A stretch of DNA of 64,000 bases from a virus: the IMG/VR virus record IMGVR_UViG_3300031566_008582. One strand, written 5' to 3'. The notes beneath the pieces are model-generated. The model had not been told where the DNA came from. It ran no database searches and saw only the letters and a list, made by a program, of their open reading frames with translations. Below are positions 1 to 64,000 of the stretch, piece after piece (within the stretch, counting starts at the first letter, position 1; every line of letters begins with the position of its first letter). The position numbers and the translations under genes are program-made.

Positions 1-131
1 AGTTTTTTGTATGCTTCATTGGCCTCTGTTAATGCTTCTAAAGTAATAGTGAGTTTCTTTTGTTTTTTATTTAAAAGATGGCCTGCTACTCCTACCATTA
101 ATCCAAGCACGACAATTGTAAGTATGTCCAA
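1..131 (-). CDS. Partial small membrane/coiled-coil protein (runs off window start)
   Basis: TTG start after GGGGA SD; LDILTIVVLGLMVGVAGHLLNKKQKK... hydrophobic N-terminus; open to window edge. Confidence 0.45.
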   Translation of the reverse strand, partial: MDILTIVVLGLMVGVAGHLLNKKQKKLTITLEALTEANEAYKK

Positions 132-147
132 TTTAATCCCCTGGTTT

Positions 148-178
148 AAAAAAAATGGCCCAATTTCTCGGGCCATTT
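148..178 (-). terminator. Rho-independent terminator downstream of cca
   Basis: AAATGGCCC/GGGCCATTT stem followed by T-run on minus strand. Confidence 0.6.
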
Positions 179-204
179 CAATATAAGGTATTTTTTAATC
201 AATT

Positions 205-1671
205 TCAATCTTTATTTGCACAAATATTTCCACACATATGACCACAGTCCCAACTCCATACAGATTCACTATTTAACATCTCGAGAATTTTATTAAGTCT
301 AAATATTGTCCCATTAGGGCAATATTCGATCCACTCTTTACCTGGGTATGGTATGTGCAACTGTAAATCTGATTTAGAGTTAAGAACATCGTGATATAAC
401 ACATACAACAATAATATTTTTTGTATGAGTCCTATTTCAGGTCCAGATTTTAAACCTGTATGCTCCATAATATCGGTACCATCAATAGCTAAATCATTTA
501 TGCTGAAAGGTTTATTAGCTAATTCAATTTTTATTTTACGTACCAGATTATCTATTTTCCACATAGATAATTTTTCCGTGGTACCGTTTCTGTCGGCCTT
601 TCTAAGTTCAATTAAATCGAATATATATTCTTTACCTACCTTATTAATTAAACGCCTTACCGCCTTCGAAGTTATTTTCGGGGCCGCGTCAAACATATGG
701 TGTTTAATTAAATGAGCCACATCCGCAGTAAAGTTATTTGGGAATTTCCAGGCAGTCAGATATTTTTTAGCTAATTTAGCGCCAGTTTTATCGTGACCAA
801 TAAAACTGTTTTTACCTTTTCTTAAAATTTTACATTCTGGTTTAGCCATGTCGTGAAACACCGCAGCCCACCGTATTAATAAATTATCTTTGGGCACGGC
901 ATCTAAGGCCAACATAATGTGATCAAATACTGTCGAAGCTTGACCTTTTCTAGTTTGTTTAATATTTTTACATTCACACAATTCAGGCAATAATAATTTT
1001 AAAGCCCCGCACTCATACAAATAGTCAAACCCGATACTAGGTTTATCGGAACTTAATAGTTTGTTAAGTTCAACAGCAATTCGTTCGGGAGAAACGTGTA
1101 TTAATAAATTAACACTGGCAGACATCAAATTAAGTGTTTTTTGAGTTATTTTAAAATTTAATCTGGCCGAAAATTGTATGGCTCTTAAAATTCTTAACGG
1201 GTCTTCTTCAAAGGCTTTCTCGGACACGTGTCTAATAATTTTATCTTTAATGTCCTGTAAGCCCCCGAACGGATCAATATACCTTTTAGTTTTTATGTCA
1301 AAGGCTATAGAATTAATTGTAAAATCTCGTCTGCCTAAATCATCCATAACGGTCAAAGTGTGATCAAATTCAACTTTAAATTGTTTATGTCCAGGACCGA
1401 TACTGATTTCTTTTCTGGGTAACGCAATGTCAATTTCTTTTTTTATGTTTTTATTTGCCGGATAAAATTTTAAAACTCCGAACGTAGCTCCAACGTGTTC
1501 TACCTTACCCTTAGTCTGAAGAAAATAAATTAAATAATTAAAAGGCACGCCTGTTACCAGATAATCATAATCTTTAGGATTTTGTTTTAAAATCTTATCT
1601 CGTACTGCCCCTCCTACCCTGTAAACTTTAGCATCTTTATTTTTTAGTAAAGTTTTAAAATATTTTTCCAT
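205..1671 (-). CDS. cca: CCA-adding tRNA nucleotidyltransferase with HD domain
   Basis: VGGAVRD..DYDYLV, RRDFTINSIA, EDPLRILRAIQF, ERI motifs; HD (FHDMAKP) domain. Confidence 0.9.
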   Translation of the reverse strand: MEKYFKTLLKNKDAKVYRVGGAVRDKILKQNPKDYDYLVTGVPFNYLIYFLQTKGKVEHVGATFGVLKFYPANKNIKKEIDIALPRKEISIGPGHKQFKVEFDHTLTVMDDLGRRDFTINSIAFDIKTKRYIDPFGGLQDIKDKIIRHVSEKAFEEDPLRILRAIQFSARLNFKITQKTLNLMSASVNLLIHVSPERIAVELNKLLSSDKPSIGFDYLYECGALKLLLPELCECKNIKQTRKGQASTVFDHIMLALDAVPKDNLLIRWAAVFHDMAKPECKILRKGKNSFIGHDKTGAKLAKKYLTAWKFPNNFTADVAHLIKHHMFDAAPKITSKAVRRLINKVGKEYIFDLIELRKADRNGTTEKLSMWKIDNLVRKIKIELANKPFSINDLAIDGTDIMEHTGLKSGPEIGLIQKILLLYVLYHDVLNSKSDLQLHIPYPGKEWIEYCPNGTIFRLNKILEMLNSESVWSWDCGHMCGNICANKD

Positions 1672-2324
1672 TATAAAGACTCACTCCTTAACTGTTTTGC
1701 ACGATTTCGAACTATATCAATAATTTGTCGCTTATCTGACATATCCTCCGAAATCAAAGCATTGCCCTCAGGATAAAATACTCTACCAAATAAAAAATAA
1801 CTAGGCAGTTTGTCTATAGGTAGTGGGACACAATTTAAAGGTAAATTAAGTTGTTCAGTCTTTAATTGATTCGTTAAAAAATTTTTTTGATAACGGTTCG
1901 TTACGTCCCTATAGACTTCGTCCACACAATCACCAATATATGAATCTATTTCCGACCAAGTACTGGCACGCGAGTGGCCATATTTGTAAAACAGGGGAGA
2001 TAGTTTTTTAATATTTCGGTTTTTGCATGCTTCACTAAAACCTATGGTAAGACCACTACTGATAGCCGTAGAAAATGAAATTTCAGAATTTAATGAGGAA
2101 CTGTTTCTACATTTGTCGCTCATCCAAAATCTTTGCTCATGAGCCAAACCGGGTGTTATGGTGATTACTTTATCACTATACTGGTAAATAACACAATTTG
2201 TTTTTACAAGAGCAGACATTTTATTAACAGCTTCCGCAAAAATTTCCCCTATCGTAGTGTCAAAAATTTTAAATGGTTTACACCATTCAGTAAATTTCTG
2301 GGCATTAAAAGCATCAATTATCAT
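1671..2324 (-). CDS. Hypothetical protein
   Basis: 217-aa ORF translationally coupled to cca. Confidence 0.7.
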   Translation of the reverse strand: MIIDAFNAQKFTEWCKPFKIFDTTIGEIFAEAVNKMSALVKTNCVIYQYSDKVITITPGLAHEQRFWMSDKCRNSSSLNSEISFSTAISSGLTIGFSEACKNRNIKKLSPLFYKYGHSRASTWSEIDSYIGDCVDEVYRDVTNRYQKNFLTNQLKTEQLNLPLNCVPLPIDKLPSYFLFGRVFYPEGNALISEDMSDKRQIIDIVRNRAKQLRSESL

Positions 2325-2338
2325 AATTTATTCTCTTT

Positions 2339-2689
2339 TTAAAAAGCATTTTCAAATTCCGGTTTTCGTCTCGCACCACACCATCTTGTAACTCTATTTA
2401 AAGATTTTATGGTGCCGGTAAATACATGTAAATCGCAAACGCATGTATAATGAGTTGTTGTCAATTTTTCTCTATCTTTTAAAGCCGCTTCTCTTGTTTT
2501 ATTAACCTTTCTAAATCTTGGATGTGGCCAGCCTGGAGGCAACACAGTAGGGTGCCCACAATTGCCCATAGTCTGTCTGTTATTAGAATAAAAATAATAA
2601 TTGCAATTTCCGCAACATTTAGTAATCCTATAATTAGGACGTCTTGGATCAGGGTCAATGGTTGGATCCGTAAAATTTATTCCCGCCAT
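2339..2689 (-). CDS. Cys-rich hypothetical protein (possible metal binding)
   Basis: CCGNCNYY, GNCGHP, CVCDLH; co-oriented with neighbours. Confidence 0.65.
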   Translation of the reverse strand: MAGINFTDPTIDPDPRRPNYRITKCCGNCNYYFYSNNRQTMGNCGHPTVLPPGWPHPRFRKVNKTREAALKDREKLTTTHYTCVCDLHVFTGTIKSLNRVTRWCGARRKPEFENAF

Positions 2690-3183
2690 AAAGTTTCTCC
2701 TTTTAAATGATCTAATTCGTGTTGTATAAGTTGGGCCAGTACTCCGGTCATTTTAATAGTCCTGGGTAACATACTCATGTCATAATAAGTTAGTGTGTAA
2801 TTCTTTTTTCTTTTTTTTATTTTAGGTTTTTTGTGCCGGGAACTCATGCAAATTTCCCAATATTTAATATTAGGACCCGAGCCCTTACCTGAAGGATTAA
2901 CAAGTACCTTCCATTTATCCGGAGGCTCATTATGTTCTGCTGATTCTTCCCAACTCAATACTATGGATACCGCGGGAATTTTAGTTTGATCTCCTTTCCA
3001 AATTTGATTAGCGGATAAGCCGACACAGTTAGACAGACTTTCCGCTGTTTCTATTAGATCCTGTACCAGATCTTTTATCAGTGTAACGTCGTCTATTGGA
3101 ATTGCTCGACTTGTTAAAATTTTTAATTCTTCTGGTTGGCTGGTTTGATTTAGTTTGATTACCGTCATTTTGTTTAGAGTCAT
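2677..3183 (-). CDS. def: Peptide deformylase
   Basis: GLSANQI (motif 1), EICMS (variant of EGCLS), QHELDH (HExDH). Confidence 0.85.
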   Translation of the reverse strand: MTLNKMTVIKLNQTSQPEELKILTSRAIPIDDVTLIKDLVQDLIETAESLSNCVGLSANQIWKGDQTKIPAVSIVLSWEESAEHNEPPDKWKVLVNPSGKGSGPNIKYWEICMSSRHKKPKIKKRKKNYTLTYYDMSMLPRTIKMTGVLAQLIQHELDHLKGETLWRE

Positions 3184-3925
3184 ACCTGGTTAAAGATTTT
3201 ATTACCATTTGTTTTATACCAGAATCTGTGATTGTGGCATTACGAAAGGCATCGGCTAAAGAGCCTCTTACCCGACTACTAGTATTACGTTCTATTTTTT
3301 GCATTTTATTCTCCATTTTTCTATTTCTTTGGCGATTATTGCCTTATTAATAAATTCCTTCATAATTTTATCAACGACTTGCTGTGGACCACTAACAGCT
3401 AATTCATAGTTGCCTATTTTCGCTCTCATGTATACTCGCATCACTACTCCATAATATAATTATTGTAATTTTTTTCCTAAACCTATTATGACAGCAAAAA
3501 ATGGAAAAGCTATTGATATTTCTAATTGATAAAAGAAACTTTCCCACCTAATGCCAAAGCCGATATGTTTTTGGAAAATAATATAAAATCTATCAGGGTC
3601 GTTCATTATTACATCTCTAAATTACGAACGTGACCTAGCAGACTGGTATACTCAGCGGTTTTCATTTCTTTAATTTCTTTTGGTCCAAGTAATCTTGTGT
3701 TTCCATTATTGTCTATCATCGTGATATGAGTGTATTCCATAGTGCCGATGAATTTTCCTTCTTTATTGTAGACTAACCAAATCCTCATTTTGACTCCTTT
3801 CTTACTTCTTCGTAATGATCTATTTCAAGTGCACAACGAATGCACCTATAAACACATGAAGCCACCTCATACATTTCTTTAGAGCAATGGGGGGCATAAT
3901 ATTTTATCGTCTAATTCATTCCAGG

Positions 3926-4354
3926 TCATTTCCCGATTACCTTATCAATTTTAATACAGATGTCGCAAAGATTGTCTGGATCGTGTGGATCAGTGTTGAA
4001 CGGTTCTAATGCTTGTCGCACATCTTGTAACACAGTTTTAAAAGTAATTTCATTTTTTAATAGTAAGTCCATCATCTCACATCTAATAGCTTCACGAGAG
4101 GAAGCAATTTCTAAACCATCTCCTTCTTTAGCAATTAATCGTTTTAAATCACCTATCTTTTTTTCTGTTTCAATCAATTGGGATTTTAGACCGTTTATTA
4201 ATTCCCAAACATGGTTTGGATTGCCAATAATTTCGTGTACCTTAATTATCATTCCACGATAATTATCAGTTCGGCATGTTCGACAATATCTTTGTTCAAA
4301 TGTGTTATTATTCGATGGATTAAATCTATCTCCACAAAGTTCACATTTACTCAT
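3926..4354 (-). CDS. Hypothetical Zn-finger/coiled-coil protein
   Basis: CELC..CRTC N-terminus, coiled-coil middle; overlapping stop/start with neighbour. Confidence 0.65.
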   Translation of the reverse strand: MSKCELCGDRFNPSNNNTFEQRYCRTCRTDNYRGMIIKVHEIIGNPNHVWELINGLKSQLIETEKKIGDLKRLIAKEGDGLEIASSREAIRCEMMDLLLKNEITFKTVLQDVRQALEPFNTDPHDPDNLCDICIKIDKVIGK

Positions 4355-4677
4355 TGTTTGCCGCCTTCCTTATCTTTTAGTACCGCTTTGTCAAGTTGGT
4401 TAGCAAAACATTCACACAAATCATCTACTACATCGCTGGCTGCAACAATATGTTCAGGAATATTAAGCTGTTTACGCCATTTATCAAGTTGCTCGTTTTG
4501 CATTTTATCTTGTGCGGCTAATGCACCTTTCGCTAAGGTTAGTTTATCTTTACATTTTTCTAGTAATCTCTCCGCCCCTATCATTAATTTGCAAGCTTCA
4601 CATATTTCGCACGTATCATAGTTACGAATACAGGTGCATTCATAATCTATGCCTTGCCATTTTTTTGTTTTACTCAT
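4351..4677 (-). CDS. Hypothetical protein
   Basis: Coupled ORF in dense minus-strand small-gene run. Confidence 0.65.
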   Translation of the reverse strand: MSKTKKWQGIDYECTCIRNYDTCEICEACKLMIGAERLLEKCKDKLTLAKGALAAQDKMQNEQLDKWRKQLNIPEHIVAASDVVDDLCECFANQLDKAVLKDKEGGKQ

Positions 4678-4894
4678 TTTTTTCTATCCTATGGACTTGG
4701 ATAATCTTACACCCATCTTCTTCAAATCCGTCCCAATCTGGGCCTCCGGCTACTGGTAGTGCTATTAAAAAACTATCTCTAGCTTCAATTTCTGAACTAC
4801 AAATCTCTGTTAGAATACAGCCATCAGGACCAATTACAGCCCACCCAATTGATTTAGTTTCTTTTATTGTACCCACTTGAGTTTGAAGTTCCAC
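4670..4894 (-). CDS. Hypothetical protein
   Basis: 74-aa ORF in the same run. Confidence 0.55.
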   Translation of the reverse strand: MELQTQVGTIKETKSIGWAVIGPDGCILTEICSSEIEARDSFLIALPVAGGPDWDGFEEDGCKIIQVHRIEKNE

Positions 4895-5013
4895 AATACT
4901 ATTAAATAGCTTGCTTACTCCGCTATCATTAAGAGTTAGAAATAGAACTGTGTCACCATCAGGAAATTGTATGTGGTGTGTTCCATTTTTCTTATAATGT
5001 TTCCATCATTCAT

Positions 5014-5289
5014 TCATTTTATTCTCCTAGCACTAAAATCATGAAAATATTTCAAAAGTTTAGGGTATAATTTTATTGTAAAATTATTTTTTGGTTTTTT
5101 TTGCTTCAGGTTTTTTAGAGTGTCCGCGGCAATGGTGTGCCCACAAAATATTTCTCCATTATCCCCATAATTTTCAGGATTGGCGTAAAACATTAATGCT
5201 TCCCGTAAATTTTGATTCTCTTTCTTTAGTTTTTCAATTTCATCGGAAATTTGTTTTTTACTCATTATAAGGATTCCTTTGCTAAACAA
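5014..5289 (-). CDS. Hypothetical protein
   Basis: LREALMFYANPENY segment typical of small phage proteins. Confidence 0.6.
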   Translation of the reverse strand: MFSKGILIMSKKQISDEIEKLKKENQNLREALMFYANPENYGDNGEIFCGHTIAADTLKNLKQKKPKNNFTIKLYPKLLKYFHDFSARRIK

Positions 5290-5447
5290 TTTTTACATAT
5301 AGACCCGGCACCAGGTCTTTTATATTTTGCAAGGCTATAATATCTGGGCCTAATGCCGCAAAGAGTCGTTGGGTATTGGTCCCAGCGTTTGCGTTTTTTT
5401 AAAATGTGCCATTTAGTTTTATTGGGGACTTTAATGTATGTGGCCAT
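5265..5447 (-). CDS. Small Zn-finger-like protein
   Basis: WH...TLCG...ICKNC pattern. Confidence 0.55.
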   Translation of the reverse strand: MATYIKVPNKTKWHILKKRKRWDQYPTTLCGIRPRYYSLAKYKRPGAGSICKNCLAKESL

Positions 5448-5458
5448 ATTGTTATTGT

Positions 5459-5782
5459 TTATTCCTCGAGTTTAATACCTAATTCTTCTGCCACCTCATA
5501 AATATCAACATAATTTATTCCTTCTTTTTTAGTTTCATTATAGAAAAATACGTTAAAGGAATCAGATATATTAAATGCTGAATCTATTAATGTTGCAATA
5601 TTATAATAAGGGTTTCCGTCATCACAATGTTCGTTGCACAAAATAATGCAAGATTCACCAAACACATCTCCGCAAGTCGTTAAAATTTTATCTAATAAAA
5701 TGTTGTCCGAACAACCTATTTTTATTAAATCGTCTACTAATGATTTGTGGTTATAAGCATAAAGATCAATTGAAATTGACAT
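5459..5782 (-). CDS. Hypothetical protein
   Basis: 107-aa ORF with GGAAGGA SD. Confidence 0.65.
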   Translation of the reverse strand: MSISIDLYAYNHKSLVDDLIKIGCSDNILLDKILTTCGDVFGESCIILCNEHCDDGNPYYNIATLIDSAFNISDSFNVFFYNETKKEGINYVDIYEVAEELGIKLEE

Positions 5783-5886
5783 TATTTCCTTCCTTTAATT
5801 CCGAATCTATTTAAATCATCCTCTACAAAAAAATCTTTTAATAGTTCTTTTTTAGTATCGGCAACTGCCGATTCACCACCAGCCTG

Positions 5887-6171
5887 TCAGTCCCACCCAG
5901 TATAATCACACCAGGCATTGATGGCGCCATATTTATTATTTTTTAATTGCACTAAGCAGATCCAAGCCGCTCCGTCGTTTTCGCCCTCAGATAAATATAT
6001 AATACGCTTAACATCTTCTCTTTCAAATGTAGCGTAAGTAAATGCTTCTCGCCAATTATAATCGCATAATGTTTCAAGCATTTCCCCGTGCACTGTATAG
6101 CAGTTGGGACACGCGCCAGCGCCAGTTCTTATTGGGCAGTGCTTGCGATATTCTATTGGTTTTCTGTCCAT
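5887..6171 (-). CDS. Hypothetical protein
   Basis: SEGENDGAAWICLVQLKNNKYGAINAWCDYTGWD; protein-like, co-oriented. Confidence 0.65.
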   Translation of the reverse strand: MDRKPIEYRKHCPIRTGAGACPNCYTVHGEMLETLCDYNWREAFTYATFEREDVKRIIYLSEGENDGAAWICLVQLKNNKYGAINAWCDYTGWD

Positions 6172-6188
6172 TTTTATTATTGGTTTGT

Positions 6189-7607
6189 TTATTTAAAATC
6201 TTTTAAATGTTTTTGGCGAGCTTTAGCCTGCCAAGATAAAAGTTCAATATTGTTATCAACAAAATCTACTATTACCGCTTTCTTTGTTTTATTCTTTCTC
6301 ATTACTCTTCCGCGGCACTGTTTTACCATTACCTCGGACCTAATGGGTGCACAAAACGCGGCCATCTCTAAAGTAACAATATCTATACCTTTGTGAAATA
6401 ATCCGTATGTTGATATTAAGGTTGTTAATGTTTCGTTATTTAAACGGGTTATAATACTTTCTCTATGCTTTTTAGAAGTTTTTTTAAAAATTTCTTTAGC
6501 CTCTTGGTCACCATATTTACTTTTTATTTTGTCTTTATCGTATTTAGAAATTTGTGATATAAGTATGTCTGACCCAGGAAGTTTTTTATGTAAAATTATA
6601 ACTTGCATAATTCTGTCACACAGTAAAACTTTCTGTAAATCCTTATACCGTTTTTCTGTGACAGTATCAACTATTAATTGGTTTCTGGTTTCACACGCGG
6701 ACAGGTCAGTAATCATATCAGTATACTCTGTAATAGAAATAAGAGGAAAATAATAAGTGGTAGGAATCGTTACAATTTCTGGTTTTATAATATTGGAAAC
6801 ATCGTTAAATGGTACCGTGTAAATAATTGGACCTGTAGCCCAAAATATTACTTGGGTAAGCCCGTCTTCTCTTTTCGGGGTAGCACTAAGTCCTATTTTA
6901 TATTTTGCTTTTAGTTTGGTCATTACATTATAATATGTGTCCGCGGCAATAATGTGTGTTTCGTCACATATTATTTGACCAATATTTTTATTTATCTCAT
7001 CATAGTATCTATCGTCAAGTCTGTGCATACTTTGTAGTAAAGCCACAGTTACAGGTTTTATTGAAAATTGGTCATTGCCTATAAAACCAATATCGTCTTT
7101 AGTAAGATTGGTAAATTCTATTAATTTGTTTACAAATTGGTTGCCCAACTCTATTTGGTCTACTAGAATTAAAGTAGGCTGTTTTCTTTTTACTATTAAA
7201 TAAATAGCGCATACAGTTTTTCCACTGCCTGTAGGAGCTTGAATAACACCAAAAGATTTTATTAAGGCTATGTCACAGGCAACTTGTTGAAAAGGTTTCA
7301 AAATTCCCTTAAATTGTATGTTTAATAGATTTGAGGTTTCAAACCTGCTGTCAATTAATTGTGGTGGTTTTTCGGCAGGACCCCATTGCCTTAACAAATC
7401 ATTGATATACCCGCTGGGTAAAATAAAATGGCGGCCCTTTTGTACATAGAATTCTAGATATTGGGGTTTACCCCATACCGAGAGTTCTAATTGAGCCGCC
7501 TTTTTCCACAGTGGGTTTGTTATAGTTAAGTCTTTTTTTATTTTTTCTATTTTTTTAATATCAAGATCTTCTATGTTAACATAGATCTTATCTTCTAGTA
7601 GTATCAT
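6189..7607 (-). CDS. Superfamily II (DExD/H) helicase
   Basis: APTGSGKT (Walker A), ICDETH (motif II), LSATPKR (motif III), QCRGRVMR (motif VI). Confidence 0.9.
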   Translation of the reverse strand: MILLEDKIYVNIEDLDIKKIEKIKKDLTITNPLWKKAAQLELSVWGKPQYLEFYVQKGRHFILPSGYINDLLRQWGPAEKPPQLIDSRFETSNLLNIQFKGILKPFQQVACDIALIKSFGVIQAPTGSGKTVCAIYLIVKRKQPTLILVDQIELGNQFVNKLIEFTNLTKDDIGFIGNDQFSIKPVTVALLQSMHRLDDRYYDEINKNIGQIICDETHIIAADTYYNVMTKLKAKYKIGLSATPKREDGLTQVIFWATGPIIYTVPFNDVSNIIKPEIVTIPTTYYFPLISITEYTDMITDLSACETRNQLIVDTVTEKRYKDLQKVLLCDRIMQVIILHKKLPGSDILISQISKYDKDKIKSKYGDQEAKEIFKKTSKKHRESIITRLNNETLTTLISTYGLFHKGIDIVTLEMAAFCAPIRSEVMVKQCRGRVMRKNKTKKAVIVDFVDNNIELLSWQAKARQKHLKDFK

Positions 7608-8413
7608 TTTTTAAAGTATTGGCTTAGTTCCTCATCTGACAAATTATCTAGGTATTGGCCGTGCGAACCATCTGGATGTTCATCATTATACGCAAAAGAA
7701 CGTCCGCTGTCAAATTTTCTTTGTGTCCTGGACTGACTTTGTTTCCTTACTCTATATATTCCTGCTGTAAAACCACAAACATCGAAAACGGCCCCAACCT
7801 CAGACATACGTCTCCATAAAATACCGTCTTCTCCACAAACTAAATATTGAGGCCAACCAGTTGTTTTATCATAAATTTCCCTGGTATGCATTACGCCGAG
7901 AGGTATGATGACGTTTCGTTTTTGTAATATTTCATGAACTTTCCAAATGATTCTAGACGGGTCATATAAAATGTGTTGCCTATTTTCTATTATATAGTAA
8001 TTACTTAAAACTACGTCAGCTTTAGGATTTTGTTCAAAAATCTTCACGGCCCCGAGTATTCTGCTGGAACATAACTCATCATCGGCATCCAAATAACAAA
8101 TATATTTGCCTGATGATTTGGCTATAGCTAAGTGTCTGGCAAATCCAGGACCACAGTTGCAGTCTAGTTTATGTGTCTGAATTACTATGTTTTTTTTGAC
8201 AGACTCCATTCGTTTCCAACCCATTATTTTATTCCACGTTCTGTCTTTATCATCAGACCCGTCGTCAACAATAACTAGTTCATAAAGATATGGAAAATTT
8301 TGATTTATGACTGATTCTATAGCCCTGTCAATAAATAATACCGCGCGCCAGGCAGGCATTATTATTGAAACTAATGGCCTAGTTCTTTCTCTATCTGTGC
8401 TCTCTCTACCCAC
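7604..8413 (-). CDS. Glycosyltransferase family 2
   Basis: VSIIMPAW, VVVDDGS, ARHLAI..YICYLDADD, GEDGILW. Confidence 0.85.
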   Translation of the reverse strand: MGRESTDRERTRPLVSIIMPAWRAVLFIDRAIESVINQNFPYLYELVIVDDGSDDKDRTWNKIMGWKRMESVKKNIVIQTHKLDCNCGPGFARHLAIAKSSGKYICYLDADDELCSSRILGAVKIFEQNPKADVVLSNYYIIENRQHILYDPSRIIWKVHEILQKRNVIIPLGVMHTREIYDKTTGWPQYLVCGEDGILWRRMSEVGAVFDVCGFTAGIYRVRKQSQSRTQRKFDSGRSFAYNDEHPDGSHGQYLDNLSDEELSQYFKK

Positions 8414-8814
8414 TTCGCATTTATGATTACTGCATCATTTACTGTTGATATCTCTACCACTTCTTTTACCATTTGGCAAAATGGCTCTAATCTAGACTCT
8501 TTAACTTCCCAATCGCCCCATACCTGGTTTACAACCAATTGGCTGTCCGTGTAAATTAATGCGGTAACGGGACCATCTAAATTACGACAAACCTTCTCAG
8601 ATATTATAGAATAAATAAACATTATTCCGTAATATATGGCTAAATATTCTGCTTCATTGTTAGTAAATTCCCCAAAGTTTAGTTTACAAGTTGCAAGCAC
8701 TTTTTGTTCGTCTTCCAGCTCTTCTATAACTTTAAAAGAACCGTAGGCCTCATTTACCTTGTTTTTGTCATGGTTGTTTATGCATCCACCATCAACATAC
8801 ATAATTAATTTCAT
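8371..8814 (-). CDS. rnhA: Ribonuclease HI
   Basis: YVDGG, TNNEAEYLAI, YTDSQLVVNQVWGDWEVK. Confidence 0.85.
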   Translation of the reverse strand: MKLIMYVDGGCINNHDKNKVNEAYGSFKVIEELEDEQKVLATCKLNFGEFTNNEAEYLAIYYGIMFIYSIISEKVCRNLDGPVTALIYTDSQLVVNQVWGDWEVKESRLEPFCQMVKEVVEISTVNDAVIINAKWVERAQIEKELGH

Positions 8815-8857
8815 TTTGTCAAATCCTCCATAATAAATGTTTGTTTATAACAATTTT

Positions 8858-8866
8858 CTTATACCA
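8858..8866 (-). promoter_or_regulatory. TGGTATAAG extended -10-like motif (one of five exact copies)
   Basis: Exact copies at 8858, 39450, 39860, 48988, 55257, each upstream of minus-strand starts. Confidence 0.55.
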
Positions 8867-8884
8867 GAAAAAGAGTTCTTACTA

Positions 8885-8913
8885 TTGACAGGCCGCAAAA
8901 ATTATCGTATATT
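8885..8913 (+). promoter_or_regulatory. Sigma70-type promoter for tail module
   Basis: TTGACA-N17-TATATT in divergent intergenic region. Confidence 0.7.
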
Positions 8914-8947
8914 ATCACAGAAATACATTATAACCAATTATTAAATT

Positions 8948-9358
8948 ATGTCTAACAAAGAATTGCAACAATATGTAGAGGACCTTATTTTTAAAAATGA
9001 GGCCATCAAAGAATTTGAATTTTTAGATGGTAAACTAAAAGTAAGGATATCAAATCTACGAGCCAAAGACCAGATAGCGGTTGAAGAGGAAATGAAAACA
9101 CTAACTGGTACACAGGCCCTCATTCTTCACATCTATCAAACTAAACTCTTGTCCCGCACCATTAAATCTTATGATAATCATGAGTTTAAAACTCCTGAAG
9201 AATGGTATGCGTTTTTAGAAAACAAGGGATCCATTGTTCTCGATTTATTGATGATTACACAGGATAAGTTTGAAAAAGAGTTGAGATCCGCATTGATAAA
9301 ACCAGAGGTAATGGAAAATTTTACACCTCCCCAATCAACAGGGCAAGAATCGACTTAA
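8948..9358 (+). CDS. Tail assembly chaperone (gpG-like)
   Basis: Position before tape-measure-like gene; slippery A_AAT_TTT at 9316-9322. Confidence 0.6.
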   Translation: MSNKELQQYVEDLIFKNEAIKEFEFLDGKLKVRISNLRAKDQIAVEEEMKTLTGTQALILHIYQTKLLSRTIKSYDNHEFKTPEEWYAFLENKGSIVLDLLMITQDKFEKELRSALIKPEVMENFTPPQSTGQEST

Positions 9359-9717
9359 TGTTGGCTGGGGTTGACATTGAAAAATTTTACCAAACGCCCG
9401 TAGAAATATATTTAATTAAACGATATATTGACAAAGAAATAATTGAAGATTTACGATTTAAACTGACTGTTAATGCGACTCAATTAGATCGATCTTCGGC
9501 AAAAGAGGTTAATAAATTTAATTCTCAAATGAAAATTTATAGAGATTTATTGGATCCTTCTATTCCTAAAGAACGTAAAGATTATAGTCAAATAGCTGGT
9601 AAGTTATTTGACAAAATAAAAAAAGAAAAAATAAAAGTAAAATCAACAGGCGACCTAAAAAAATCTATAAAAAATAAACCCATTAATTTCAAATCTAATT
9701 TGACACGGATAGAGTAA
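9358..9717 (+). CDS. Tail chaperone C-terminal ORF (gpT-like, -1 frame)
   Basis: In -1 frame relative to 8948 ORF; frame open back to 9274. Confidence 0.55.
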   Translation: MLAGVDIEKFYQTPVEIYLIKRYIDKEIIEDLRFKLTVNATQLDRSSAKEVNKFNSQMKIYRDLLDPSIPKERKDYSQIAGKLFDKIKKEKIKVKSTGDLKKSIKNKPINFKSNLTRIE

Positions 9718-12662
9718 TGCCCAAAAGTATTGTTTATAAAGTTTCGTTGGATACCAGTGATGTATCCGCTAAATTACAAGAATTAAGAAATAGTTTAGAC
9801 ATGGCTTTTGGTGGTGGGTCATTCGCGTCTACACGCTCGGATATTCAAGACCTGTCATCGTTACAAGCTAATATAACAAAACAACCTTTTGGTACTACGG
9901 GTTTAGCCAATTTACAAACGTCGCTGCCCGAAACTTCCAAAAAATTTGTGGAAACTACGTCTGATTTATTTTTGCGTGGACAAGATTTTACAGGCAAATT
10001 TATGACAGGTTACCAAAATGTAGTTGATTCCGGCAGATTAGGTTATCAAAAACTTCTTGATGATGTGCATAAAGCAGGCATGTCTTATGGAATGTCTAAT
10101 ATCGGACCAGACCAGGCTTTTATTCCTGATTTAAGAAATAGAGGAACTATTTCTACATTAGGTGCTGCTATTCTGGGAACCGGCTATAGTCCAGATATGG
10201 CTATTAGTCCAGGGGCTTACAGTCAAGCATCACGAGATATATTAACACGTGAAAAAATGGTTGATATTTTATCTTTCGGTGCTGGTATGGCTGGAGCCGG
10301 CGTGGGCGGAGCATTAGGCGCCACCGTTGTAGGTGGAATGTTGGGAGGCCCTATTGGGGCAATTGCTGGTGGTTTGATTAGTAGCGAGGCCACAGATATT
10401 TTAGCTACTACTTATCGTAGAGATCTTGATAGAGCCAGATTTATTCAAAACACTTCATGGCGATTTTTAGGTGGTGAGATTGATTCCAATCAAGCTATGG
10501 TTGCTTCCAGACAAATTAATGAAATTATTCAATCGCCCGGTGTTCGTATGAGAGGTGTCTCCCGTCCAGAAGCCGAACAAGCTATTACATCATACACTGA
10601 ATTTGGAGGTTTTGATGCTGTTAGGACTGCCGAACAATATACTCAAGAAGTCGCTAAATTATTAGGATCTGTTCAACAAGTTAAACACATTTTACATACT
10701 AGTTTAACTGGCGCTACGCAAGCTATGGCGCAATGGGGGTCTATCGGTATTCAAGATCCTCTAAGTTTTGCGGTTGGGCTTGGAGCACAATCATCTATGT
10801 CTGGACTTTTACCGTCGCAATTAATGGCTATGGGAACACAGGGTATTGGCATGGTTCAAGGTACAGGCATTCCTCTAGAGGCTGGATTTCGAGGCGCTAT
10901 AAATATGGGTGTTAATGTTAGAGCTTTACAACAATCTCAACAAATGTCTGCTGAAACTGTTAGACAATTTGGCGGGCCTGAAGCCACAGCTGGCTGGTTA
11001 ACACAACGTGGTTGGAGTTCCGCATTGTCTAATATGGGGGCTATAAATGAAGCTGTTCTGTCTCAAGGAACAACTACTGACCAATTAAGCAGGATGACGT
11101 TTACTGATAAAATAAGTGCGGTTGGCAATATTATGGGTGATCCAGAAGCTTATTTTAAATTTATGGGTAATCGAGGAGAGCAAATAGGTAAACTTGGTCC
11201 AGAATTTTTTAACGCCGTTACATTAAAGCAATATCAGGATATGTACACAATGGCCACTGGGGTTGCTAAAATAGACCCTGCTGCATTTAAAGGATTTTTA
11301 ACAACAGAGATAGGAATGAAAGATAATGAAGCTGCAGCTTTAATGGCTGTTCAGACTAGGGCACAACGAGTTGGAAGACTTTATGGTGAACATGGAAAAA
11401 TGCAAAAATTACGTTTAGACGAGGAACCAGGAATATTAGATCAAATAAAATATTGGGCAGATGAGGCAGCATTTGGAAAATTACGAAAAATTGGAAATGT
11501 GGCGTCAGTGGGATATTCGATGGTTATAGATCCACTTGCTTATGAAGTTACAACTTTTTGGGATCAACTTGAAGGCAAATTTACTAGAACACAGGGAGTT
11601 GATTTAACTGGACTAGCTGAATTAAATCCTACACTTGCATCAAATTTATTTACTCCTGTGCCTACTTACGTAGAACCAGTATTTACTCCACGACCAGCTA
11701 TACCTATACTTGGTGGACTGTTTACCATACCGGCCGGTACAGGTGACCTTTCAGGTGCAGACATGTCCAGACGAGCTGAACGCAATTATATGAATGCTGT
11801 GGACCCAGCTAAAAAATTGATACGAGAAAAATGGGGCATTGGCAACCCCGCTTTAAATAAAATAGCTAAATATTCAGGCTATAGTTCTGCTGAAGAATTT
11901 ATTATTGCGGCTACATCAAAAATAGGTTATTGGTCAGAAGCTGATTCTGCTGGTGCAGCAATAAGATTTGGTCAGGTCTTTGATTCCTTTCAAGAAAGTT
12001 ATACCAAGAAAATAGCTGAAGACCCAACATTAGGATCAGTGGCGAAACGCAATGAATTGGCTAACATGGAAGCTTACAGATCAAAAATGTTGGCGGCGGG
12101 TTTCGAAGTGTTTAATGCTACTGCTGTTGGTAATCCTTTAAGCCAACTTGTTGGAACTAATCGTGATCAAAATTTAATGTCAGCTTTTCAACTGTTAACT
12201 GGTAATAAAGCTGAACTGGGCGATGTAGATGCTTATGCTACAAGCACGGCCGCACGTTTAACAGAAATAATAAAAATGAGCGGCGAAGACCAAACCAAAG
12301 CACTTATGGCAGTATCAGAAGATACCAGGTTGTTATATGATGTAGCCTATGATTACGCTCTTCCAACTCAAAAATATCCTACCTCAACTACAATATCGAG
12401 AGCTATGGCGACTATAGGCTCAGGACTTAAATATACAGACGAGGCGGGCGATGTGGGCGTACAGGTTAAAAAAGATATGGATAAACTTCTCTCCGAGTAT
12501 AAAATAAATTCTGGAATGTTTAAAGAAATTAAAGATATATTTACTATAGAGGCTAAGGCTGCCAATGATCTTCGGAAAACAGTAGAAATGTTAAATAGTA
12601 ATAGAAATCAATTTTTGGCTCCTGTAACAAGCGACACATTAACTGCCGGGGGGAATGGATAG
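9717..12662 (+). CDS. Tape measure-like protein
   Basis: 981 aa, Ala/Gly-rich helical composition with Gly-zipper segment, follows chaperone pair. Confidence 0.65.
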   Translation: MPKSIVYKVSLDTSDVSAKLQELRNSLDMAFGGGSFASTRSDIQDLSSLQANITKQPFGTTGLANLQTSLPETSKKFVETTSDLFLRGQDFTGKFMTGYQNVVDSGRLGYQKLLDDVHKAGMSYGMSNIGPDQAFIPDLRNRGTISTLGAAILGTGYSPDMAISPGAYSQASRDILTREKMVDILSFGAGMAGAGVGGALGATVVGGMLGGPIGAIAGGLISSEATDILATTYRRDLDRARFIQNTSWRFLGGEIDSNQAMVASRQINEIIQSPGVRMRGVSRPEAEQAITSYTEFGGFDAVRTAEQYTQEVAKLLGSVQQVKHILHTSLTGATQAMAQWGSIGIQDPLSFAVGLGAQSSMSGLLPSQLMAMGTQGIGMVQGTGIPLEAGFRGAINMGVNVRALQQSQQMSAETVRQFGGPEATAGWLTQRGWSSALSNMGAINEAVLSQGTTTDQLSRMTFTDKISAVGNIMGDPEAYFKFMGNRGEQIGKLGPEFFNAVTLKQYQDMYTMATGVAKIDPAAFKGFLTTEIGMKDNEAAALMAVQTRAQRVGRLYGEHGKMQKLRLDEEPGILDQIKYWADEAAFGKLRKIGNVASVGYSMVIDPLAYEVTTFWDQLEGKFTRTQGVDLTGLAELNPTLASNLFTPVPTYVEPVFTPRPAIPILGGLFTIPAGTGDLSGADMSRRAERNYMNAVDPAKKLIREKWGIGNPALNKIAKYSGYSSAEEFIIAATSKIGYWSEADSAGAAIRFGQVFDSFQESYTKKIAEDPTLGSVAKRNELANMEAYRSKMLAAGFEVFNATAVGNPLSQLVGTNRDQNLMSAFQLLTGNKAELGDVDAYATSTAARLTEIIKMSGEDQTKALMAVSEDTRLLYDVAYDYALPTQKYPTSTTISRAMATIGSGLKYTDEAGDVGVQVKKDMDKLLSEYKINSGMFKEIKDIFTIEAKAANDLRKTVEMLNSNRNQFLAPVTSDTLTAGGNG

Positions 12663-12668
12663 AAATTT

Positions 12669-14690
12669 ATGGCATACGCAAAAGACATAAAATGTAAATT
12701 ATATTTAGAAGGATTAGAAATTCCTTTTAACTCAGTTACTATAATGGAACAAGTCGGTCAGCCGGTTCAGGCTACGTTTTCAGTTGCACCACACTCTAAG
12801 ATGCCCTTTCTTTTACCAAAAACTCTGGCCCATTTATTTTACTTTGTTGATGAGGACTATAGGTTAATTTTTGAAGGAGAGTTGGCCAACATAGGTATGA
12901 ATAAAGACACTCAGTCAAGACACATTACTTTAACATTTATTAGTGCAACTTCAAACTGGTATCATACATATATATCTCCAGTAAATTTTACTGTGCAAAA
13001 TGTTCAAGAAAGATCTATGTATTTAATGCCTGGAAAATATGATGGTAAGGCAACTACTAACAACACGACAGAAAAACAGTTTGCTGATTATACGAAAAAT
13101 TTACCCGATGAAGAGATAGTGGCCAGCCGAAAAAAAGATACGTGGTATTTCACCAAAGAGTTGCAATATTTTAATTTATTAAATGCGTTAAAAACTACTT
13201 TAGAAGATAAATTGACTTTAAGTGCCACACTCTTAAGTTTATTAGAACATATAAATAAACTCAACGGGTATTACCCAATTGTAAATAACTCTTTAAAATT
13301 AAATAAAAGGGCACTAATTTTAGAAAACTCTAAAGCTGAAAAACTTATTCAGGATGAATATTTAGTGCAAATGTTATTACAAGAAGTAGAAAGCTTATCT
13401 TCAACAACTAATTTTATGCAAGCTTTATCTGTTATATTAACTTATTTGATGTATGATTGGACTGAAATCGCGGCTCCTATAAAACATCCAAATGCTGTTC
13501 ATCCGGTATCAACCATAATTTTTAAACCTAAAACTGATTATTTAATGCCTTTGAGATCCAATATTATTTACCCTGATCAAATATCAAATCTAGACTACCA
13601 AAGAAATTTTTTAACAGAGCCAACCAGAATGTTTTTTGAGCCCATAACTTTATTAGCTAAAGCCAGTCCAACCGCGGATGTACACTGTTTACTGTTTCAT
13701 TATAGTCCGTCTATTGAGGTTCAAAAAAAGGACGGACTGCCTATTTTTTCTCTGACAAGCGAAGAAAAATATAGAGGAATGCAAATACATCAAGGTTCGC
13801 CCCCTTCATTAGCAGATAGAACATATGCTAATTTGTTCAATAAAGATAACGAAATATCTCCACAGCCTTATATAGATATGGAAAAAGTATTTACTGATGA
13901 AGAAACTAAAAAACCGGTAGACTTTATCAGTAATACATTAGATCGTCAATTTATTACCGAACGGTTTAATAGCCGATCTGTAAGCATATCTACTAATTAT
14001 ACTCCTTATAGATTAGTTGGTTTTCCCGCGGTTGTTTTGGACGAAATTTTTCCTTCCATAGTTGGTAATATTTCTTCTATCACGTCTACTATAAGCGCGG
14101 ATGGGCAGGGTACACAAACAATATCCATAGAGCACCCCAGAATATTTTTAAACGACAACGATATTAGTTCAACTATGCCTGCCGGCATTGATACCGTACC
14201 GATGTTTCCTGGTTATTTTGATGACTCTTATAAAGCGAAAAATATTGGTAAGCAAAGATACTCCCAATTAATTAACAGGAATAATCAAACTTCAGCGGAC
14301 GAGTCTATTTGGACCTATGTTACCGACGAGGAAGCCAAGACAATTGACGACATAGCAACTGATCCTGAACACGAAGCCGAATATGAAGCACAAAGACTAT
14401 CTTTAGCTATTAAAAAATTAAAACGTGCCTATAAATCTATTCAGTTCGATAAACATATTTACATAAATAATCAAATTAAACGTAGTTTGGTTACCGAGAA
14501 AGAGTGGTGGACCTTCTTGAATGTTCATATCGAAAATGGAATACCAAGACCGTCAGCTGTAGAAAGCACGTTTGTTTCAAAAACTATAGATATAAGCGGC
14601 GCCGCTGCTGATGCTGACAAACCAGGTAGTATAAACAGGCCATTTGTTAGAGAACGTCGTAATAGAGTAAAGGAGATAATTCAGAAATGA
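12669..14690 (+). CDS. Baseplate hub/tail protein
   Basis: KLYLEGLEIPFNSVTI N-terminus and YRLVGFPAVVLD...GNISSITSTISADG segment typical of hub proteins; synteny. Confidence 0.55.
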   Translation: MAYAKDIKCKLYLEGLEIPFNSVTIMEQVGQPVQATFSVAPHSKMPFLLPKTLAHLFYFVDEDYRLIFEGELANIGMNKDTQSRHITLTFISATSNWYHTYISPVNFTVQNVQERSMYLMPGKYDGKATTNNTTEKQFADYTKNLPDEEIVASRKKDTWYFTKELQYFNLLNALKTTLEDKLTLSATLLSLLEHINKLNGYYPIVNNSLKLNKRALILENSKAEKLIQDEYLVQMLLQEVESLSSTTNFMQALSVILTYLMYDWTEIAAPIKHPNAVHPVSTIIFKPKTDYLMPLRSNIIYPDQISNLDYQRNFLTEPTRMFFEPITLLAKASPTADVHCLLFHYSPSIEVQKKDGLPIFSLTSEEKYRGMQIHQGSPPSLADRTYANLFNKDNEISPQPYIDMEKVFTDEETKKPVDFISNTLDRQFITERFNSRSVSISTNYTPYRLVGFPAVVLDEIFPSIVGNISSITSTISADGQGTQTISIEHPRIFLNDNDISSTMPAGIDTVPMFPGYFDDSYKAKNIGKQRYSQLINRNNQTSADESIWTYVTDEEAKTIDDIATDPEHEAEYEAQRLSLAIKKLKRAYKSIQFDKHIYINNQIKRSLVTEKEWWTFLNVHIENGIPRPSAVESTFVSKTIDISGAAADADKPGSINRPFVRERRNRVKEIIQK

Positions 14691-15661
14691 GTATTCGTGA
14701 TCCATTAAATCAGGCCAATTTTATATCAAATCTGGGCGTAGCTGGTATTGAAACTCCGTCGGATCCTTTAATAGCCGCGTCTCAAGATATTATGGCGATA
14801 CAAAGTGTAGTAGGTGGTAGACAAAAACCTCCTATTGTGGATATTCTGGAGAAAGATGCGCCTGCTTTTTTCTATGTGGTTAAAAAAGAAAGTGGAGATC
14901 CAAAAAAACCGCAAGGATATATTGAAGCTCTATCAAATAAATTTTTATTAACCAATATCCAAGAAAACCATTTAGAAAAGTTACAAGTATTAGAGACTTT
15001 TGGCGAACCTGTTTTATACTTTTTTAACGAAAGAACAAAAATTTACTCATTGGCAGGGTTATTTCTTAATGCTTATCAAGGCGACGATAAAATAATATAT
15101 AATTGGGCATTAGCTTTTAGAAGTTTTTATAATGACTATTTACGTGGTACTAAATTAGCGGAAGCTAAAAATATTGCGATTCTGGCTGTTGATGGTATGT
15201 TGATGTATGGTTATGCTATTGCGTTCAATATTGTCACAGATAGCCAAAATCCTCATTCCGTGCCCTTTACTATGTCCTATATGGTAACTAAACAAGTTAT
15301 TGTACCGCCGCCGTCTATTTATGTTAGAATGAATGCCGACGCTAATGTTGGAGTTTTAACTGCTGCTAAAAAATGGAAATTAGGTTTGGAACAGCATTAT
15401 AAATTAAATTATGAAAATCTTACTCAAGCCCAGGAAGAACAACTACAAGAAGTTAATGTAGAAATTGACACTTTAACGACCGAGATAGAGCAAATAATTG
15501 AGCAGTTGCAACAATTAGCTACTGCCGGATCAACAGATTTTGAAACACTAACTACAGAAAAAGATAAAAAAGGAATATTAAGAGATAATTGGATTTTATA
15601 TCGTAACAATTTAGTAACTAGTTGGTACCAAATGAAAGCAAGATACGGTTCGTCTAAATAA
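14687..15661 (+). CDS. Putative virion/baseplate protein
   Basis: 324-aa ORF coupled in structural operon. Confidence 0.55.
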   Translation: MSIRDPLNQANFISNLGVAGIETPSDPLIAASQDIMAIQSVVGGRQKPPIVDILEKDAPAFFYVVKKESGDPKKPQGYIEALSNKFLLTNIQENHLEKLQVLETFGEPVLYFFNERTKIYSLAGLFLNAYQGDDKIIYNWALAFRSFYNDYLRGTKLAEAKNIAILAVDGMLMYGYAIAFNIVTDSQNPHSVPFTMSYMVTKQVIVPPPSIYVRMNADANVGVLTAAKKWKLGLEQHYKLNYENLTQAQEEQLQEVNVEIDTLTTEIEQIIEQLQQLATAGSTDFETLTTEKDKKGILRDNWILYRNNLVTSWYQMKARYGSSK

Positions 15662-15668
15662 ATTTACG

Positions 15669-15697
15669 TTGACTTTTAATAAGGTTTTTGGTATATT
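15669..15697 (+). promoter_or_regulatory. Sigma70-type promoter of sigma gene (probably leaderless mRNA)
   Basis: TTGACT-N17-TATATT with TGn extension; ATG only 6 nt past the -10. Confidence 0.65.
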
Positions 15698-15703
15698 AAG
15701 ATT

Positions 15704-16441
15704 ATGGTAATAATTGAAAAACAAAAAGAATTAGGACTTTGGCACGACTGGAAAGGCGGTAATAAGCAATCTCTTCCCACTTTGTTAAGAAGTATGGATC
15801 CGCTCATTCAACAACAAGTAAACAAGTTTCAAGCTGCTGCTATTCCCAGAACAGCGATTGAGGCACAAGGGCGCGCTTTGGCAGTAAAAGCATTTGAAGA
15901 CTATGATCCAAATAAAGGGGCTGCTTTAAATACACATGTATTTAATCATCTAAAACATCTGCAGAGATATGTAATAGATTATCAAAATGTTGGTAAAATT
16001 CCAGAACATAGAGGTATCCAAATTTCTCGTTTTAGAAATATAAAAAGAAACTTGGAAGAAGAATTGGGCCGTGAGCCAAATGTTATAGAATTATCTGAAG
16101 CTTTAGACTGGTCGCAAAAAGAAGTCAATAGAATGGTGTCAGAACAACGAACTGATGTTACATTAAGACAAAGTTTGGAGGAATCAGGCTGGTATGATAA
16201 AGACGCATTAATTACAGACCCAACCAAAGAACTTTTAGAATTTGTATATCACGATCCTAACTTGACAATGGAAGAAAAAAAGGCCATGGAATACTTTTTT
16301 GGAATGGGAAATATGCCGCGCCTATCAGTTAAAGAGATTGCTTTAAAAATGAATAAGCCGGAATCTTATATTAGAAAAATAGGTAAAAAAATATCTTCAC
16401 AAGTTTTAACAGCAAAAAGAAAACATCAGCATGAGTTTTAA
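15704..16441 (+). CDS. Sigma-70 family RNA polymerase sigma factor
   Basis: KAFEDYDPNKGAALNTHV (region 2), LEEELGREPNVIELSEAL (region 3), LSVKEIALKM (region 4 HTH). Confidence 0.8.
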   Translation: MVIIEKQKELGLWHDWKGGNKQSLPTLLRSMDPLIQQQVNKFQAAAIPRTAIEAQGRALAVKAFEDYDPNKGAALNTHVFNHLKHLQRYVIDYQNVGKIPEHRGIQISRFRNIKRNLEEELGREPNVIELSEALDWSQKEVNRMVSEQRTDVTLRQSLEESGWYDKDALITDPTKELLEFVYHDPNLTMEEKKAMEYFFGMGNMPRLSVKEIALKMNKPESYIRKIGKKISSQVLTAKRKHQHEF

Positions 16442-18233
16442 AAATTGTTTTTCAAATATAGAAAAGTCTGATATTGTACAGGCTTTAGATAAAGATATAA
16501 AAGATATTTTATCCGATATAAATCCTTTTCAAACTTCTTTTTGGAACAGTATTTTTCCCGTGGTGGTGGACATGTTCGGTAACGTGGCAGGCGGTTTAAT
16601 AGCCGAGATGTATCAACAAATGATGGACGAAGCGGCCGATAAAATAGTTCCCTTTGTTGAACAGAATTTAGGGGCCGTGGCTATGATTCTTACATCCAGT
16701 ACCGAGTGGCAAATATACGCCTTTTCTCAATTTTCAAATGAATTAAAAAAATTAGCGGAAGATAGATTAATAGTGCTTCGCGAAATTAGGTCTATTCTAG
16801 CTACATTACGAAGCGTCATGAGTCAGATAATTGAGGATAGAAAACATCCTGAAATTTATATTAAAGTAAATAATGCTATGAGGCATTTGACAATAATGCT
16901 GTCTAATCTATATAGAGTGGAAGACGGGCTAAGAAATTTTTCATATATGCATGTAGCTTCATTAAATCAAGCACAAAAAAGATTAGATGCAGCGATAAAA
17001 GAATTAGGGAACAACGACGAAGAATTACAGAACCTGTTTGATCCTGTAGTAGGCGGGGAAGAACGAAATACCAGAATAAGACAATTTTTAGAAGACACCG
17101 CTAAGAATGAAATAAGAAAAAAAGAATTAATCGCTACTACTATTTATTATTCCTTTTTAGATTTATGTAAAAAAATTCCCATCCCGATGAGTAATGCCAA
17201 AGGGATTATTGGAGGATATGCCGGAACTGTGCCACAAACCCCTTTAGATGAGCATAGGGATATTTTTGGCACAATCGCACAGATAAAAGGCATAAAAAAT
17301 CTTACCGAATCAATGTCAATTCTAAAAAATATTATGGTGTCATTCAAAACTAACTGGACAGAAATAGAAAGATTAGCTAAAATTCATTTAACGGGCCTTA
17401 ATTTTTTAATACCAAGAATTATCAGGATACGCGATGATATGCATGATACTTTAATCAGAGCGGAAAATCAGAGTAACCCTACCATATTACATATGAAACG
17501 TTTGCCATGGGTAGCGGAATTAACAACTCTTCAAGCAATGGGTATTTTAGAAGGACTGACTGTTACTGGGGAGTCACAAAATTTAGTTCTTGATTTACGA
17601 GCTATGGATGAAATTATTTTATATTTAACGGAAAACGAAATTGATGGTCCGACTGAACTTATAAAAAGAATTATTGACTTAGCTGGTCCCTTATCATCTG
17701 CTATGTTAAATCCTGAAACAGCTTTATCCGCACGCATACAAATAGGTGATACGCTGTTTTTGCTTGACAGGTATATAGCTGCGGAAAATAAATTGATAAC
17801 TGTTTTAGATAAATTAAATTTAGATGATAATCCGGGCTATTCAGCCGTAAAGGATGGTTGGAAAATATTAGTTGGCGGAGCTTCTGGAATTTTAAGTGGA
17901 TTAAATTTAAATACTAAAAAACCACTTGAAAATTTTGGGGCCAGAATAACTACTGGCACGGGAAACCGGATTTCTCCCTCTGTGGACACAATAACAGAAA
18001 CATGGAGAACAAGTAGTTCTATTGCTATGGCTATTGGCAATTGTTTTAAAAACAACCCAAACACCAAAATATCACAAATCAATCCATCACTTTTAAACGA
18101 AACTATTGATGACATTCCACAAACTGAAAATGAAAAATTAATGACAGACGGTTCTAACGTGTATTTTAAACAAAAAGCTAATGTAGAATTGGAATACTCT
18201 GCGGTAGAGTTTTCTAAAATTTGGGAACAATAA
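16431..18233 (+). CDS. Hypothetical protein (virion module)
   Basis: 600-aa helical ORF. Confidence 0.7.
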   Translation: MSFKNCFSNIEKSDIVQALDKDIKDILSDINPFQTSFWNSIFPVVVDMFGNVAGGLIAEMYQQMMDEAADKIVPFVEQNLGAVAMILTSSTEWQIYAFSQFSNELKKLAEDRLIVLREIRSILATLRSVMSQIIEDRKHPEIYIKVNNAMRHLTIMLSNLYRVEDGLRNFSYMHVASLNQAQKRLDAAIKELGNNDEELQNLFDPVVGGEERNTRIRQFLEDTAKNEIRKKELIATTIYYSFLDLCKKIPIPMSNAKGIIGGYAGTVPQTPLDEHRDIFGTIAQIKGIKNLTESMSILKNIMVSFKTNWTEIERLAKIHLTGLNFLIPRIIRIRDDMHDTLIRAENQSNPTILHMKRLPWVAELTTLQAMGILEGLTVTGESQNLVLDLRAMDEIILYLTENEIDGPTELIKRIIDLAGPLSSAMLNPETALSARIQIGDTLFLLDRYIAAENKLITVLDKLNLDDNPGYSAVKDGWKILVGGASGILSGLNLNTKKPLENFGARITTGTGNRISPSVDTITETWRTSSSIAMAIGNCFKNNPNTKISQINPSLLNETIDDIPQTENEKLMTDGSNVYFKQKANVELEYSAVEFSKIWEQ

Positions 18234-18655
18234 TGAAAGATTTATTAGTAATTTACAGCGACTCTACGACCGACAGGCTAAAAAAAGGCTTTAATAATTA
18301 TCCTAGACACGCGACAGATATAAAGACGTTGCTTCAAACTATTGTTAGAGAACTTTTAAATCAAATCGGAACAAATCATTTTGACCCAAATATTGGGTCT
18401 ATATTGAATCAATTCGCTGGTCAAGGATACAGTCCTTATGATGAAGATCAAATTAGAACCGCAATTTCAATGGCTGTGTCACAAACAGAAGAAAAAATAC
18501 TTTATGAACAATCTTCTGAAACATACTTAAAAAATGAAGAAGAACTTACCAGCCTTACTCTGGACTCTATCGCCTACGATCACGGCCAAGGTAGTTGGTT
18601 CATAGATATAAGAGTGAAAACAAAAGCTGATCATGTCTATCTAGTAAAGATTTAA
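18221..18655 (+). CDS. Baseplate wedge subunit (gp25-like)
   Basis: ELLNQIGTNHFDPNIGS (T..G...F.P.YGS-like), size and position before baseplate J. Confidence 0.65.
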   Translation: MGTIMKDLLVIYSDSTTDRLKKGFNNYPRHATDIKTLLQTIVRELLNQIGTNHFDPNIGSILNQFAGQGYSPYDEDQIRTAISMAVSQTEEKILYEQSSETYLKNEEELTSLTLDSIAYDHGQGSWFIDIRVKTKADHVYLVKI

Positions 18656-18667
18656 TGAGGAAACACA

Positions 18668-19921
18668 ATGGCTAAGAATGTAATTGCTTACATAAAACAA
18701 AAACTAAAAGATTACGATCCTATGATTGATACCAGGAATACGGCCGCCTTAGTAGATCTTATGGTAAATCCTTTAAGTACTATTTTAGAGCCTTATGATA
18801 CTGAACACACAGCTTTACAAAATCAGCTTTCCATTTCAGATCCAACAAGTTTATCAGAAGCTGAGATGGATCAAATTGTCGCTAATTTTCTTATTCAGCG
18901 AGACCAGGGCGATAAATCCAGAGGTTATATAAAAATTTATTTTTATAGAGCACAGGATTTCACATTGTCCGCGGGGTCGCAAGTAGAAACATCTGCGGGA
19001 TTAAAATTTTATACATTAAGCAACTATACCATTTCTAATACTCAAATGCTGGCTAATAACCAACGTTATCCATTATATTCGACTGATAATATATTAATCG
19101 AAGCTGAAAGTGCTGGATTACAATATGATATCAGTCCTGGAGCAATTTCTAAAATTTATGGGGTAACCGCTGAATTTGCTTATGTAACAAATAATACCGG
19201 GTTTTCTGGAGGAGCCACCAAAGAAAATAACACGGCCGTTTACACTAGACTTTTGTCGTCCGTTACCAATGAAACAATAGCGTCGCCGGACGGTATAACA
19301 AAACTCATAAAAAGAAATTTCCCGTCTGTTAATACAGTTGTTGTAAAAGGTATGATAGATGATGAAATGGCACGTGACTTGTCGTTTAATGCAACAGTAT
19401 CGGGGTTATTAAATTGGAACTCTTCACAATATTATGAGTCTGACCTTGATGGGTGTGTGTCGGGATATCACGAATACCCTTATAACCAAAGTCAAGCTTA
19501 TTTTGGACTATTTCAGGATGACGCGGCTACCTCGGGCTATGCTCCAACTGATTTACCTCTGGCTACTGAGTTTACAACAGAATTTTTACAAAATATGTAT
19601 GCCAACAATTATAGAAAATATGATGTTCTTTATTCTGAGGTTAAGGCCGACATAATACTTAATCAAACATTTAACGCTGCTCCTGCAAAATCTGTGTTCC
19701 CAGCAGATTGGAGTAGATCCGACGCAGCCTTAGGATTAAACAATATGATTTCAAATAATGAAATAGCTATAGATTTGTCAGTTGGGGCGGTTCGTTTAGG
19801 ATACAGGTATACCGAAGATGATGCGATTGCCCAACCTATTATTTTACCATCAATCAAATCTATAGAAAAAATAATTGACTTACTGAGACAAGCTAAATTG
19901 TCTGGTAGAAGTGCAACTTAA
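18668..19921 (+). CDS. Baseplate J-like protein, N-terminal part
   Basis: AALVDLMVNPL, IEAESAGLQYDI..., FSGGATKENN motifs. Confidence 0.7.
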   Translation: MAKNVIAYIKQKLKDYDPMIDTRNTAALVDLMVNPLSTILEPYDTEHTALQNQLSISDPTSLSEAEMDQIVANFLIQRDQGDKSRGYIKIYFYRAQDFTLSAGSQVETSAGLKFYTLSNYTISNTQMLANNQRYPLYSTDNILIEAESAGLQYDISPGAISKIYGVTAEFAYVTNNTGFSGGATKENNTAVYTRLLSSVTNETIASPDGITKLIKRNFPSVNTVVVKGMIDDEMARDLSFNATVSGLLNWNSSQYYESDLDGCVSGYHEYPYNQSQAYFGLFQDDAATSGYAPTDLPLATEFTTEFLQNMYANNYRKYDVLYSEVKADIILNQTFNAAPAKSVFPADWSRSDAALGLNNMISNNEIAIDLSVGAVRLGYRYTEDDAIAQPIILPSIKSIEKIIDLLRQAKLSGRSAT

Positions 19922-19937
19922 TAATGGGTGATAATAA

Positions 19938-21689
19938 ATGGCAATAAGTAAAGCAAGAGCATATTGGACTCCGAGATATAGCCAGGTAGTAAAAGACCTA
20001 GAGGCAATAGTTGGTAAAACTAAATATTATGACTATAGTCCGGTATTAATGCGACAAATAGATCAAAATACTGGTGTAGAGGTATGGGGAGTTTTTAAAA
20101 CTAATGATGACACAACTACCGGAAAATTATCATACATTACAGTTTTACGACAGGGGGGTTATCCAATTCCACATGATGGGTTTGGGTTAGCTTGGAAAAA
20201 AACTATTTTACATCCTGGTGATTCTTCGGCTATGTATAATGTATATTTAGTTGACAATGATGTGCTGCATGAAGAAGTGTATGCTCTTAATGAAATGATT
20301 GTTCAGGACGCTGGTATCAATAACTTTCTAATTGCTGGTAAAAGAGAAATTTTAGCTGGTACTTGGTACAAATTTAAAATAAGGGTACAGGCAAATTATT
20401 CTACACGTATTTGGATAATGGAGGATACTTATACTTGGGACCAAGCAGTAAATTTACCTTACAATGGCGGCGATAATCCAACAGGTTATTGTCTAGATCG
20501 TGGGGCTCAAGTAGCTGGTGCGACTACAGCCGCGTATGTGCCTATTTCACAAGGCACTTATTTCGGAATTGGCGTCCCAGAAACACAAAATTCGGAATGG
20601 TGGTACAGAGATATTGTTATAGCCAGTATAGCTGACGCGTATCCGATGCAATTATTTAAACTAGAAGCTCCTGGACAATATTTTAATTCGGGGTCACCGG
20701 CACACGTATATTACAATGGTTATGGGCAATGGAATGCCGAGACACCGTTTGGTAATGGCGTTTCTTTATATATTTGGAACGTTACTAATAGCGAATGGGA
20801 ACTGGCAGGGACTAACACTGCGACTGCTGAAGCAGAACCACAGGATAAAGTCATAGACTACACATTACCGGATATAGACGATTATATTACTACAACTCTT
20901 GGAGTTGATCATTTTACATTATTAGCATATGCAACGGAAGCCGATGAGACAGCCATATTACGCACACATTATATTGGAATAGATAATGTATTTCCTTCAG
21001 GAATTCATATGGGGAATATGTTAGATATATACGTGCATGCTCCAGATAGGTTTTCTACGGCTGAAAATGATGCAGGTGCTGTAAGTTCTGTTATGCTAAC
21101 AGCCGACGAAGGGTTTAATTTACCTATTCAAGAAATACTTGAAGTTAGAGGTCCTGGTGGTACGTTGTTAACACGAAACGTAGATTATTCAATTAGCTTG
21201 GGAGACACAGGTAACGCGTGGTCAACTAAATCAAACCAATCAATTAATATTGTTGGTGGACCGCTGTCTATTACGGTGCTGTACAGATATTATATAGATG
21301 GAGCCACTTTGCAAGATTTTGTGGAAGATAATTCTGTTAGAAACGCTGGAACGGACAATTTAGTAAAGATTGTTCCTCCCGCTACCATAGAGATAGAATC
21401 ACTAGAATATAGAGACGGGCCTGCTCAAGAAGATGTTAGAACATCAGTGGCCGCCTGGATTAATGATTTAGGTAACGACACAACATTCGAAATTACAGAC
21501 CTAATTAATTATTTATATTCTTTAGGAATTACCTATGTAGATCTGGATTCACTAATTATTAATGTTCGAAAATATGATTATACTGGAGCGTTGGTTGATA
21601 GTAGCGAGATAACTTCCGACTATACTATAACAACAATGAACGCGTTTGTAACAGACACAAGTCAATTATATGGGATAATTAGATTATAA
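19938..21689 (+). CDS. Baseplate protein with baseplate J-like C-terminus
   Basis: C-terminal DNLVKIVPP...SVAAWINDL...FEITDLINYLY resembles baseplate J end. Confidence 0.6.
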   Translation: MAISKARAYWTPRYSQVVKDLEAIVGKTKYYDYSPVLMRQIDQNTGVEVWGVFKTNDDTTTGKLSYITVLRQGGYPIPHDGFGLAWKKTILHPGDSSAMYNVYLVDNDVLHEEVYALNEMIVQDAGINNFLIAGKREILAGTWYKFKIRVQANYSTRIWIMEDTYTWDQAVNLPYNGGDNPTGYCLDRGAQVAGATTAAYVPISQGTYFGIGVPETQNSEWWYRDIVIASIADAYPMQLFKLEAPGQYFNSGSPAHVYYNGYGQWNAETPFGNGVSLYIWNVTNSEWELAGTNTATAEAEPQDKVIDYTLPDIDDYITTTLGVDHFTLLAYATEADETAILRTHYIGIDNVFPSGIHMGNMLDIYVHAPDRFSTAENDAGAVSSVMLTADEGFNLPIQEILEVRGPGGTLLTRNVDYSISLGDTGNAWSTKSNQSINIVGGPLSITVLYRYYIDGATLQDFVEDNSVRNAGTDNLVKIVPPATIEIESLEYRDGPAQEDVRTSVAAWINDLGNDTTFEITDLINYLYSLGITYVDLDSLIINVRKYDYTGALVDSSEITSDYTITTMNAFVTDTSQLYGIIRL

Positions 21690-22762
21690 TGCCACAACGA
21701 TATAATGTTTCAACTTTATGGCAATCTTTAGGATCTTTTTGGGCGGACTTCGAAGACAAAGGTGTTATGGAAGTTGTTTGGAATGCCTATAGAGATATTA
21801 TTACAGAAGAATATAGAACAACTTATCAACTTAATCTTTCTAAAGCATTTCAATACATGCCGGATTATTTTGAAGAACGCCTGCATTATTTTGATATTAT
21901 TTATAGTGCGGACACCGCTACTTATTCTGGATTAGTTAATACTACTATAATTTCAGGATTATATAATTATTATGTGCCTGGTGAGATCTTTAGTATAGTT
22001 TCTGGATTAGACCATTATTATTATTTAAATGAAGATAATCAAAGAATGTATGAACATTTAACGGAAGATACTGATTTTGAAATAATTGACTATAGTAGAA
22101 TTCAGTTTTTAAATAATCCTCCTTTCACAGCCGACGGAGATCTAGCTAATGTTGACGGCGGTAGTTTATACGCACCAGCAGTATTTCGAATAAATCCTAT
22201 TATGTTCGCGTTATTTGGAACATTGGTTGATATTACCAAAGAACAGTTTAAAGAAAGAAAATATCACGCTTTTAAAACTGAGGTTACTAATTTTGAACAA
22301 CAAAAAACAGACTTAAAACATTTTAAATATTTGATATGGTCATTAAATTATTTAAAGCGACAAAAACCAACAATAGAAGTATTAAAAAAATTATATGGAG
22401 TAGCAAAAGGAGTTCCTTTTGCATATGTCTCAGGATATGTTGAGTCTATTGGTATAGATGGAAGTAATTATACTTTAACTATTGCGGAAGAAACTTATTA
22501 TGTCCCGGACATTTTAACTTTAGCTGTAACTAGCGGACAAGCGATAGGCCAGTTCGATTTACTGGTGAGTGGCATTGAGGTCCGCGATTATATTACAGAT
22601 CAAGCTAGAATGATAGAATTGGCGGAAGAGCCCTGGCAAGCACGAGCTATGCTAGAATTTGTTGCTGATTCAAGTTTAAATATTTTAGATTACGACGAAA
22701 CTTTTGTTAGCGGCATAGTAACTGATATTACTCCAGCATATATGACCGCCTACTTTAATTAA
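21689..22762 (+). CDS. Baseplate wedge/tail protein
   Basis: LWQSLGSFWADF N-terminus, KPTIEVLKKL; coupled in operon. Confidence 0.55.
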   Translation: MPQRYNVSTLWQSLGSFWADFEDKGVMEVVWNAYRDIITEEYRTTYQLNLSKAFQYMPDYFEERLHYFDIIYSADTATYSGLVNTTIISGLYNYYVPGEIFSIVSGLDHYYYLNEDNQRMYEHLTEDTDFEIIDYSRIQFLNNPPFTADGDLANVDGGSLYAPAVFRINPIMFALFGTLVDITKEQFKERKYHAFKTEVTNFEQQKTDLKHFKYLIWSLNYLKRQKPTIEVLKKLYGVAKGVPFAYVSGYVESIGIDGSNYTLTIAEETYYVPDILTLAVTSGQAIGQFDLLVSGIEVRDYITDQARMIELAEEPWQARAMLEFVADSSLNILDYDETFVSGIVTDITPAYMTAYFN

Positions 22763-22773
22763 GAGGTTATTAA

Positions 22774-24996
22774 ATGGAACGCGAAATAGTTAATGCGGGT
22801 GCAAAACTTTCTCTCTCGTCTTTATTTGAACATCTACAAGATGATGTTAAATTAAATACGTATAGAGATTTTGACCAGATTATAGACACATACGGCATCA
22901 ATTGCGACACTGTATCAGGACTTGTCCCTGCTAGTGACACCACATTAAAGGTTACAGCTGCTGGTGCTCAAATAGCTATTAATACGGGCACCGGTTTGAC
23001 TGCCGCGTTTAATTATATTGATGTCTCTACGCCAGACACAAGTACTCCGCCCGGCAATAATACTTACACAGTTTATATAAAATATGTGGAAAATCAAGAC
23101 GAACAAGTAGATATCATTAATGGGTTTTTGTATGCGACTGGGGAGCCAACTGTACCTTCACGTGGACACGCTGATTATGAAATAGTGTATGATACAGATC
23201 CGGGAGTATCTGGGTTAACATTGGCTGAAATCGTAGTAAGCACCGGAACAGTACAGTCAGTTACAGATTTAAGACATGCCAATGTATTAAAATTAAAACA
23301 TTGTGTATTTCCAGACACTGTAGTAAAAATAGATAGAGATTCTGACATAGCTGGAAAACTTACGGCTAATTATATTGGTACTAAGGGTCCCGAAGGGTAC
23401 GAAATGCTTATAAATACGGCCGGTATGACACAAGACGAAGAACTTAGCGCTTCGGGAATTGTACAAGCACACGATTATAGACATTGGCACGGTAATGAAG
23501 TTACACAAGGCAGTAGAACAGTATTGGATAGTGTAAGTGCTATTACAGCACATTCAGAACTTAAAGCAGCTTTTAGGTATGGTGTAATAAATTTTCAAGA
23601 AGGTAATGGAGATAGATGGATTGTTACGAAAATAATTCCAAGTAAACCTAATACACCTACTGATTTAACTATCGGCTTACGCGAACTGGTGCCCGATGAT
23701 ATTACCACGAAAGCACTAACTAATAGTATTAGATCTTATACTGTTAAAGAAATTTCTTTAGCTCATAATATAAATGCTAATACAGCCCTAACAGATTGGC
23801 GACAATCTATTGTTACTTATCAAACAGCACACCCAACCTGGGGCGCTGACGAGTTATATGCTGTCTCAGGTTTAGAAGCCACAATGTCTGGATTATTCAA
23901 TCAAGGTTATGCCTACGACGCTGGTGGTATTGTTCCTGAAGAAAATTATGATCCTGAAGGACTAACAGCGTTAGGTTGGAACGAAACCGGTGGAACCATA
24001 ACAGACGTTTTGGAAGCCATAGATCTTACTTTAGCATTTAGCGATGACGCGAAAAGCACTTTAAATTCTGATATGGCAATTATTTCTAAAGAAATATTAA
24101 ATAAAGAATCAGAAATTAAAACACACCCAGATAAAGGAAAAAGGCAGTTTGAAGCTCTTTGTAAGTGGACACGGCCCGCTTTAGTAGATTTAGAACCTAT
24201 CGTAAAATATCAATTAAAAATATATAAACTAACACATACTTCAACCGCCGTAGCGGATGGAACCCCTCTTACAACTCTTCTGTCTAACTATACTGCAGAA
24301 ATTGTTAAAGATATAAACGTTGAATCAGTAGCAGCGGGAATACGTTGGACAGAAAAAGGCAATACAACCGTAAAAGCCGGAGTAACCCAAACAGCGTCTA
24401 AAATTTATTTAAATAGTACCACAGGAATGGATGCACTGGACGCGATAAATATTACAGTTAGTGGTTTAGGGCAATATTCTGCCATTATAAAAACTGTCAG
24501 TAGTGATGGCGACGGGGTTTATATAGATTTAGCCCTGCCTTTAACTAACTCATATAACAATGAAGTAATTCCATTAGCTGAAGACACCGTTTTATCTTAC
24601 GCCGAAGTAGTTGAAAGTTTAGATCAATATTGGATTGACGGTGTGTACAAAACAACTTATGCATTTCCTATTGATGTTGATCAATACTACATTGTCTATA
24701 TCAGATCAGTTAGTAAATATGGAATAGTGTCTGATTGGTCAAATGGTGTTAAAGTTACAACTAATGATCTGTCGAGTGGGGGTGTTACTTTAGCTAATAA
24801 ATCTAAAGAAGACAAAACATTTCTGGCTCAAGCAAAAGAAATAGAAAGAAAAGAAATAAAAAGAGAATTTGAAACGCAAATACTGGCCTTACAACAGCAA
24901 GTTGCAGCGTTACCTACACAAGACCAAGTTAGTAATTTAAGTGTAGAACTTTCCAGTTTGGATACCAGAGTTGGTAGTTTAGAAACACCAGCATAA
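22774..24996 (+). CDS. Putative tail fibre/structural protein
   Basis: 740 aa beta-rich with FN3-like segments and C-terminal coiled coil. Confidence 0.55.
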   Translation: MEREIVNAGAKLSLSSLFEHLQDDVKLNTYRDFDQIIDTYGINCDTVSGLVPASDTTLKVTAAGAQIAINTGTGLTAAFNYIDVSTPDTSTPPGNNTYTVYIKYVENQDEQVDIINGFLYATGEPTVPSRGHADYEIVYDTDPGVSGLTLAEIVVSTGTVQSVTDLRHANVLKLKHCVFPDTVVKIDRDSDIAGKLTANYIGTKGPEGYEMLINTAGMTQDEELSASGIVQAHDYRHWHGNEVTQGSRTVLDSVSAITAHSELKAAFRYGVINFQEGNGDRWIVTKIIPSKPNTPTDLTIGLRELVPDDITTKALTNSIRSYTVKEISLAHNINANTALTDWRQSIVTYQTAHPTWGADELYAVSGLEATMSGLFNQGYAYDAGGIVPEENYDPEGLTALGWNETGGTITDVLEAIDLTLAFSDDAKSTLNSDMAIISKEILNKESEIKTHPDKGKRQFEALCKWTRPALVDLEPIVKYQLKIYKLTHTSTAVADGTPLTTLLSNYTAEIVKDINVESVAAGIRWTEKGNTTVKAGVTQTASKIYLNSTTGMDALDAINITVSGLGQYSAIIKTVSSDGDGVYIDLALPLTNSYNNEVIPLAEDTVLSYAEVVESLDQYWIDGVYKTTYAFPIDVDQYYIVYIRSVSKYGIVSDWSNGVKVTTNDLSSGGVTLANKSKEDKTFLAQAKEIERKEIKREFETQILALQQQVAALPTQDQVSNLSVELSSLDTRVGSLETPA

Positions 24997-25000
24997 AATT

Positions 25001-25633
25001 ATGGCTAGAATTCGTCGAACAAATTTGTCACATACGTTTACCGGGTTACCGCCTAATATTACAGTAATGTTAGTAGACGGACTATATAAAGTAGAAACTA
25101 ATGATGTCTGGAAAGCTTTACCTAGACACGTTGGTCAAACATCAACGGAAGGTGTAATAAGGTTCGATAATTTAAGGGACTCTATTTATTCATTGTTAGT
25201 AGTAGATTTTGATTATTCAGATAAATCTCAATACTACATACAAATTGGTGATCCTGATTTATTTGATACTATTATTTATCATACTATTCCTACCCCAGTA
25301 ATTATTACATCTGTTACTACGGGTGTGGAAGGCACGGTTATTTATATAGATATAACTTGGAAGTTAGCTCCTAATGGAGTGGACGGGTTCTATCATATTT
25401 ATATGCAACCACAAGATGGTGTGTGGTCTGAAAGATTGGTAATTGATAATCCTAAAACTTTTAGTGCCAGGATATCCACCAGTCTAAAATATTATACACA
25501 ATACACATTTAAAATAAGAACGCTAAATGAAGATGGTAAACCTAGCGCCTTTTCAAATTTAATGTCAGTTATTACACCAGAGCTTGAACACGAAGATACT
25601 ACACCGCCGTATAATGCAACCTTTATCCAATAA
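25001..25633 (+). CDS. Fibronectin type III domain protein
   Basis: ITW...GFYHIY...QYTFKIRTLNEDGKPSAFS pattern. Confidence 0.6.
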   Translation: MARIRRTNLSHTFTGLPPNITVMLVDGLYKVETNDVWKALPRHVGQTSTEGVIRFDNLRDSIYSLLVVDFDYSDKSQYYIQIGDPDLFDTIIYHTIPTPVIITSVTTGVEGTVIYIDITWKLAPNGVDGFYHIYMQPQDGVWSERLVIDNPKTFSARISTSLKYYTQYTFKIRTLNEDGKPSAFSNLMSVITPELEHEDTTPPYNATFIQ

Positions 25634-26349
25634 TGTGTGTGGAAAAAATTTCGGCCTTTATACGAATGAGGAATGCACAATATACAATTAAAGCTTGTAT
25701 ATTGTCGGTAATTGACTACGTGGATGAAATAATTGTTGTTAATAACAACGATGCTACTAGTTTTAAAATACTAAAAGAATTAAATAATTCAAAAATAAAA
25801 ATTTATGATTGGCCTTATGAAATTGTAAAAGTTTGGACATCTGAAACAAATAATCTGCCTTGTGACGATTGTCATTCATTAATTGCTATGAGCAATTTTG
25901 CTCTAGATAAATGTTCTAATGATTGGTGTTTAAAGGTAGATTCTGATATGGTATTTTTTAAAACTGGGATGGAAGCGATTTTAAATACTAATTTTATTCA
26001 GCCGTTTTTAGGGGTTGGAGGATATGAGTGTACTGATCCTTTTAATTTTACTTATGAATTTTTTGGAGAGGAGCCCAGATTTTTTAATAAGACTTTGGAG
26101 GGAGGATTACAATTTCGCAAATATTTTAATACAGGCGGTGAAATTATTTGGAACCCGGCATGGTCTATGGATACTAAAAATTGGGGCCCAAGATACAGTA
26201 ATTTAAACAAAAAAAGATGTTGGGTCCATTACGGCTGGTCGACATCGTCAGACCCACAACGACCTTATAGAGGTTTGAAACAGACCGCTATTAATTTTAG
26301 TCACCATAGAGATATTATTCCTAGTTTACATAAAATTTTTAATCAATAA
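25633..26349 (+). CDS. Glycosyltransferase family 2-like
   Basis: RMRNAQYTI..SVIDYVDEIIVVNN, SNFALDKCSNDWCLKVDSD. Confidence 0.75.
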   Translation: MCVEKISAFIRMRNAQYTIKACILSVIDYVDEIIVVNNNDATSFKILKELNNSKIKIYDWPYEIVKVWTSETNNLPCDDCHSLIAMSNFALDKCSNDWCLKVDSDMVFFKTGMEAILNTNFIQPFLGVGGYECTDPFNFTYEFFGEEPRFFNKTLEGGLQFRKYFNTGGEIIWNPAWSMDTKNWGPRYSNLNKKRCWVHYGWSTSSDPQRPYRGLKQTAINFSHHRDIIPSLHKIFNQ

Positions 26350-26355
26350 AAGATA

Positions 26356-27525
26356 ATGAGAAAATTTAGGATCCATGTGCTTTCTTTAGCACACACCAAG
26401 TGTAACGACGATTATGTAAAATGTGCTTATACACAAAAAGCATACAACATGTGTAAGATGATGTCATCATTAGGACACGAAGTATATTTATATGCTCCTT
26501 ATAATAAACCGACTGATGCCCCACTTCCGCCCCACGATAAATTTATTCCCGTTGTCAGCGAAAAAACTTGGGATGACTATTTGAAGTATTACAATACTAA
26601 TGATCAATTTTTTAAATTTGCAGTTGACGATCCAGTTTGGGACGAACTACGAAGAACCCTAAAAATAGAATTACCTAAAAATATTGATCCTGACACAGAA
26701 AATTTTGTTCTTTGCTGGTTTGGTCATTATTTTGATGAACCCACTAAAGGGTTGCCTGGTAATACGTTCGTTATTGAGGCTGGAATTGGATACACTGGAA
26801 CATTTTGTAATATGCGAGGACGTGTCTTTGAAAGTAATGCTTGGTGTTCATGGGTGTACGGACGACAAAACATAGAGCAAGGAAATTGGTACGATACTGT
26901 TATTCCTAATAGTTATGATCCTGACGATTTTCCGTATAGTGCTGAAAAAGATGATTATTTTTTATTTGTAGGTAGATGTATCGAAACAAAAGGAATTAAT
27001 ATCGCCGAACAAGTCGCCAGAAAATTAGGTAAAAAATTATACATCGCTGGACAATGCTCAAGCAACTTGAAAGCTTTAGGCGTAACATTAGACGATCAAG
27101 TACAATATATTGGAGTATTAAATAAAGAAGAACGTGGGGAATGGATGAAAAAAGCGCAAGCTGTTTTTATTGCCACATACTATTGGCCGCCTTTCGAGGG
27201 AGTTCATATTGAAAGTATGTTTTGTGGGACCCCCGTTATCACAAGCCCGTTTGGAGTTTTTAGCGAAACCGTCCAAAACAACAAAGTAGGATTTCGTTGT
27301 GCAAGTTTCAAAGAAATGCTGTGGGCCGCGCAACATGTTAAAAATCTAGATTCTTATAAAATTAGAAGATACGCAATAGACAATTTTTCTTTAGATCGGG
27401 TTCGTTGGATGTATCAAAGATATTTTGAGCAATTTAGCGATCTTTATAAAGCTGGAGGATGGTATGAAACTGAAAAAAATCCAGTTGAATCTTTAGATCG
27501 TCACGATAAATATTATGTTATATAG
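26356..27525 (+). CDS. Glycosyltransferase family 4 (GT-B)
   Basis: YFLFVGRCIETKG, PPFEGVHIESMFCGTPVIT. Confidence 0.85.
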   Translation: MRKFRIHVLSLAHTKCNDDYVKCAYTQKAYNMCKMMSSLGHEVYLYAPYNKPTDAPLPPHDKFIPVVSEKTWDDYLKYYNTNDQFFKFAVDDPVWDELRRTLKIELPKNIDPDTENFVLCWFGHYFDEPTKGLPGNTFVIEAGIGYTGTFCNMRGRVFESNAWCSWVYGRQNIEQGNWYDTVIPNSYDPDDFPYSAEKDDYFLFVGRCIETKGINIAEQVARKLGKKLYIAGQCSSNLKALGVTLDDQVQYIGVLNKEERGEWMKKAQAVFIATYYWPPFEGVHIESMFCGTPVITSPFGVFSETVQNNKVGFRCASFKEMLWAAQHVKNLDSYKIRRYAIDNFSLDRVRWMYQRYFEQFSDLYKAGGWYETEKNPVESLDRHDKYYVI

Positions 27526-27550
27526 AGGTATCATTTATAAGACATGATAT

Positions 27551-27580
27551 AAAAAAAGAGCCCAGGGCAGACTCTTTTTT
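27551..27580. terminator. Bidirectional terminator between convergent genes
   Basis: AAAAAAGAG...CTCTTTTTT inverted repeat. Confidence 0.55.
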
Positions 27581-27601
27581 AGCCTGTTTTTAAATTTAAT
27601 G

Positions 27602-28918
27602 CTATTTGACTAAAAGCATCTTTTTCGTTTCAGTAAAATCACCGGCCTGGATTTTATAGAAATACATTCCTGATGGAAAATCACCGGCATTCCAGGTTAC
27701 TCGATATTGCCCGGCAGGTTGATCGATACCAGATATGGTTTCAATATGATGACCGAGGAGATCATAAATATCTAGCTTAACATTAGTGGGCTGAAAGAGA
27801 AAGTAACTGATCGTTGTTGAAGCATTGAAAGGGTTCGGATAGTTTTGCTTTAGCGAACACTTTAACGGCAAGCTAACAATATCCTCTAATACATCTTGGG
27901 CATCACAGCCTACTCCAAACGCCCCGATATTATTACTGTCCTCGCCAGTTCCTATACAAGGGGAATCACTCTGTAATAGATAATTGGCTGTATCTGACCA
28001 ACAAAATAACGGGTCTTCGTGAATATTGTGGACCCCCAAAACCGTTGTATCCTCGACGTCGCTGTAAGAAATTGAGTATATACTGCTTCCGTGAGTAGTG
28101 AAGCCATTATTCCAGACTATGGTGTTAGAAATGATCACGTCTGAATACTGTTCCAGGTACACTCCTGTTCCAGGATAGTTATCGGTAATAGTAGTATTTG
28201 ACATCAAGAATTTGGAATGATACGCGTATAAGCCGCCGCCTTCGGTTGAAGCTTCGTTGTTGGCAATAAGGTTGTAGTGAAATTCTGGTGTTGGTTCTTG
28301 CATGTTCTCGGACATAAAAATGCCGGCTCCTGTCACAGCATGATTATTGCAAATACGGTTATAGGAAATAACCGAATATGACCAACAAATAAAGATTCCT
28401 CCGCCTCTCTCGACAGCGGTATTATCGGCAATTAGGTTTTCGGAAATTACAGGATTTGAACCGGTCCACAGAAAAATTCCGCCGCCCGCATCATTGGAAA
28501 TATTATTAATGATGTGATTGTTGCAAATAATCGGATCGGAAGAGATACAACTTATGCCCCCTCCATGATTTCCACGACCATTCTGAATAGTGAAGCCGAT
28601 TAACATGGAATTGCTTCCTGCGTAATAATTCTGGTAATAGAACGTTACTGTTGACCCAATTAAGCTACCATCGATAATGGTCTGATCGATATAATTGGTG
28701 TCTTCTGTTGTTAAAAACAGTGACCCTAGGACAACAGCGTGTTCTTCAAGATAAACGTTCTCATAGTAAATGCCCGGTTGAACCAGCACCGTGTCGCCAT
28801 CGATGGAGGCATCGATGCCCGCCTGGATAGTGGCGTAATCGGCGGGAATGTTGGTAATAGTAGCTGAACCCGACAACACTATCCCCATTAACATTAAAAA
28901 GCAAAGAAGAGATTTCAT
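27602..28918 (-). CDS. Secreted right-handed beta-helix (pectin lyase-like) protein with YPNPFN (FlgD/T9SS-type) C-terminal domain
   Basis: Signal peptide, TIQAGIDASIDGDTVLVQPGIYYE, NxA..GGGI repeats, QNYPNPFN...YFYKIQAGDFTETKKMLLVK. Confidence 0.85.
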   Translation of the reverse strand: MKSLLCFLMLMGIVLSGSATITNIPADYATIQAGIDASIDGDTVLVQPGIYYENVYLEEHAVVLGSLFLTTEDTNYIDQTIIDGSLIGSTVTFYYQNYYAGSNSMLIGFTIQNGRGNHGGGISCISSDPIICNNHIINNISNDAGGGIFLWTGSNPVISENLIADNTAVERGGGIFICWSYSVISYNRICNNHAVTGAGIFMSENMQEPTPEFHYNLIANNEASTEGGGLYAYHSKFLMSNTTITDNYPGTGVYLEQYSDVIISNTIVWNNGFTTHGSSIYSISYSDVEDTTVLGVHNIHEDPLFCWSDTANYLLQSDSPCIGTGEDSNNIGAFGVGCDAQDVLEDIVSLPLKCSLKQNYPNPFNASTTISYFLFQPTNVKLDIYDLLGHHIETISGIDQPAGQYRVTWNAGDFPSGMYFYKIQAGDFTETKKMLLVK

Positions 28919-28981
28919 TGGAACTCCTTTTTTAAGATAATATTATTCTTTCATTTTCTTATACCCTAATTAGAGTAAATA

Positions 28982-30355
28982 ATGGCAAGTAAAATACAAA
29001 TAAAACACGAACAGCCACTTACCTTAAAAGTAACTGGCGCGACAGATGATTCCGGTGGTTCTGGAATCAAATCTTATAGTATATATTATACGGTTGTAGC
29101 TTCTGGTATTCAGCCGGATATAACAGACGCTAAATTACTTACAACTATAGACCATCTTACAAGTATTCCTTCTACTTTATTTGCTTACACGACAAGTGGT
29201 TATCCGTCATCAGGCGAAACAGCTTCCGGTATTGTTCGTGACCATTATCACAGCGACCATATTTTTGAATATGAGTGGGACGGCTGGGAATCAGAAATGG
29301 AACATTACTTTTGGACATTGGCGGAAGATTTTTCTGGAAATAGTAGTGTTTTGGCATCAGGCGTTCATCCTGGTAACCCTATTTATAAAGAAGCAGATTA
29401 CCAAGCTGTATATGCAAAAAATATTGCTCCTAAAGTTTCCGTTCAGAATAATGTTTTCTTATTTACAGGAAAAGGGACTCAAGTTTTTAAACACGATATT
29501 GTTGGAAACAATATACAACTTTATGTTCCAGCTGAATCAGAGTTAAGAATAATATCCCCTGATCGTTCTGAGGTCATTGATAAAGGAATATTGGAAGGAT
29601 ATCATTATTTTGAGCATGCGGACGATTTGTTAATATTTGTAAGAGTTTCTGATTGGGAAACTCCAGAGGGTAATTTATTAGTTAGTGGAATTGTGACCAG
29701 CCAAGCTTATCTTTTAACTGATAATGACATAGTAATCGGGCAACTGGAAGCAGATTATGGTGCAAATTTTCCTTATTTATTAAATATGTTTTATGGCGGT
29801 AAATCGTTAATACCACATACGTCAGATTTTATGTTTGGTTTAGAAGACGATGCCCATCCCCAATATCTTTTAATAGACGGTACTCGAGATATGGCGGGTG
29901 ATCTAGACATGGGAACCAACAATATTACAAATGTTGGTACTGTAGATGGAGTAATTGTTAGTGGCCTGGTTTCTATATTATGGGCGGATTCTAGTTATAG
30001 TCTTGCTAATGATGGTGTACCGTCAACTAATGAATATGTTCAAGATGATGCTGCAACAGTTAAAATAAGAGTTTCATACGCCCATCAATCTATTTTTAAA
30101 TATATGCATTTAGATTGTAAAGCTTGGGTAGATGTGGGAGAAAATACAGGCACTATCACATTAACCTGTAATAGTGTGTCTGATGATATTATGGTACCGA
30201 ATGGCCTTGTTGGGGCGCAAGACTTGCCTTCAGCAACTATTAGTTTGTCTACATGTGTTCCAGGGAACTGTTACCAAGTTACTGTATCATTAAAAGCAGA
30301 ACAGGCTGGAGAAGTTGTTAGAATGCGTTATCCTGTAATTTACTTAACGGTATAA
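28982..30355 (+). CDS. Putative tail fibre/structural protein
   Basis: DDAHPQYL and DLDMGTNNITNV motifs common in tail fibres. Confidence 0.55.
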   Translation: MASKIQIKHEQPLTLKVTGATDDSGGSGIKSYSIYYTVVASGIQPDITDAKLLTTIDHLTSIPSTLFAYTTSGYPSSGETASGIVRDHYHSDHIFEYEWDGWESEMEHYFWTLAEDFSGNSSVLASGVHPGNPIYKEADYQAVYAKNIAPKVSVQNNVFLFTGKGTQVFKHDIVGNNIQLYVPAESELRIISPDRSEVIDKGILEGYHYFEHADDLLIFVRVSDWETPEGNLLVSGIVTSQAYLLTDNDIVIGQLEADYGANFPYLLNMFYGGKSLIPHTSDFMFGLEDDAHPQYLLIDGTRDMAGDLDMGTNNITNVGTVDGVIVSGLVSILWADSSYSLANDGVPSTNEYVQDDAATVKIRVSYAHQSIFKYMHLDCKAWVDVGENTGTITLTCNSVSDDIMVPNGLVGAQDLPSATISLSTCVPGNCYQVTVSLKAEQAGEVVRMRYPVIYLTV

Positions 30356-30363
30356 TAAATGTG

Positions 30364-30392
30364 TTGATTTTTAGTTGAAAAAGGAGTATAAT
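30364..30392 (+). promoter_or_regulatory. Sigma70-type promoter
   Basis: TTGATT-N17-TATAAT. Confidence 0.6.
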
Positions 30393-30422
30393 TAAACTAT
30401 GAACTTAGAGATGCAAATATAG

Positions 30423-30863
30423 ATGTCAAAAATTTTAATTGCCGGCAAACAGGCAACCCATATCAATATAATAAAATATATTGGAGATACACACGATATT
30501 ATTACTGTAATGACTTTTAATGATATGCAGAAAATTCTTTCTAATGGGTATTTTGATTTTATATTAGTATCACAAAATGGAGATACTACTGATGTTACAC
30601 GGATGCTGGAATATACACGTAAGCGTAGTCAAGAAGCTGTAATTATAGTTTTATTAAATAAACCACTACTCGATCATGAAACCGTTGATTGGGTGCAATA
30701 CCTGGCAAAAAATGTAGGTATAGATTTTTTTGTTCCCTTCTCTAGCGAGGCGGGCGAGATTTTAAACATAGCAATTACAAGCGCTACAACCAGGTTAAAA
30801 CAAAGGGAATTAGGTCCTCGATTTGAGGAGTTAGCTAATAAGATTTTAACTAAACTTTCTTAA
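30423..30863 (+). CDS. Receiver (REC)-like domain protein lacking phospho-Asp
   Basis: MSKILIA...FDFILVSQ...VIIVLL beta/alpha pattern. Confidence 0.45.
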   Translation: MSKILIAGKQATHINIIKYIGDTHDIITVMTFNDMQKILSNGYFDFILVSQNGDTTDVTRMLEYTRKRSQEAVIIVLLNKPLLDHETVDWVQYLAKNVGIDFFVPFSSEAGEILNIAITSATTRLKQRELGPRFEELANKILTKLS

Positions 30864-30874
30864 ACAGGGGGCTA

Positions 30875-31150
30875 ATGAATCCAAAACAAGAAAGTCTTCT
30901 GTTAAACATTATGGAAGGCGTTAATGACAAGCTGGATAAACAGCAAACCAAATGGTGGGTTAAAATTGCGATTATATATGGCATAGTAATTCTTCTGTTG
31001 GGTGGGCTAGCTCACTGGAACAAGTCTCAAGACGCTACTATAGAAACTTTAAAAAATGAAAACCATAAGTTAGAGTTAAGAATACAAAAATTAGAGACTC
31101 AACGCCAATTTGAAAAATTACGTATACCGGATAGTACAAAACATGAATAA
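30875..31150 (+). CDS. Small membrane protein (holin/spanin candidate)
   Basis: One TM helix plus coiled coil, upstream of amidase. Confidence 0.5.
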   Translation: MNPKQESLLLNIMEGVNDKLDKQQTKWWVKIAIIYGIVILLLGGLAHWNKSQDATIETLKNENHKLELRIQKLETQRQFEKLRIPDSTKHE

Positions 31151-32039
31151 AACCCTAATACAAACAGTAGTTTTAATAGCTGTCCTAGTTATAGCAGGAA
31201 TAGTTATAAAATATATAGTTATCAATAAATTTATTGGTGAGACTAAGCAGCAGATATCTAAAATTGTTCAGTTAGAAAAATTAAATAAAGATCAAAAAAC
31301 GATGTATGAAGACTCTCTATCTACAATCTGGTCTTTTACAACAACCAAAATTAAAAATCTTGAAAAAGAAGTAGACAACTTAACTGATAATTATCAAGCA
31401 TTTATTGATAGCTCAAAGGGAACTTTGTCAGCCGTCCATACCGGTAAAGGTGAAGTATCTATATCAGATACAGTACCAATCTCTGATATAGAAGATTGGC
31501 CAGACACATTAAAAATAACTACCCCTTGGGCTGAATTTTTCTATAACAGAAAACTGGAAATTGCTTCTATTAAATTAAATTTTCTGGTAAAGTTAGAAGG
31601 TATTGAAACTTCTGATCCTTACGGCAATCGTCAAGCTATAGAGAGAGTTTTTCTAGAATCCATACTTACAGGTGAAACAAGACCAGTAAAATGGGAAGCT
31701 AATTTTACGTTTTTCAAACAAAGTAAAAAATTATGGCATTGGTGGAACCCTAAAATCCATTCGGGCATATTATTAACTAAACCGGTTCAATATTGTTTAT
31801 CGGCTAATCTAATGTCTTTTGGTCTGGACAAATATATTGAAACTACCGCGTTTTATTTTTTAGATATCGGTGTAGCCAGTGACTTTCAAGATAAAATTAC
31901 CATAACAGGAATCCCTATTCTTTTGAATATGGGAAATTTTTTACCTTTTATTTCTAACGTAAATATAGGCCCAGGTTTGGGATTTGAAGTTAATTCTCAA
32001 AAACCTGTATTTATTATAAAAATGGATGTTACTTTTTAA
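31110..32039 (+). CDS. Membrane-anchored coiled-coil protein (lysis accessory candidate)
   Basis: N-terminal TM, coiled coil, C-terminal beta-rich region ending in F. Confidence 0.5.
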   Translation: MKNYVYRIVQNMNKTLIQTVVLIAVLVIAGIVIKYIVINKFIGETKQQISKIVQLEKLNKDQKTMYEDSLSTIWSFTTTKIKNLEKEVDNLTDNYQAFIDSSKGTLSAVHTGKGEVSISDTVPISDIEDWPDTLKITTPWAEFFYNRKLEIASIKLNFLVKLEGIETSDPYGNRQAIERVFLESILTGETRPVKWEANFTFFKQSKKLWHWWNPKIHSGILLTKPVQYCLSANLMSFGLDKYIETTAFYFLDIGVASDFQDKITITGIPILLNMGNFLPFISNVNIGPGLGFEVNSQKPVFIIKMDVTF

Positions 32040-32068
32040 TTGACTTATACTATTTTTATATGTATACT
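32040..32068 (+). promoter_or_regulatory. Sigma70-type promoter
   Basis: TTGACT-N17-TATACT upstream of amidase. Confidence 0.6.
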
Positions 32069-32094
32069 AAATTAGTTAAACCAAAATAATCACA

Positions 32095-32751
32095 ATGTTC
32101 AATTTAAATTACCCATGGCTTTTAGCAAAATCGTTGATAACCAACAAAAAAGTAGAGTATACTTTTTCAACGCCCGACGATACAGTTCAAATACCGGAAC
32201 TAAAAATAAATGATATTTCTATGGATTTGCCTTGGAATCCCGATAGAAAATGGGGAACACGTCCTCTGTCTATTATAGACAGTGTGATAGTTCACCAAAC
32301 ATTGGCAGCCAATCAAACATTGGCAGGCATAAATAAATATCATATCACGCCTGGACCAATGAACCATATTTCATCGAAAGGGTGTCCTCATATTTGTTAT
32401 CATTACGCGATAGAGCCTGACGGTAGGTGTTATAAATTAAACGATGACAGATATATAACGTGGCATTGCAAAGGTCACAACGCTGCTTCCCTAGGTGTTT
32501 TGGTTAATGGTAAATTTAGGGGACCAAGAGGGCTATCAGACTTTGAAGGCGACGATCCTTCAGTGGCTCAAATACACACTTTAAAAAGACTTTTAAATAT
32601 TATTGTTCTACCTTACGGACGTACAGTTAAAGGCCATTGCGATTACGATCCACAAAATAAGTCGGCGTGTCCAGGCTATGTAATAGAAGAACAAATTACC
32701 AATTGGAGTAAAAACGGCGGATATAACTATGAAAACACTAATAAACTTTAA
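32095..32751 (+). CDS. N-acetylmuramoyl-L-alanine amidase (Amidase_2, endolysin)
   Basis: IVHQT, YHYAIEPDG, WHCKGHN..SLGV, GHCD....SACPG. Confidence 0.85.
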   Translation: MFNLNYPWLLAKSLITNKKVEYTFSTPDDTVQIPELKINDISMDLPWNPDRKWGTRPLSIIDSVIVHQTLAANQTLAGINKYHITPGPMNHISSKGCPHICYHYAIEPDGRCYKLNDDRYITWHCKGHNAASLGVLVNGKFRGPRGLSDFEGDDPSVAQIHTLKRLLNIIVLPYGRTVKGHCDYDPQNKSACPGYVIEEQITNWSKNGGYNYENTNKL

Positions 32752-33829
32752 TTATGACGCAACTGATGAAGTAACTAGCGGAGATATAGCAAAGATCGCT
32801 ATGTTAGTTAACATTTCAAATATAAGCGAGGCCGCCAGGAAAACTGACATTCCATCGCAATTTGAAATGTTTAAATTAGCTGATGATCAATGCGCGTTAG
32901 TTATTAAAGACCCAAAGCACGGGTATATCAAAAAATACGCAAATTATAATCGAGATCTAACAGAATTAAATACATTCTTTTTCTTACAGAAAGCCGGGTA
33001 CCTGCCAGACGAAATCAATAAAACCGCGGCTTATTATCTTTTGGAGGCTAATAAGAAATTTAAACTAGAGCCTCCGGAAGAATTAAAGAAACTAGCAGGT
33101 AAAAATATAAAAAATAATATTATTCACATAACGTCTATAGATCCTGTTGTGTATCAAATGAAATTGGCACATCGAAAAAACGAGATAACAAAAACAGCTA
33201 TTCACAAATTAAAAGATGAGCAGTTCGCATTACCTAAACAAAGAAAATATCCTATTATAAATGAAGAAACAATTAAAACAGCAATGATGTATTTCGGTGC
33301 TTATAATGACCAGTTAGACACATTAGATAGAATTAATTTCGCCGTTAATACAATTCAGGCGGCTAAATCTTTTAATATTGAACCAAGCGAAGACATAAAA
33401 AAATATAGCCACTTATCTTTAAATAATATAAATCCTGATTTTAAATTTCAAATAAGAGAGCGGCAGTCTCTTGTTCTTGAGTCTGAAATAAAAGAATTGT
33501 ACGACGATATTCTAGAAAAATCGGCCGAACTGAAACCTATTAAATTAGCGGCATTACTTCGAAAGGCCGATGAGTTAGCAGGTCTGAAGAAACATTGGGG
33601 AAATTTTATTGAAGACCCCATTATTTCAACTTTAGACGTTATAAAAGAGGCATCAATTAAAATTGGCGAGATTACACTAACAAAAACTGCACTAACTAAA
33701 TTATGTGCTAAAGATGTTTCTAAATGGATCGATGGGAACACTTTAAAGGAATTACAAGGACCGGATGGATTAGACGTTTTTGCCAGTTTACCAAAACCAA
33801 CACAAGATGGATTATTGACAAACCTCTAA
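32729..33829 (+). CDS. Hypothetical protein
   Basis: 366-aa ORF; FALPKQRKYPI segment. Confidence 0.7.
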   Translation: MKTLINFNYDATDEVTSGDIAKIAMLVNISNISEAARKTDIPSQFEMFKLADDQCALVIKDPKHGYIKKYANYNRDLTELNTFFFLQKAGYLPDEINKTAAYYLLEANKKFKLEPPEELKKLAGKNIKNNIIHITSIDPVVYQMKLAHRKNEITKTAIHKLKDEQFALPKQRKYPIINEETIKTAMMYFGAYNDQLDTLDRINFAVNTIQAAKSFNIEPSEDIKKYSHLSLNNINPDFKFQIRERQSLVLESEIKELYDDILEKSAELKPIKLAALLRKADELAGLKKHWGNFIEDPIISTLDVIKEASIKIGEITLTKTALTKLCAKDVSKWIDGNTLKELQGPDGLDVFASLPKPTQDGLLTNL

Positions 33830-33841
33830 TCAACAAACGCT

Positions 33842-34111
33842 ATGTTGTTGTATCTTTTACTGATCGAAATAGGCTCAGCTTTAATAATATTAGCTGGGGC
33901 AATCCTTGTTTCGGTAACAATAAAAAAAGCTATAAAGGAACAAGGATCCAAGAAAATTGAAGTAAGTATGACAGACCGGTCTTATATGTCTGGTAAAAAA
34001 ATTAGTCCTGTTGTTGACGTAAAAGAACTAACTAAAATAGCTCTGCAGACTAAACCTGCCAAAGTTAATATAAACACTGACACTACTATCTTCGATGGGA
34101 AATCCAAATAA
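33842..34111 (+). CDS. Small membrane protein
   Basis: Hydrophobic N-terminus. Confidence 0.5.
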   Translation: MLLYLLLIEIGSALIILAGAILVSVTIKKAIKEQGSKKIEVSMTDRSYMSGKKISPVVDVKELTKIALQTKPAKVNINTDTTIFDGKSK

Positions 34112-35249
34112 GGAAAGACTCTTACACTTAATAAACCAAGGTCTTTCTGTTGAACAAATTTCTAAACAATTAAGACTGGCGGATTCCAATGATTTATTTT
34201 ATATTCTTGGAATGTACAGTCTTAAATTAAAACCAAAAAAGCAGGATGTTACAAATATGAGCGCAGGGTTAGATATTGGCACTAGCCGTCTATTATCAGC
34301 AAGAAACGACGGCCCTCAAATAATTTTAAAATCACAAAGAGATGCTTTTTTAAAATTACCTTCAGGTAAACAAACACAGAACGCGTTAAAACGACTTTCT
34401 GTAAATTATATTGAATTAGAAGGAAATTATTTTATTGTGGGCGATGACGCTTTCGAATACGCACATGTTTTTCCCGCAACTGATTTAAGGCGACCAATGG
34501 CTTCTGGTATGTTAAATCCAGCAGAACCTGACGCTTTTCCAATTTTACAAGCATTAATTCATAATCTTTTGGGGGACCCAAGAACAGAAAAAGAAAAATG
34601 TTATTATTCTGTACCGGCCCCGCCCATAGATGTTGATAAACTTACACAATATCATTCGGACATTGTGGGTGAAATAGTAAGATCTTTAGGATACGAGGCA
34701 CAACCTATTAATGAGGGATATGCCGTAGGTTTGATTGGTTTAGAAAAACATAATCTAACAGGTCTCGCTTTATGTTTTGGCGGAGGATTAGCTAACGCTG
34801 CGGTGCTATATAAAGGATTATCAGCCTTACAACTATCTGTCACAAAAGCTGGAGACTTTATAGATAATAACGCATCTCAGGATACTGGTATACCTAAAGT
34901 TCACATTACTGCGTTAAAAGAAAACGGAGAACTGGATATCTCTCAAACTCAGACTACTAGGGCCGGGCAAGCCATTAAATCTTATTATTTATTAGTTATC
35001 AGGCACGTGCTTACCAATTTATTAGAACAATTTAAACTAACTGAAAATATGCCTCATTTTGACGAGCCAATTGGTGTAGCCTGTGCAGGTGGAGGAGTAT
35101 TAATAAAAGGATTTGCTGAAATATTTAAACAAGAGTTTGAAGCTATGGAAATGCCTTTTAAATTAAAAGATAACGGACTTGAAATTATAGAAGATTCTCT
35201 CTCTGTTGTAGCTCGTGGATGTCTGTCGGAGGCTTTGTTAGATGAATAG
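34095..35249 (+). CDS. Actin-like ATPase (MreB/ParM/FtsA fold) with N-terminal HTH-like extension
   Basis: GLDIGTS (phosphate 1), INEGYA (connect 1), CFGGGLA (phosphate 2), CAGGG (adenosine). Confidence 0.75.
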   Translation: MGNPNKERLLHLINQGLSVEQISKQLRLADSNDLFYILGMYSLKLKPKKQDVTNMSAGLDIGTSRLLSARNDGPQIILKSQRDAFLKLPSGKQTQNALKRLSVNYIELEGNYFIVGDDAFEYAHVFPATDLRRPMASGMLNPAEPDAFPILQALIHNLLGDPRTEKEKCYYSVPAPPIDVDKLTQYHSDIVGEIVRSLGYEAQPINEGYAVGLIGLEKHNLTGLALCFGGGLANAAVLYKGLSALQLSVTKAGDFIDNNASQDTGIPKVHITALKENGELDISQTQTTRAGQAIKSYYLLVIRHVLTNLLEQFKLTENMPHFDEPIGVACAGGGVLIKGFAEIFKQEFEAMEMPFKLKDNGLEIIEDSLSVVARGCLSEALLDE

Positions 35250-35898
35250 TTTTTTAAAAGAAGCGATTCTTATTAAAATAGGTAAAAAATCTGTAAAAAA
35301 TGATACCTTACGAAGTACCGTGGCTGGTGGAATTGCTGGTGTCGTTGGAACAGCAGTTACACAGCCACTTGATAATGTGGTAGTTCAAATGCAGAATGAA
35401 TTGAAGGGAGTTGCCGAGGCACGGGCTAAAGGATTAAAGGCACCAATTAAAACTGTTAATAGTGCAAAAGATTTTTTGCGACAAGTAAAATTACAAACTT
35501 TAGCAAGAGACACCTGGACAAAAGTTACTCCCATTAGAGCACTTAAAGCTGGGATATCTACTGCCACTATTTTTGGTGCATATGCCGGCTTGAACCAATT
35601 AATGAAAAAACAAAGTTCTGTTTATAGCGATTTTGGGGTAAAGCCGGGAACTACTAAAAAAACCGAACCAACTACTTCCAGATGGACACCGTTAGACGCT
35701 GAGTCCAGATTAACGTGGTCTAAATTAACCGGCCATCAGAAAAAACAAGTTAATCAAACTTTCACAGATATGCCGGACAGATTGCGAGATCATAATAAAA
35801 CTTATTTTGTAAAAGAATTAAAAAAAGGAAGAAAGTTCGATAAACTTTTGGAACGTATTACGCAAAAATTACAAAAACAACCCAAGGCAGCACTCTAA
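35242..35898 (+). CDS. Hypothetical protein resembling a single mitochondrial-carrier repeat
   Basis: AGGIAGVVGTAVTQPLDNVVVQMQ and RALKAGISTATIFGAY segments. Confidence 0.5.
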   Translation: MNSFLKEAILIKIGKKSVKNDTLRSTVAGGIAGVVGTAVTQPLDNVVVQMQNELKGVAEARAKGLKAPIKTVNSAKDFLRQVKLQTLARDTWTKVTPIRALKAGISTATIFGAYAGLNQLMKKQSSVYSDFGVKPGTTKKTEPTTSRWTPLDAESRLTWSKLTGHQKKQVNQTFTDMPDRLRDHNKTYFVKELKKGRKFDKLLERITQKLQKQPKAAL

Positions 35899-36407
35899 TG
35901 ACTATAAATGAAATAATTATGTCTACAGAAGAAATTGAACCTGAAACTATTAGACAGATGTTTCCCACATTAAATGAATTAGATATAGAAAAAGTGCACG
36001 CGGCCAGGCTTATTATTCATACACGATTTCCATTTGAAGATTTTTATGTATTTGAGGACACTGTTCTGGCTTTAAACGGGTCTACTCCTGATTTTAGTAT
36101 TTTACAAGGTTGCACACCTGAACAAATATGGTATGCTGTTGACATAATGACTAAGTTAAGACCGCAGGTTGAGTTTTCTTGGGAAGTGCAAGCTTATTGT
36201 AAATGGATGTCAAATGATGCAGGCGTTTATATTTATCCCCCTGTTTTTGATGATTTAGATAATCCTTATTATGAAAAAGCCGTAGAATTAGCAAAAGGCG
36301 AACTAATAGATAACAGTTCGATTGAATCTACTCAAGCAGGAAAATATCTGGTAATACAAGTTTATATAAACCGCACGAAAAAAGAACAAAATACGGAGTG
36401 GAGGTAG
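35898..36407 (+). CDS. Hypothetical protein
   Basis: 169-aa ORF coupled upstream of portal-like gene. Confidence 0.7.
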   Translation: MTINEIIMSTEEIEPETIRQMFPTLNELDIEKVHAARLIIHTRFPFEDFYVFEDTVLALNGSTPDFSILQGCTPEQIWYAVDIMTKLRPQVEFSWEVQAYCKWMSNDAGVYIYPPVFDDLDNPYYEKAVELAKGELIDNSSIESTQAGKYLVIQVYINRTKKEQNTEWR

Positions 36408-36415
36408 ATTAAATT

Positions 36416-38281
36416 ATGCCAGTATCAAGCACCCCTTACCCTATAAGTGACTACCCATCAAACTACGCTAAATATCCTTCACCATTTTTTGATTTGTCGC
36501 GAACTTTTGTTCCGTCAAAAATTAAAACTTTATTTAAATTTTGCAGAGTCTTCTTTTATAAAAATGAGTTTATAAACAGTGTTCTCTATAAACTAACTGA
36601 ATATCCAATTACAGACTTAATTTTCAAACATAAAGATCAAGAATTAAAAGATAAGTATCGGGAATTATTTAATCACTATTTAAAAGTTAGAACCTTATTA
36701 ATAGAGATTGGTTTAGACTATCATACTTTTGGAAATTGCTTTATATCAGCCACTACAAAATTTAAAAGATATTTGACATGCCCACAGTGTCAGCATACTG
36801 TTCAAATCAGTGAACAAAAAGATTTAAAATTTAAACAATATAATTTTAATGGCACTTGTCAAAATTGTAAAACTCAAGTAACTTTTAAAATAGATGACAG
36901 ACCACTAAAAACTCCAGACGCAATTAAATTTATTCGTTGGCAACCTGAAAGAATCGATATTGATTATGATCCGCTTACTGGCGAATCTATTTATTATATT
37001 TCAGTTGATCCAAAAATAAAACAAGGTCTGGTACAAGGATCAAGAAAAATATATGAACGCACCCCATTAATATATATTGAAGCTCTCAAGAAAAAAAGAA
37101 AAATTCAACTAGACAGCAATAATTTATATCATTTTAAAAGACCAACTCTGGCCGATGAAGATATGTCCTGGGGTAAACCTGTTTTACTTCCAGCCTTAGG
37201 CATTATTTGGTATATGCAAACTTTACGCCGTGGAAATGAGGCAATTGCTTCAGAACATATTATTCCTCACAGAGCAATATTCCCCGCCGGTACTGGTAAT
37301 CTGGACCCGTATTCACAAGTAAATTTGACAAAATGGAGATCTCAAGTAGAAGCTCAATTAGAAAAATGGAAAGAAGACCCTAACCATATCGGAATATTTC
37401 CTATACCTATGGGAATGCAGTCTATGGGCGGAGATGCTAAGTCTCTAAACGTAACTCCTGAATTAAAATTTTTGGAAGAATCCGTTATTAACGCATTAGG
37501 CGTTCCTATAGAATTTGTAAAAGGCGGGGTTAACTGGACTGGGTCATCTATATCTTTAAGAATTGTAGAAAATCATTTTTTAAGTTATAGGGAACATTTA
37601 TTGGATTTTCTTAATTACTTTATGATTCCTAAAGTTGCTGAATTTTTAAAATACCCAACAGTGGCTGTTGAAATGAAGAAATTCAAGATGGCTGACGACA
37701 CGGAATCTAAACAATTGGCTATTCAACTTAATCAACTTGAAAAAATTTCTGATTCCAAACTTTTGGAAGATTTTGGTTATGATTATGACCGAGATAAAGA
37801 AGCCAAATTACGAGATATCGAATTCAGATCTGATTTATCTGAATTAATGTTGGCCAGACAGTCTCGTGCACAAGGTAAGGCACTTGTTGTACAAATGAAT
37901 TATCAGGCTCAAGGCGAAAAAGAATATTTAGACACTAAAGCTACAATGAGAGAAAAACTATTCGCAGATGAAATAGCTAATGAGAACGCTAAAGTTAAAA
38001 CTAAGTCAGAAAATTTAATAGAAAAATATACTTATGAAGTTATGTCATTACCAGAGGAACAACAGATTCCAATCTTAGAAAAAATGTATGCTAAAATACC
38101 GAACACTGCCATGGCGGTCGTAAATAGAATAAAAGATAGTCAAGCAGGTGTTCCTTTAGTTAATGGAACTAAACCACCGGCCGATAATCGGGCGGTTGAA
38201 GCTGAACAAGAAAAAAATAAAGTAAAAAAAGTAGAAGGAAAAAAAGATAAAAGCAAAGCCCAAACACGAGGTAACCCGTAA
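36416..38281 (+). CDS. Portal-like protein with Zn-ribbon insertion
   Basis: IELGLDYHTFGNCF-type motif, LYHFKR...WGKPVL, ESVINALGVP; CPQC..CQNC insertion. Confidence 0.65.
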   Translation: MPVSSTPYPISDYPSNYAKYPSPFFDLSRTFVPSKIKTLFKFCRVFFYKNEFINSVLYKLTEYPITDLIFKHKDQELKDKYRELFNHYLKVRTLLIEIGLDYHTFGNCFISATTKFKRYLTCPQCQHTVQISEQKDLKFKQYNFNGTCQNCKTQVTFKIDDRPLKTPDAIKFIRWQPERIDIDYDPLTGESIYYISVDPKIKQGLVQGSRKIYERTPLIYIEALKKKRKIQLDSNNLYHFKRPTLADEDMSWGKPVLLPALGIIWYMQTLRRGNEAIASEHIIPHRAIFPAGTGNLDPYSQVNLTKWRSQVEAQLEKWKEDPNHIGIFPIPMGMQSMGGDAKSLNVTPELKFLEESVINALGVPIEFVKGGVNWTGSSISLRIVENHFLSYREHLLDFLNYFMIPKVAEFLKYPTVAVEMKKFKMADDTESKQLAIQLNQLEKISDSKLLEDFGYDYDRDKEAKLRDIEFRSDLSELMLARQSRAQGKALVVQMNYQAQGEKEYLDTKATMREKLFADEIANENAKVKTKSENLIEKYTYEVMSLPEEQQIPILEKMYAKIPNTAMAVVNRIKDSQAGVPLVNGTKPPADNRAVEAEQEKNKVKKVEGKKDKSKAQTRGNP

Positions 38282-38445
38282 TGATAAAATATGGAACTAA
38301 ATTATATAGATGTACTCATTGCGGCCTGCAGACTACTATGCCGACCGAAGAATTTGAAAAACAGGCTAGCACAGAGACTTGTGCCGATGGTGGAAATAAA
38401 CACGAATTAAAAGAAGTTACCAATGAAGAAATTCAAGAAATTTGA
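38281..38445 (+). CDS. Small Zn-ribbon protein (not in ORF track)
   Basis: MIKYGTKLYRCTHCG...TCADGGNKH; start overlaps portal stop. Confidence 0.55.
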   Translation: MIKYGTKLYRCTHCGLQTTMPTEEFEKQASTETCADGGNKHELKEVTNEEIQEI

Positions 38446-38596
38446 TTTAGACAATCCTCAAGAAACTAGTGAATATGAAGATTTATTGAATAATCCAGAT
38501 AGATACACTATTATAAAAGAAAATTTTACATGGGACAAATTAAAAAATAATAAACCTTTCATAGCTGTTTGGTATGAAATATTAGACGAAATGTAA
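38423..38596 (+). CDS. Small hypothetical protein (not in ORF track)
   Basis: MKKFKKFDLDNP...VWYEILDEM, 57 aa, ends at terminator. Confidence 0.55.
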   Translation: MKKFKKFDLDNPQETSEYEDLLNNPDRYTIIKENFTWDKLKNNKPFIAVWYEILDEM

Positions 38597-38600
38597 AGTA

Positions 38601-38628
38601 AAAAGGGATGTTAGTTAACATCCCTTTT
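38601..38628. terminator. Bidirectional terminator at module boundary
   Basis: AAAAGGGATGTTA-GT-TAACATCCCTTTT perfect 13-bp inverted repeat. Confidence 0.8.
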
Positions 38629-38660
38629 ATTTTAATAGTTAGTGTGCACATTACTTTATA

Positions 38661-38909
38661 TTAGAAGATCAATGTATTGAAGAATGTACTGTCTAGTGGA
38701 TCAAATTTTTCAAGTTCACTAATTCGACTTTTGATGGATTTACTTACAATGTCTAGACTGTCCTCGTAATCTTTATCTAAGCTGTCTTTATAATCTTCTA
38801 AAAAATTTATTTGTATATTATTGTTAGAAGGTGTAGACGTATTAATAGTTAGAATACAAGACATAATAATTAGCAAAACTATAATGCTTATTAATAATGT
38901 TTTTTCCAT
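38661..38909 (-). CDS. Small membrane protein
   Basis: N-terminal hydrophobic helix; GGAG SD. Confidence 0.55.
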   Translation of the reverse strand: MEKTLLISIIVLLIIMSCILTINTSTPSNNNIQINFLEDYKDSLDKDYEDSLDIVSKSIKSRISELEKFDPLDSTFFNTLIF

Positions 38910-38920
38910 ATTTTACTCTC

Positions 38921-39286
38921 CTACAATAATGATCTATTTACAGCTTCTACAATACTCTGGGGAGTTGGATAATTATCGCTCCACATTTGATATTCTATAT
39001 CATAGGGGCCATCGTCTATTTCTATGTTATGGCTGTCTAATATTCTGACATTTATTTTCATCATTCGTCCAAACACATAATCCGCGTAGAAAACATTCGA
39101 TGGTGCGTGTCTTATATTACCAATATAGTCGCCAGAATTTTTAATATTATCCCAGACCTCGTCTTCAGTGGCGTTAGGCCGGTCTTTTAAAATTCCCATT
39201 CCAAAAGGTTTACCACAGGCTTGCCATAATAACCAAAAAAGTCTTTTACAAAAAATTTCTGGATTGTGTAAAATTTTTACTTTCAT
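38921..39286 (-). CDS. Hypothetical protein
   Basis: WQACG..GMGIL, YADYVFGRMMK motif; GGAG SD. Confidence 0.7.
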   Translation of the reverse strand: MKVKILHNPEIFCKRLFWLLWQACGKPFGMGILKDRPNATEDEVWDNIKNSGDYIGNIRHAPSNVFYADYVFGRMMKINVRILDSHNIEIDDGPYDIEYQMWSDNYPTPQSIVEAVNRSLL

Positions 39287-39314
39287 TTTTTACTCCTTCA
39301 ATAATGAAATATGG

Positions 39315-39343
39315 AAAAGACGGCCATTAAATTGGCCGCCTTT
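39315..39343 (-). terminator. Rho-independent terminator
   Basis: AAAGGCGGCCA/TGGCCGTCTTTT on minus strand. Confidence 0.55.
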
Positions 39344-39470
39344 CTTCTTAACAGAGGCAGGGGCCGACGGAACAGAATATCTGGAAGCCTGCATTTGACA
39401 CGCTTAAAATCACTGCCAACTGTTAGTAGGGTGAGTTGGTTTATAATATCTTATACCATTTTTATACGCG

Positions 39471-39653
39471 CTAATTTAATGTTTTATAGGTTATCAATAG
39501 AATCAAATCAGATCTGGTTTGTTTTAACACCAGATCTTCATGAGGCGCGGGAACTAATTGTGCGGAAAGTATTTCTATACCTTTCTTGCTCCAACTATTG
39601 ACTTTACCCTCTAAGTCTTCCACGGTCATACCACTGAAAAGTTTAATTTTCAT
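39471..39653 (-). CDS. Hypothetical protein
   Basis: MKIKLF....DLEGKVN small phage protein pattern. Confidence 0.6.
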   Translation of the reverse strand: MKIKLFSGMTVEDLEGKVNSWSKKGIEILSAQLVPAPHEDLVLKQTRSDLILLITYKTLN

Positions 39654-39840
39654 TTGTTATTAACCCCCTATTGTCTGCTTCAGAAAACACGGCTTGAGCC
39701 CAGTTATCCATAGTAGGACAACCGTATGGCCCTGGGTCATCCCAGGAATGGCCAGGAAAATAAGGAAAGTTATTCAAAGCCTTAGCCACAGCTAATAATT
39801 CTTCATTATCCATAGAATCTAATTTTTCTCTAAGAACCAT
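39643..39840 (-). CDS. Hypothetical protein
   Basis: AAAGGAG SD, TGGTATAAG motif upstream. Confidence 0.65.
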   Translation of the reverse strand: MVLREKLDSMDNEELLAVAKALNNFPYFPGHSWDDPGPYGCPTMDNWAQAVFSEADNRGLITNEN

Positions 39841-39877
39841 TGTTGCTCCTTTCTATCTTCTTATACCATTTTAAAGT

Positions 39878-39906
39878 AAAAAAAGGCCATCGTTAGATGA
39901 CCTTTT
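39878..39906 (-). terminator. Rho-independent terminator
   Basis: AAAAGGTCATC-TAAC-GATGGCCTTTTTTT on minus strand. Confidence 0.65.
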
Positions 39907-40046
39907 CTTCATAATGTCCCGCATCTTTACATCGAAGATTGGATTGTCTGTATTCAGAAATCTGCCTCGTCCCAACTCTCCGGGCGTAATAAATCAAACA
40001 GGACCTCAGTTGAAAGTTATCAACTGGGAATTGTAAACTCCATATA

Positions 40047-40409
40047 TTATCTTGTACCATTTTTTTGTTTCTTTATTTTTTTGCCATCAATAAATTGAGC
40101 CACCTCATGGTCATCTGATGTTCCATATGTAAATCTATAACAAGTAATAATTAAATGAGGCAACATTGGCGGATTATGCATTATACGGGTGACTAAATAA
40201 TACCTGGAATCAGTTATATGTTTGTTAAGGTATATTTCACAATCATTCTTAAGAATATTAATTATAGATGGGTCCACATATGTATGTTTTTTGATAATGT
40301 CTTCCCATTTTATTTGTACTTTGTAAATTGCTTTAGTTAATCCTTTCGGAGTTTCTCTATTACTTTCAAACTCTATTTCATGTTTTAAATATTTCCATTT
40401 GTGTTTCAT
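40047..40409 (-). CDS. Hypothetical protein
   Basis: 120-aa ORF after GT4. Confidence 0.6.
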   Translation of the reverse strand: MKHKWKYLKHEIEFESNRETPKGLTKAIYKVQIKWEDIIKKHTYVDPSIINILKNDCEIYLNKHITDSRYYLVTRIMHNPPMLPHLIITCYRFTYGTSDDHEVAQFIDGKKIKKQKNGTR

Positions 40410-40411
40410 TA

Positions 40412-41821
40412 TTACTCCGAATTGTCAGAGATGTTAAAGTCAAATAAATTACTGCTGACGGGCATTTTGGAGATAGCATCCTCATCAACTTTAAAAAACT
40501 GTGGTAGAAATCTTTTAAACTCGTTCATAAGAAATTCTCGTTTATCGCTCCATAATAAATCTTTATTAACTTTCGCTATAGCATCATAATCTATTACTTT
40601 CTTACGGCCATTATCTACCCATTCTTTATATTTAGTCTCTATAGCGTCTACAAATCTTGGTACTGAAACTAAAGGCCGTAAGTGACCGCTGTCTAACCCC
40701 ATATTAAAATGGCCTATATTTTTTACTAATATCGAGTTAGTGCCTTCCAATACTTCCGGAATAGCAGAATTATTTGGAGCTATACTAGAGGTGCCACAGG
40801 CCGCGGCCTCAGATAAACTCAGACCCCAGCCTTCACCGATTGCTGTAGTAACATTAATATCCGCAGCATTATAAAATTCACACAACTCTTTTTCAGTAAA
40901 AGGATTGCCAATAATATTTCTATTAGCAATTAAATTGAGTGCTTTTGTATTAAAATCTCTATCAGAATATCCCGCATTTATAGCGTGAGCTTGCAATGAA
41001 TTTGCTGACCCTGGGCCCATAGTCCGCTCACTTGTATTGCTGTGTAAATATAGTGCAACGTCGTTTTTTGGCAAAACAGTGTCCACTACCTTAGTCATGT
41101 CACAGCCGCTCAAATCACAATATTTTTTATGTAATAAATAGTAATTTCCACATTTACATTTTTTATACCCGTGCGTCACCAATGAGAAAGCTCGCAAGGT
41201 AAGAGGAATTATTTTTCTAGGTTGAAACCTATTGACATTAATAGCTACAAACTTATCCTTCCAGCCCATTTTTTGTTTAATTTCTCTTCTCTCTTGTTTA
41301 GATAAGAGTTTAAACACCTCAACATCAACGCCGTGATGTAAAATTTTAATTTCTAATTTATTTATCAGTTCGGGAAATCGCTCATAAATGGTATTTACGG
41401 CGAATTGAGAATAAGTTATGTTTTGACTTACCACCCCTGGTTGAAACGGTAAGTTCCAAACAGGATTAAAAGGTGTGCCATCAACGGGAAAATAGGTAAT
41501 TATAGGTTTATTGGGACAAATCTTTTTAACAGTAGGAATAACTTGTTGAATATGGAAAATGTCCTGGAAAAGAAAAATAATGTCGGGGTTGACATCTTCT
41601 AGAGTTTGTTCTATTCTTTTCAATCCTAAAGGGTCTGTTGGATCAGTGGAATAAATAAAATATTTGGTAGCATCATACCTATGTCTACCAAATTCATTTA
41701 TTCCTAATATTGATACGTCGAACTCTTTATGTGCTTCTTTTAATAAGTTTTCAGCCACGATTCCAAACCCCGTTTTTACTGTGGGTGAATCTGAGTATAC
41801 AAAAATTTTAGGTTTAGTCAT
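40412..41821 (-). CDS. Glycosyltransferase family 4 with Cys-rich insertion
   Basis: SDSPTVKTGFG, NVNRFQPRK, FYNAADINVTTAIGEGWGLSLSEAAACG. Confidence 0.85.
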   Translation of the reverse strand: MTKPKIFVYSDSPTVKTGFGIVAENLLKEAHKEFDVSILGINEFGRHRYDATKYFIYSTDPTDPLGLKRIEQTLEDVNPDIIFLFQDIFHIQQVIPTVKKICPNKPIITYFPVDGTPFNPVWNLPFQPGVVSQNITYSQFAVNTIYERFPELINKLEIKILHHGVDVEVFKLLSKQERREIKQKMGWKDKFVAINVNRFQPRKIIPLTLRAFSLVTHGYKKCKCGNYYLLHKKYCDLSGCDMTKVVDTVLPKNDVALYLHSNTSERTMGPGSANSLQAHAINAGYSDRDFNTKALNLIANRNIIGNPFTEKELCEFYNAADINVTTAIGEGWGLSLSEAAACGTSSIAPNNSAIPEVLEGTNSILVKNIGHFNMGLDSGHLRPLVSVPRFVDAIETKYKEWVDNGRKKVIDYDAIAKVNKDLLWSDKREFLMNEFKRFLPQFFKVDEDAISKMPVSSNLFDFNISDNSE

Positions 41822-41849
41822 TATCTTAATTGATTTAAGTGTTTTTTTT

Positions 41850-41878
41850 AATATACATAATTATAGACATAGTGTCAA
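41850..41878 (-). promoter_or_regulatory. Sigma70-type promoter for GT4
   Basis: TTGACA-N17-TATATT on minus strand. Confidence 0.65.
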
Positions 41879-41881
41879 GCT

Positions 41882-41905
41882 AAAAAAAGGACCTAAGTCC
41901 TTTTT
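41882..41905. terminator. Terminator hairpin
   Basis: AAAAAGGAC-CTAA-GTCCTTTTT. Confidence 0.6.
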
Positions 41906-42177
41906 ATCATTAGTGTTATCCGAAAATATATTTCAGATATTACATCTATTACAAAACAGTATAGTGCTCCTAAAAATCCTGCCAATGGGTTCCAATATAA
42001 AATAGCCATAATTAGACCATAATAACACATTAACATAATGTTTTTATTTTTGGAATATCCTAGAGCTATTATTAATTCAGTTAATACTAAACTAAATAGT
42101 CCCCAGCCATACCCTATAGAGGCAGTTATAACTATTGCTATGAATAATTGAGTAAATAAAAATTTATTTTTCAGCAT
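41893..42177 (-). CDS. Small multi-TM membrane protein
   Basis: Several hydrophobic helices. Confidence 0.6.
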   Translation of the reverse strand: MLKNKFLFTQLFIAIVITASIGYGWGLFSLVLTELIIALGYSKNKNIMLMCYYGLIMAILYWNPLAGFLGALYCFVIDVISEIYFRITLMIKRT

Positions 42178-42215
42178 ATTGTTTTACTGGACGGACAGCT
42201 TTAGCTGTCCTTATT

Positions 42216-42407
42216 TTAAATTTGATCCGCCACCGCGTTTTGATAAGTTTTTAAATCTATTGCCATAATGTCCCACCATCGAGCTCCTCTAATTTTGTGC
42301 ACAATATCCATTGCCCCAACAATACTGTCTGCTCTTATATAGATTACTCTTTCTTTTATTAACTTATTTTTTATATTATAGATATCTAGTGCCGCACGAT
42401 AATGCAA
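42216..42407 (-). CDS. Hypothetical protein
   Basis: 63-aa ORF, GGAA/GGAG-like SD. Confidence 0.55.
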   Translation of the reverse strand: MHYRAALDIYNIKNKLIKERVIYIRADSIVGAMDIVHKIRGARWWDIMAIDLKTYQNAVADQI

Positions 42408-42720
42408 ATTTACTGTTCCTCCACATTAGGACTTTCTGTCTCGTTTTCGTGGCCACCGCTTTCTTCTTTGTCTGTTTGAAGAGCTTCTACCAATTGGTCA
42501 ACACCATAATTTAACATAGCTTTAACAGCCTCGCCTAATTTTGGGAGAACGTCTTCTTTAAAAATTTCTTTGGTCATTTCTTTTGATTATTATTACCTCT
42601 GTCTGTAATTATTTTTACGATGGTTACTATAAAAGTCGATACTCCAATTACCACCGATTTTCGCGCCGCCTCAATCAATGAGTCGTACGCTGGATTTGTT
42701 ACCATACTTTGGGAATTTGG

Positions 42721-43203
42721 TTAGAGTTGTTCTTCGTATGGCTTGCAATGTAAAATATAGAATTCGTTACAATGTTCCACAAATTCCCTTAACATGTTGT
42801 CGAGTTGTTGCATGTTCACAACTATTTTTTCAATTATCACGTCTTGATCTTTTACAGTTATATACTCACAGCCAGATTGTAATTCATAAGGCGATCCATC
42901 ATATTTCGTTAGTTCTTGATACAAAGCCAAACGAAAACCTCTCTCAGCATAATTAGAAATTGAAAACTGCATACAAGATAAAACATTCAAGATTTTTTCA
43001 TTTTCAGGATTTATCCAATTAACTCTGATTATTGTTTCAGTGTCTTTTATTGAGTCTATTTCTTCTATTAATGCAATCGGTAAAGGTAACCTAAGTTCTA
43101 GAATAGTGTTGGCTCTTACGTATTTTATTTGTTCCTCTATTTCACTTTTGAAAGTTGTTCTAGAAAGAATTTTCCTCTCTGTGGGTGCAGTCTGCGTATC
43201 CAT
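42721..43203 (-). CDS. Hypothetical protein overlapping RT 3' end (candidate partner)
   Basis: GAGG SD inside RT; 67-bp overlap; start may be further downstream. Confidence 0.65.
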   Translation of the reverse strand: MDTQTAPTERKILSRTTFKSEIEEQIKYVRANTILELRLPLPIALIEEIDSIKDTETIIRVNWINPENEKILNVLSCMQFSISNYAERGFRLALYQELTKYDGSPYELQSGCEYITVKDQDVIIEKIVVNMQQLDNMLREFVEHCNEFYILHCKPYEEQL

Positions 43204-44036
43204 TCTATTTGTCCTCTTAATTTTTGATATTCATTTATATTTAAGCTATGACCAGACTTTATAAAATTATGCAGTTTGGCTCGGAGATTTCTATAAGTAG
43301 TTTTGTTTATATTTATTTTTTTGTTCACCACTATGCCCGTAACCACCATTCGCCTAGATTGTTTTTTTATTTTTGTTTTTTTTGAATTTAATCTGAATCC
43401 AAAACCTTTAGCTGTGCCGGCTACAGTTCGTATTACTTCTCCGATTGCCATAATTTTATTACTAGAAATACTAATATCGTCGGCATATCTACTGATAATA
43501 CATTTTTGTTTTATTTGTAACTGATTTAAAGATTTATCTAGTCCATGACACACAATATTACTAATGATCGGCGAGGTTGGTGCGCCTTGTGGTACTCTTC
43601 CTTTATATGTTAATATTTCTGAAAGAAAACCTATTTCTTCATCTTCATTTTTAAATTTAATTACTTGTTGTTTATTTAATATTCTTTTTAAATTATCGGC
43701 AACAACTTGTTGGGTTATACTATTAAAAAAATTTTTTAAATCAACACTAACTATAATTTTTGCCCCAACATGTTGACGTGCGTTAGTTATCGGGCTTCTA
43801 TTTTTGACAAATCCGTGAGCGATAGGATGTGAAGAAAATTTATACAAAATATTATATAAAATAGAATTTTGTAAAGATTTTAATTTACCGAACGGTGCGT
43901 CAATATAACGAGGGCTGCCTGAACGTTTTTTGATAGGATAAGAAGTGTAATATGAGCTTTTATTATTTATAATATCTTCTATTTCTTCTTTAGTAGTATT
44001 TAATATCTCATAAATAGTTAATAATTTAGTTGTCAT
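43137..44036 (-). CDS. Retron-type reverse transcriptase
   Basis: KKRSGSPRYIDAP, NARQH (region X NAxxH), DLKNFF, PQGAPTSP, YADD, VTG (region Y); AGGAG SD. Confidence 0.92.
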   Translation of the reverse strand: MTTKLLTIYEILNTTKEEIEDIINNKSSYYTSYPIKKRSGSPRYIDAPFGKLKSLQNSILYNILYKFSSHPIAHGFVKNRSPITNARQHVGAKIIVSVDLKNFFNSITQQVVADNLKRILNKQQVIKFKNEDEEIGFLSEILTYKGRVPQGAPTSPIISNIVCHGLDKSLNQLQIKQKCIISRYADDISISSNKIMAIGEVIRTVAGTAKGFGFRLNSKKTKIKKQSRRMVVTGIVVNKKININKTTYRNLRAKLHNFIKSGHSLNINEYQKLRGQIEWIRRLHPQRGKFFLEQLSKVK

Positions 44037-44041
44037 ATTAA

Positions 44042-44151
44042 TTAATTGTACTCCTGCTGGAAGCAGGCCCTAGTGATAAATTAGCCTGTGCAGCGTTTGA
44101 GTGAACTTAAAATTTTATAATGGCGAATCACCATTAAAATACTACAATTAA
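44042..44151 (-). ncRNA. Retron-like msr-msd unit A (RT-proximal)
   Basis: 9-bp a1/a2 TTAATTGTA (44042-50)/TACAATTAA (44143-51); G immediately inside on both arms (44142, 44051); UGAUUCG hairpin 44118-44136; imperfect msd hairpin 44051-44101. Confidence 0.65.
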
Positions 44152-44160
44152 AAATTTTTT

Positions 44161-44317
44161 CTTGTTACACTGACGAACATGTTTACTTTTAGAGATAAAT
44201 AACGCAGTTATTCATCTCGTAAAGTTAACATTTTCGTATTGATATTTGCTAATATCAAAAATTTAAAACAAAGACGAATCATCTTTGTGTAATTGTGTTA
44301 CATAAATCTGTAACAAG
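44161..44317 (-). ncRNA. Retron-like msr-msd unit B
   Basis: 9-bp a1/a2 CTTGTTACA (44161-69)/TGTAACAAG (44309-17); branch-type G at 44308 opposite G at 44170; two msr hairpins (44268-88 with UGAUUCG loop, 44239-58); long msd hairpin 44173-44237. Confidence 0.8.
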
Positions 44318-44385
44318 TTTTTCATAAAAATACCTTGCTTCATTATAAAGCAAGGCTTGATACCGATTAAAAAAGCATTAATTAA

Positions 44386-44714
44386 TTTAGCACATCATTT
44401 TGCATTAAAGATCTATAAGGTTTAAACCTTATTTCATTCTTGTTTTAGTAACAAGCCTGGTTACTTGTGTACCCGCGACCCCGGCAGCGTCGGGTCCCTT
44501 CAGCAATCGACGATAACACCAATCTTTCGAACGCAGAATGACGTGAGAAAGGACAAATGCGAATGCATTTGCATTGGTGTTAAGTAAGATTGCTGTGCCA
44601 TGATCATAATTGATTATGGCTATAGGTGGTACCATAGTATATTCAATTTGACGAAGCATCAAATATATTCGTCCCGCCCTCATTTCTGAAGTCGTCGAAA
44701 TTTACGCTGCTAAA
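44386..44714 (-). ncRNA. Tentative third, larger retron-like unit C
   Basis: 7-bp TTTAGCA/TGCTAAA closure with G.G inside; UGCUUCG hairpin 44646-64; nested helices 44502-08/44588-94 and 44515-23/44573-81. Confidence 0.4.
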
Positions 44715-44906
44715 AAATTATTGTCTTTAATAATCGGAGGTGGTGACCTAAAATTCCCCTATACATTCTAATTCTTCAGAACATCCTAATCTTATGGGAA
44801 ATAAATTGTTCTGTTAATAAATTATAATTGGAAGTAATTGCAAGACGTTTCATCTAACTATTGCATGGTTGCAAAATAATTTATAGATGGAATATTTTTG
44901 TTGCCA

Positions 44907-46466
44907 TTAAATTGAATCAAAAATGCCTAAAGCTATTGTATCTTGTTGATCTCCCCTAATATCTGACAATTTGAGTATTTGATCAGAAAATTCATCCAGA
45001 GTTTTTGAGAAAAAACTCCAACCGCCCTCTATTAAAACGCTATAAATAGACACTTTATTGCTTTTCTTCCATTCCTTATATTTTACTAACCAGGAATCAC
45101 GTACTGCTGCTTCACCATCAGTAATAAACACTATGTCAGCTTTAGAGTAATTAGTTTCTGTATCAATAACGTCCTTAGCTTTATTCAGTGGTGGCTCAAA
45201 TTCAGTTCCACCTCCTTCAAAATATTCCGCCATAGCCAGAATTTCTTCTATACTGGGCGGTTTATTTTTTAAGAATTCATGAACTTTTAGGTTTTGTGAG
45301 CCATATCCTGAAGAAAAATGAATTACGAAAAAATTTCTTTTTTGAGACATAGCTACTTCTAGTAAAGCTAGGGCTACGGCTTTACTCCAAATTTCAGGAT
45401 CTCCACTCATTGAGCCTGAATTATCAATACAACATACGATGGCTCCTTTAGATTTTTTCGCTTTGCCTCTTAGATCATATTGTAAACATTTATTTTCTAC
45501 CAGGTCTACCATAAATTCAAGTCTACGGTTTGGGTCATTCAGCTTAGTTATTTCAGATGGAAGCAGTTTGGATAAATCGCTGCCACGTTGAATAGAAAAT
45601 ATTTCGTCTATTCCTTTTTTTATTTTTTCTTTTTGTTGTTGTAGTGCCATTCTTTTAAAACGACCTGCTAACTTAGCTATGGCTTTTAATTTACTAGAAC
45701 TACGTAATCTTTTAACTAGTTCCATTTTCTCATGATAAGGTTTACTCTCATAACTTCCGGAAGCTCCTAATCCCCAAGCTTCCAAAAATTCAGATTCCTC
45801 TCTTACAAAATCAGCTGTTTTTGAAATAGCCGAGGATATCATTCCTTGAACTTTCTGTTCCCTCATAGATTCTTTAAAAGTCTGATGGAACTCTTCCACT
45901 TTTTTCTTTGCTTCTTCAAGAGTAGTTTTTTGTTTTGCTATAGCACTGCCAGTATTTTTACTATCTTTATCTTCTTTGCCGTCCATAGCGTCAATCATGT
46001 CTTGTAATTTTTGCTCTTCTTCGGCTTGTTGTTGTTGGGCGTCTAATAATTTTTGAAGCTCTTCTTTTTGCTTTTTTAATTCTTTAATAATTTCCAAAGC
46101 TTTTTCGGCAAGAGCTTCCGTAGCTATTGTTGAGAGAACTTTATCACCAACGGTAAAAACTCTGACTTCTTTGTGTTTAGAAAGCGCTTGGATTTGATTC
46201 ATAAATTCTTTATTTAATAAAGATTCCCCAGCTATTTGCCAGTCGTCTAGTAAATGGGGACGTAGTCGCGCAACTGAAGAATAAATATCTTGTGTTAATT
46301 TAAGAAAAGGCTTATATTCTTTTTTTCCTGTATTTTCTAAATCTAGTAGAGGGTGTGAATTTTGTTTTACATCATTATAATCATTTACATCGAAATCGTC
46401 ACAAAATATACTATACTCAGATTGTGCAATTTCATCGAAAATTGATTTCTTATTTAATTTTTTCAT
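44907..46466 (-). CDS. vWA domain protein (ViaA-like MoxR partner)
   Basis: MIDAS: IDNSGSM, GGGTEF, FITDGE; long coiled coil. Confidence 0.85.
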   Translation of the reverse strand: MKKLNKKSIFDEIAQSEYSIFCDDFDVNDYNDVKQNSHPLLDLENTGKKEYKPFLKLTQDIYSSVARLRPHLLDDWQIAGESLLNKEFMNQIQALSKHKEVRVFTVGDKVLSTIATEALAEKALEIIKELKKQKEELQKLLDAQQQQAEEEQKLQDMIDAMDGKEDKDSKNTGSAIAKQKTTLEEAKKKVEEFHQTFKESMREQKVQGMISSAISKTADFVREESEFLEAWGLGASGSYESKPYHEKMELVKRLRSSSKLKAIAKLAGRFKRMALQQQKEKIKKGIDEIFSIQRGSDLSKLLPSEITKLNDPNRRLEFMVDLVENKCLQYDLRGKAKKSKGAIVCCIDNSGSMSGDPEIWSKAVALALLEVAMSQKRNFFVIHFSSGYGSQNLKVHEFLKNKPPSIEEILAMAEYFEGGGTEFEPPLNKAKDVIDTETNYSKADIVFITDGEAAVRDSWLVKYKEWKKSNKVSIYSVLIEGGWSFFSKTLDEFSDQILKLSDIRGDQQDTIALGIFDSI

Positions 46467-47639
46467 TTAAACACCATCCAATGTTAAATCCATACCGACA
46501 GCTTTTTTCATTAAATCAGAAGTTAATTTGTTAACTTTTTCCACTAGTTCGGTCATGGCTTTGGTGTCTTTTCCCTTTTTACTCATTGTCTTAATATGTT
46601 TGCTCATATTATCTCTGGCGGTACGTAATTTTGTAAGAGCATCAAAACCTTCGTCTCTCCGTTTGGTTTTATCAGTAAGTTTTACAATATCATTGGACAT
46701 TTTAACGCAAGAATTAAATATTTCTTCTATTTTATTACGTTCTGGATTAGTTAGGTCAATAATAGTTGAGTGGACTTTCTTTATCTTATCAGGATCCTGC
46801 CAAAATAAATGTTTTAGGATCTCGAAATCTCCTTCTTCAACAATTTTTGACCCTCTTAACCAAGCTTCTGCTCTAGTTATGCGTACCGCAATTTTATATG
46901 TTCTATCAGAAACTTTGATACCATTACTATCTAGGGATTTTCGTACTTTACTAAACATCTCAAACATCCCTTTGCTGAGTTCAACAGTATAGATATCGGT
47001 TTGAGCTAACTTAAGTTCTTCTATTTGTATAATATTTTTAGGTATACCATTAGTCTCATTTAATTCTAACATTCGAAGAAATTCAGAAGTTTCCTGAATG
47101 GGATCCACTTTATATTTTAAATGAAACCGATCAAAAAGTGCATCGAGGTTGTCTGAATCTTCAGGCACTTCATTTGAAGCCCCAACCAAACACAGTAACG
47201 AACTTTGTTCAGGCTTACCATCATTGTAAAAAATCCTTTCGTTGGCTAACGAAAGGAGGGCATTTAGAATTCCTGTATTTGCTTTAAATATTTCATCAAG
47301 AAAAGCAAAATGTGCTTCTGGTAATTTTCCAGTTACTAATCTGCGATAATGGTCTTCCATAAGCCCTTTGGCAGAAATTGGGCCAAATAGTTCATCCGGC
47401 GTAGAATATCTGGACAATAACCATTCAAAATAGTTTGCTCCCGATACATGTTTTGCAAACTCTTTAACCATCATAGATTTTGCTGTTCCAGGAGTTCCTA
47501 GAAACAATATGTTTGTTCGACTTAGCAAAGCTAAGATTAAGCCTCTTACAGCTTCATATCTTTCTATAAAAAGATCGTTTAATTCGATTTCCAAGTTTTG
47601 AAGTTTTTCTCTGATTGTTTCGATTTTGTTGCCTGACAT
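46467..47639 (-). CDS. MoxR/RavA-family AAA+ ATPase
   Basis: GTPGTAKS (Walker A), FLDEIFKA (Walker B), ASNE, ALFDRF. Confidence 0.9.
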   Translation of the reverse strand: MSGNKIETIREKLQNLEIELNDLFIERYEAVRGLILALLSRTNILFLGTPGTAKSMMVKEFAKHVSGANYFEWLLSRYSTPDELFGPISAKGLMEDHYRRLVTGKLPEAHFAFLDEIFKANTGILNALLSLANERIFYNDGKPEQSSLLCLVGASNEVPEDSDNLDALFDRFHLKYKVDPIQETSEFLRMLELNETNGIPKNIIQIEELKLAQTDIYTVELSKGMFEMFSKVRKSLDSNGIKVSDRTYKIAVRITRAEAWLRGSKIVEEGDFEILKHLFWQDPDKIKKVHSTIIDLTNPERNKIEEIFNSCVKMSNDIVKLTDKTKRRDEGFDALTKLRTARDNMSKHIKTMSKKGKDTKAMTELVEKVNKLTSDLMKKAVGMDLTLDGV

Positions 47640-47654
47640 TATTTTATTATTCTC

Positions 47655-48227
47655 CTATTCCAAGCTAAATGGTGGTCTTTTTGGCGGCCCTATAGGGCCT
47701 GGACCTTGCAGCAATGATTCCATTTCTGGATGATGTGGGCCAAATATAAGTATTTTAAGTATTCCATCTAAAGTTTTTTGTAAAACATCTTGTATAAATC
47801 CTTTATAAGGGTCTTCTATTTTTTCTGTAATTTCAAAAGTTAGACTAGTATTGGCATCGGTTCTAACAGTAATTGTTGTTTCATGATCATGGCCTGGGTC
47901 AAATCCAAAATCCATAATCATTTTTTTTCTTTCCTCAACCGTCCAAGGAATACTTTTTTTTATAACAACGCCGTCTTTTGTTTTTGGCATTTGTACCTTA
48001 TTTCGACGTTCTTTTAAGGCAGCATCCACCTCTATTTGAGTTCTACCATATTGTTCTGGAGTAGGTAATTTATAAGGTATGTTTGTTCTAATTGCTATTT
48101 CTTTTAAAGCCAAAATATTACAAACATAGCAAACCTGACCTCCTCCTTCATCTTCTTTTTTAGTAAGAGGTCTTCCACATTGAGAGCATAAAGGAAGATC
48201 TTCTTCATGTTGATTCATTATAATCAC
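47655..48227 (-). CDS. Hypothetical protein with N-terminal Zn finger
   Basis: CSQC...CYVC. Confidence 0.6.
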   Translation of the reverse strand: MIIMNQHEEDLPLCSQCGRPLTKKEDEGGGQVCYVCNILALKEIAIRTNIPYKLPTPEQYGRTQIEVDAALKERRNKVQMPKTKDGVVIKKSIPWTVEERKKMIMDFGFDPGHDHETTITVRTDANTSLTFEITEKIEDPYKGFIQDVLQKTLDGILKILIFGPHHPEMESLLQGPGPIGPPKRPPFSLE

Positions 48228-48246
48228 CTCCGTATTTTAATATAAT

Positions 48247-48278
48247 AAAAAAAGAGTCTATAATCAAGACTCTTTTTT
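48247..48278. terminator. Terminator hairpin
   Basis: AAAAAAGAGTCT-ATAATCA-AGACTCTTTTTT. Confidence 0.7.
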
Positions 48279-48561
48279 AGTATTTTTTCCTTGAGAAAAA
48301 TCTCTCAAATAACTGCTTGAATTGCACCTGTCACCAGAATGGATCAAGTCTCTATTGTCTTGCTCATTTTGAGATGAAATTGTAGACAACGACTGTCCGT
48401 TATGTCCCCAGAATCGGTTCTGTCCAAATTTTTGCTTGTTCATGTGAACTTGCCTTATTAACAAATTCACGCGACTTTTCACGCTCAGCCAAATGGAAAT
48501 AACATTTCTTCTTTATGCCTGTTAGAAACTGAAAAACAGACAGCGCTGTATATTTCACGTT

Positions 48562-48873
48562 TCATTTCTTGATGAGGTGTAGTATCACTTCATTAAATTT
48601 TAAATGTATGTTGTTTATAGAGTTATATAGGTCTTTTCTTTCATTGGGTGCAATTACTGATTTTTTTAATTTAGGAAATAATCCTTCTAGTTCTTTGGTT
48701 AACTCTAACAGTTTCTTAACAATGTCTGGGCACACACATTTGCACTGTTTTAACTCTTTATTCTTGTTAGTTTCAAGCCCCAGTCTTCCAATTATCGTAA
48801 TACAAACAGAAATGAAATAATCCAAAACATAGTTTTGGGACAGCCCTTCCTCCTCTTTGTCATCCTTATCCAT
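48562..48873 (-). CDS. Hypothetical protein
   Basis: 103-aa helical ORF. Confidence 0.5.
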   Translation of the reverse strand: MDKDDKEEEGLSQNYVLDYFISVCITIIGRLGLETNKNKELKQCKCVCPDIVKKLLELTKELEGLFPKLKKSVIAPNERKDLYNSINNIHLKFNEVILHLIKK

Positions 48874-49016
48874 AACAAATCGGTGGGCCTGTACTAAATA
48901 AACCGACCGTAATACTCATTTTTTACTTGATTCCTTTCCTTAAATAATTTATATTGTTATTGATACGAAATTTGAGGTTCTAATTATCTTATACCATAAA
49001 AGAGGTAAATTTAAAA

Positions 49017-52000
49017 ATGTCAAAAGCGATAGATGAACTGTCCACACCCTATCAAAACGATTTAATTCGAAATGCTATCATAACTAGTATAAAAGATCAA
49101 TTCCCCGTAGTCGGAAAGCACCATACTTTGAAGCTAGACTTATTACATTTAGATTTATCTAAGGTAGATGAGCTGGACCTTCCAGCACAAAAAGAAGCTA
49201 AATTAGCAGGAAAAGCCTGGACTGCTCCCTTATTGGGATCTTTTAGCTTAATTGATAATAATACTGGACAAATAATTGATAAAACTACCAAAATGAGAAT
49301 AGGAAATATTCCACAATTAACTAATAGATTTAGCACTGTTTTAAAAAAAGGGACTGAATATCAAACTGTTAATCAATTACGATTAAAGTCTGGAGTATAC
49401 ACAAGGCAACAGGCTACTGGTGAATTTGAGTCTAGATTTAATTTAGAAAAGGGATTTAATTTTAGATTATGGATGGATCCAGATAAGGGTATTTTTCTTT
49501 TAAATTTAGGAAATCAGAATTATAAACTATATTTAATATTACACGCACTTGGTGTTTCTGACTCCGTATTAATAAAGGCATGGGGCGAAAAAATATTTAG
49601 CTCAAACGCTAAACAAGGAACACATGGAATGGAGGCGTCTATTATTAATTTATTTGAAAAATTAATGCATGAGAAAACAGATTACTCTACAGCTTTAAAT
49701 GGTTTAAAAACTTATTTGAAGGAAACTAAAGTTTCTTCAGAAACAACTAAAATAACTTTAGGACAATCTTTTAGTACAGTGTCTACCGATACTTTAATAG
49801 CAACGTCCGAAAAATTACTTAAAGTTATGAAAGGGGAAGAGCCGCCAGATGAGCGTGACTCCCTTCTATTTAAAAAATTATTTCCTTTAGACGATTTAAT
49901 AAAAAACTATATGACAATGACTATGCCAAAAATAAAATCTAATTTACAATATAGAGCCGATTCTAAAAATAAAGTTAGAGATATTTTATCTTCAGAAACA
50001 TTTACTGATCCTATTTTACTTTTCTTTAATAAAAGTGAACTAACCTCTTCACCACCTCAAACTAACCCGGTAGAAATGTTAGGAGAGTGGAGAAAAACCA
50101 CGTTAATGGGAGAGGGCGGTATTCGATCTGTTCATGCTATTACAAATGAAGTAAGAGATATTCACGAAAGTCAGATGGGGTTTTTAGACCCAATTAACAC
50201 TCCAGAATCCAGTCGAATAGGTGTTACTTTACCTATTACTATTGGTACTACGAGAAGCAAAGGCGAAATGTACACTGATTTAATAAAATCAGATGGAAAA
50301 AGTATAACTGTTAGTCCTACAAATTTTCATGAAATGTTTGTCGGGTTGCCAGATCAATTTAGTTATAAAAATTTAATTCCTGTTCCACACGGATCCAAAG
50401 TAAAAGCTATACACAAAGGAAAAATTTCTGAAGTGTCAACAAATAAAATAGATGCCTGGATACCTAGTCCAGCACATATGTTTTCTTGGACTACTAACTT
50501 AATTCCTTTTTTAGCTAATAATGAAGGTGCTAGAGCAATGATGGGCACTAAAATGCTGCCCCAGGCTTTACCATTAAAAAATCCAGATTCTCCGTTTATT
50601 CAAACAAAAGTATTTGGTACACAAAGCTTTGAAAAAGCTATCGGAGAATTTGTTAACCCTCGTGCTACACAGACAGGAATAGTTAAATCTGTTACGGAAG
50701 ATTATGTTACAATAGATATCCCCGGACAACCTAAACCCAGAAAAATTGGCTTATTTAATAATTTTCCTTTAAATCAAGGAACATATTTACACTCTACACC
50801 TATAGTGGTTGTTGGCGATAAAGTAAAAACTGGCGACACGTTAGCAGTTAATAATTATCAAAAAGATGGCTTGTTGGCATTAGGTGCTAACGTAAACGTT
50901 GCTTATATGCCTTGGAAGGGATATAATTTTGAAGACTCCGCGGTAGTAACAGAATCTTTGGCTGAAAAATTTACATCTGTTGCTATAGTACGAGAAAGGA
51001 TTTCTACTTCTCCTCAAGGCGTTTTAAGTAAAAAAGTATTTAGAGTTGCTTTTCCCGATATATTATTACACGGTTTAGAGGACAAATTAGACGATTCAGG
51101 AATTATAAAAGTTGGTGAAACTGTAAATCCTAATGATGTTTTAATTGCTTATATGGAACGTAGGGATTTAACTGATGAAGAAAAAATTCTTAAGCAGATG
51201 AACAAAGTAATGTCTAGTCCATATATTAACAGATCTTTAGTATGGAGCCATGAAACGTCTGGAAAAATTTTGTATGTCAATAAAATTGGTAAACAAATCA
51301 TGGTACATATAAAAACCGAAACGCCCATGGTTGTTGGAGATAAGGTGGCTGGAAGACACGGTAATAAGATGATTGTTTCAAAAATTATTCCTGATGATGA
51401 GGCTCCACACACTTTAACTGGAAAACGTATAGACTTAATGATTAATCCTCACGGTGTTCCAGGACGAATGAATATTGGACAATTATTAGAAACTGCCTAT
51501 GGAAAAATATCTGATAAAACTAAGCAGTCTGTCAGAATAGAAAATTTTTCTAATGAAGATCATCTGGATAAATTAAAAAAAGAATTTAAAAAATATAATT
51601 TGCACTTTAACGAAGTTCTACTAGATGGTAAAGATGGTAAGCCTTTTGAAAACCCAATTTTTACCGGTAACCAATATATGATGAAATTAAAACAAGTAGT
51701 GGAACATAAATTAAAAGCAAGAGATTATGGATCATACACTGTGGACCAACAACCAGGTAAAGGAGAAAAGGGCGGACAAAAAATGGATCCCTTAACTACC
51801 TATGTAATGCTGGCTCATGGTGCGAAAGAAAATCTTAGAGAGGCCTCTATAATAAAAGGCCAAAAGAATGACGAGATATGGAGAGCTTTACAACTAGGAC
51901 TCCCTTTACCTCCGCCCAAAGTTAACTTCGCTTTTGATAAACTATTAACTTATTTAAAATCAGCAGGAGTTGATACACGAAAAGACGGTCACACATTAAC

Positions 52001-55000
52001 GCTAACACCCTTCTTAGATTCTGATGTAAAAAATATTTCTTCTGGTAAATTATCGGATCCTGGCCATATGTTGGTAGGTAAGAATTTGACTTCTATAAAA
52101 GGCGGTCTATTTGATGAAGATATCACTGGCGGTAAAAGTGGAAAAAAATGGAGCCATATTAAATTAGAAGAAAAAATGCCGCACCCTATATATGAGTCTG
52201 CTATCATCAGCATTTTAAAATATACAAAACCACAATTTGAAAAAACCCTAGATAGTCCAGACGGTAATAAAGAAATTGAAAAAGCTTTATCTCAAATTAA
52301 TATAGATGATGAAATTAAAAAATCAACTAAAGAGTTATTAGGGGTTCCTGATGTAAAAGTTAATAGTATTAATAAAAGGATTAGATTTTTACAGGCATTG
52401 AAAAAAAATAATTTAAAACCTACAGACTATATGATTCAATATTTTCCAATTATGCCTCCTCTATTTAGACCTGTATATCCTTTACCTGATGGTACTTTAG
52501 TGACGTCTCCAATTAACGCACACTATCGTGATCTTGGTGAGATTAATGATGCCTTGAAAACGTACAAAAATTTGGGACCGGAAGTATATAAAGAATTTTC
52601 TACAAAAACTAAAAAAGATTTGTATCGTACTTTAAAAGAAACTGTTGGTCTTATAGATGTAACTAGGCCTGGAATGGCAAATAAGTATGAAGGGCTCATA
52701 AAAACTTTAGTAGGTACTACTCCTAAAGCAGGGTTTGTTCAAAATAAAGCGTGGGCAAAAAGACAAGACTTTTCTGCCAGATCAACTATTACTTTAGAGC
52801 CATCGTTGGGGTTAGACGAAGTTGGAATTCCTTATGATATGGCTAAAATATTATATAAACCTTTTATTGTACAAGAATTAGTAAAACAAGGCCTTCCAGC
52901 TATAAGGGCATTAGATGAAATAAAAGCAGAAAGTTTGATTGCCCGTACGGCCCTTATTCAGGCAATGAATAAGAGACCCATATTATTAAATAGGGCCCCT
53001 TCATTGCATAAGCACGGGGTGCAGGCTTTTAAACCTATATTAATGGTTGGTAAATCTATTAGAATAAATCCATTAGTAGTGTCCGGGTTTAATGCCGATT
53101 TCGATGGAGACACAATGTCGGTGCATCTTCCAATAACTACCAAAGCAGTAGACGAGGCTAACAATATGGTTCCGTCTAAAAATGTTTTCGGAACAGGTTC
53201 TAAACTAAATATACCAGTTAAATCTTTTAGTCAAGACTATATGCTGGGTTTATGGCATTTAACTCGTGATCAGGCAGATTCTAAAAAGAAATTTAATTCA
53301 ATAGCGGAAGCCAAAGGCGCTGGTTTAAAAATAGCTGAAACATTTGAACTTGCAGGAATAGGAAAAACCACTCTAGGAAGAATTGCGGTCAATGAGATGC
53401 TGCCACAAAAATATAGAAATTATAGTAGAATAATGACACATAAAGCGTTAACAATACTAATGACTCTTATAGCACAAGAATCACCTACTGATTACGCCAC
53501 CATAATTGATTCATTAAAAGATCTGGGGAATCAGTATGGGCATAGATACGGAGCAACTGTTTCTTTAACTGATGTTGATGTTGATAAAACGTTTAAAGAA
53601 AAAGCTATAAAATTTGGCAAGAAAAAAGAAAAATCTTCGTGGAACAAAAACGAAAGAGCCGATTATTGGCAAAAAATGACAGAACAAATAAATCAAAAAA
53701 CTTTTGATAGTTTAGCAAATAAAAATAATTCACTTATGCATATGTTAGATTCCGGCTCAATAGGAAAAAAAGGAAACATTGCCCAAATATTGTCTATGGG
53801 CGGAGTCAAAACAGACATTAGAAATGAACCGTTGGAGCGACCGTTCGTAAAATCCTGGACTGAAGGCCAAGACATGGCTGATTATTGGGAGGGCTTGTAT
53901 AGTTCAAGAAAAGGTATTGTTGATAGAACTATCAACACCGCGGACTCAGGGGCATTAAACAAAGCTTTACTTGGAGCTATAAGAGACGTATTAATTACAG
54001 ACGATGATTGTGAAACAACAGAAGGAATAAAGCTCAGTATTGACGATCCGGACATAGTAGACCGTTTTCTTTTACACGCTATTCCAGGAGTTGGGGCTAA
54101 AAATGAATTAGCAACTCAAGCATCAATCGCTAAAGCAAAACTAAAAAATATAAAAGAAATAGAAGTTAGGTCACCCTTAACTTGTCGAGAAGATTATGGA
54201 ATTTGTCAACTTTGTTATGGATTGATGAGTAATGGTAAAATTCCTCCTCTGGGAACTAATGTAGGAATTTTAGATGGTCAGGCAGTTACAGAAAGATCTA
54301 CACAACTGACAATGCAAACCTTCCACACTGGTGGAGCTAGGGGTACTGGAATTATGGAAAAATTCCCCAGACTTGAACAGCTCTTAAAAGTTCCCAAAAT
54401 TGTCAAAGGCAAAGCTATTTTAGCAAGTAAGTCTGGAATAGTAGAAAGCATAGATAAAAGCCCAATTGGTGGTTGGGATGTAGTTATAAACGGAACGCAC
54501 CACAGAGTACCATTAAATTTAAATTTAGTTGTTAAAAAAGGACAAAAAATTACAGTTGGAGATCAAATTTCAGAAGGTGTTATAAAACCTCAAGAACTAG
54601 CTACTTTAAAAGATTTTCGTTCAGCTCAATTACAAATGGTAAAAGATTTTGACAATGTATATAACGGAGATTTTCATAAACGTACTTTCGAAACCGTAGT
54701 ACGCGGTATTTCTAATAACGCAGAAATCACATTGGCACCGGCTTCTACTGGATTTTTAAGAGGTGATTTAGATAAAATTTCTAGAATTAATTCTATTAAT
54801 GAAGATAGGGTAAAAAATAAATTACCGTTAATCGAGTATCGGCCATATTTTAGATCTATAAGTATGCTTCCAAGCGATCAACAAGACTGGCTTTCAAGAC
54901 TAACTACTGAAAGATTAAAACAGACAATTACTGAAGGCGCGGCTTCCGGCATGGCGACCAATATTAAAGGCAGAGACCCGCTACCAGCATATATTTATGG

Positions 55001-55049
55001 ATTGGAGTTTGCTAAAGATTTTGATCCTAAAAGAGGACAGTTCTATTAA
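49017..55049 (+). CDS. rpoBC: DNA-directed RNA polymerase, fused beta-beta' subunits
   Basis: Beta: EVRDIH..GFLDPINTPE, GDKVAGRHGNK, NPHGVPGRMNIGQ; beta': LLNRAPSLH, NADFDGD, TQLTMQTFHTGG; no internal stop. Confidence 0.95.
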   Translation: MSKAIDELSTPYQNDLIRNAIITSIKDQFPVVGKHHTLKLDLLHLDLSKVDELDLPAQKEAKLAGKAWTAPLLGSFSLIDNNTGQIIDKTTKMRIGNIPQLTNRFSTVLKKGTEYQTVNQLRLKSGVYTRQQATGEFESRFNLEKGFNFRLWMDPDKGIFLLNLGNQNYKLYLILHALGVSDSVLIKAWGEKIFSSNAKQGTHGMEASIINLFEKLMHEKTDYSTALNGLKTYLKETKVSSETTKITLGQSFSTVSTDTLIATSEKLLKVMKGEEPPDERDSLLFKKLFPLDDLIKNYMTMTMPKIKSNLQYRADSKNKVRDILSSETFTDPILLFFNKSELTSSPPQTNPVEMLGEWRKTTLMGEGGIRSVHAITNEVRDIHESQMGFLDPINTPESSRIGVTLPITIGTTRSKGEMYTDLIKSDGKSITVSPTNFHEMFVGLPDQFSYKNLIPVPHGSKVKAIHKGKISEVSTNKIDAWIPSPAHMFSWTTNLIPFLANNEGARAMMGTKMLPQALPLKNPDSPFIQTKVFGTQSFEKAIGEFVNPRATQTGIVKSVTEDYVTIDIPGQPKPRKIGLFNNFPLNQGTYLHSTPIVVVGDKVKTGDTLAVNNYQKDGLLALGANVNVAYMPWKGYNFEDSAVVTESLAEKFTSVAIVRERISTSPQGVLSKKVFRVAFPDILLHGLEDKLDDSGIIKVGETVNPNDVLIAYMERRDLTDEEKILKQMNKVMSSPYINRSLVWSHETSGKILYVNKIGKQIMVHIKTETPMVVGDKVAGRHGNKMIVSKIIPDDEAPHTLTGKRIDLMINPHGVPGRMNIGQLLETAYGKISDKTKQSVRIENFSNEDHLDKLKKEFKKYNLHFNEVLLDGKDGKPFENPIFTGNQYMMKLKQVVEHKLKARDYGSYTVDQQPGKGEKGGQKMDPLTTYVMLAHGAKENLREASIIKGQKNDEIWRALQLGLPLPPPKVNFAFDKLLTYLKSAGVDTRKDGHTLTLTPFLDSDVKNISSGKLSDPGHMLVGKNLTSIKGGLFDEDITGGKSGKKWSHIKLEEKMPHPIYESAIISILKYTKPQFEKTLDSPDGNKEIEKALSQINIDDEIKKSTKELLGVPDVKVNSINKRIRFLQALKKNNLKPTDYMIQYFPIMPPLFRPVYPLPDGTLVTSPINAHYRDLGEINDALKTYKNLGPEVYKEFSTKTKKDLYRTLKETVGLIDVTRPGMANKYEGLIKTLVGTTPKAGFVQNKAWAKRQDFSARSTITLEPSLGLDEVGIPYDMAKILYKPFIVQELVKQGLPAIRALDEIKAESLIARTALIQAMNKRPILLNRAPSLHKHGVQAFKPILMVGKSIRINPLVVSGFNADFDGDTMSVHLPITTKAVDEANNMVPSKNVFGTGSKLNIPVKSFSQDYMLGLWHLTRDQADSKKKFNSIAEAKGAGLKIAETFELAGIGKTTLGRIAVNEMLPQKYRNYSRIMTHKALTILMTLIAQESPTDYATIIDSLKDLGNQYGHRYGATVSLTDVDVDKTFKEKAIKFGKKKEKSSWNKNERADYWQKMTEQINQKTFDSLANKNNSLMHMLDSGSIGKKGNIAQILSMGGVKTDIRNEPLERPFVKSWTEGQDMADYWEGLYSSRKGIVDRTINTADSGALNKALLGAIRDVLITDDDCETTEGIKLSIDDPDIVDRFLLHAIPGVGAKNELATQASIAKAKLKNIKEIEVRSPLTCREDYGICQLCYGLMSNGKIPPLGTNVGILDGQAVTERSTQLTMQTFHTGGARGTGIMEKFPRLEQLLKVPKIVKGKAILASKSGIVESIDKSPIGGWDVVINGTHHRVPLNLNLVVKKGQKITVGDQISEGVIKPQELATLKDFRSAQLQMVKDFDNVYNGDFHKRTFETVVRGISNNAEITLAPASTGFLRGDLDKISRINSINEDRVKNKLPLIEYRPYFRSISMLPSDQQDWLSRLTTERLKQTITEGAASGMATNIKGRDPLPAYIYGLEFAKDFDPKRGQFY

Positions 55050-55096
55050 AATAATATAAAGAAACCAGCAGCAATATCTGGCTTCTTTGTACCATT

Positions 55097-55231
55097 TTAT
55101 CTTTGTTTGTGTAATATTTTGCTCACGTCCTTGTCCCAATTTCCCAGTTTTTCTTTTTCGAACACTTTTTGTATTGGTTTGTCTTGTTTGTCTTGCTTTT
55201 TAGTTGTGTTCGATTTCGTGGCGGTGCTCAT
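55097..55231 (-). CDS. Small basic protein, 44 aa (not in ORF track)
   Basis: AAAGGAGGTG SD and TGGTATAAG motif upstream; MSTATKSNTTKKQDK... Confidence 0.6.
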   Translation of the reverse strand: MSTATKSNTTKKQDKQDKPIQKVFEKEKLGNWDKDVSKILHKQR

Positions 55232-55251
55232 AACCTACACCTCCTTTCTAT

Positions 55252-55914
55252 ATGTCCTTATACCATTATCTAAAAATGAAATTTATAGAAAAATTTGGTT
55301 GGCATAAGCGAAGTAAAAAACTTCAAAGATCAGGAAACAATTTACAGCACGAAGGTCTAATTATAGCTAATCAATTAATCGATAGCCTCACTTTACCTAA
55401 ATCAAAAATATTATTGGGTGGGCAACTAACTCATACACAGTTGGCCACAAAGTTATTAGAACTACAGATAGAAACCTCTTCTCAAAATATTTTAAAAAGT
55501 GGCACAGCTTTAGCCAAGAAAATATTACTAAAATTACAGCCTGATAAATTTACAATTACCAGATTTTTAAAATCTTTGAACCTAGAATTTAAACAAGATG
55601 ATTGGGAAATAGCTATTAGTTATGTGCAAGATCCTCACAGTATTGCCCAAAGAGCCTGGGTAAGAGATTTTTTATTAAATGAAATTGGGCCTGCTCACAT
55701 TGCTAAACTTTCTACTTTGATTAGAGCTGGAATAAGAACAGACAGTGCGTTCGCAGAAATATTAAAAAATTGGGTACCGGACAATATGGCGTTACAAAGA
55801 CTAGTTAGTTTTCAACTACACGACCCTTTAGATAAACCTTTAGTTAAATTAGAAATAATTAATAAAGATAAAACATTTTTTATATATGAAAATGGAAAAT
55901 GGGTAAAAAAATAG
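55252..55914 (+). CDS. Hypothetical protein (start possibly 55276)
   Basis: 220-aa ORF ending at terminator. Confidence 0.65.
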   Translation: MSLYHYLKMKFIEKFGWHKRSKKLQRSGNNLQHEGLIIANQLIDSLTLPKSKILLGGQLTHTQLATKLLELQIETSSQNILKSGTALAKKILLKLQPDKFTITRFLKSLNLEFKQDDWEIAISYVQDPHSIAQRAWVRDFLLNEIGPAHIAKLSTLIRAGIRTDSAFAEILKNWVPDNMALQRLVSFQLHDPLDKPLVKLEIINKDKTFFIYENGKWVKK

Positions 55915-55937
55915 CCTCCAAATACGGAGGCTATTTT
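55908..55937. terminator. Bidirectional terminator
   Basis: AAAATAGCCTCC-AAATAC-GGAGGCTATTTT. Confidence 0.8.
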
Positions 55938-55940
55938 ATT

Positions 55941-57047
55941 TTAAACTAGTTCACCAGAATCTTTGTCACTTGTTAAAACTTTATTTACTGGAAGATAGGA
56001 CTGTAAAGTACAAATTAGGTCTTCTCTATTTTTACAATATTTTGTCTTCCCTGAAACAGTTATTGGGTAATTTTTAGAAATTTGATCTAGACATGTTACT
56101 ACTAGGTATTTATTATCACAGTCTTTCGAAAAGACATAATCAATTTCTAGCGCATAAAATAACAAGTCTATATCCAAAACTCTTGTCCTAAAATTACCTT
56201 GGAACGTATTAGTTACATTAGTTTCTTTTTCATTGTTTACTAATGGTGGGGCAGTATTTTCGTTAGTCATAGGACCTTTACCATGCCTTGTTTGATAACA
56301 GCGCGTAACATAATAAATACTTGTTATTCCTCCGCCAGCCATAGCTAAAGCGTCCTTACTAGTAGTATTGCTTCTAGTAACATATGGAAAAAATCCGTGA
56401 TCTTTATCAAGAAGTAGTCCTTGGGCTCCCTCATAAATAACATTATATTTATTTATGGGTAATTCACAAATTGGACCAATACTTGGTAATTTTAATAATA
56501 GCTTAATATTATTAACAAATGAAACAATAGCCTGTTTGTTAGTAACTTTGTAGTAATCGGCTATGTTTTCTAGTTTTATTTTTAAAACTTGTTCATGATA
56601 AAGATCTATAAAATGTAACTTATAGTGGTCTTCTTGCCGTTGAAGAGTTGATCCAAAACCCACACCTACTGATCCATGTATAGCCGTCTTCATATTATGG
56701 TCTATGTCGAAAGGCGTAGTAACAGGAGAAAGAACATTGATATATAATTGTGGAGTAAGTCCTTTCTGACATAATATATTATATTCATACAACAAAGCAG
56801 TTGGGTACACAGTACATTGTGGTCCCCAATAGGTTGGAATGTTGTGTAAAGTCCCTGAGCCAAAGGATGAAAATACATGACGTATATTATTTTTGACTAC
56901 AGTATGACCGACCTGATGACCCCCATTAAACCTTACAACCATAGTATTTTTTGGATCTAGTTGAGAAGCAAGAAAAGACACTACACGTCCTTTGCCTTCG
57001 TCTCCAAAACCTGCACCAATAACAATTTTACTGGTTTTCATAAACAC
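55941..57047 (-). CDS. purA: Adenylosuccinate synthetase-like protein
   Basis: GAGFGDEGKG, RFNGGHQVGHT, EGAQGLLLD, FPYVTRSNT; shorter than canonical PurA. Confidence 0.8.
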   Translation of the reverse strand: MFMKTSKIVIGAGFGDEGKGRVVSFLASQLDPKNTMVVRFNGGHQVGHTVVKNNIRHVFSSFGSGTLHNIPTYWGPQCTVYPTALLYEYNILCQKGLTPQLYINVLSPVTTPFDIDHNMKTAIHGSVGVGFGSTLQRQEDHYKLHFIDLYHEQVLKIKLENIADYYKVTNKQAIVSFVNNIKLLLKLPSIGPICELPINKYNVIYEGAQGLLLDKDHGFFPYVTRSNTTSKDALAMAGGGITSIYYVTRCYQTRHGKGPMTNENTAPPLVNNEKETNVTNTFQGNFRTRVLDIDLLFYALEIDYVFSKDCDNKYLVVTCLDQISKNYPITVSGKTKYCKNREDLICTLQSYLPVNKVLTSDKDSGELV

Positions 57048-57910
57048 GTATCTGAATCTTTGGCCGGCTCTGGAACTAGTTTCTCCGTAACTGTGGTGTC
57101 AGGTTTAACGCTTAACACGGAAAGAATCGTGTCCGAAATTAATTTTGGAATTTCAGTATGATCATGTGTTACAATCAGATTTTGACCTAGCAACTGTTTC
57201 CATTTTGAATCAACGTGCCTATCATTATGATCTACATGAATATGGAACACATTATTTTGTTCTTGAGCTTTTTTTAATAGTTGTTCCATAGTATATGTTC
57301 CCTGGCCAACAGTGTAATCTCCCATAATGCCTTGAAGTGCGGATAATGGAAGATGGCCCAGACAAGGCTCGTCACCTACTGTAAATACAAAACCTTTCTT
57401 TTGACGTTTGGTAAACGAATCAAGATGAGTGTGGTTGCCAGCAAAATACCATGCCAATAGATAACTTTCCCCAGCATTACCGCCCCCACCGCCTTCTAAC
57501 CAGGTTCGCTCCAACCACATATCAAGTTCAGCATCTCCAGATTCAAATTGTCCGATTTGTAGCGGCGCATCATCACATTCATGATCACCTATTGCCCCAA
57601 ACATTAACGTTACATCTGGAACTCCGTTTTGAATAAGAGCCCCAATAAGTGTTGGTAGGCCATTTTTTATCATTTCGTGCGGCATGTCACCCATACTGCC
57701 AGTAACGTCTAAATACAGTTGAACTGGAACAGTGTTTGGATGCTCATTGGAATCACAAGCCTCTCGCTTATTAATCCCTTTCGGATTCATATCTTTGTGT
57801 ATTTTGGCAATCAAGTTTTGTTTAAATATTTCATCTCGAGACTTATAGTGGTATCCTGCGGTCATCGCCCGAACGCTGCGATTTGGTTCTGAATAACTTG
57901 AATTTCCCAT
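57038..57910 (-). CDS. vWA domain protein
   Basis: LDVTGSMG MIDAS, GGGGNAGESY, FTVGDE; start taken at MGNSSYS. Confidence 0.8.
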   Translation of the reverse strand: MGNSSYSEPNRSVRAMTAGYHYKSRDEIFKQNLIAKIHKDMNPKGINKREACDSNEHPNTVPVQLYLDVTGSMGDMPHEMIKNGLPTLIGALIQNGVPDVTLMFGAIGDHECDDAPLQIGQFESGDAELDMWLERTWLEGGGGGNAGESYLLAWYFAGNHTHLDSFTKRQKKGFVFTVGDEPCLGHLPLSALQGIMGDYTVGQGTYTMEQLLKKAQEQNNVFHIHVDHNDRHVDSKWKQLLGQNLIVTHDHTEIPKLISDTILSVLSVKPDTTVTEKLVPEPAKDSDTCL

Positions 57911-57911
57911 A

Positions 57912-58271
57912 TTACTCGTTCCCCCCAAACAGATGAACATATCTGTTTTTTGATATTTCAAGTTTTATTTCCAGGTTACGCAGTCTTATGCCAATTTCTA
58001 CATCTTTGTCAACAAATTCACGACCATTAAAATCCGACGCTACTTTTAAAGATGTAATATTGTCCGGGCTCATATCTAACATATTTTCCCGATCACGTTT
58101 AAGTTGCTTGATTTCAATTTCGGTATCTTCAATCTGGCGTTTATACACCATTTGTGCGCTTTCCTGTATTGAAAGTGCCCGGTCTCGACGAATTTTTGGG
58201 GCTGTTCTTATTAAAGATTCGAAAAAAGCTCCTTTTATTTCGTCTGCTTTGATTTGCTCATTTTCTGGCAT
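57912..58271 (-). CDS. Coiled-coil hypothetical protein
   Basis: 119 aa, coupled to vWA. Confidence 0.7.
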   Translation of the reverse strand: MPENEQIKADEIKGAFFESLIRTAPKIRRDRALSIQESAQMVYKRQIEDTEIEIKQLKRDRENMLDMSPDNITSLKVASDFNGREFVDKDVEIGIRLRNLEIKLEISKNRYVHLFGGNE

Positions 58272-58441
58272 ATGCTTTCCTTTTATTAAATTTTTATTAA
58301 AAGAGAGAACAGCTCCCAGGCACGTGCTTAATAGCCGTCTTTATTTGTTCCCAGGACTGCCCGATGATCAACTCGGTGGTCTCATCTAGCTAGTTATGAG
58401 ACAACTGTTCTCCCGTAAGTTTCTCTATTGATAAACTTTAT

Positions 58442-59647
58442 TTATTTGTTGCCACCTGTTGGCAATTTTAAACTTAAACTTAAATCTTGGGCAGTTTTTG
58501 CGGATAGCATATCAATTAGTTGTTGAGCACCGCCTCCAGCAATATTACCACTACCATCTTTTCCTGCCATAACAATTTGAGGCACCCAATTTCCTTGATA
58601 TTTAGAAATAGCGTCGGCGTATATCTTATTAACTTCAACCCAGGCTTCCAATTTTTTATCCAGGGCTCCGTCAGCACTCATAACTAATTGTTTTCTTTGA
58701 GCTTCACCTTGACCTAGTAATATTTCTTTTTGCTTAGTAAACTCAGCAGCTTCTTTTTCAAGTTTAGAAACATCTCTTCTCATTTCAGCTTCGGTAACTT
58801 TTTGAGCTTTAATTGTTTCTTGTTCCCATTTAGCTTGCATAGCTGTAGCTTTACCTTTTTGTTCTACGGTATAGGCTTCCTGTTCAGATTCTTTGGCTCT
58901 AGCTATTGCTGTTTGAACCGCCATAATGGCTTTTTGTTGTTCTTCAATTTGAAGTTCAACGCGGTCATCATAAGAAACATCATTAATAGTTAAGTTTGAA
59001 GTACCTATACTAAAATTATGAATAGGGGAAATTTCCTGACGGGATTTTCCTCCAGGTGAGTTTGGGTCTGAAATAATTTCGACAACTTGCAGCGTACGAG
59101 TTTCGTTCGTCATAGGGTCTGTAGTCTTCCTATCTTGACTAGTAGTACGATATACGCCATTTTCTAATTGATCTTCAATTAAATTCAGTAAATAGCTTCT
59201 TTTTTCAGAATAGGACTCTTTAGCGGACATCAACGGCCCTGTCATATAAACGCATTTTTCAATACTTGTGCGTATCAATTCTTGTTCTAAAGCGGCCTGG
59301 CTACCGAAAGCTTTGTGGATTTTAATTATTTCTTCATCTGCTAAAGGCATATTTAATAAAAACATTCCAGAAATCGTAGCATGCGACCCATCTTGAAATC
59401 TTATTTTAATTGATTGGTCTAAAGCGGACCCTTGGTCATCGGCATTGGAAAACCAGTAAGGAAATACTCTTTTATATTTTGTTACTGTGCCTAAATTTTG
59501 ATATTTAAGACCGGGAGTAGTGTAGACATGAAGTTCTCCGTCGACAGGGTCTTGTATAACCATACTTTCATCGGCAGCGAGATTTTCAAATAAACTACCC
59601 CAGGCAGCAATTACTAAAACAATTGCCAGTATCGCCAGGATACCCAT
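58442..59647 (-). CDS. SPFH/band-7 membrane protein
   Basis: N-terminal TM, IKIRFQDGSHATISG, LTINDVSYD, C-terminal AxA coiled coil. Confidence 0.8.
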   Translation of the reverse strand: MGILAILAIVLVIAAWGSLFENLAADESMVIQDPVDGELHVYTTPGLKYQNLGTVTKYKRVFPYWFSNADDQGSALDQSIKIRFQDGSHATISGMFLLNMPLADEEIIKIHKAFGSQAALEQELIRTSIEKCVYMTGPLMSAKESYSEKRSYLLNLIEDQLENGVYRTTSQDRKTTDPMTNETRTLQVVEIISDPNSPGGKSRQEISPIHNFSIGTSNLTINDVSYDDRVELQIEEQQKAIMAVQTAIARAKESEQEAYTVEQKGKATAMQAKWEQETIKAQKVTEAEMRRDVSKLEKEAAEFTKQKEILLGQGEAQRKQLVMSADGALDKKLEAWVEVNKIYADAISKYQGNWVPQIVMAGKDGSGNIAGGGAQQLIDMLSAKTAQDLSLSLKLPTGGNK

Positions 59648-59649
59648 AT

Positions 59650-59988
59650 TGGTGGAGATGGCCGGACTCGAACCGGCGTCCGCATAGATTAATACTAAAC
59701 ATTCTACGTGTGTACCTGATATCTAAATTTTCGCCTCATTTACCGCTATCAGTAGCTATTCTATAAGGGCTAGTCCTTTATTTTCGTGAATAGGGTGGGA
59801 CAGTTCTATTCCTTATTCTATTTTCCCCAATACTTTTATTTATCAAACAGAAAAATTTCTATAAAAGTTGCGGCTAGGCCGCTAATGCGTAACTGTTGTC
59901 AGTTAAATTAGTGTTGCCGTTTTACGAGTTTACAACAACTCGACACGCTTGTTAAGTTTTTGTCTTTACGTCGAATCCTTTCATCCCC
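59650..59988 (-). ncRNA. ssrA: tmRNA
   Basis: 5' GGGGATGAAAGGATTCGAC, 3' GGTTCGAGTCCGGCCATCTCCACCA; tag (A)DNSYALAA*. Confidence 0.93.
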
Positions 59989-59989
59989 A

Positions 59990-60064
59990 TGGTTGCGGGG
60001 GCCAGAATCAAACTGGCGTAGTCTGGCTTATGAGGCCAAACGGGTAATCAACAACCTCCCCGCC
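59990..60064 (-). tRNA. tRNA-Met(CAT), fMet-like acceptor with non-canonical features
   Basis: GGCGGGG/CCCCGCA-A-CCA, anticodon loop CT-CAT-AA, T-loop TTTGATT. Confidence 0.7.
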
Positions 60065-60065
60065 T

Positions 60066-60536
60066 TTTTTCCCCAGGCCTGCCTTTTGGCGACGTCCGGA
60101 CAGTCGGCAGATCGCTACTTTTGCCTGGGGAAACATTGTAAATTTTCAATTATTGAGAACTTTGTAAATAAAGAATCAACGATACGGGACCTGAACCCGT
60201 ATACGATCTTGAGGGCTGCAATTTACTGATCACCCTGTCTACCATTCTTACTGATAGCCGTCCTACCTAAGAGCGTGCAGCTACAAATAGGGCGCACGGA
60301 TGCAGGCGCGTCTCCAAAACATTCCGCCACGTTGTCTTTATTTACATAAAATGATCAATATTGTGCTATTACGCCAAAGGTTAAAACATCAGATGTTTCA
60401 TAATCTCTTGACTACCCTCTGCAACTCTTTTGCCTTTATTGTTTTAAAGTCACGGCTCATGGTCACGGAGGGAGAGATAACCACTCTTTAAAGGAAATGG
60501 ACAATAACCTCCATTGGCTGCTTTTAAGCCTACCTC
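60066..60536 (-). ncRNA. Large structured ncRNA candidate (rRNA H43/H44-like plus tRNA-like domains)
   Basis: GAGGTAGGCTTAAAAGCAGCCA..TCCTTTAAAGAGTG..GCGTAATAGC; D-arm- and T-arm-like segments; 11-bp terminal hairpin; boundaries approximate. Confidence 0.55.
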
Positions 60537-60764
60537 TTATTGATCATATGTTTTCAAATAATATTCTATAAGTTCTTTTGTAGGCTTTATTCCTACATAA
60601 ATTGGAATTATGGTTAAGCCCCAAATGCCGTGTGATATTAAAGATATTAATATCAATAGCGGCACACCAACAGCTAACCATCGTATTGTGTCGTCCATTA
60701 GACCACGATCATAAAATATTCTAACTATTGTTAAGACTGACACTAGTAAATCAAACAATACCAT
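60537..60764 (-). CDS. Small membrane protein
   Basis: Two to three hydrophobic segments. Confidence 0.55.
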   Translation of the reverse strand: MVLFDLLVSVLTIVRIFYDRGLMDDTIRWLAVGVPLLILISLISHGIWGLTIIPIYVGIKPTKELIEYYLKTYDQ

Positions 60765-61000
60765 TTGTTATTACCCTTTCTTTTACCACATTTATTTATA
60801 TTTTTTATTTGTAAATTCGGTGGGGCCTCTGCATTTTTCATCAGAGTGACAAGCAAGGCTGCCCTGAAACTAAACACAAACAAAAACTTTTACAGCAAAG
60901 TTTGGTGCTTATTGAGAAATGACATTAAATTGTCAAATACTGTAACCCTTAATCAGTTCCTACACGTTGCGTGAGCTTTAGCCCACCCCCAATTTTTTAA

Positions 61001-61073
61001 CGACGAAGGTAGGAATCGAACCTACGTATCGTTGGTTAACAGCCAACTGCTCAGTCCTCTTAGCTACTCCGTC
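61001..61073 (-). tRNA. tRNA-Asn(GTT), no encoded CCA
   Basis: Cloverleaf; GTTGG-CTGTTAA-CCAAC; GGTTCGATTCC. Confidence 0.9.
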
Positions 61074-61117
61074 AACTTAACCGTAATCTTGCGTAATACC
61101 CATTCATACATCCTTTA

Positions 61118-61192
61118 CGGGACTTACGGGATTCGAACCCGTGATCTCCTGCGTGACAGGCAGGCGCGGTCTCCAAACTACGCTAAAGCCCC
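61118..61192 (-). tRNA. tRNA-Asp(GTC), no encoded CCA
   Basis: Cloverleaf; CCTGC-CTGTCAC-GCAGG; GGGTTCGAATCCC. Confidence 0.9.
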
Positions 61193-61246
61193 TTTAAACA
61201 ATTTCATTGGATTTTTTAAACCTAACTTTATTAATTTTGTTAAACT

Positions 61247-61795
61247 TTATAGTAAAACAACTCCAGCATCCACCATGTTATAATAAAAACTATCTGGCGT
61301 TGTTCCAATATCTCGAGTATGAGACATCAATATGTATGTTACGAAACCTGCTTTAGCGGCCTGCATGGCAGTATATTTTACACAAAATTTAAGAGCTACA
61401 CCACACACAAAAACCGCCCCAACTCCCAGATCTTTTAATTGAACATCAAGACCCGTATGATTAGTTCCATCATTATCCGAAAATGGTCCATAAGGATGTG
61501 ATTCTCTGTCAGTTCCTTTTTTAATACGAATTGTCTCCCCTCTTGAACAAGGATATAGCTCCGGATAAAGTTCTGCTCCAAATGTGCTCTGCACACAATG
61601 CTCTGGCCAATCTTTTATGAAAGAAGTATGGTCTTTTGGGTGCCAGTCCACAGTATACACTATTACGTCATATACAGGCAGGTCTCTATTTATCAATGGA
61701 ATTATTTCTTTAGCATTAGGCACTGATAAAGCCCCGTCTGTTCTTACAAAATCATTTTGCATATCTACTACAAAGAGAGCATTTTTTTTCAACAT
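61247..61795 (-). CDS. pncA: Nicotinamidase/pyrazinamidase
   Basis: VVDMQNDF..GALSV, DWHP..HTSF..WPEHC, GVALKFCV. Confidence 0.9.
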   Translation of the reverse strand: MLKKNALFVVDMQNDFVRTDGALSVPNAKEIIPLINRDLPVYDVIVYTVDWHPKDHTSFIKDWPEHCVQSTFGAELYPELYPCSRGETIRIKKGTDRESHPYGPFSDNDGTNHTGLDVQLKDLGVGAVFVCGVALKFCVKYTAMQAAKAGFVTYILMSHTRDIGTTPDSFYYNMVDAGVVLL

Positions 61796-62940
61796 CTTAA
61801 TATTTCCTTACAAAGATTTATTTCATTTTTGTTGCCCGTATGTTTATTTATATCGTCAGATAATTTAACAGTGGGTAACCATTGTTTATTTCTTCCAAAC
61901 ACTGCGTCTAATTTAATAACTATGTTTAAAGGTGTTGCTCCGACATCATTGGTCAGATTTGTTCCAATTCCAAAAGCACACTTTATTCCTTTTTCATCAC
62001 ATTGTGCTTTTAGTCGTAAGGCTAAATCAATATTTAAACTATCAGAAAAAACAATAGTTTTAGTAGACGGGTCAATCCTGTGTTGTTTGTAATGTTTTAT
62101 AATCTTATCAATGTAAGCAAAAGGATCACCGCTGTCCTGGCGTACCCCATCAAATAATTTAGAGTATAGAGTATCAAAACTCTGCAAGAAGACATCGCTG
62201 GTATATGTGTCAGTAAGGGCAATGCCTAATTTTCCTTTGAAGATGTTAGCCCAATTTTTTAAAGCCATATAATTTGCTGAATTGTAACCATACTTAACAG
62301 CGTGGTACATAACCCATTCGTGAGCATGCGTGCCGATTGGTTTTATATCTTGGTGATAAGCTAATCGTACATTACTTGTACCAACTAAAGAACCTTTTAA
62401 GGCTTTAATTACAGTTTCGTGATTATCATAAGAATATCTTCGACGAGTGCCAAAATCAGAGACTGTTAATTTATGGCACTTTATTCTTTGGGCTTTGTCT
62501 AAATTTATTTTTTGGGTAACGTCTCTGGAATATATCGGGGTTTTTATTGTTTGAAAATAAAATTCAGATATAGTAGCTAATAAAGGTACTTCCCACAACA
62601 CAGCTCTATACCAGGGCCCTTCTACAATAATTTCTATATTACCACAAGGAAATTGCTGTATTTTAACCTCATTCGGATCGAATACATAACCACGTAAGAA
62701 ATCAAGATAAACAGGACTTAAAAACGGGCATGTCTCTATCAACCAATAACAGGCTCTTTCAGATAATGTGTATTGCACCCAGGAACTAATTTCTGCTTTT
62801 AAAGATTTAGCAAAATTATCTGGAAAATTAGTTCTGCCTCTATTGTGAAATTTATATCTAACAATAGATCTTGGAAAATGCTGACAAATGGCCTGTTGCA
62901 TGGTAAATTTGTATAAATCGTTATCTAGTATCCCACGCAT
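61789..62940 (-). CDS. pncB: Nicotinate phosphoribosyltransferase
   Basis: LDNDLYKFTMQQA, DFGTRRR, GTHAHEW, DGVRQDSGDP, FGIGTNL, KLSDD. Confidence 0.93.
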   Translation of the reverse strand: MRGILDNDLYKFTMQQAICQHFPRSIVRYKFHNRGRTNFPDNFAKSLKAEISSWVQYTLSERACYWLIETCPFLSPVYLDFLRGYVFDPNEVKIQQFPCGNIEIIVEGPWYRAVLWEVPLLATISEFYFQTIKTPIYSRDVTQKINLDKAQRIKCHKLTVSDFGTRRRYSYDNHETVIKALKGSLVGTSNVRLAYHQDIKPIGTHAHEWVMYHAVKYGYNSANYMALKNWANIFKGKLGIALTDTYTSDVFLQSFDTLYSKLFDGVRQDSGDPFAYIDKIIKHYKQHRIDPSTKTIVFSDSLNIDLALRLKAQCDEKGIKCAFGIGTNLTNDVGATPLNIVIKLDAVFGRNKQWLPTVKLSDDINKHTGNKNEINLCKEILRC

Positions 62941-62975
62941 TTAATTTCCTTTCTTTATTACAACTAATTAAGATT

Positions 62976-63272
62976 TTAAACTAAATCATCTTCTTTTTCG
63001 AAATTGAACTGATCATGATATTCTTCAGGAATTAACTGTCTGTACCAACTAGGCAACAAACTACCATCAACAGACGCTAGACAAAGTTCCCTTAGAGTTA
63101 GTGTAAATAGTTTGCAGTTTTCACTATGTTTACATTCACTACAAGCATTTTCAGAATGAACGTTTTTAAAACCTTTACACCAAGCTGTCCCCATCATTAT
63201 AATTATCTTGCAGGCCCTTGGAAAATTAGATTTTAATTTATTTGTAAATTTGTCTTGTTCTTTTATTTTCAT
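62976..63272 (-). CDS. Hypothetical Cys-containing protein
   Basis: CKGF..CSECKHSENC; GGAGG SD. Confidence 0.65.
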   Translation of the reverse strand: MKIKEQDKFTNKLKSNFPRACKIIIMMGTAWCKGFKNVHSENACSECKHSENCKLFTLTLRELCLASVDGSLLPSWYRQLIPEEYHDQFNFEKEDDLV

Positions 63273-63285
63273 ATTTTCCTCCTAC

Positions 63286-63363
63286 TGGCGGGCCTACTAG
63301 GGTTCGAACCTAGACATCTTCAGTTTTGGAGACTGATATGTTAACCAGTTACACCACAGACCC
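63286..63363 (-). tRNA. tRNA-Trp(CCA)
   Basis: TCAGT-CTCCAAA-ACTGA, GGTTCGAACCC, encoded CCA end. Confidence 0.9.
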
Positions 63364-63933
63364 TAATTTAAATTTATTTTTTTGTTTAGTTAATAATCTT
63401 TTCATTACAATTTTACCTCTATGCATTCTGGTTCTTACTGTAACATTGGATGTGTTCATTTGATCAGCTATATCTTCTGGCTTAAGTCCTACAAAAATTT
63501 GTAATAAAAGTGGTTCTTTGTAAATATCCGGCACTTCCGCTAAGGCGGCCACTACTTCGTCGGATAAATAATGTTTTAATAGAGACTCAAGCTTTACATA
63601 ATTTGTTTCAGCCCCTAATAAATTTGCACCATAGTCGTCATATGAATTATCCGAGGAGATTATTTCTTCCGTATAATCAAACAACGGAAGATCACAATGT
63701 GCACGCAATCTACTGCTACTGAAGAATGTGTAAATAGTGTTGGTCATAATTGTACGTAACCAGGAATATGGTTTAGTTTGCGGTGTATACTGATCCTTGT
63801 GTATAAAAGCTTTGTACAATGTTTCCTGTACAAAATCTTCAGCTGTTTGCGCGTTTTTTAAAATACAGTAAGCTGTTTTGCACAATCTTTTTCTAAAAGG
63901 CATAAAAGTGTCAACAAACTCTTTCGAGTCCAT
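63349..63933 (-). CDS. ECF-type sigma-70 factor
   Basis: AEDFVQETLYKA, YSWLRTIMTN, EDIADQMNTSNVTVRTRMHRG. Confidence 0.88.
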   Translation of the reverse strand: MDSKEFVDTFMPFRKRLCKTAYCILKNAQTAEDFVQETLYKAFIHKDQYTPQTKPYSWLRTIMTNTIYTFFSSSRLRAHCDLPLFDYTEEIISSDNSYDDYGANLLGAETNYVKLESLLKHYLSDEVVAALAEVPDIYKEPLLLQIFVGLKPEDIADQMNTSNVTVRTRMHRGKIVMKRLLTKQKNKFKLGSVV

Positions 63934-63954
63934 ATTTTTTCCTTTCTTTTTTAA

Positions 63955-64000
63955 GTACAGCCGGAGGGATTTGAACCATCGGCCTCCTGATCCACAGTCA
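63955..64000 (-). tRNA. tRNA-His(GTG), 3' part only (cut by window edge)
   Basis: TGA-CTGTGGA-TCA anticodon arm, GGTTCAAATCC T-arm. Confidence 0.7.

Follow-up and report, generated by a model that had tools for sequence, protein, structure and literature searches.

The GTPase-associated centre (GAC) of bacterial 23S rRNA (helices H42-H44, E. coli positions 1051-1108) is a 58-nt domain to which uL11 and thiostrepton bind. It has been isolated, with a short closing stem, as 'ribosome-in-pieces' oligonucleotides (Wool, Draper and Ramakrishnan laboratories), and such synthetic fragments bind L11 and thiostrepton in vitro. Extra-ribosomal RNAs that imitate a protein-binding site of rRNA are also found in the leaders of ribosomal protein (r-protein) operons (L10, L1, L20 and S15), which act in cis in the mRNA of the bound protein and imitate few nucleotides. 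In 6S RNA and the phage pseudo-ToxI antitoxin mimic, an abundant RNA imitates the nucleic-acid ligand of a host protein and sequesters that protein. Structured RNAs without annotation also lie among phage tRNA genes, as exemplified by GOLLD and ROOL, which form RNA-only cages. The use of RNA mimicry by phages against host systems has been described (PMC3475682).

We analysed a stretch of 64,000 nt of viral DNA (IMG/VR record IMGVR_UViG_3300031566_008582; the whole stretch is called the window here), which encodes a near-exact imitation of the entire GAC domain outside any rRNA gene. It differs from each of the systems above. Unlike the r-protein leaders, the mimic is found alone or in tRNA arrays, in genomes without the gene for that r-protein; unlike GOLLD and ROOL, it has an rRNA-like core; unlike the 'ribosome-in-pieces' oligonucleotides, which are laboratory constructs, it is a natural gene with added expansion segments. 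Compared with 6S RNA and pseudo-ToxI, what is imitated is a domain of ribosomal RNA, and the decoy role is putative.

The closed RNA domain of ~195 nt is on the minus strand, from 60546 to 60352 (60352..60546), and is delimited by a terminal stem that encloses three rRNA blocks (23S positions 1056-1077, 1078-1090 and 1091-1103) colinear with the rRNA order. Across positions 1056-1103, 45 out of 48 letters are identical to a true 23S rRNA used as the reference (contig L010, with an Rfam LSU score of 1772 bits; a second true 23S is the Leptospira contig L023), the differences being at 1061, 1068 and 1101 (an A in the mimic and a U in rRNA at 1101). The first block, 60515..60536, is the 22-mer GAGGUAGGCUUAAAAGCAGCCA (60536-60515 as read on the minus strand), which copies 23S 1056-1077 with 20 of 22 letters identical and covers G1056, the lower 5' strand of H43, U1060, A1061, the GGCU/AGCC stem, the A1067 loop (reading UUAAAAGCA, with G1068A) and A1077; it occurs once in the window at up to three mismatches (0.00 occurrences expected from 100 shuffles). 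After A1077 the copy is interrupted by insert 1 (60496..60514), a 19-nt block comprising a hairpin with an AUGGA/UCCAU stem and one U able to pair with A1061. The sequence UCCUUUAAAGAGUG (minus-strand 60495-60482) follows, and within it 60483..60495 copies 23S 1078-1090 (13/13 identical), covering the lower 3' strand of H43, the junction UUUAAAG, and then A1088, G1089 and U1090.

The second interruption, between U1090 and G1091, consists of insert 2 (60379..60482), a 104-nt multi-hairpin domain closed by GGUUA/UAACC, and a single-stranded, conserved UUUG linker (60375..60378) that is absent from rRNA. There are thus 107 nt (60481-60375) between UCCUUUAAAGAGUG and GCGUAAUAGC (minus-strand 60374-60365), with which the third block begins. 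This block (60361..60374) copies 23S 1091-1104, with 12 out of 13 letters identical over 1091-1103, and covers the pairs G1091-C1100 and C1092-G1099, the A1095 loop GUAAUA, A1101, C1102 and A1103. The 9-bp closing stem, in the place of rRNA helix 42, is formed by UGAUCAAUA (60538..60546) and UAUUGAUCA (60352..60360), paired as 60546-60538 with 60360-60352; its sequence is not that of rRNA. As read from these letters, the element is a free-standing replica of the GAC (H42-H44), in which a short arbitrary helix that ends the molecule replaces H42 and onto which two expansion segments have been grafted. The initial annotation had described a split mimic of 23S H43/H44 on this strand, and its blocks are read exactly as reported; an RNA of ~470 nt, as it proposed, was not supported, the mimic being a closed domain of ~195 nt.

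Comparison with Rfam confirmed that there is no other rRNA nearby: at the gathering score no rRNA was found in the window, and only a tmRNA and three tRNAs were detected. The region of the element (59900-61100) gave no LSU, SSU, GOLLD, ROOL or leader match on the element even at E<=10, and for ~20 family members (see below) there was likewise no match on any element, the only hits being tRNA, tmRNA, 5S and true LSU elsewhere. We therefore rejected a true rRNA gene or fragment, for which there is no LSU match and whose place is flanked by an ORF and a non-rRNA stem, and also GOLLD, ROOL or another Rfam 15 family, none of which scores at the gathering threshold; the suggested relation to GOLLD or ROOL is excluded. 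A search for other rRNA-like pieces inside the inserts returned noise only, and insert 2 has no consistent match to other regions of rRNA. No RNA of this kind turned up in our literature searches, and by comparison with Rfam 15 and the literature that could be searched, the element apparently represents an undescribed class of phage RNA.

Host rRNA fragments are sometimes present in phage records (e.g. Paenibacillus phage Pd_22F, a match that we rejected as a family member, carries a true 23S fragment), so that the element could in principle be a non-functional remnant of host rDNA that was captured, or a chimera of assembly. This is hardly credible here: the flanking sequence is not rRNA, covariation is seen in the closing stem and the insert helices (contradicting such an origin), and the core is conserved across phages that are otherwise dissimilar. 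The identical element sequence is also found in ~18 contigs (JGI, ENA and Logan), which, together with its conservation across the family, argues against an assembly artefact. Identical copies in soil DNA runs from six studies do not add independent support, because these runs are flagged as possible sources of the same DNA.

The element belongs to a large family. We scanned metagenome contigs with a pattern consisting of the H43 loop followed by the junction after 6-36 nt, and obtained ten loci: one of them is a true 23S carrying a short insertion, and the other nine are non-rRNA (seven distinct sequences) and share the split architecture of the window element. The same pattern retrieved seven viral contigs from IMG/VR, and from GTDB (one genome per species) nothing but a true 23S of Leptospira and a single coding match due to chance, a result that applies to the two-insert form, as the pattern cannot separate members lacking insert 1 from rRNA. 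Altogether there are 12 distinct two-insert members (metagenome and IMG/VR, window included), arranged in the order closing stem, 1056-1077, hairpin, 1078-1090, an insert of 65-246 nt, UUUG, GCGUAAYAGCAC and closing stem. The window has all the features of the family (an arbitrary closing stem, 1056-1090, a helix-closed insert, UUUG and the GCGUAAYAGCAC block) as well as that of the two-insert subtype, with 19 nt at 60514-60496 where the eleven other distinct members have 19-31 nt. In searches with nhmmer block profiles, which included the window itself, its 5' block had an E-value of 7.8e-6 and its 3' block 1.1e-4, and these searches gave one mimic copy per locus.

The family-specific 3' block (unlike rRNA at 1101 and in the linker) was found in more than 119 IMG/VR contigs among the matches listed, and many of these contigs are 100-500 kb long. 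From all loci, 68 further distinct members were parsed; they were gathered by a pattern demanding TTTGG and are thus not independent for the UUUG linker. The window is absent from this set because its copy fails the parser at position 1104, where it departs from the family by having an A opposite an A (1055:1104). Extra nucleotides at the insert-1 site are present in 18 of the 68, so the two-insert arrangement is a minority form.

Copies were also found in cultured phages when other members served as BLAST queries, the family having come to light only in this way and through pattern scans; blastn of the 1.2-kb window region against INPHARED gave no match, and the window phage has no close cultured relative. 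Copies were confirmed by sequence in Pseudomonas phages pf16 and Milchi (two tandem copies), Xanthomonas phages XacN1 and XbC2, Erwinia phage Kaldavass, Cronobacter phage GAP32 and Aeromonas phage 4_4572, and BLAST matches of the same kind were seen in Pseudomonas phages UNO-G1W1 and Astolliot and Pectobacterium phage CBB. These cultured carriers (~10 phages) all infect Gammaproteobacteria, and their copies have the second insert and the linker and lack the first hairpin. An RNA gene is annotated for the mimic in none of the records examined: those of UNO-G1W1 and Milchi have a CDS for a 'hypothetical protein' across the match, and in the others there is no feature at that place. Between phages with no further similarity at the nucleotide level, the core of the family is conserved. 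One distant relative (L001), found through the SPFH-like protein, does not carry the element.

Covariation was counted by custom scripts in the 12 two-insert members and in the 68 further members. The sequence of the closing stem differs in almost every member while its pairing is kept: in the 12 members (window included), 83% of the positions are paired versus 51% when the partners are shuffled (none of 5000 shuffles was as good), and in the 68 further members (without the window), 88% are paired versus 55%, and as many as six pair types occur at a position. Covariation of the type expected from the rRNA fold is also present within the core. Among the 68 members, pair 1058:1080 is U-A in 30, G-C in 23, A-U in 13 and C-G in one, between the constant pairs 1059:1079 and 1057:1081. 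Pair 1082:1086, which closes the junction loop and is known only from L11-RNA crystal structures, is U-A in 40, C-G in 17 and A-U in nine, with two U-U exceptions. In the upstream Milchi copy, C1072U occurs together with U1092-A1099; this matches the known CCG/UUA base-triple covariation, an alternative reportedly described by Conn, Gutell and Draper.

U1060 (unchanged in all 68 further members), A1088, A1067, A1095 and A1098 are invariant in the family, and G1056 is kept opposite A1103 as in rRNA, while positions 1096 and 1097 vary as A/G and U/C/A; the G1068A of the window is shared with seven of the 68. All the features of the GAC fold are found in the window copy: the H43 and H44 loops with A1067 and A1095, the junction 1082-1087 (UUUAAAG), U1060 and A1088, pairs 1091-1100 and 1092-1099, and the closing helix. 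Because the tertiary pair covaries and U1060, A1067, A1088 and A1095 are invariant, the RNA very likely folds like the real GAC. Very likely, then, judging from these substitution patterns, the RNA has been selected for the three-dimensional fold of the GAC domain, beyond mere likeness of sequence. The initial annotation had asked for covariation across phages, and it is seen in the closing stem, in 1058:1080, in 1082:1086 and in the helix that closes insert 2 (see below). The idea of a free-standing, structured phage RNA imitating H43/H44 holds across a large family with such covariation; the structural interpretation given in that annotation is right and much more general than first described.

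Insert 1 is a hairpin of different sequence, with different stems, at the same place in the 12 distinct two-insert members. RNAalifold pairs position 1061 with the nucleotide following the hairpin in this subtype (AU, UA, UG and CG are observed), and position 1078, mostly A, could pair with U1060; with the hairpin and these two pairings the internal loop of H43 becomes a three-way junction. Pairing of A1078 with U1060 may alter the U1060-A1088 tertiary pair in the two-insert subtype. The true 23S rRNAs of L010 and L023 carry short insertions at the same site, indicating that it tolerates expansion in real ribosomes.

Insert 2, in contrast to rRNA, is present in every member (65-309 nt) together with the UUUG linker. 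It branches off the 5' strand of H44 between U1090 and G1091, opposite an uninterrupted 3' strand; A1101 can pair with U1090, and pf16 has a G at 1101, giving a U-G wobble. Its first three pairs are formed in 100, 99 and 94% of members with three to six standard pair types. Eleven of the 12 two-insert members, and the six parsed copies from cultured phages, have UUUG as the linker; the exceptions are UCUG (L013) and UUUA (L020). Possible loop-loop pairing between inserts 1 and 2 was limited to a 7-nt complement in the window (p ~0.09) that is not conserved in other members.

Such a universal insert, at a fixed site and followed by a conserved linker, could suggest that insert 2 is the active part and that the rRNA-like core is merely a robust scaffold for folding, possibly with uL11 bound to it as a chaperone. 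Sub-families do share insert motifs, as the window, L007 and L013 have AAGGCAA...UUGC in common and the XacN1 group has GACCCUUAGAG. But the interior varies by lineage, and over its range of lengths no motif is shared by every member; the core, in contrast, hardly varies, so that selection appears to act mainly on the core. We consider the scaffold explanation improbable.

Among the genes of the window phage are those for an RNA-polymerase beta-like protein (2010 aa), a CCA-adding enzyme, a portal-like protein, a sigma factor and NAD salvage; the phage has an RNA polymerase of its own. The tmRNA (59650-59988) and the three tRNAs found with Rfam in the window are on the same strand as the mimic, which is within a 1.5-kb, mostly non-coding stretch of same-strand RNA genes. 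It is preceded there by tRNA-Asp, tRNA-Asn and a 75-aa ORF, and followed by an unusual tRNA-like domain, a long hairpin, a weakly tRNA-like element and, last, the tmRNA. A tRNA gene is located within 1 kb of the mimic in 30 of the 68 further members (~45%), in all 30 cases on the same strand and in 23 within 100 nt. In L018 and L021, for example, the mimic is inside arrays of 27 and 23 tRNAs, respectively. This related pair also has in common an HNH-endonuclease-like ORF that reads into the element. The XacN1 copy has a candidate sigma-70-type promoter (TTGACT-17-TAATAT) and an intrinsic terminator, both read by eye, and is adjoined by an ORF annotated as a 2'-5' RNA ligase. A promoter/terminator scan of the window region gave nothing above the shuffled background.

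The 75-aa ORF upstream of the mimic (60537..60764, minus strand) encodes a hydrophobic protein with no Pfam match, and the first two bases of its stop codon (60539-60537) are in the 5' strand of the closing stem. L013 and L007 each have an ORF that begins ~20 nt downstream of the mimic and is provided with a ribosome-binding site. These overlaps and distances would fit a cis-regulatory element acting on an adjacent gene through uL11, either as an operator of the r-protein-leader type or as a 3' UTR structure. We regard this as very improbable, since many copies are between tRNAs, the XacN1 copy has what appear to be its own promoter and terminator, and no protein neighbour is conserved among the loci compared (no relative of the 75-aa ORF was found beside other members, and this ORF is probably not part of the RNA's function). 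An r-protein leader (of the L10 or L11 operon type) was rejected as a candidate on similar grounds: no leader model matches, there are no r-protein genes nearby and no L11 gene, and the neighbours vary. No L11 was found in five IMG/VR records (Pfam PF00298), nor by tblastn in the window or related loci, so any L11 bound by the RNA would be that of the host.

The contigs of two aquatic metatranscriptomes that are identical to the window cover the tmRNA only (59675-60007); such contigs indicate presence and are not evidence that the neighbouring element is silent. No RNA runs matching the element were listed.

Reportedly (Draper, Wimberly, Conn), the isolated rRNA 58-mer binds L11 and thiostrepton. 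As the isolated rRNA domain binds L11, thiostrepton and EF-G, a decoy of uL11 is the most economical reading of the element. For EF-G, the binding of isolated oligonucleotides of the thiostrepton domain is reported in a passage of PMC3496166 that cites Munishkin and Wool (1997). We find it quite plausible that with this element a large phage encodes a stable non-coding RNA that acts as a decoy in trans, with host uL11 foremost among its targets. The RNA would be made in the infected cell, often freed from tRNA-array transcripts by tRNA processing, and would present the binding surface of the ribosomal stalk base. Its most certain ligand would be host uL11, the C-terminal domain of which recognises exactly this fold. 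By capturing free or exchangeable uL11, it could leave ribosomes poor in L11, and in such ribosomes the L11-dependent responses, such as RelA activation, might be blunted. Since RelA activation requires L11, sequestration of L11 could in this way dampen the stringent response. The same surface may also absorb other molecules that recognise the site. Somewhat more tentatively, we propose in general terms that a phage replica of the stalk base captures host uL11 or other readers of the site (a GAC-directed toxin, a GTPase, or RelA with tRNA) and thereby reprograms or protects translation.

Three observations bear on whether uL11 would be the ligand. Insert 1 is in the internal loop of H43, where the C-terminal domain of L11 contacts the minor groove, and we count this against uL11, as we do the possible pairing of A1078 with U1060 in the two-insert subtype. 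In addition, A1067 and A1095 are not known to be required for L11 binding; that these two never vary in the family hints at a reader of the loops (a factor, a toxin or a tRNA elbow) and not at L11 alone.

Among the loop readers, translational GTPases or RelA-type sensors (EF-G, IF2, RF3, BipA and RelA), with or without uL11 and the stalk, might be titrated or misled by the RNA as a sponge or platform that offers the factor-binding surface. The invariant loops and the binding of EF-G by thiostrepton-domain oligonucleotides mentioned above are consistent with this, as is a contact in the RelA complex, where A1067 stacks on the A/R tRNA elbow (PMC5829649). Against it, no copy of the sarcin-ricin loop was found in the window (up to two mismatches) or in the 12 two-insert members (up to four mismatches). 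The affinities of the isolated domain for factors are micromolar, and with EF-G and EF-Tu being very abundant, titration of these factors is implausible. We consider a factor sponge rather improbable.

The RNA could instead be a decoy for an enzyme or toxin that attacks the GAC (an abortive-infection effector of the host or an effector of a competitor), sparing the ribosomes that the phage needs. To our knowledge, no anti-phage system targets the GAC. GAC-directed toxins do exist: Tre23 ADP-ribosylates H44 around 1095-1098 and blocks the GTPase activity of EF-G (PMC8661411). The exposed loops with A1067 and A1095 are invariant, and the nearby tRNA arrays, tmRNA and RNA-repair-type genes (the CCA-adding enzyme, and the 2'-5' RNA ligase in XacN1) fit the idea that these phages bring spare parts and decoys for translation machinery that is being attacked. 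But no conserved protein partner or immunity-like gene adjoins the RNA, and a decoy that acts stoichiometrically on a catalytic enzyme would demand a very high copy number. We regard a toxin decoy as unlikely, and return to capture of host uL11 as the preferred function.

It is possible that pipelines for non-coding RNAs that mask rRNA-like sequence have hidden genes of this kind. The family would also provide a natural series of GAC variants, whose tolerated insertion sites and covarying tertiary pairs are useful for work on RNA folding and thiopeptides. The proposed function is directly testable, because the family is present in cultured, tractable phages (e.g. pf16, XacN1 and GAP32). Should the RNA be produced and bind uL11 or another ligand of the site, this would be an unrecognised action of phages on the host ribosome, in which the phage copies a functional rRNA domain rather than encoding a protein inhibitor. 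It would then be the first viral decoy of an rRNA domain, a natural 'ribosome-in-pieces'.

We observed copies of the mimic (the RNA domain that copies the GTPase-associated centre of 23S rRNA) in cultured phages. For example, Pseudomonas phage Milchi (L032) carries two mimics in tandem, at about 1162-1480 and 1495-1665; the upstream one is a divergent copy with the loop UUAAAGGUA and a shortened junction, and in this copy C1072U is found together with U1092-A1099 (23S rRNA numbering), an alternative base triple. In another example, the mimic of Xanthomonas phage XacN1 (L027, 1460-1790) adjoins an ORF annotated as a 2'-5' RNA ligase and, judged by eye, appears to have a sigma-70-type promoter of its own (TTGACT-17-TAATAT) as well as a strong intrinsic terminator. 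Expansion of H43 is also seen in true 23S rRNAs: those of a metagenome organism (L010, 44-79) and Leptospira vanthielii (L023, 1896-1928) have 6-10 additional nucleotides after A1077, the same site at which the mimic carries insert 1, its extra hairpin.

The mimic can overlap protein-coding sequence. An ORF of 139 a.a. is shared by two other carriers (L018, 10713-11132, plus strand; L021, 11344-11763, minus strand; 70% identity between the two loci), with an HNH-endonuclease-like motif, LCxxCH, recognized by eye; it overlaps the mimic by ∼30 nt and its stop lies inside insert 1. A similar overlap is found in the window, where an upstream ORF of 75 a.a. ends with a stop codon that overlaps the closing stem of the mimic.

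Several RNA-like elements, all on the minus strand, lie between the mimic and the tmRNA of the window. Immediately 3' of the mimic is a tRNA-like domain of ∼160 nt (60176-60335), which combines a D-arm-like segment resembling the tRNA-Asp of this phage with a T-arm-like hairpin (ACGGGUUCAGGUCCCGU); its length rules it out as a tRNA. It is followed by a long G+C-rich hairpin (60070-60130; CCCCAGGC...GCCUGGGG) and then by a weak tRNA-like element (59996-60061; Rfam tRNA, 19 bits, E 0.61), for which ARAGORN makes no tRNA call and the Rfam alignment has the anticodon- and T-arms, with the acceptor/D region truncated. In carrier L014, a tRNA-like gene of 100 nt (5456-5555, minus strand; ARAGORN, four-base anticodon ttcc) is immediately upstream of the mimic.

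The weak element ends 8 nt short of the phage-encoded tmRNA (59650-59988, minus strand; Rfam, 144 bits), for which ARAGORN gives the tag DNSYALAA. Two aquatic metatranscriptome runs contain contigs that match this tmRNA at 100% identity, one of which extends beyond the 5' end of the tmRNA by 19 nt.

Among the protein genes of the window are NAPRTase and an isochorismatase-family (nicotinamidase-like) enzyme (61247-62940, minus strand), whose role is NAD salvage, adenylosuccinate synthetase (55941-57047, minus), a sigma-70-family factor (63349-63933, minus), a 2010-aa RNA-polymerase beta-like protein (49017-55049, plus) and a CCA-adding enzyme (205-1671, minus). This auxiliary set is typical for very large phages. 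Just past the tmRNA, an SPFH/Band-7-like protein of 401 a.a. (58442-59647, minus strand) has ∼780 homologues, with 47-58% identity among the 120 matches listed. Many homologues are on contigs labelled Parcubacteria, Patescibacteria or Nanoarchaeota, which are probably mis-binned phage contigs or else a hint of the host.
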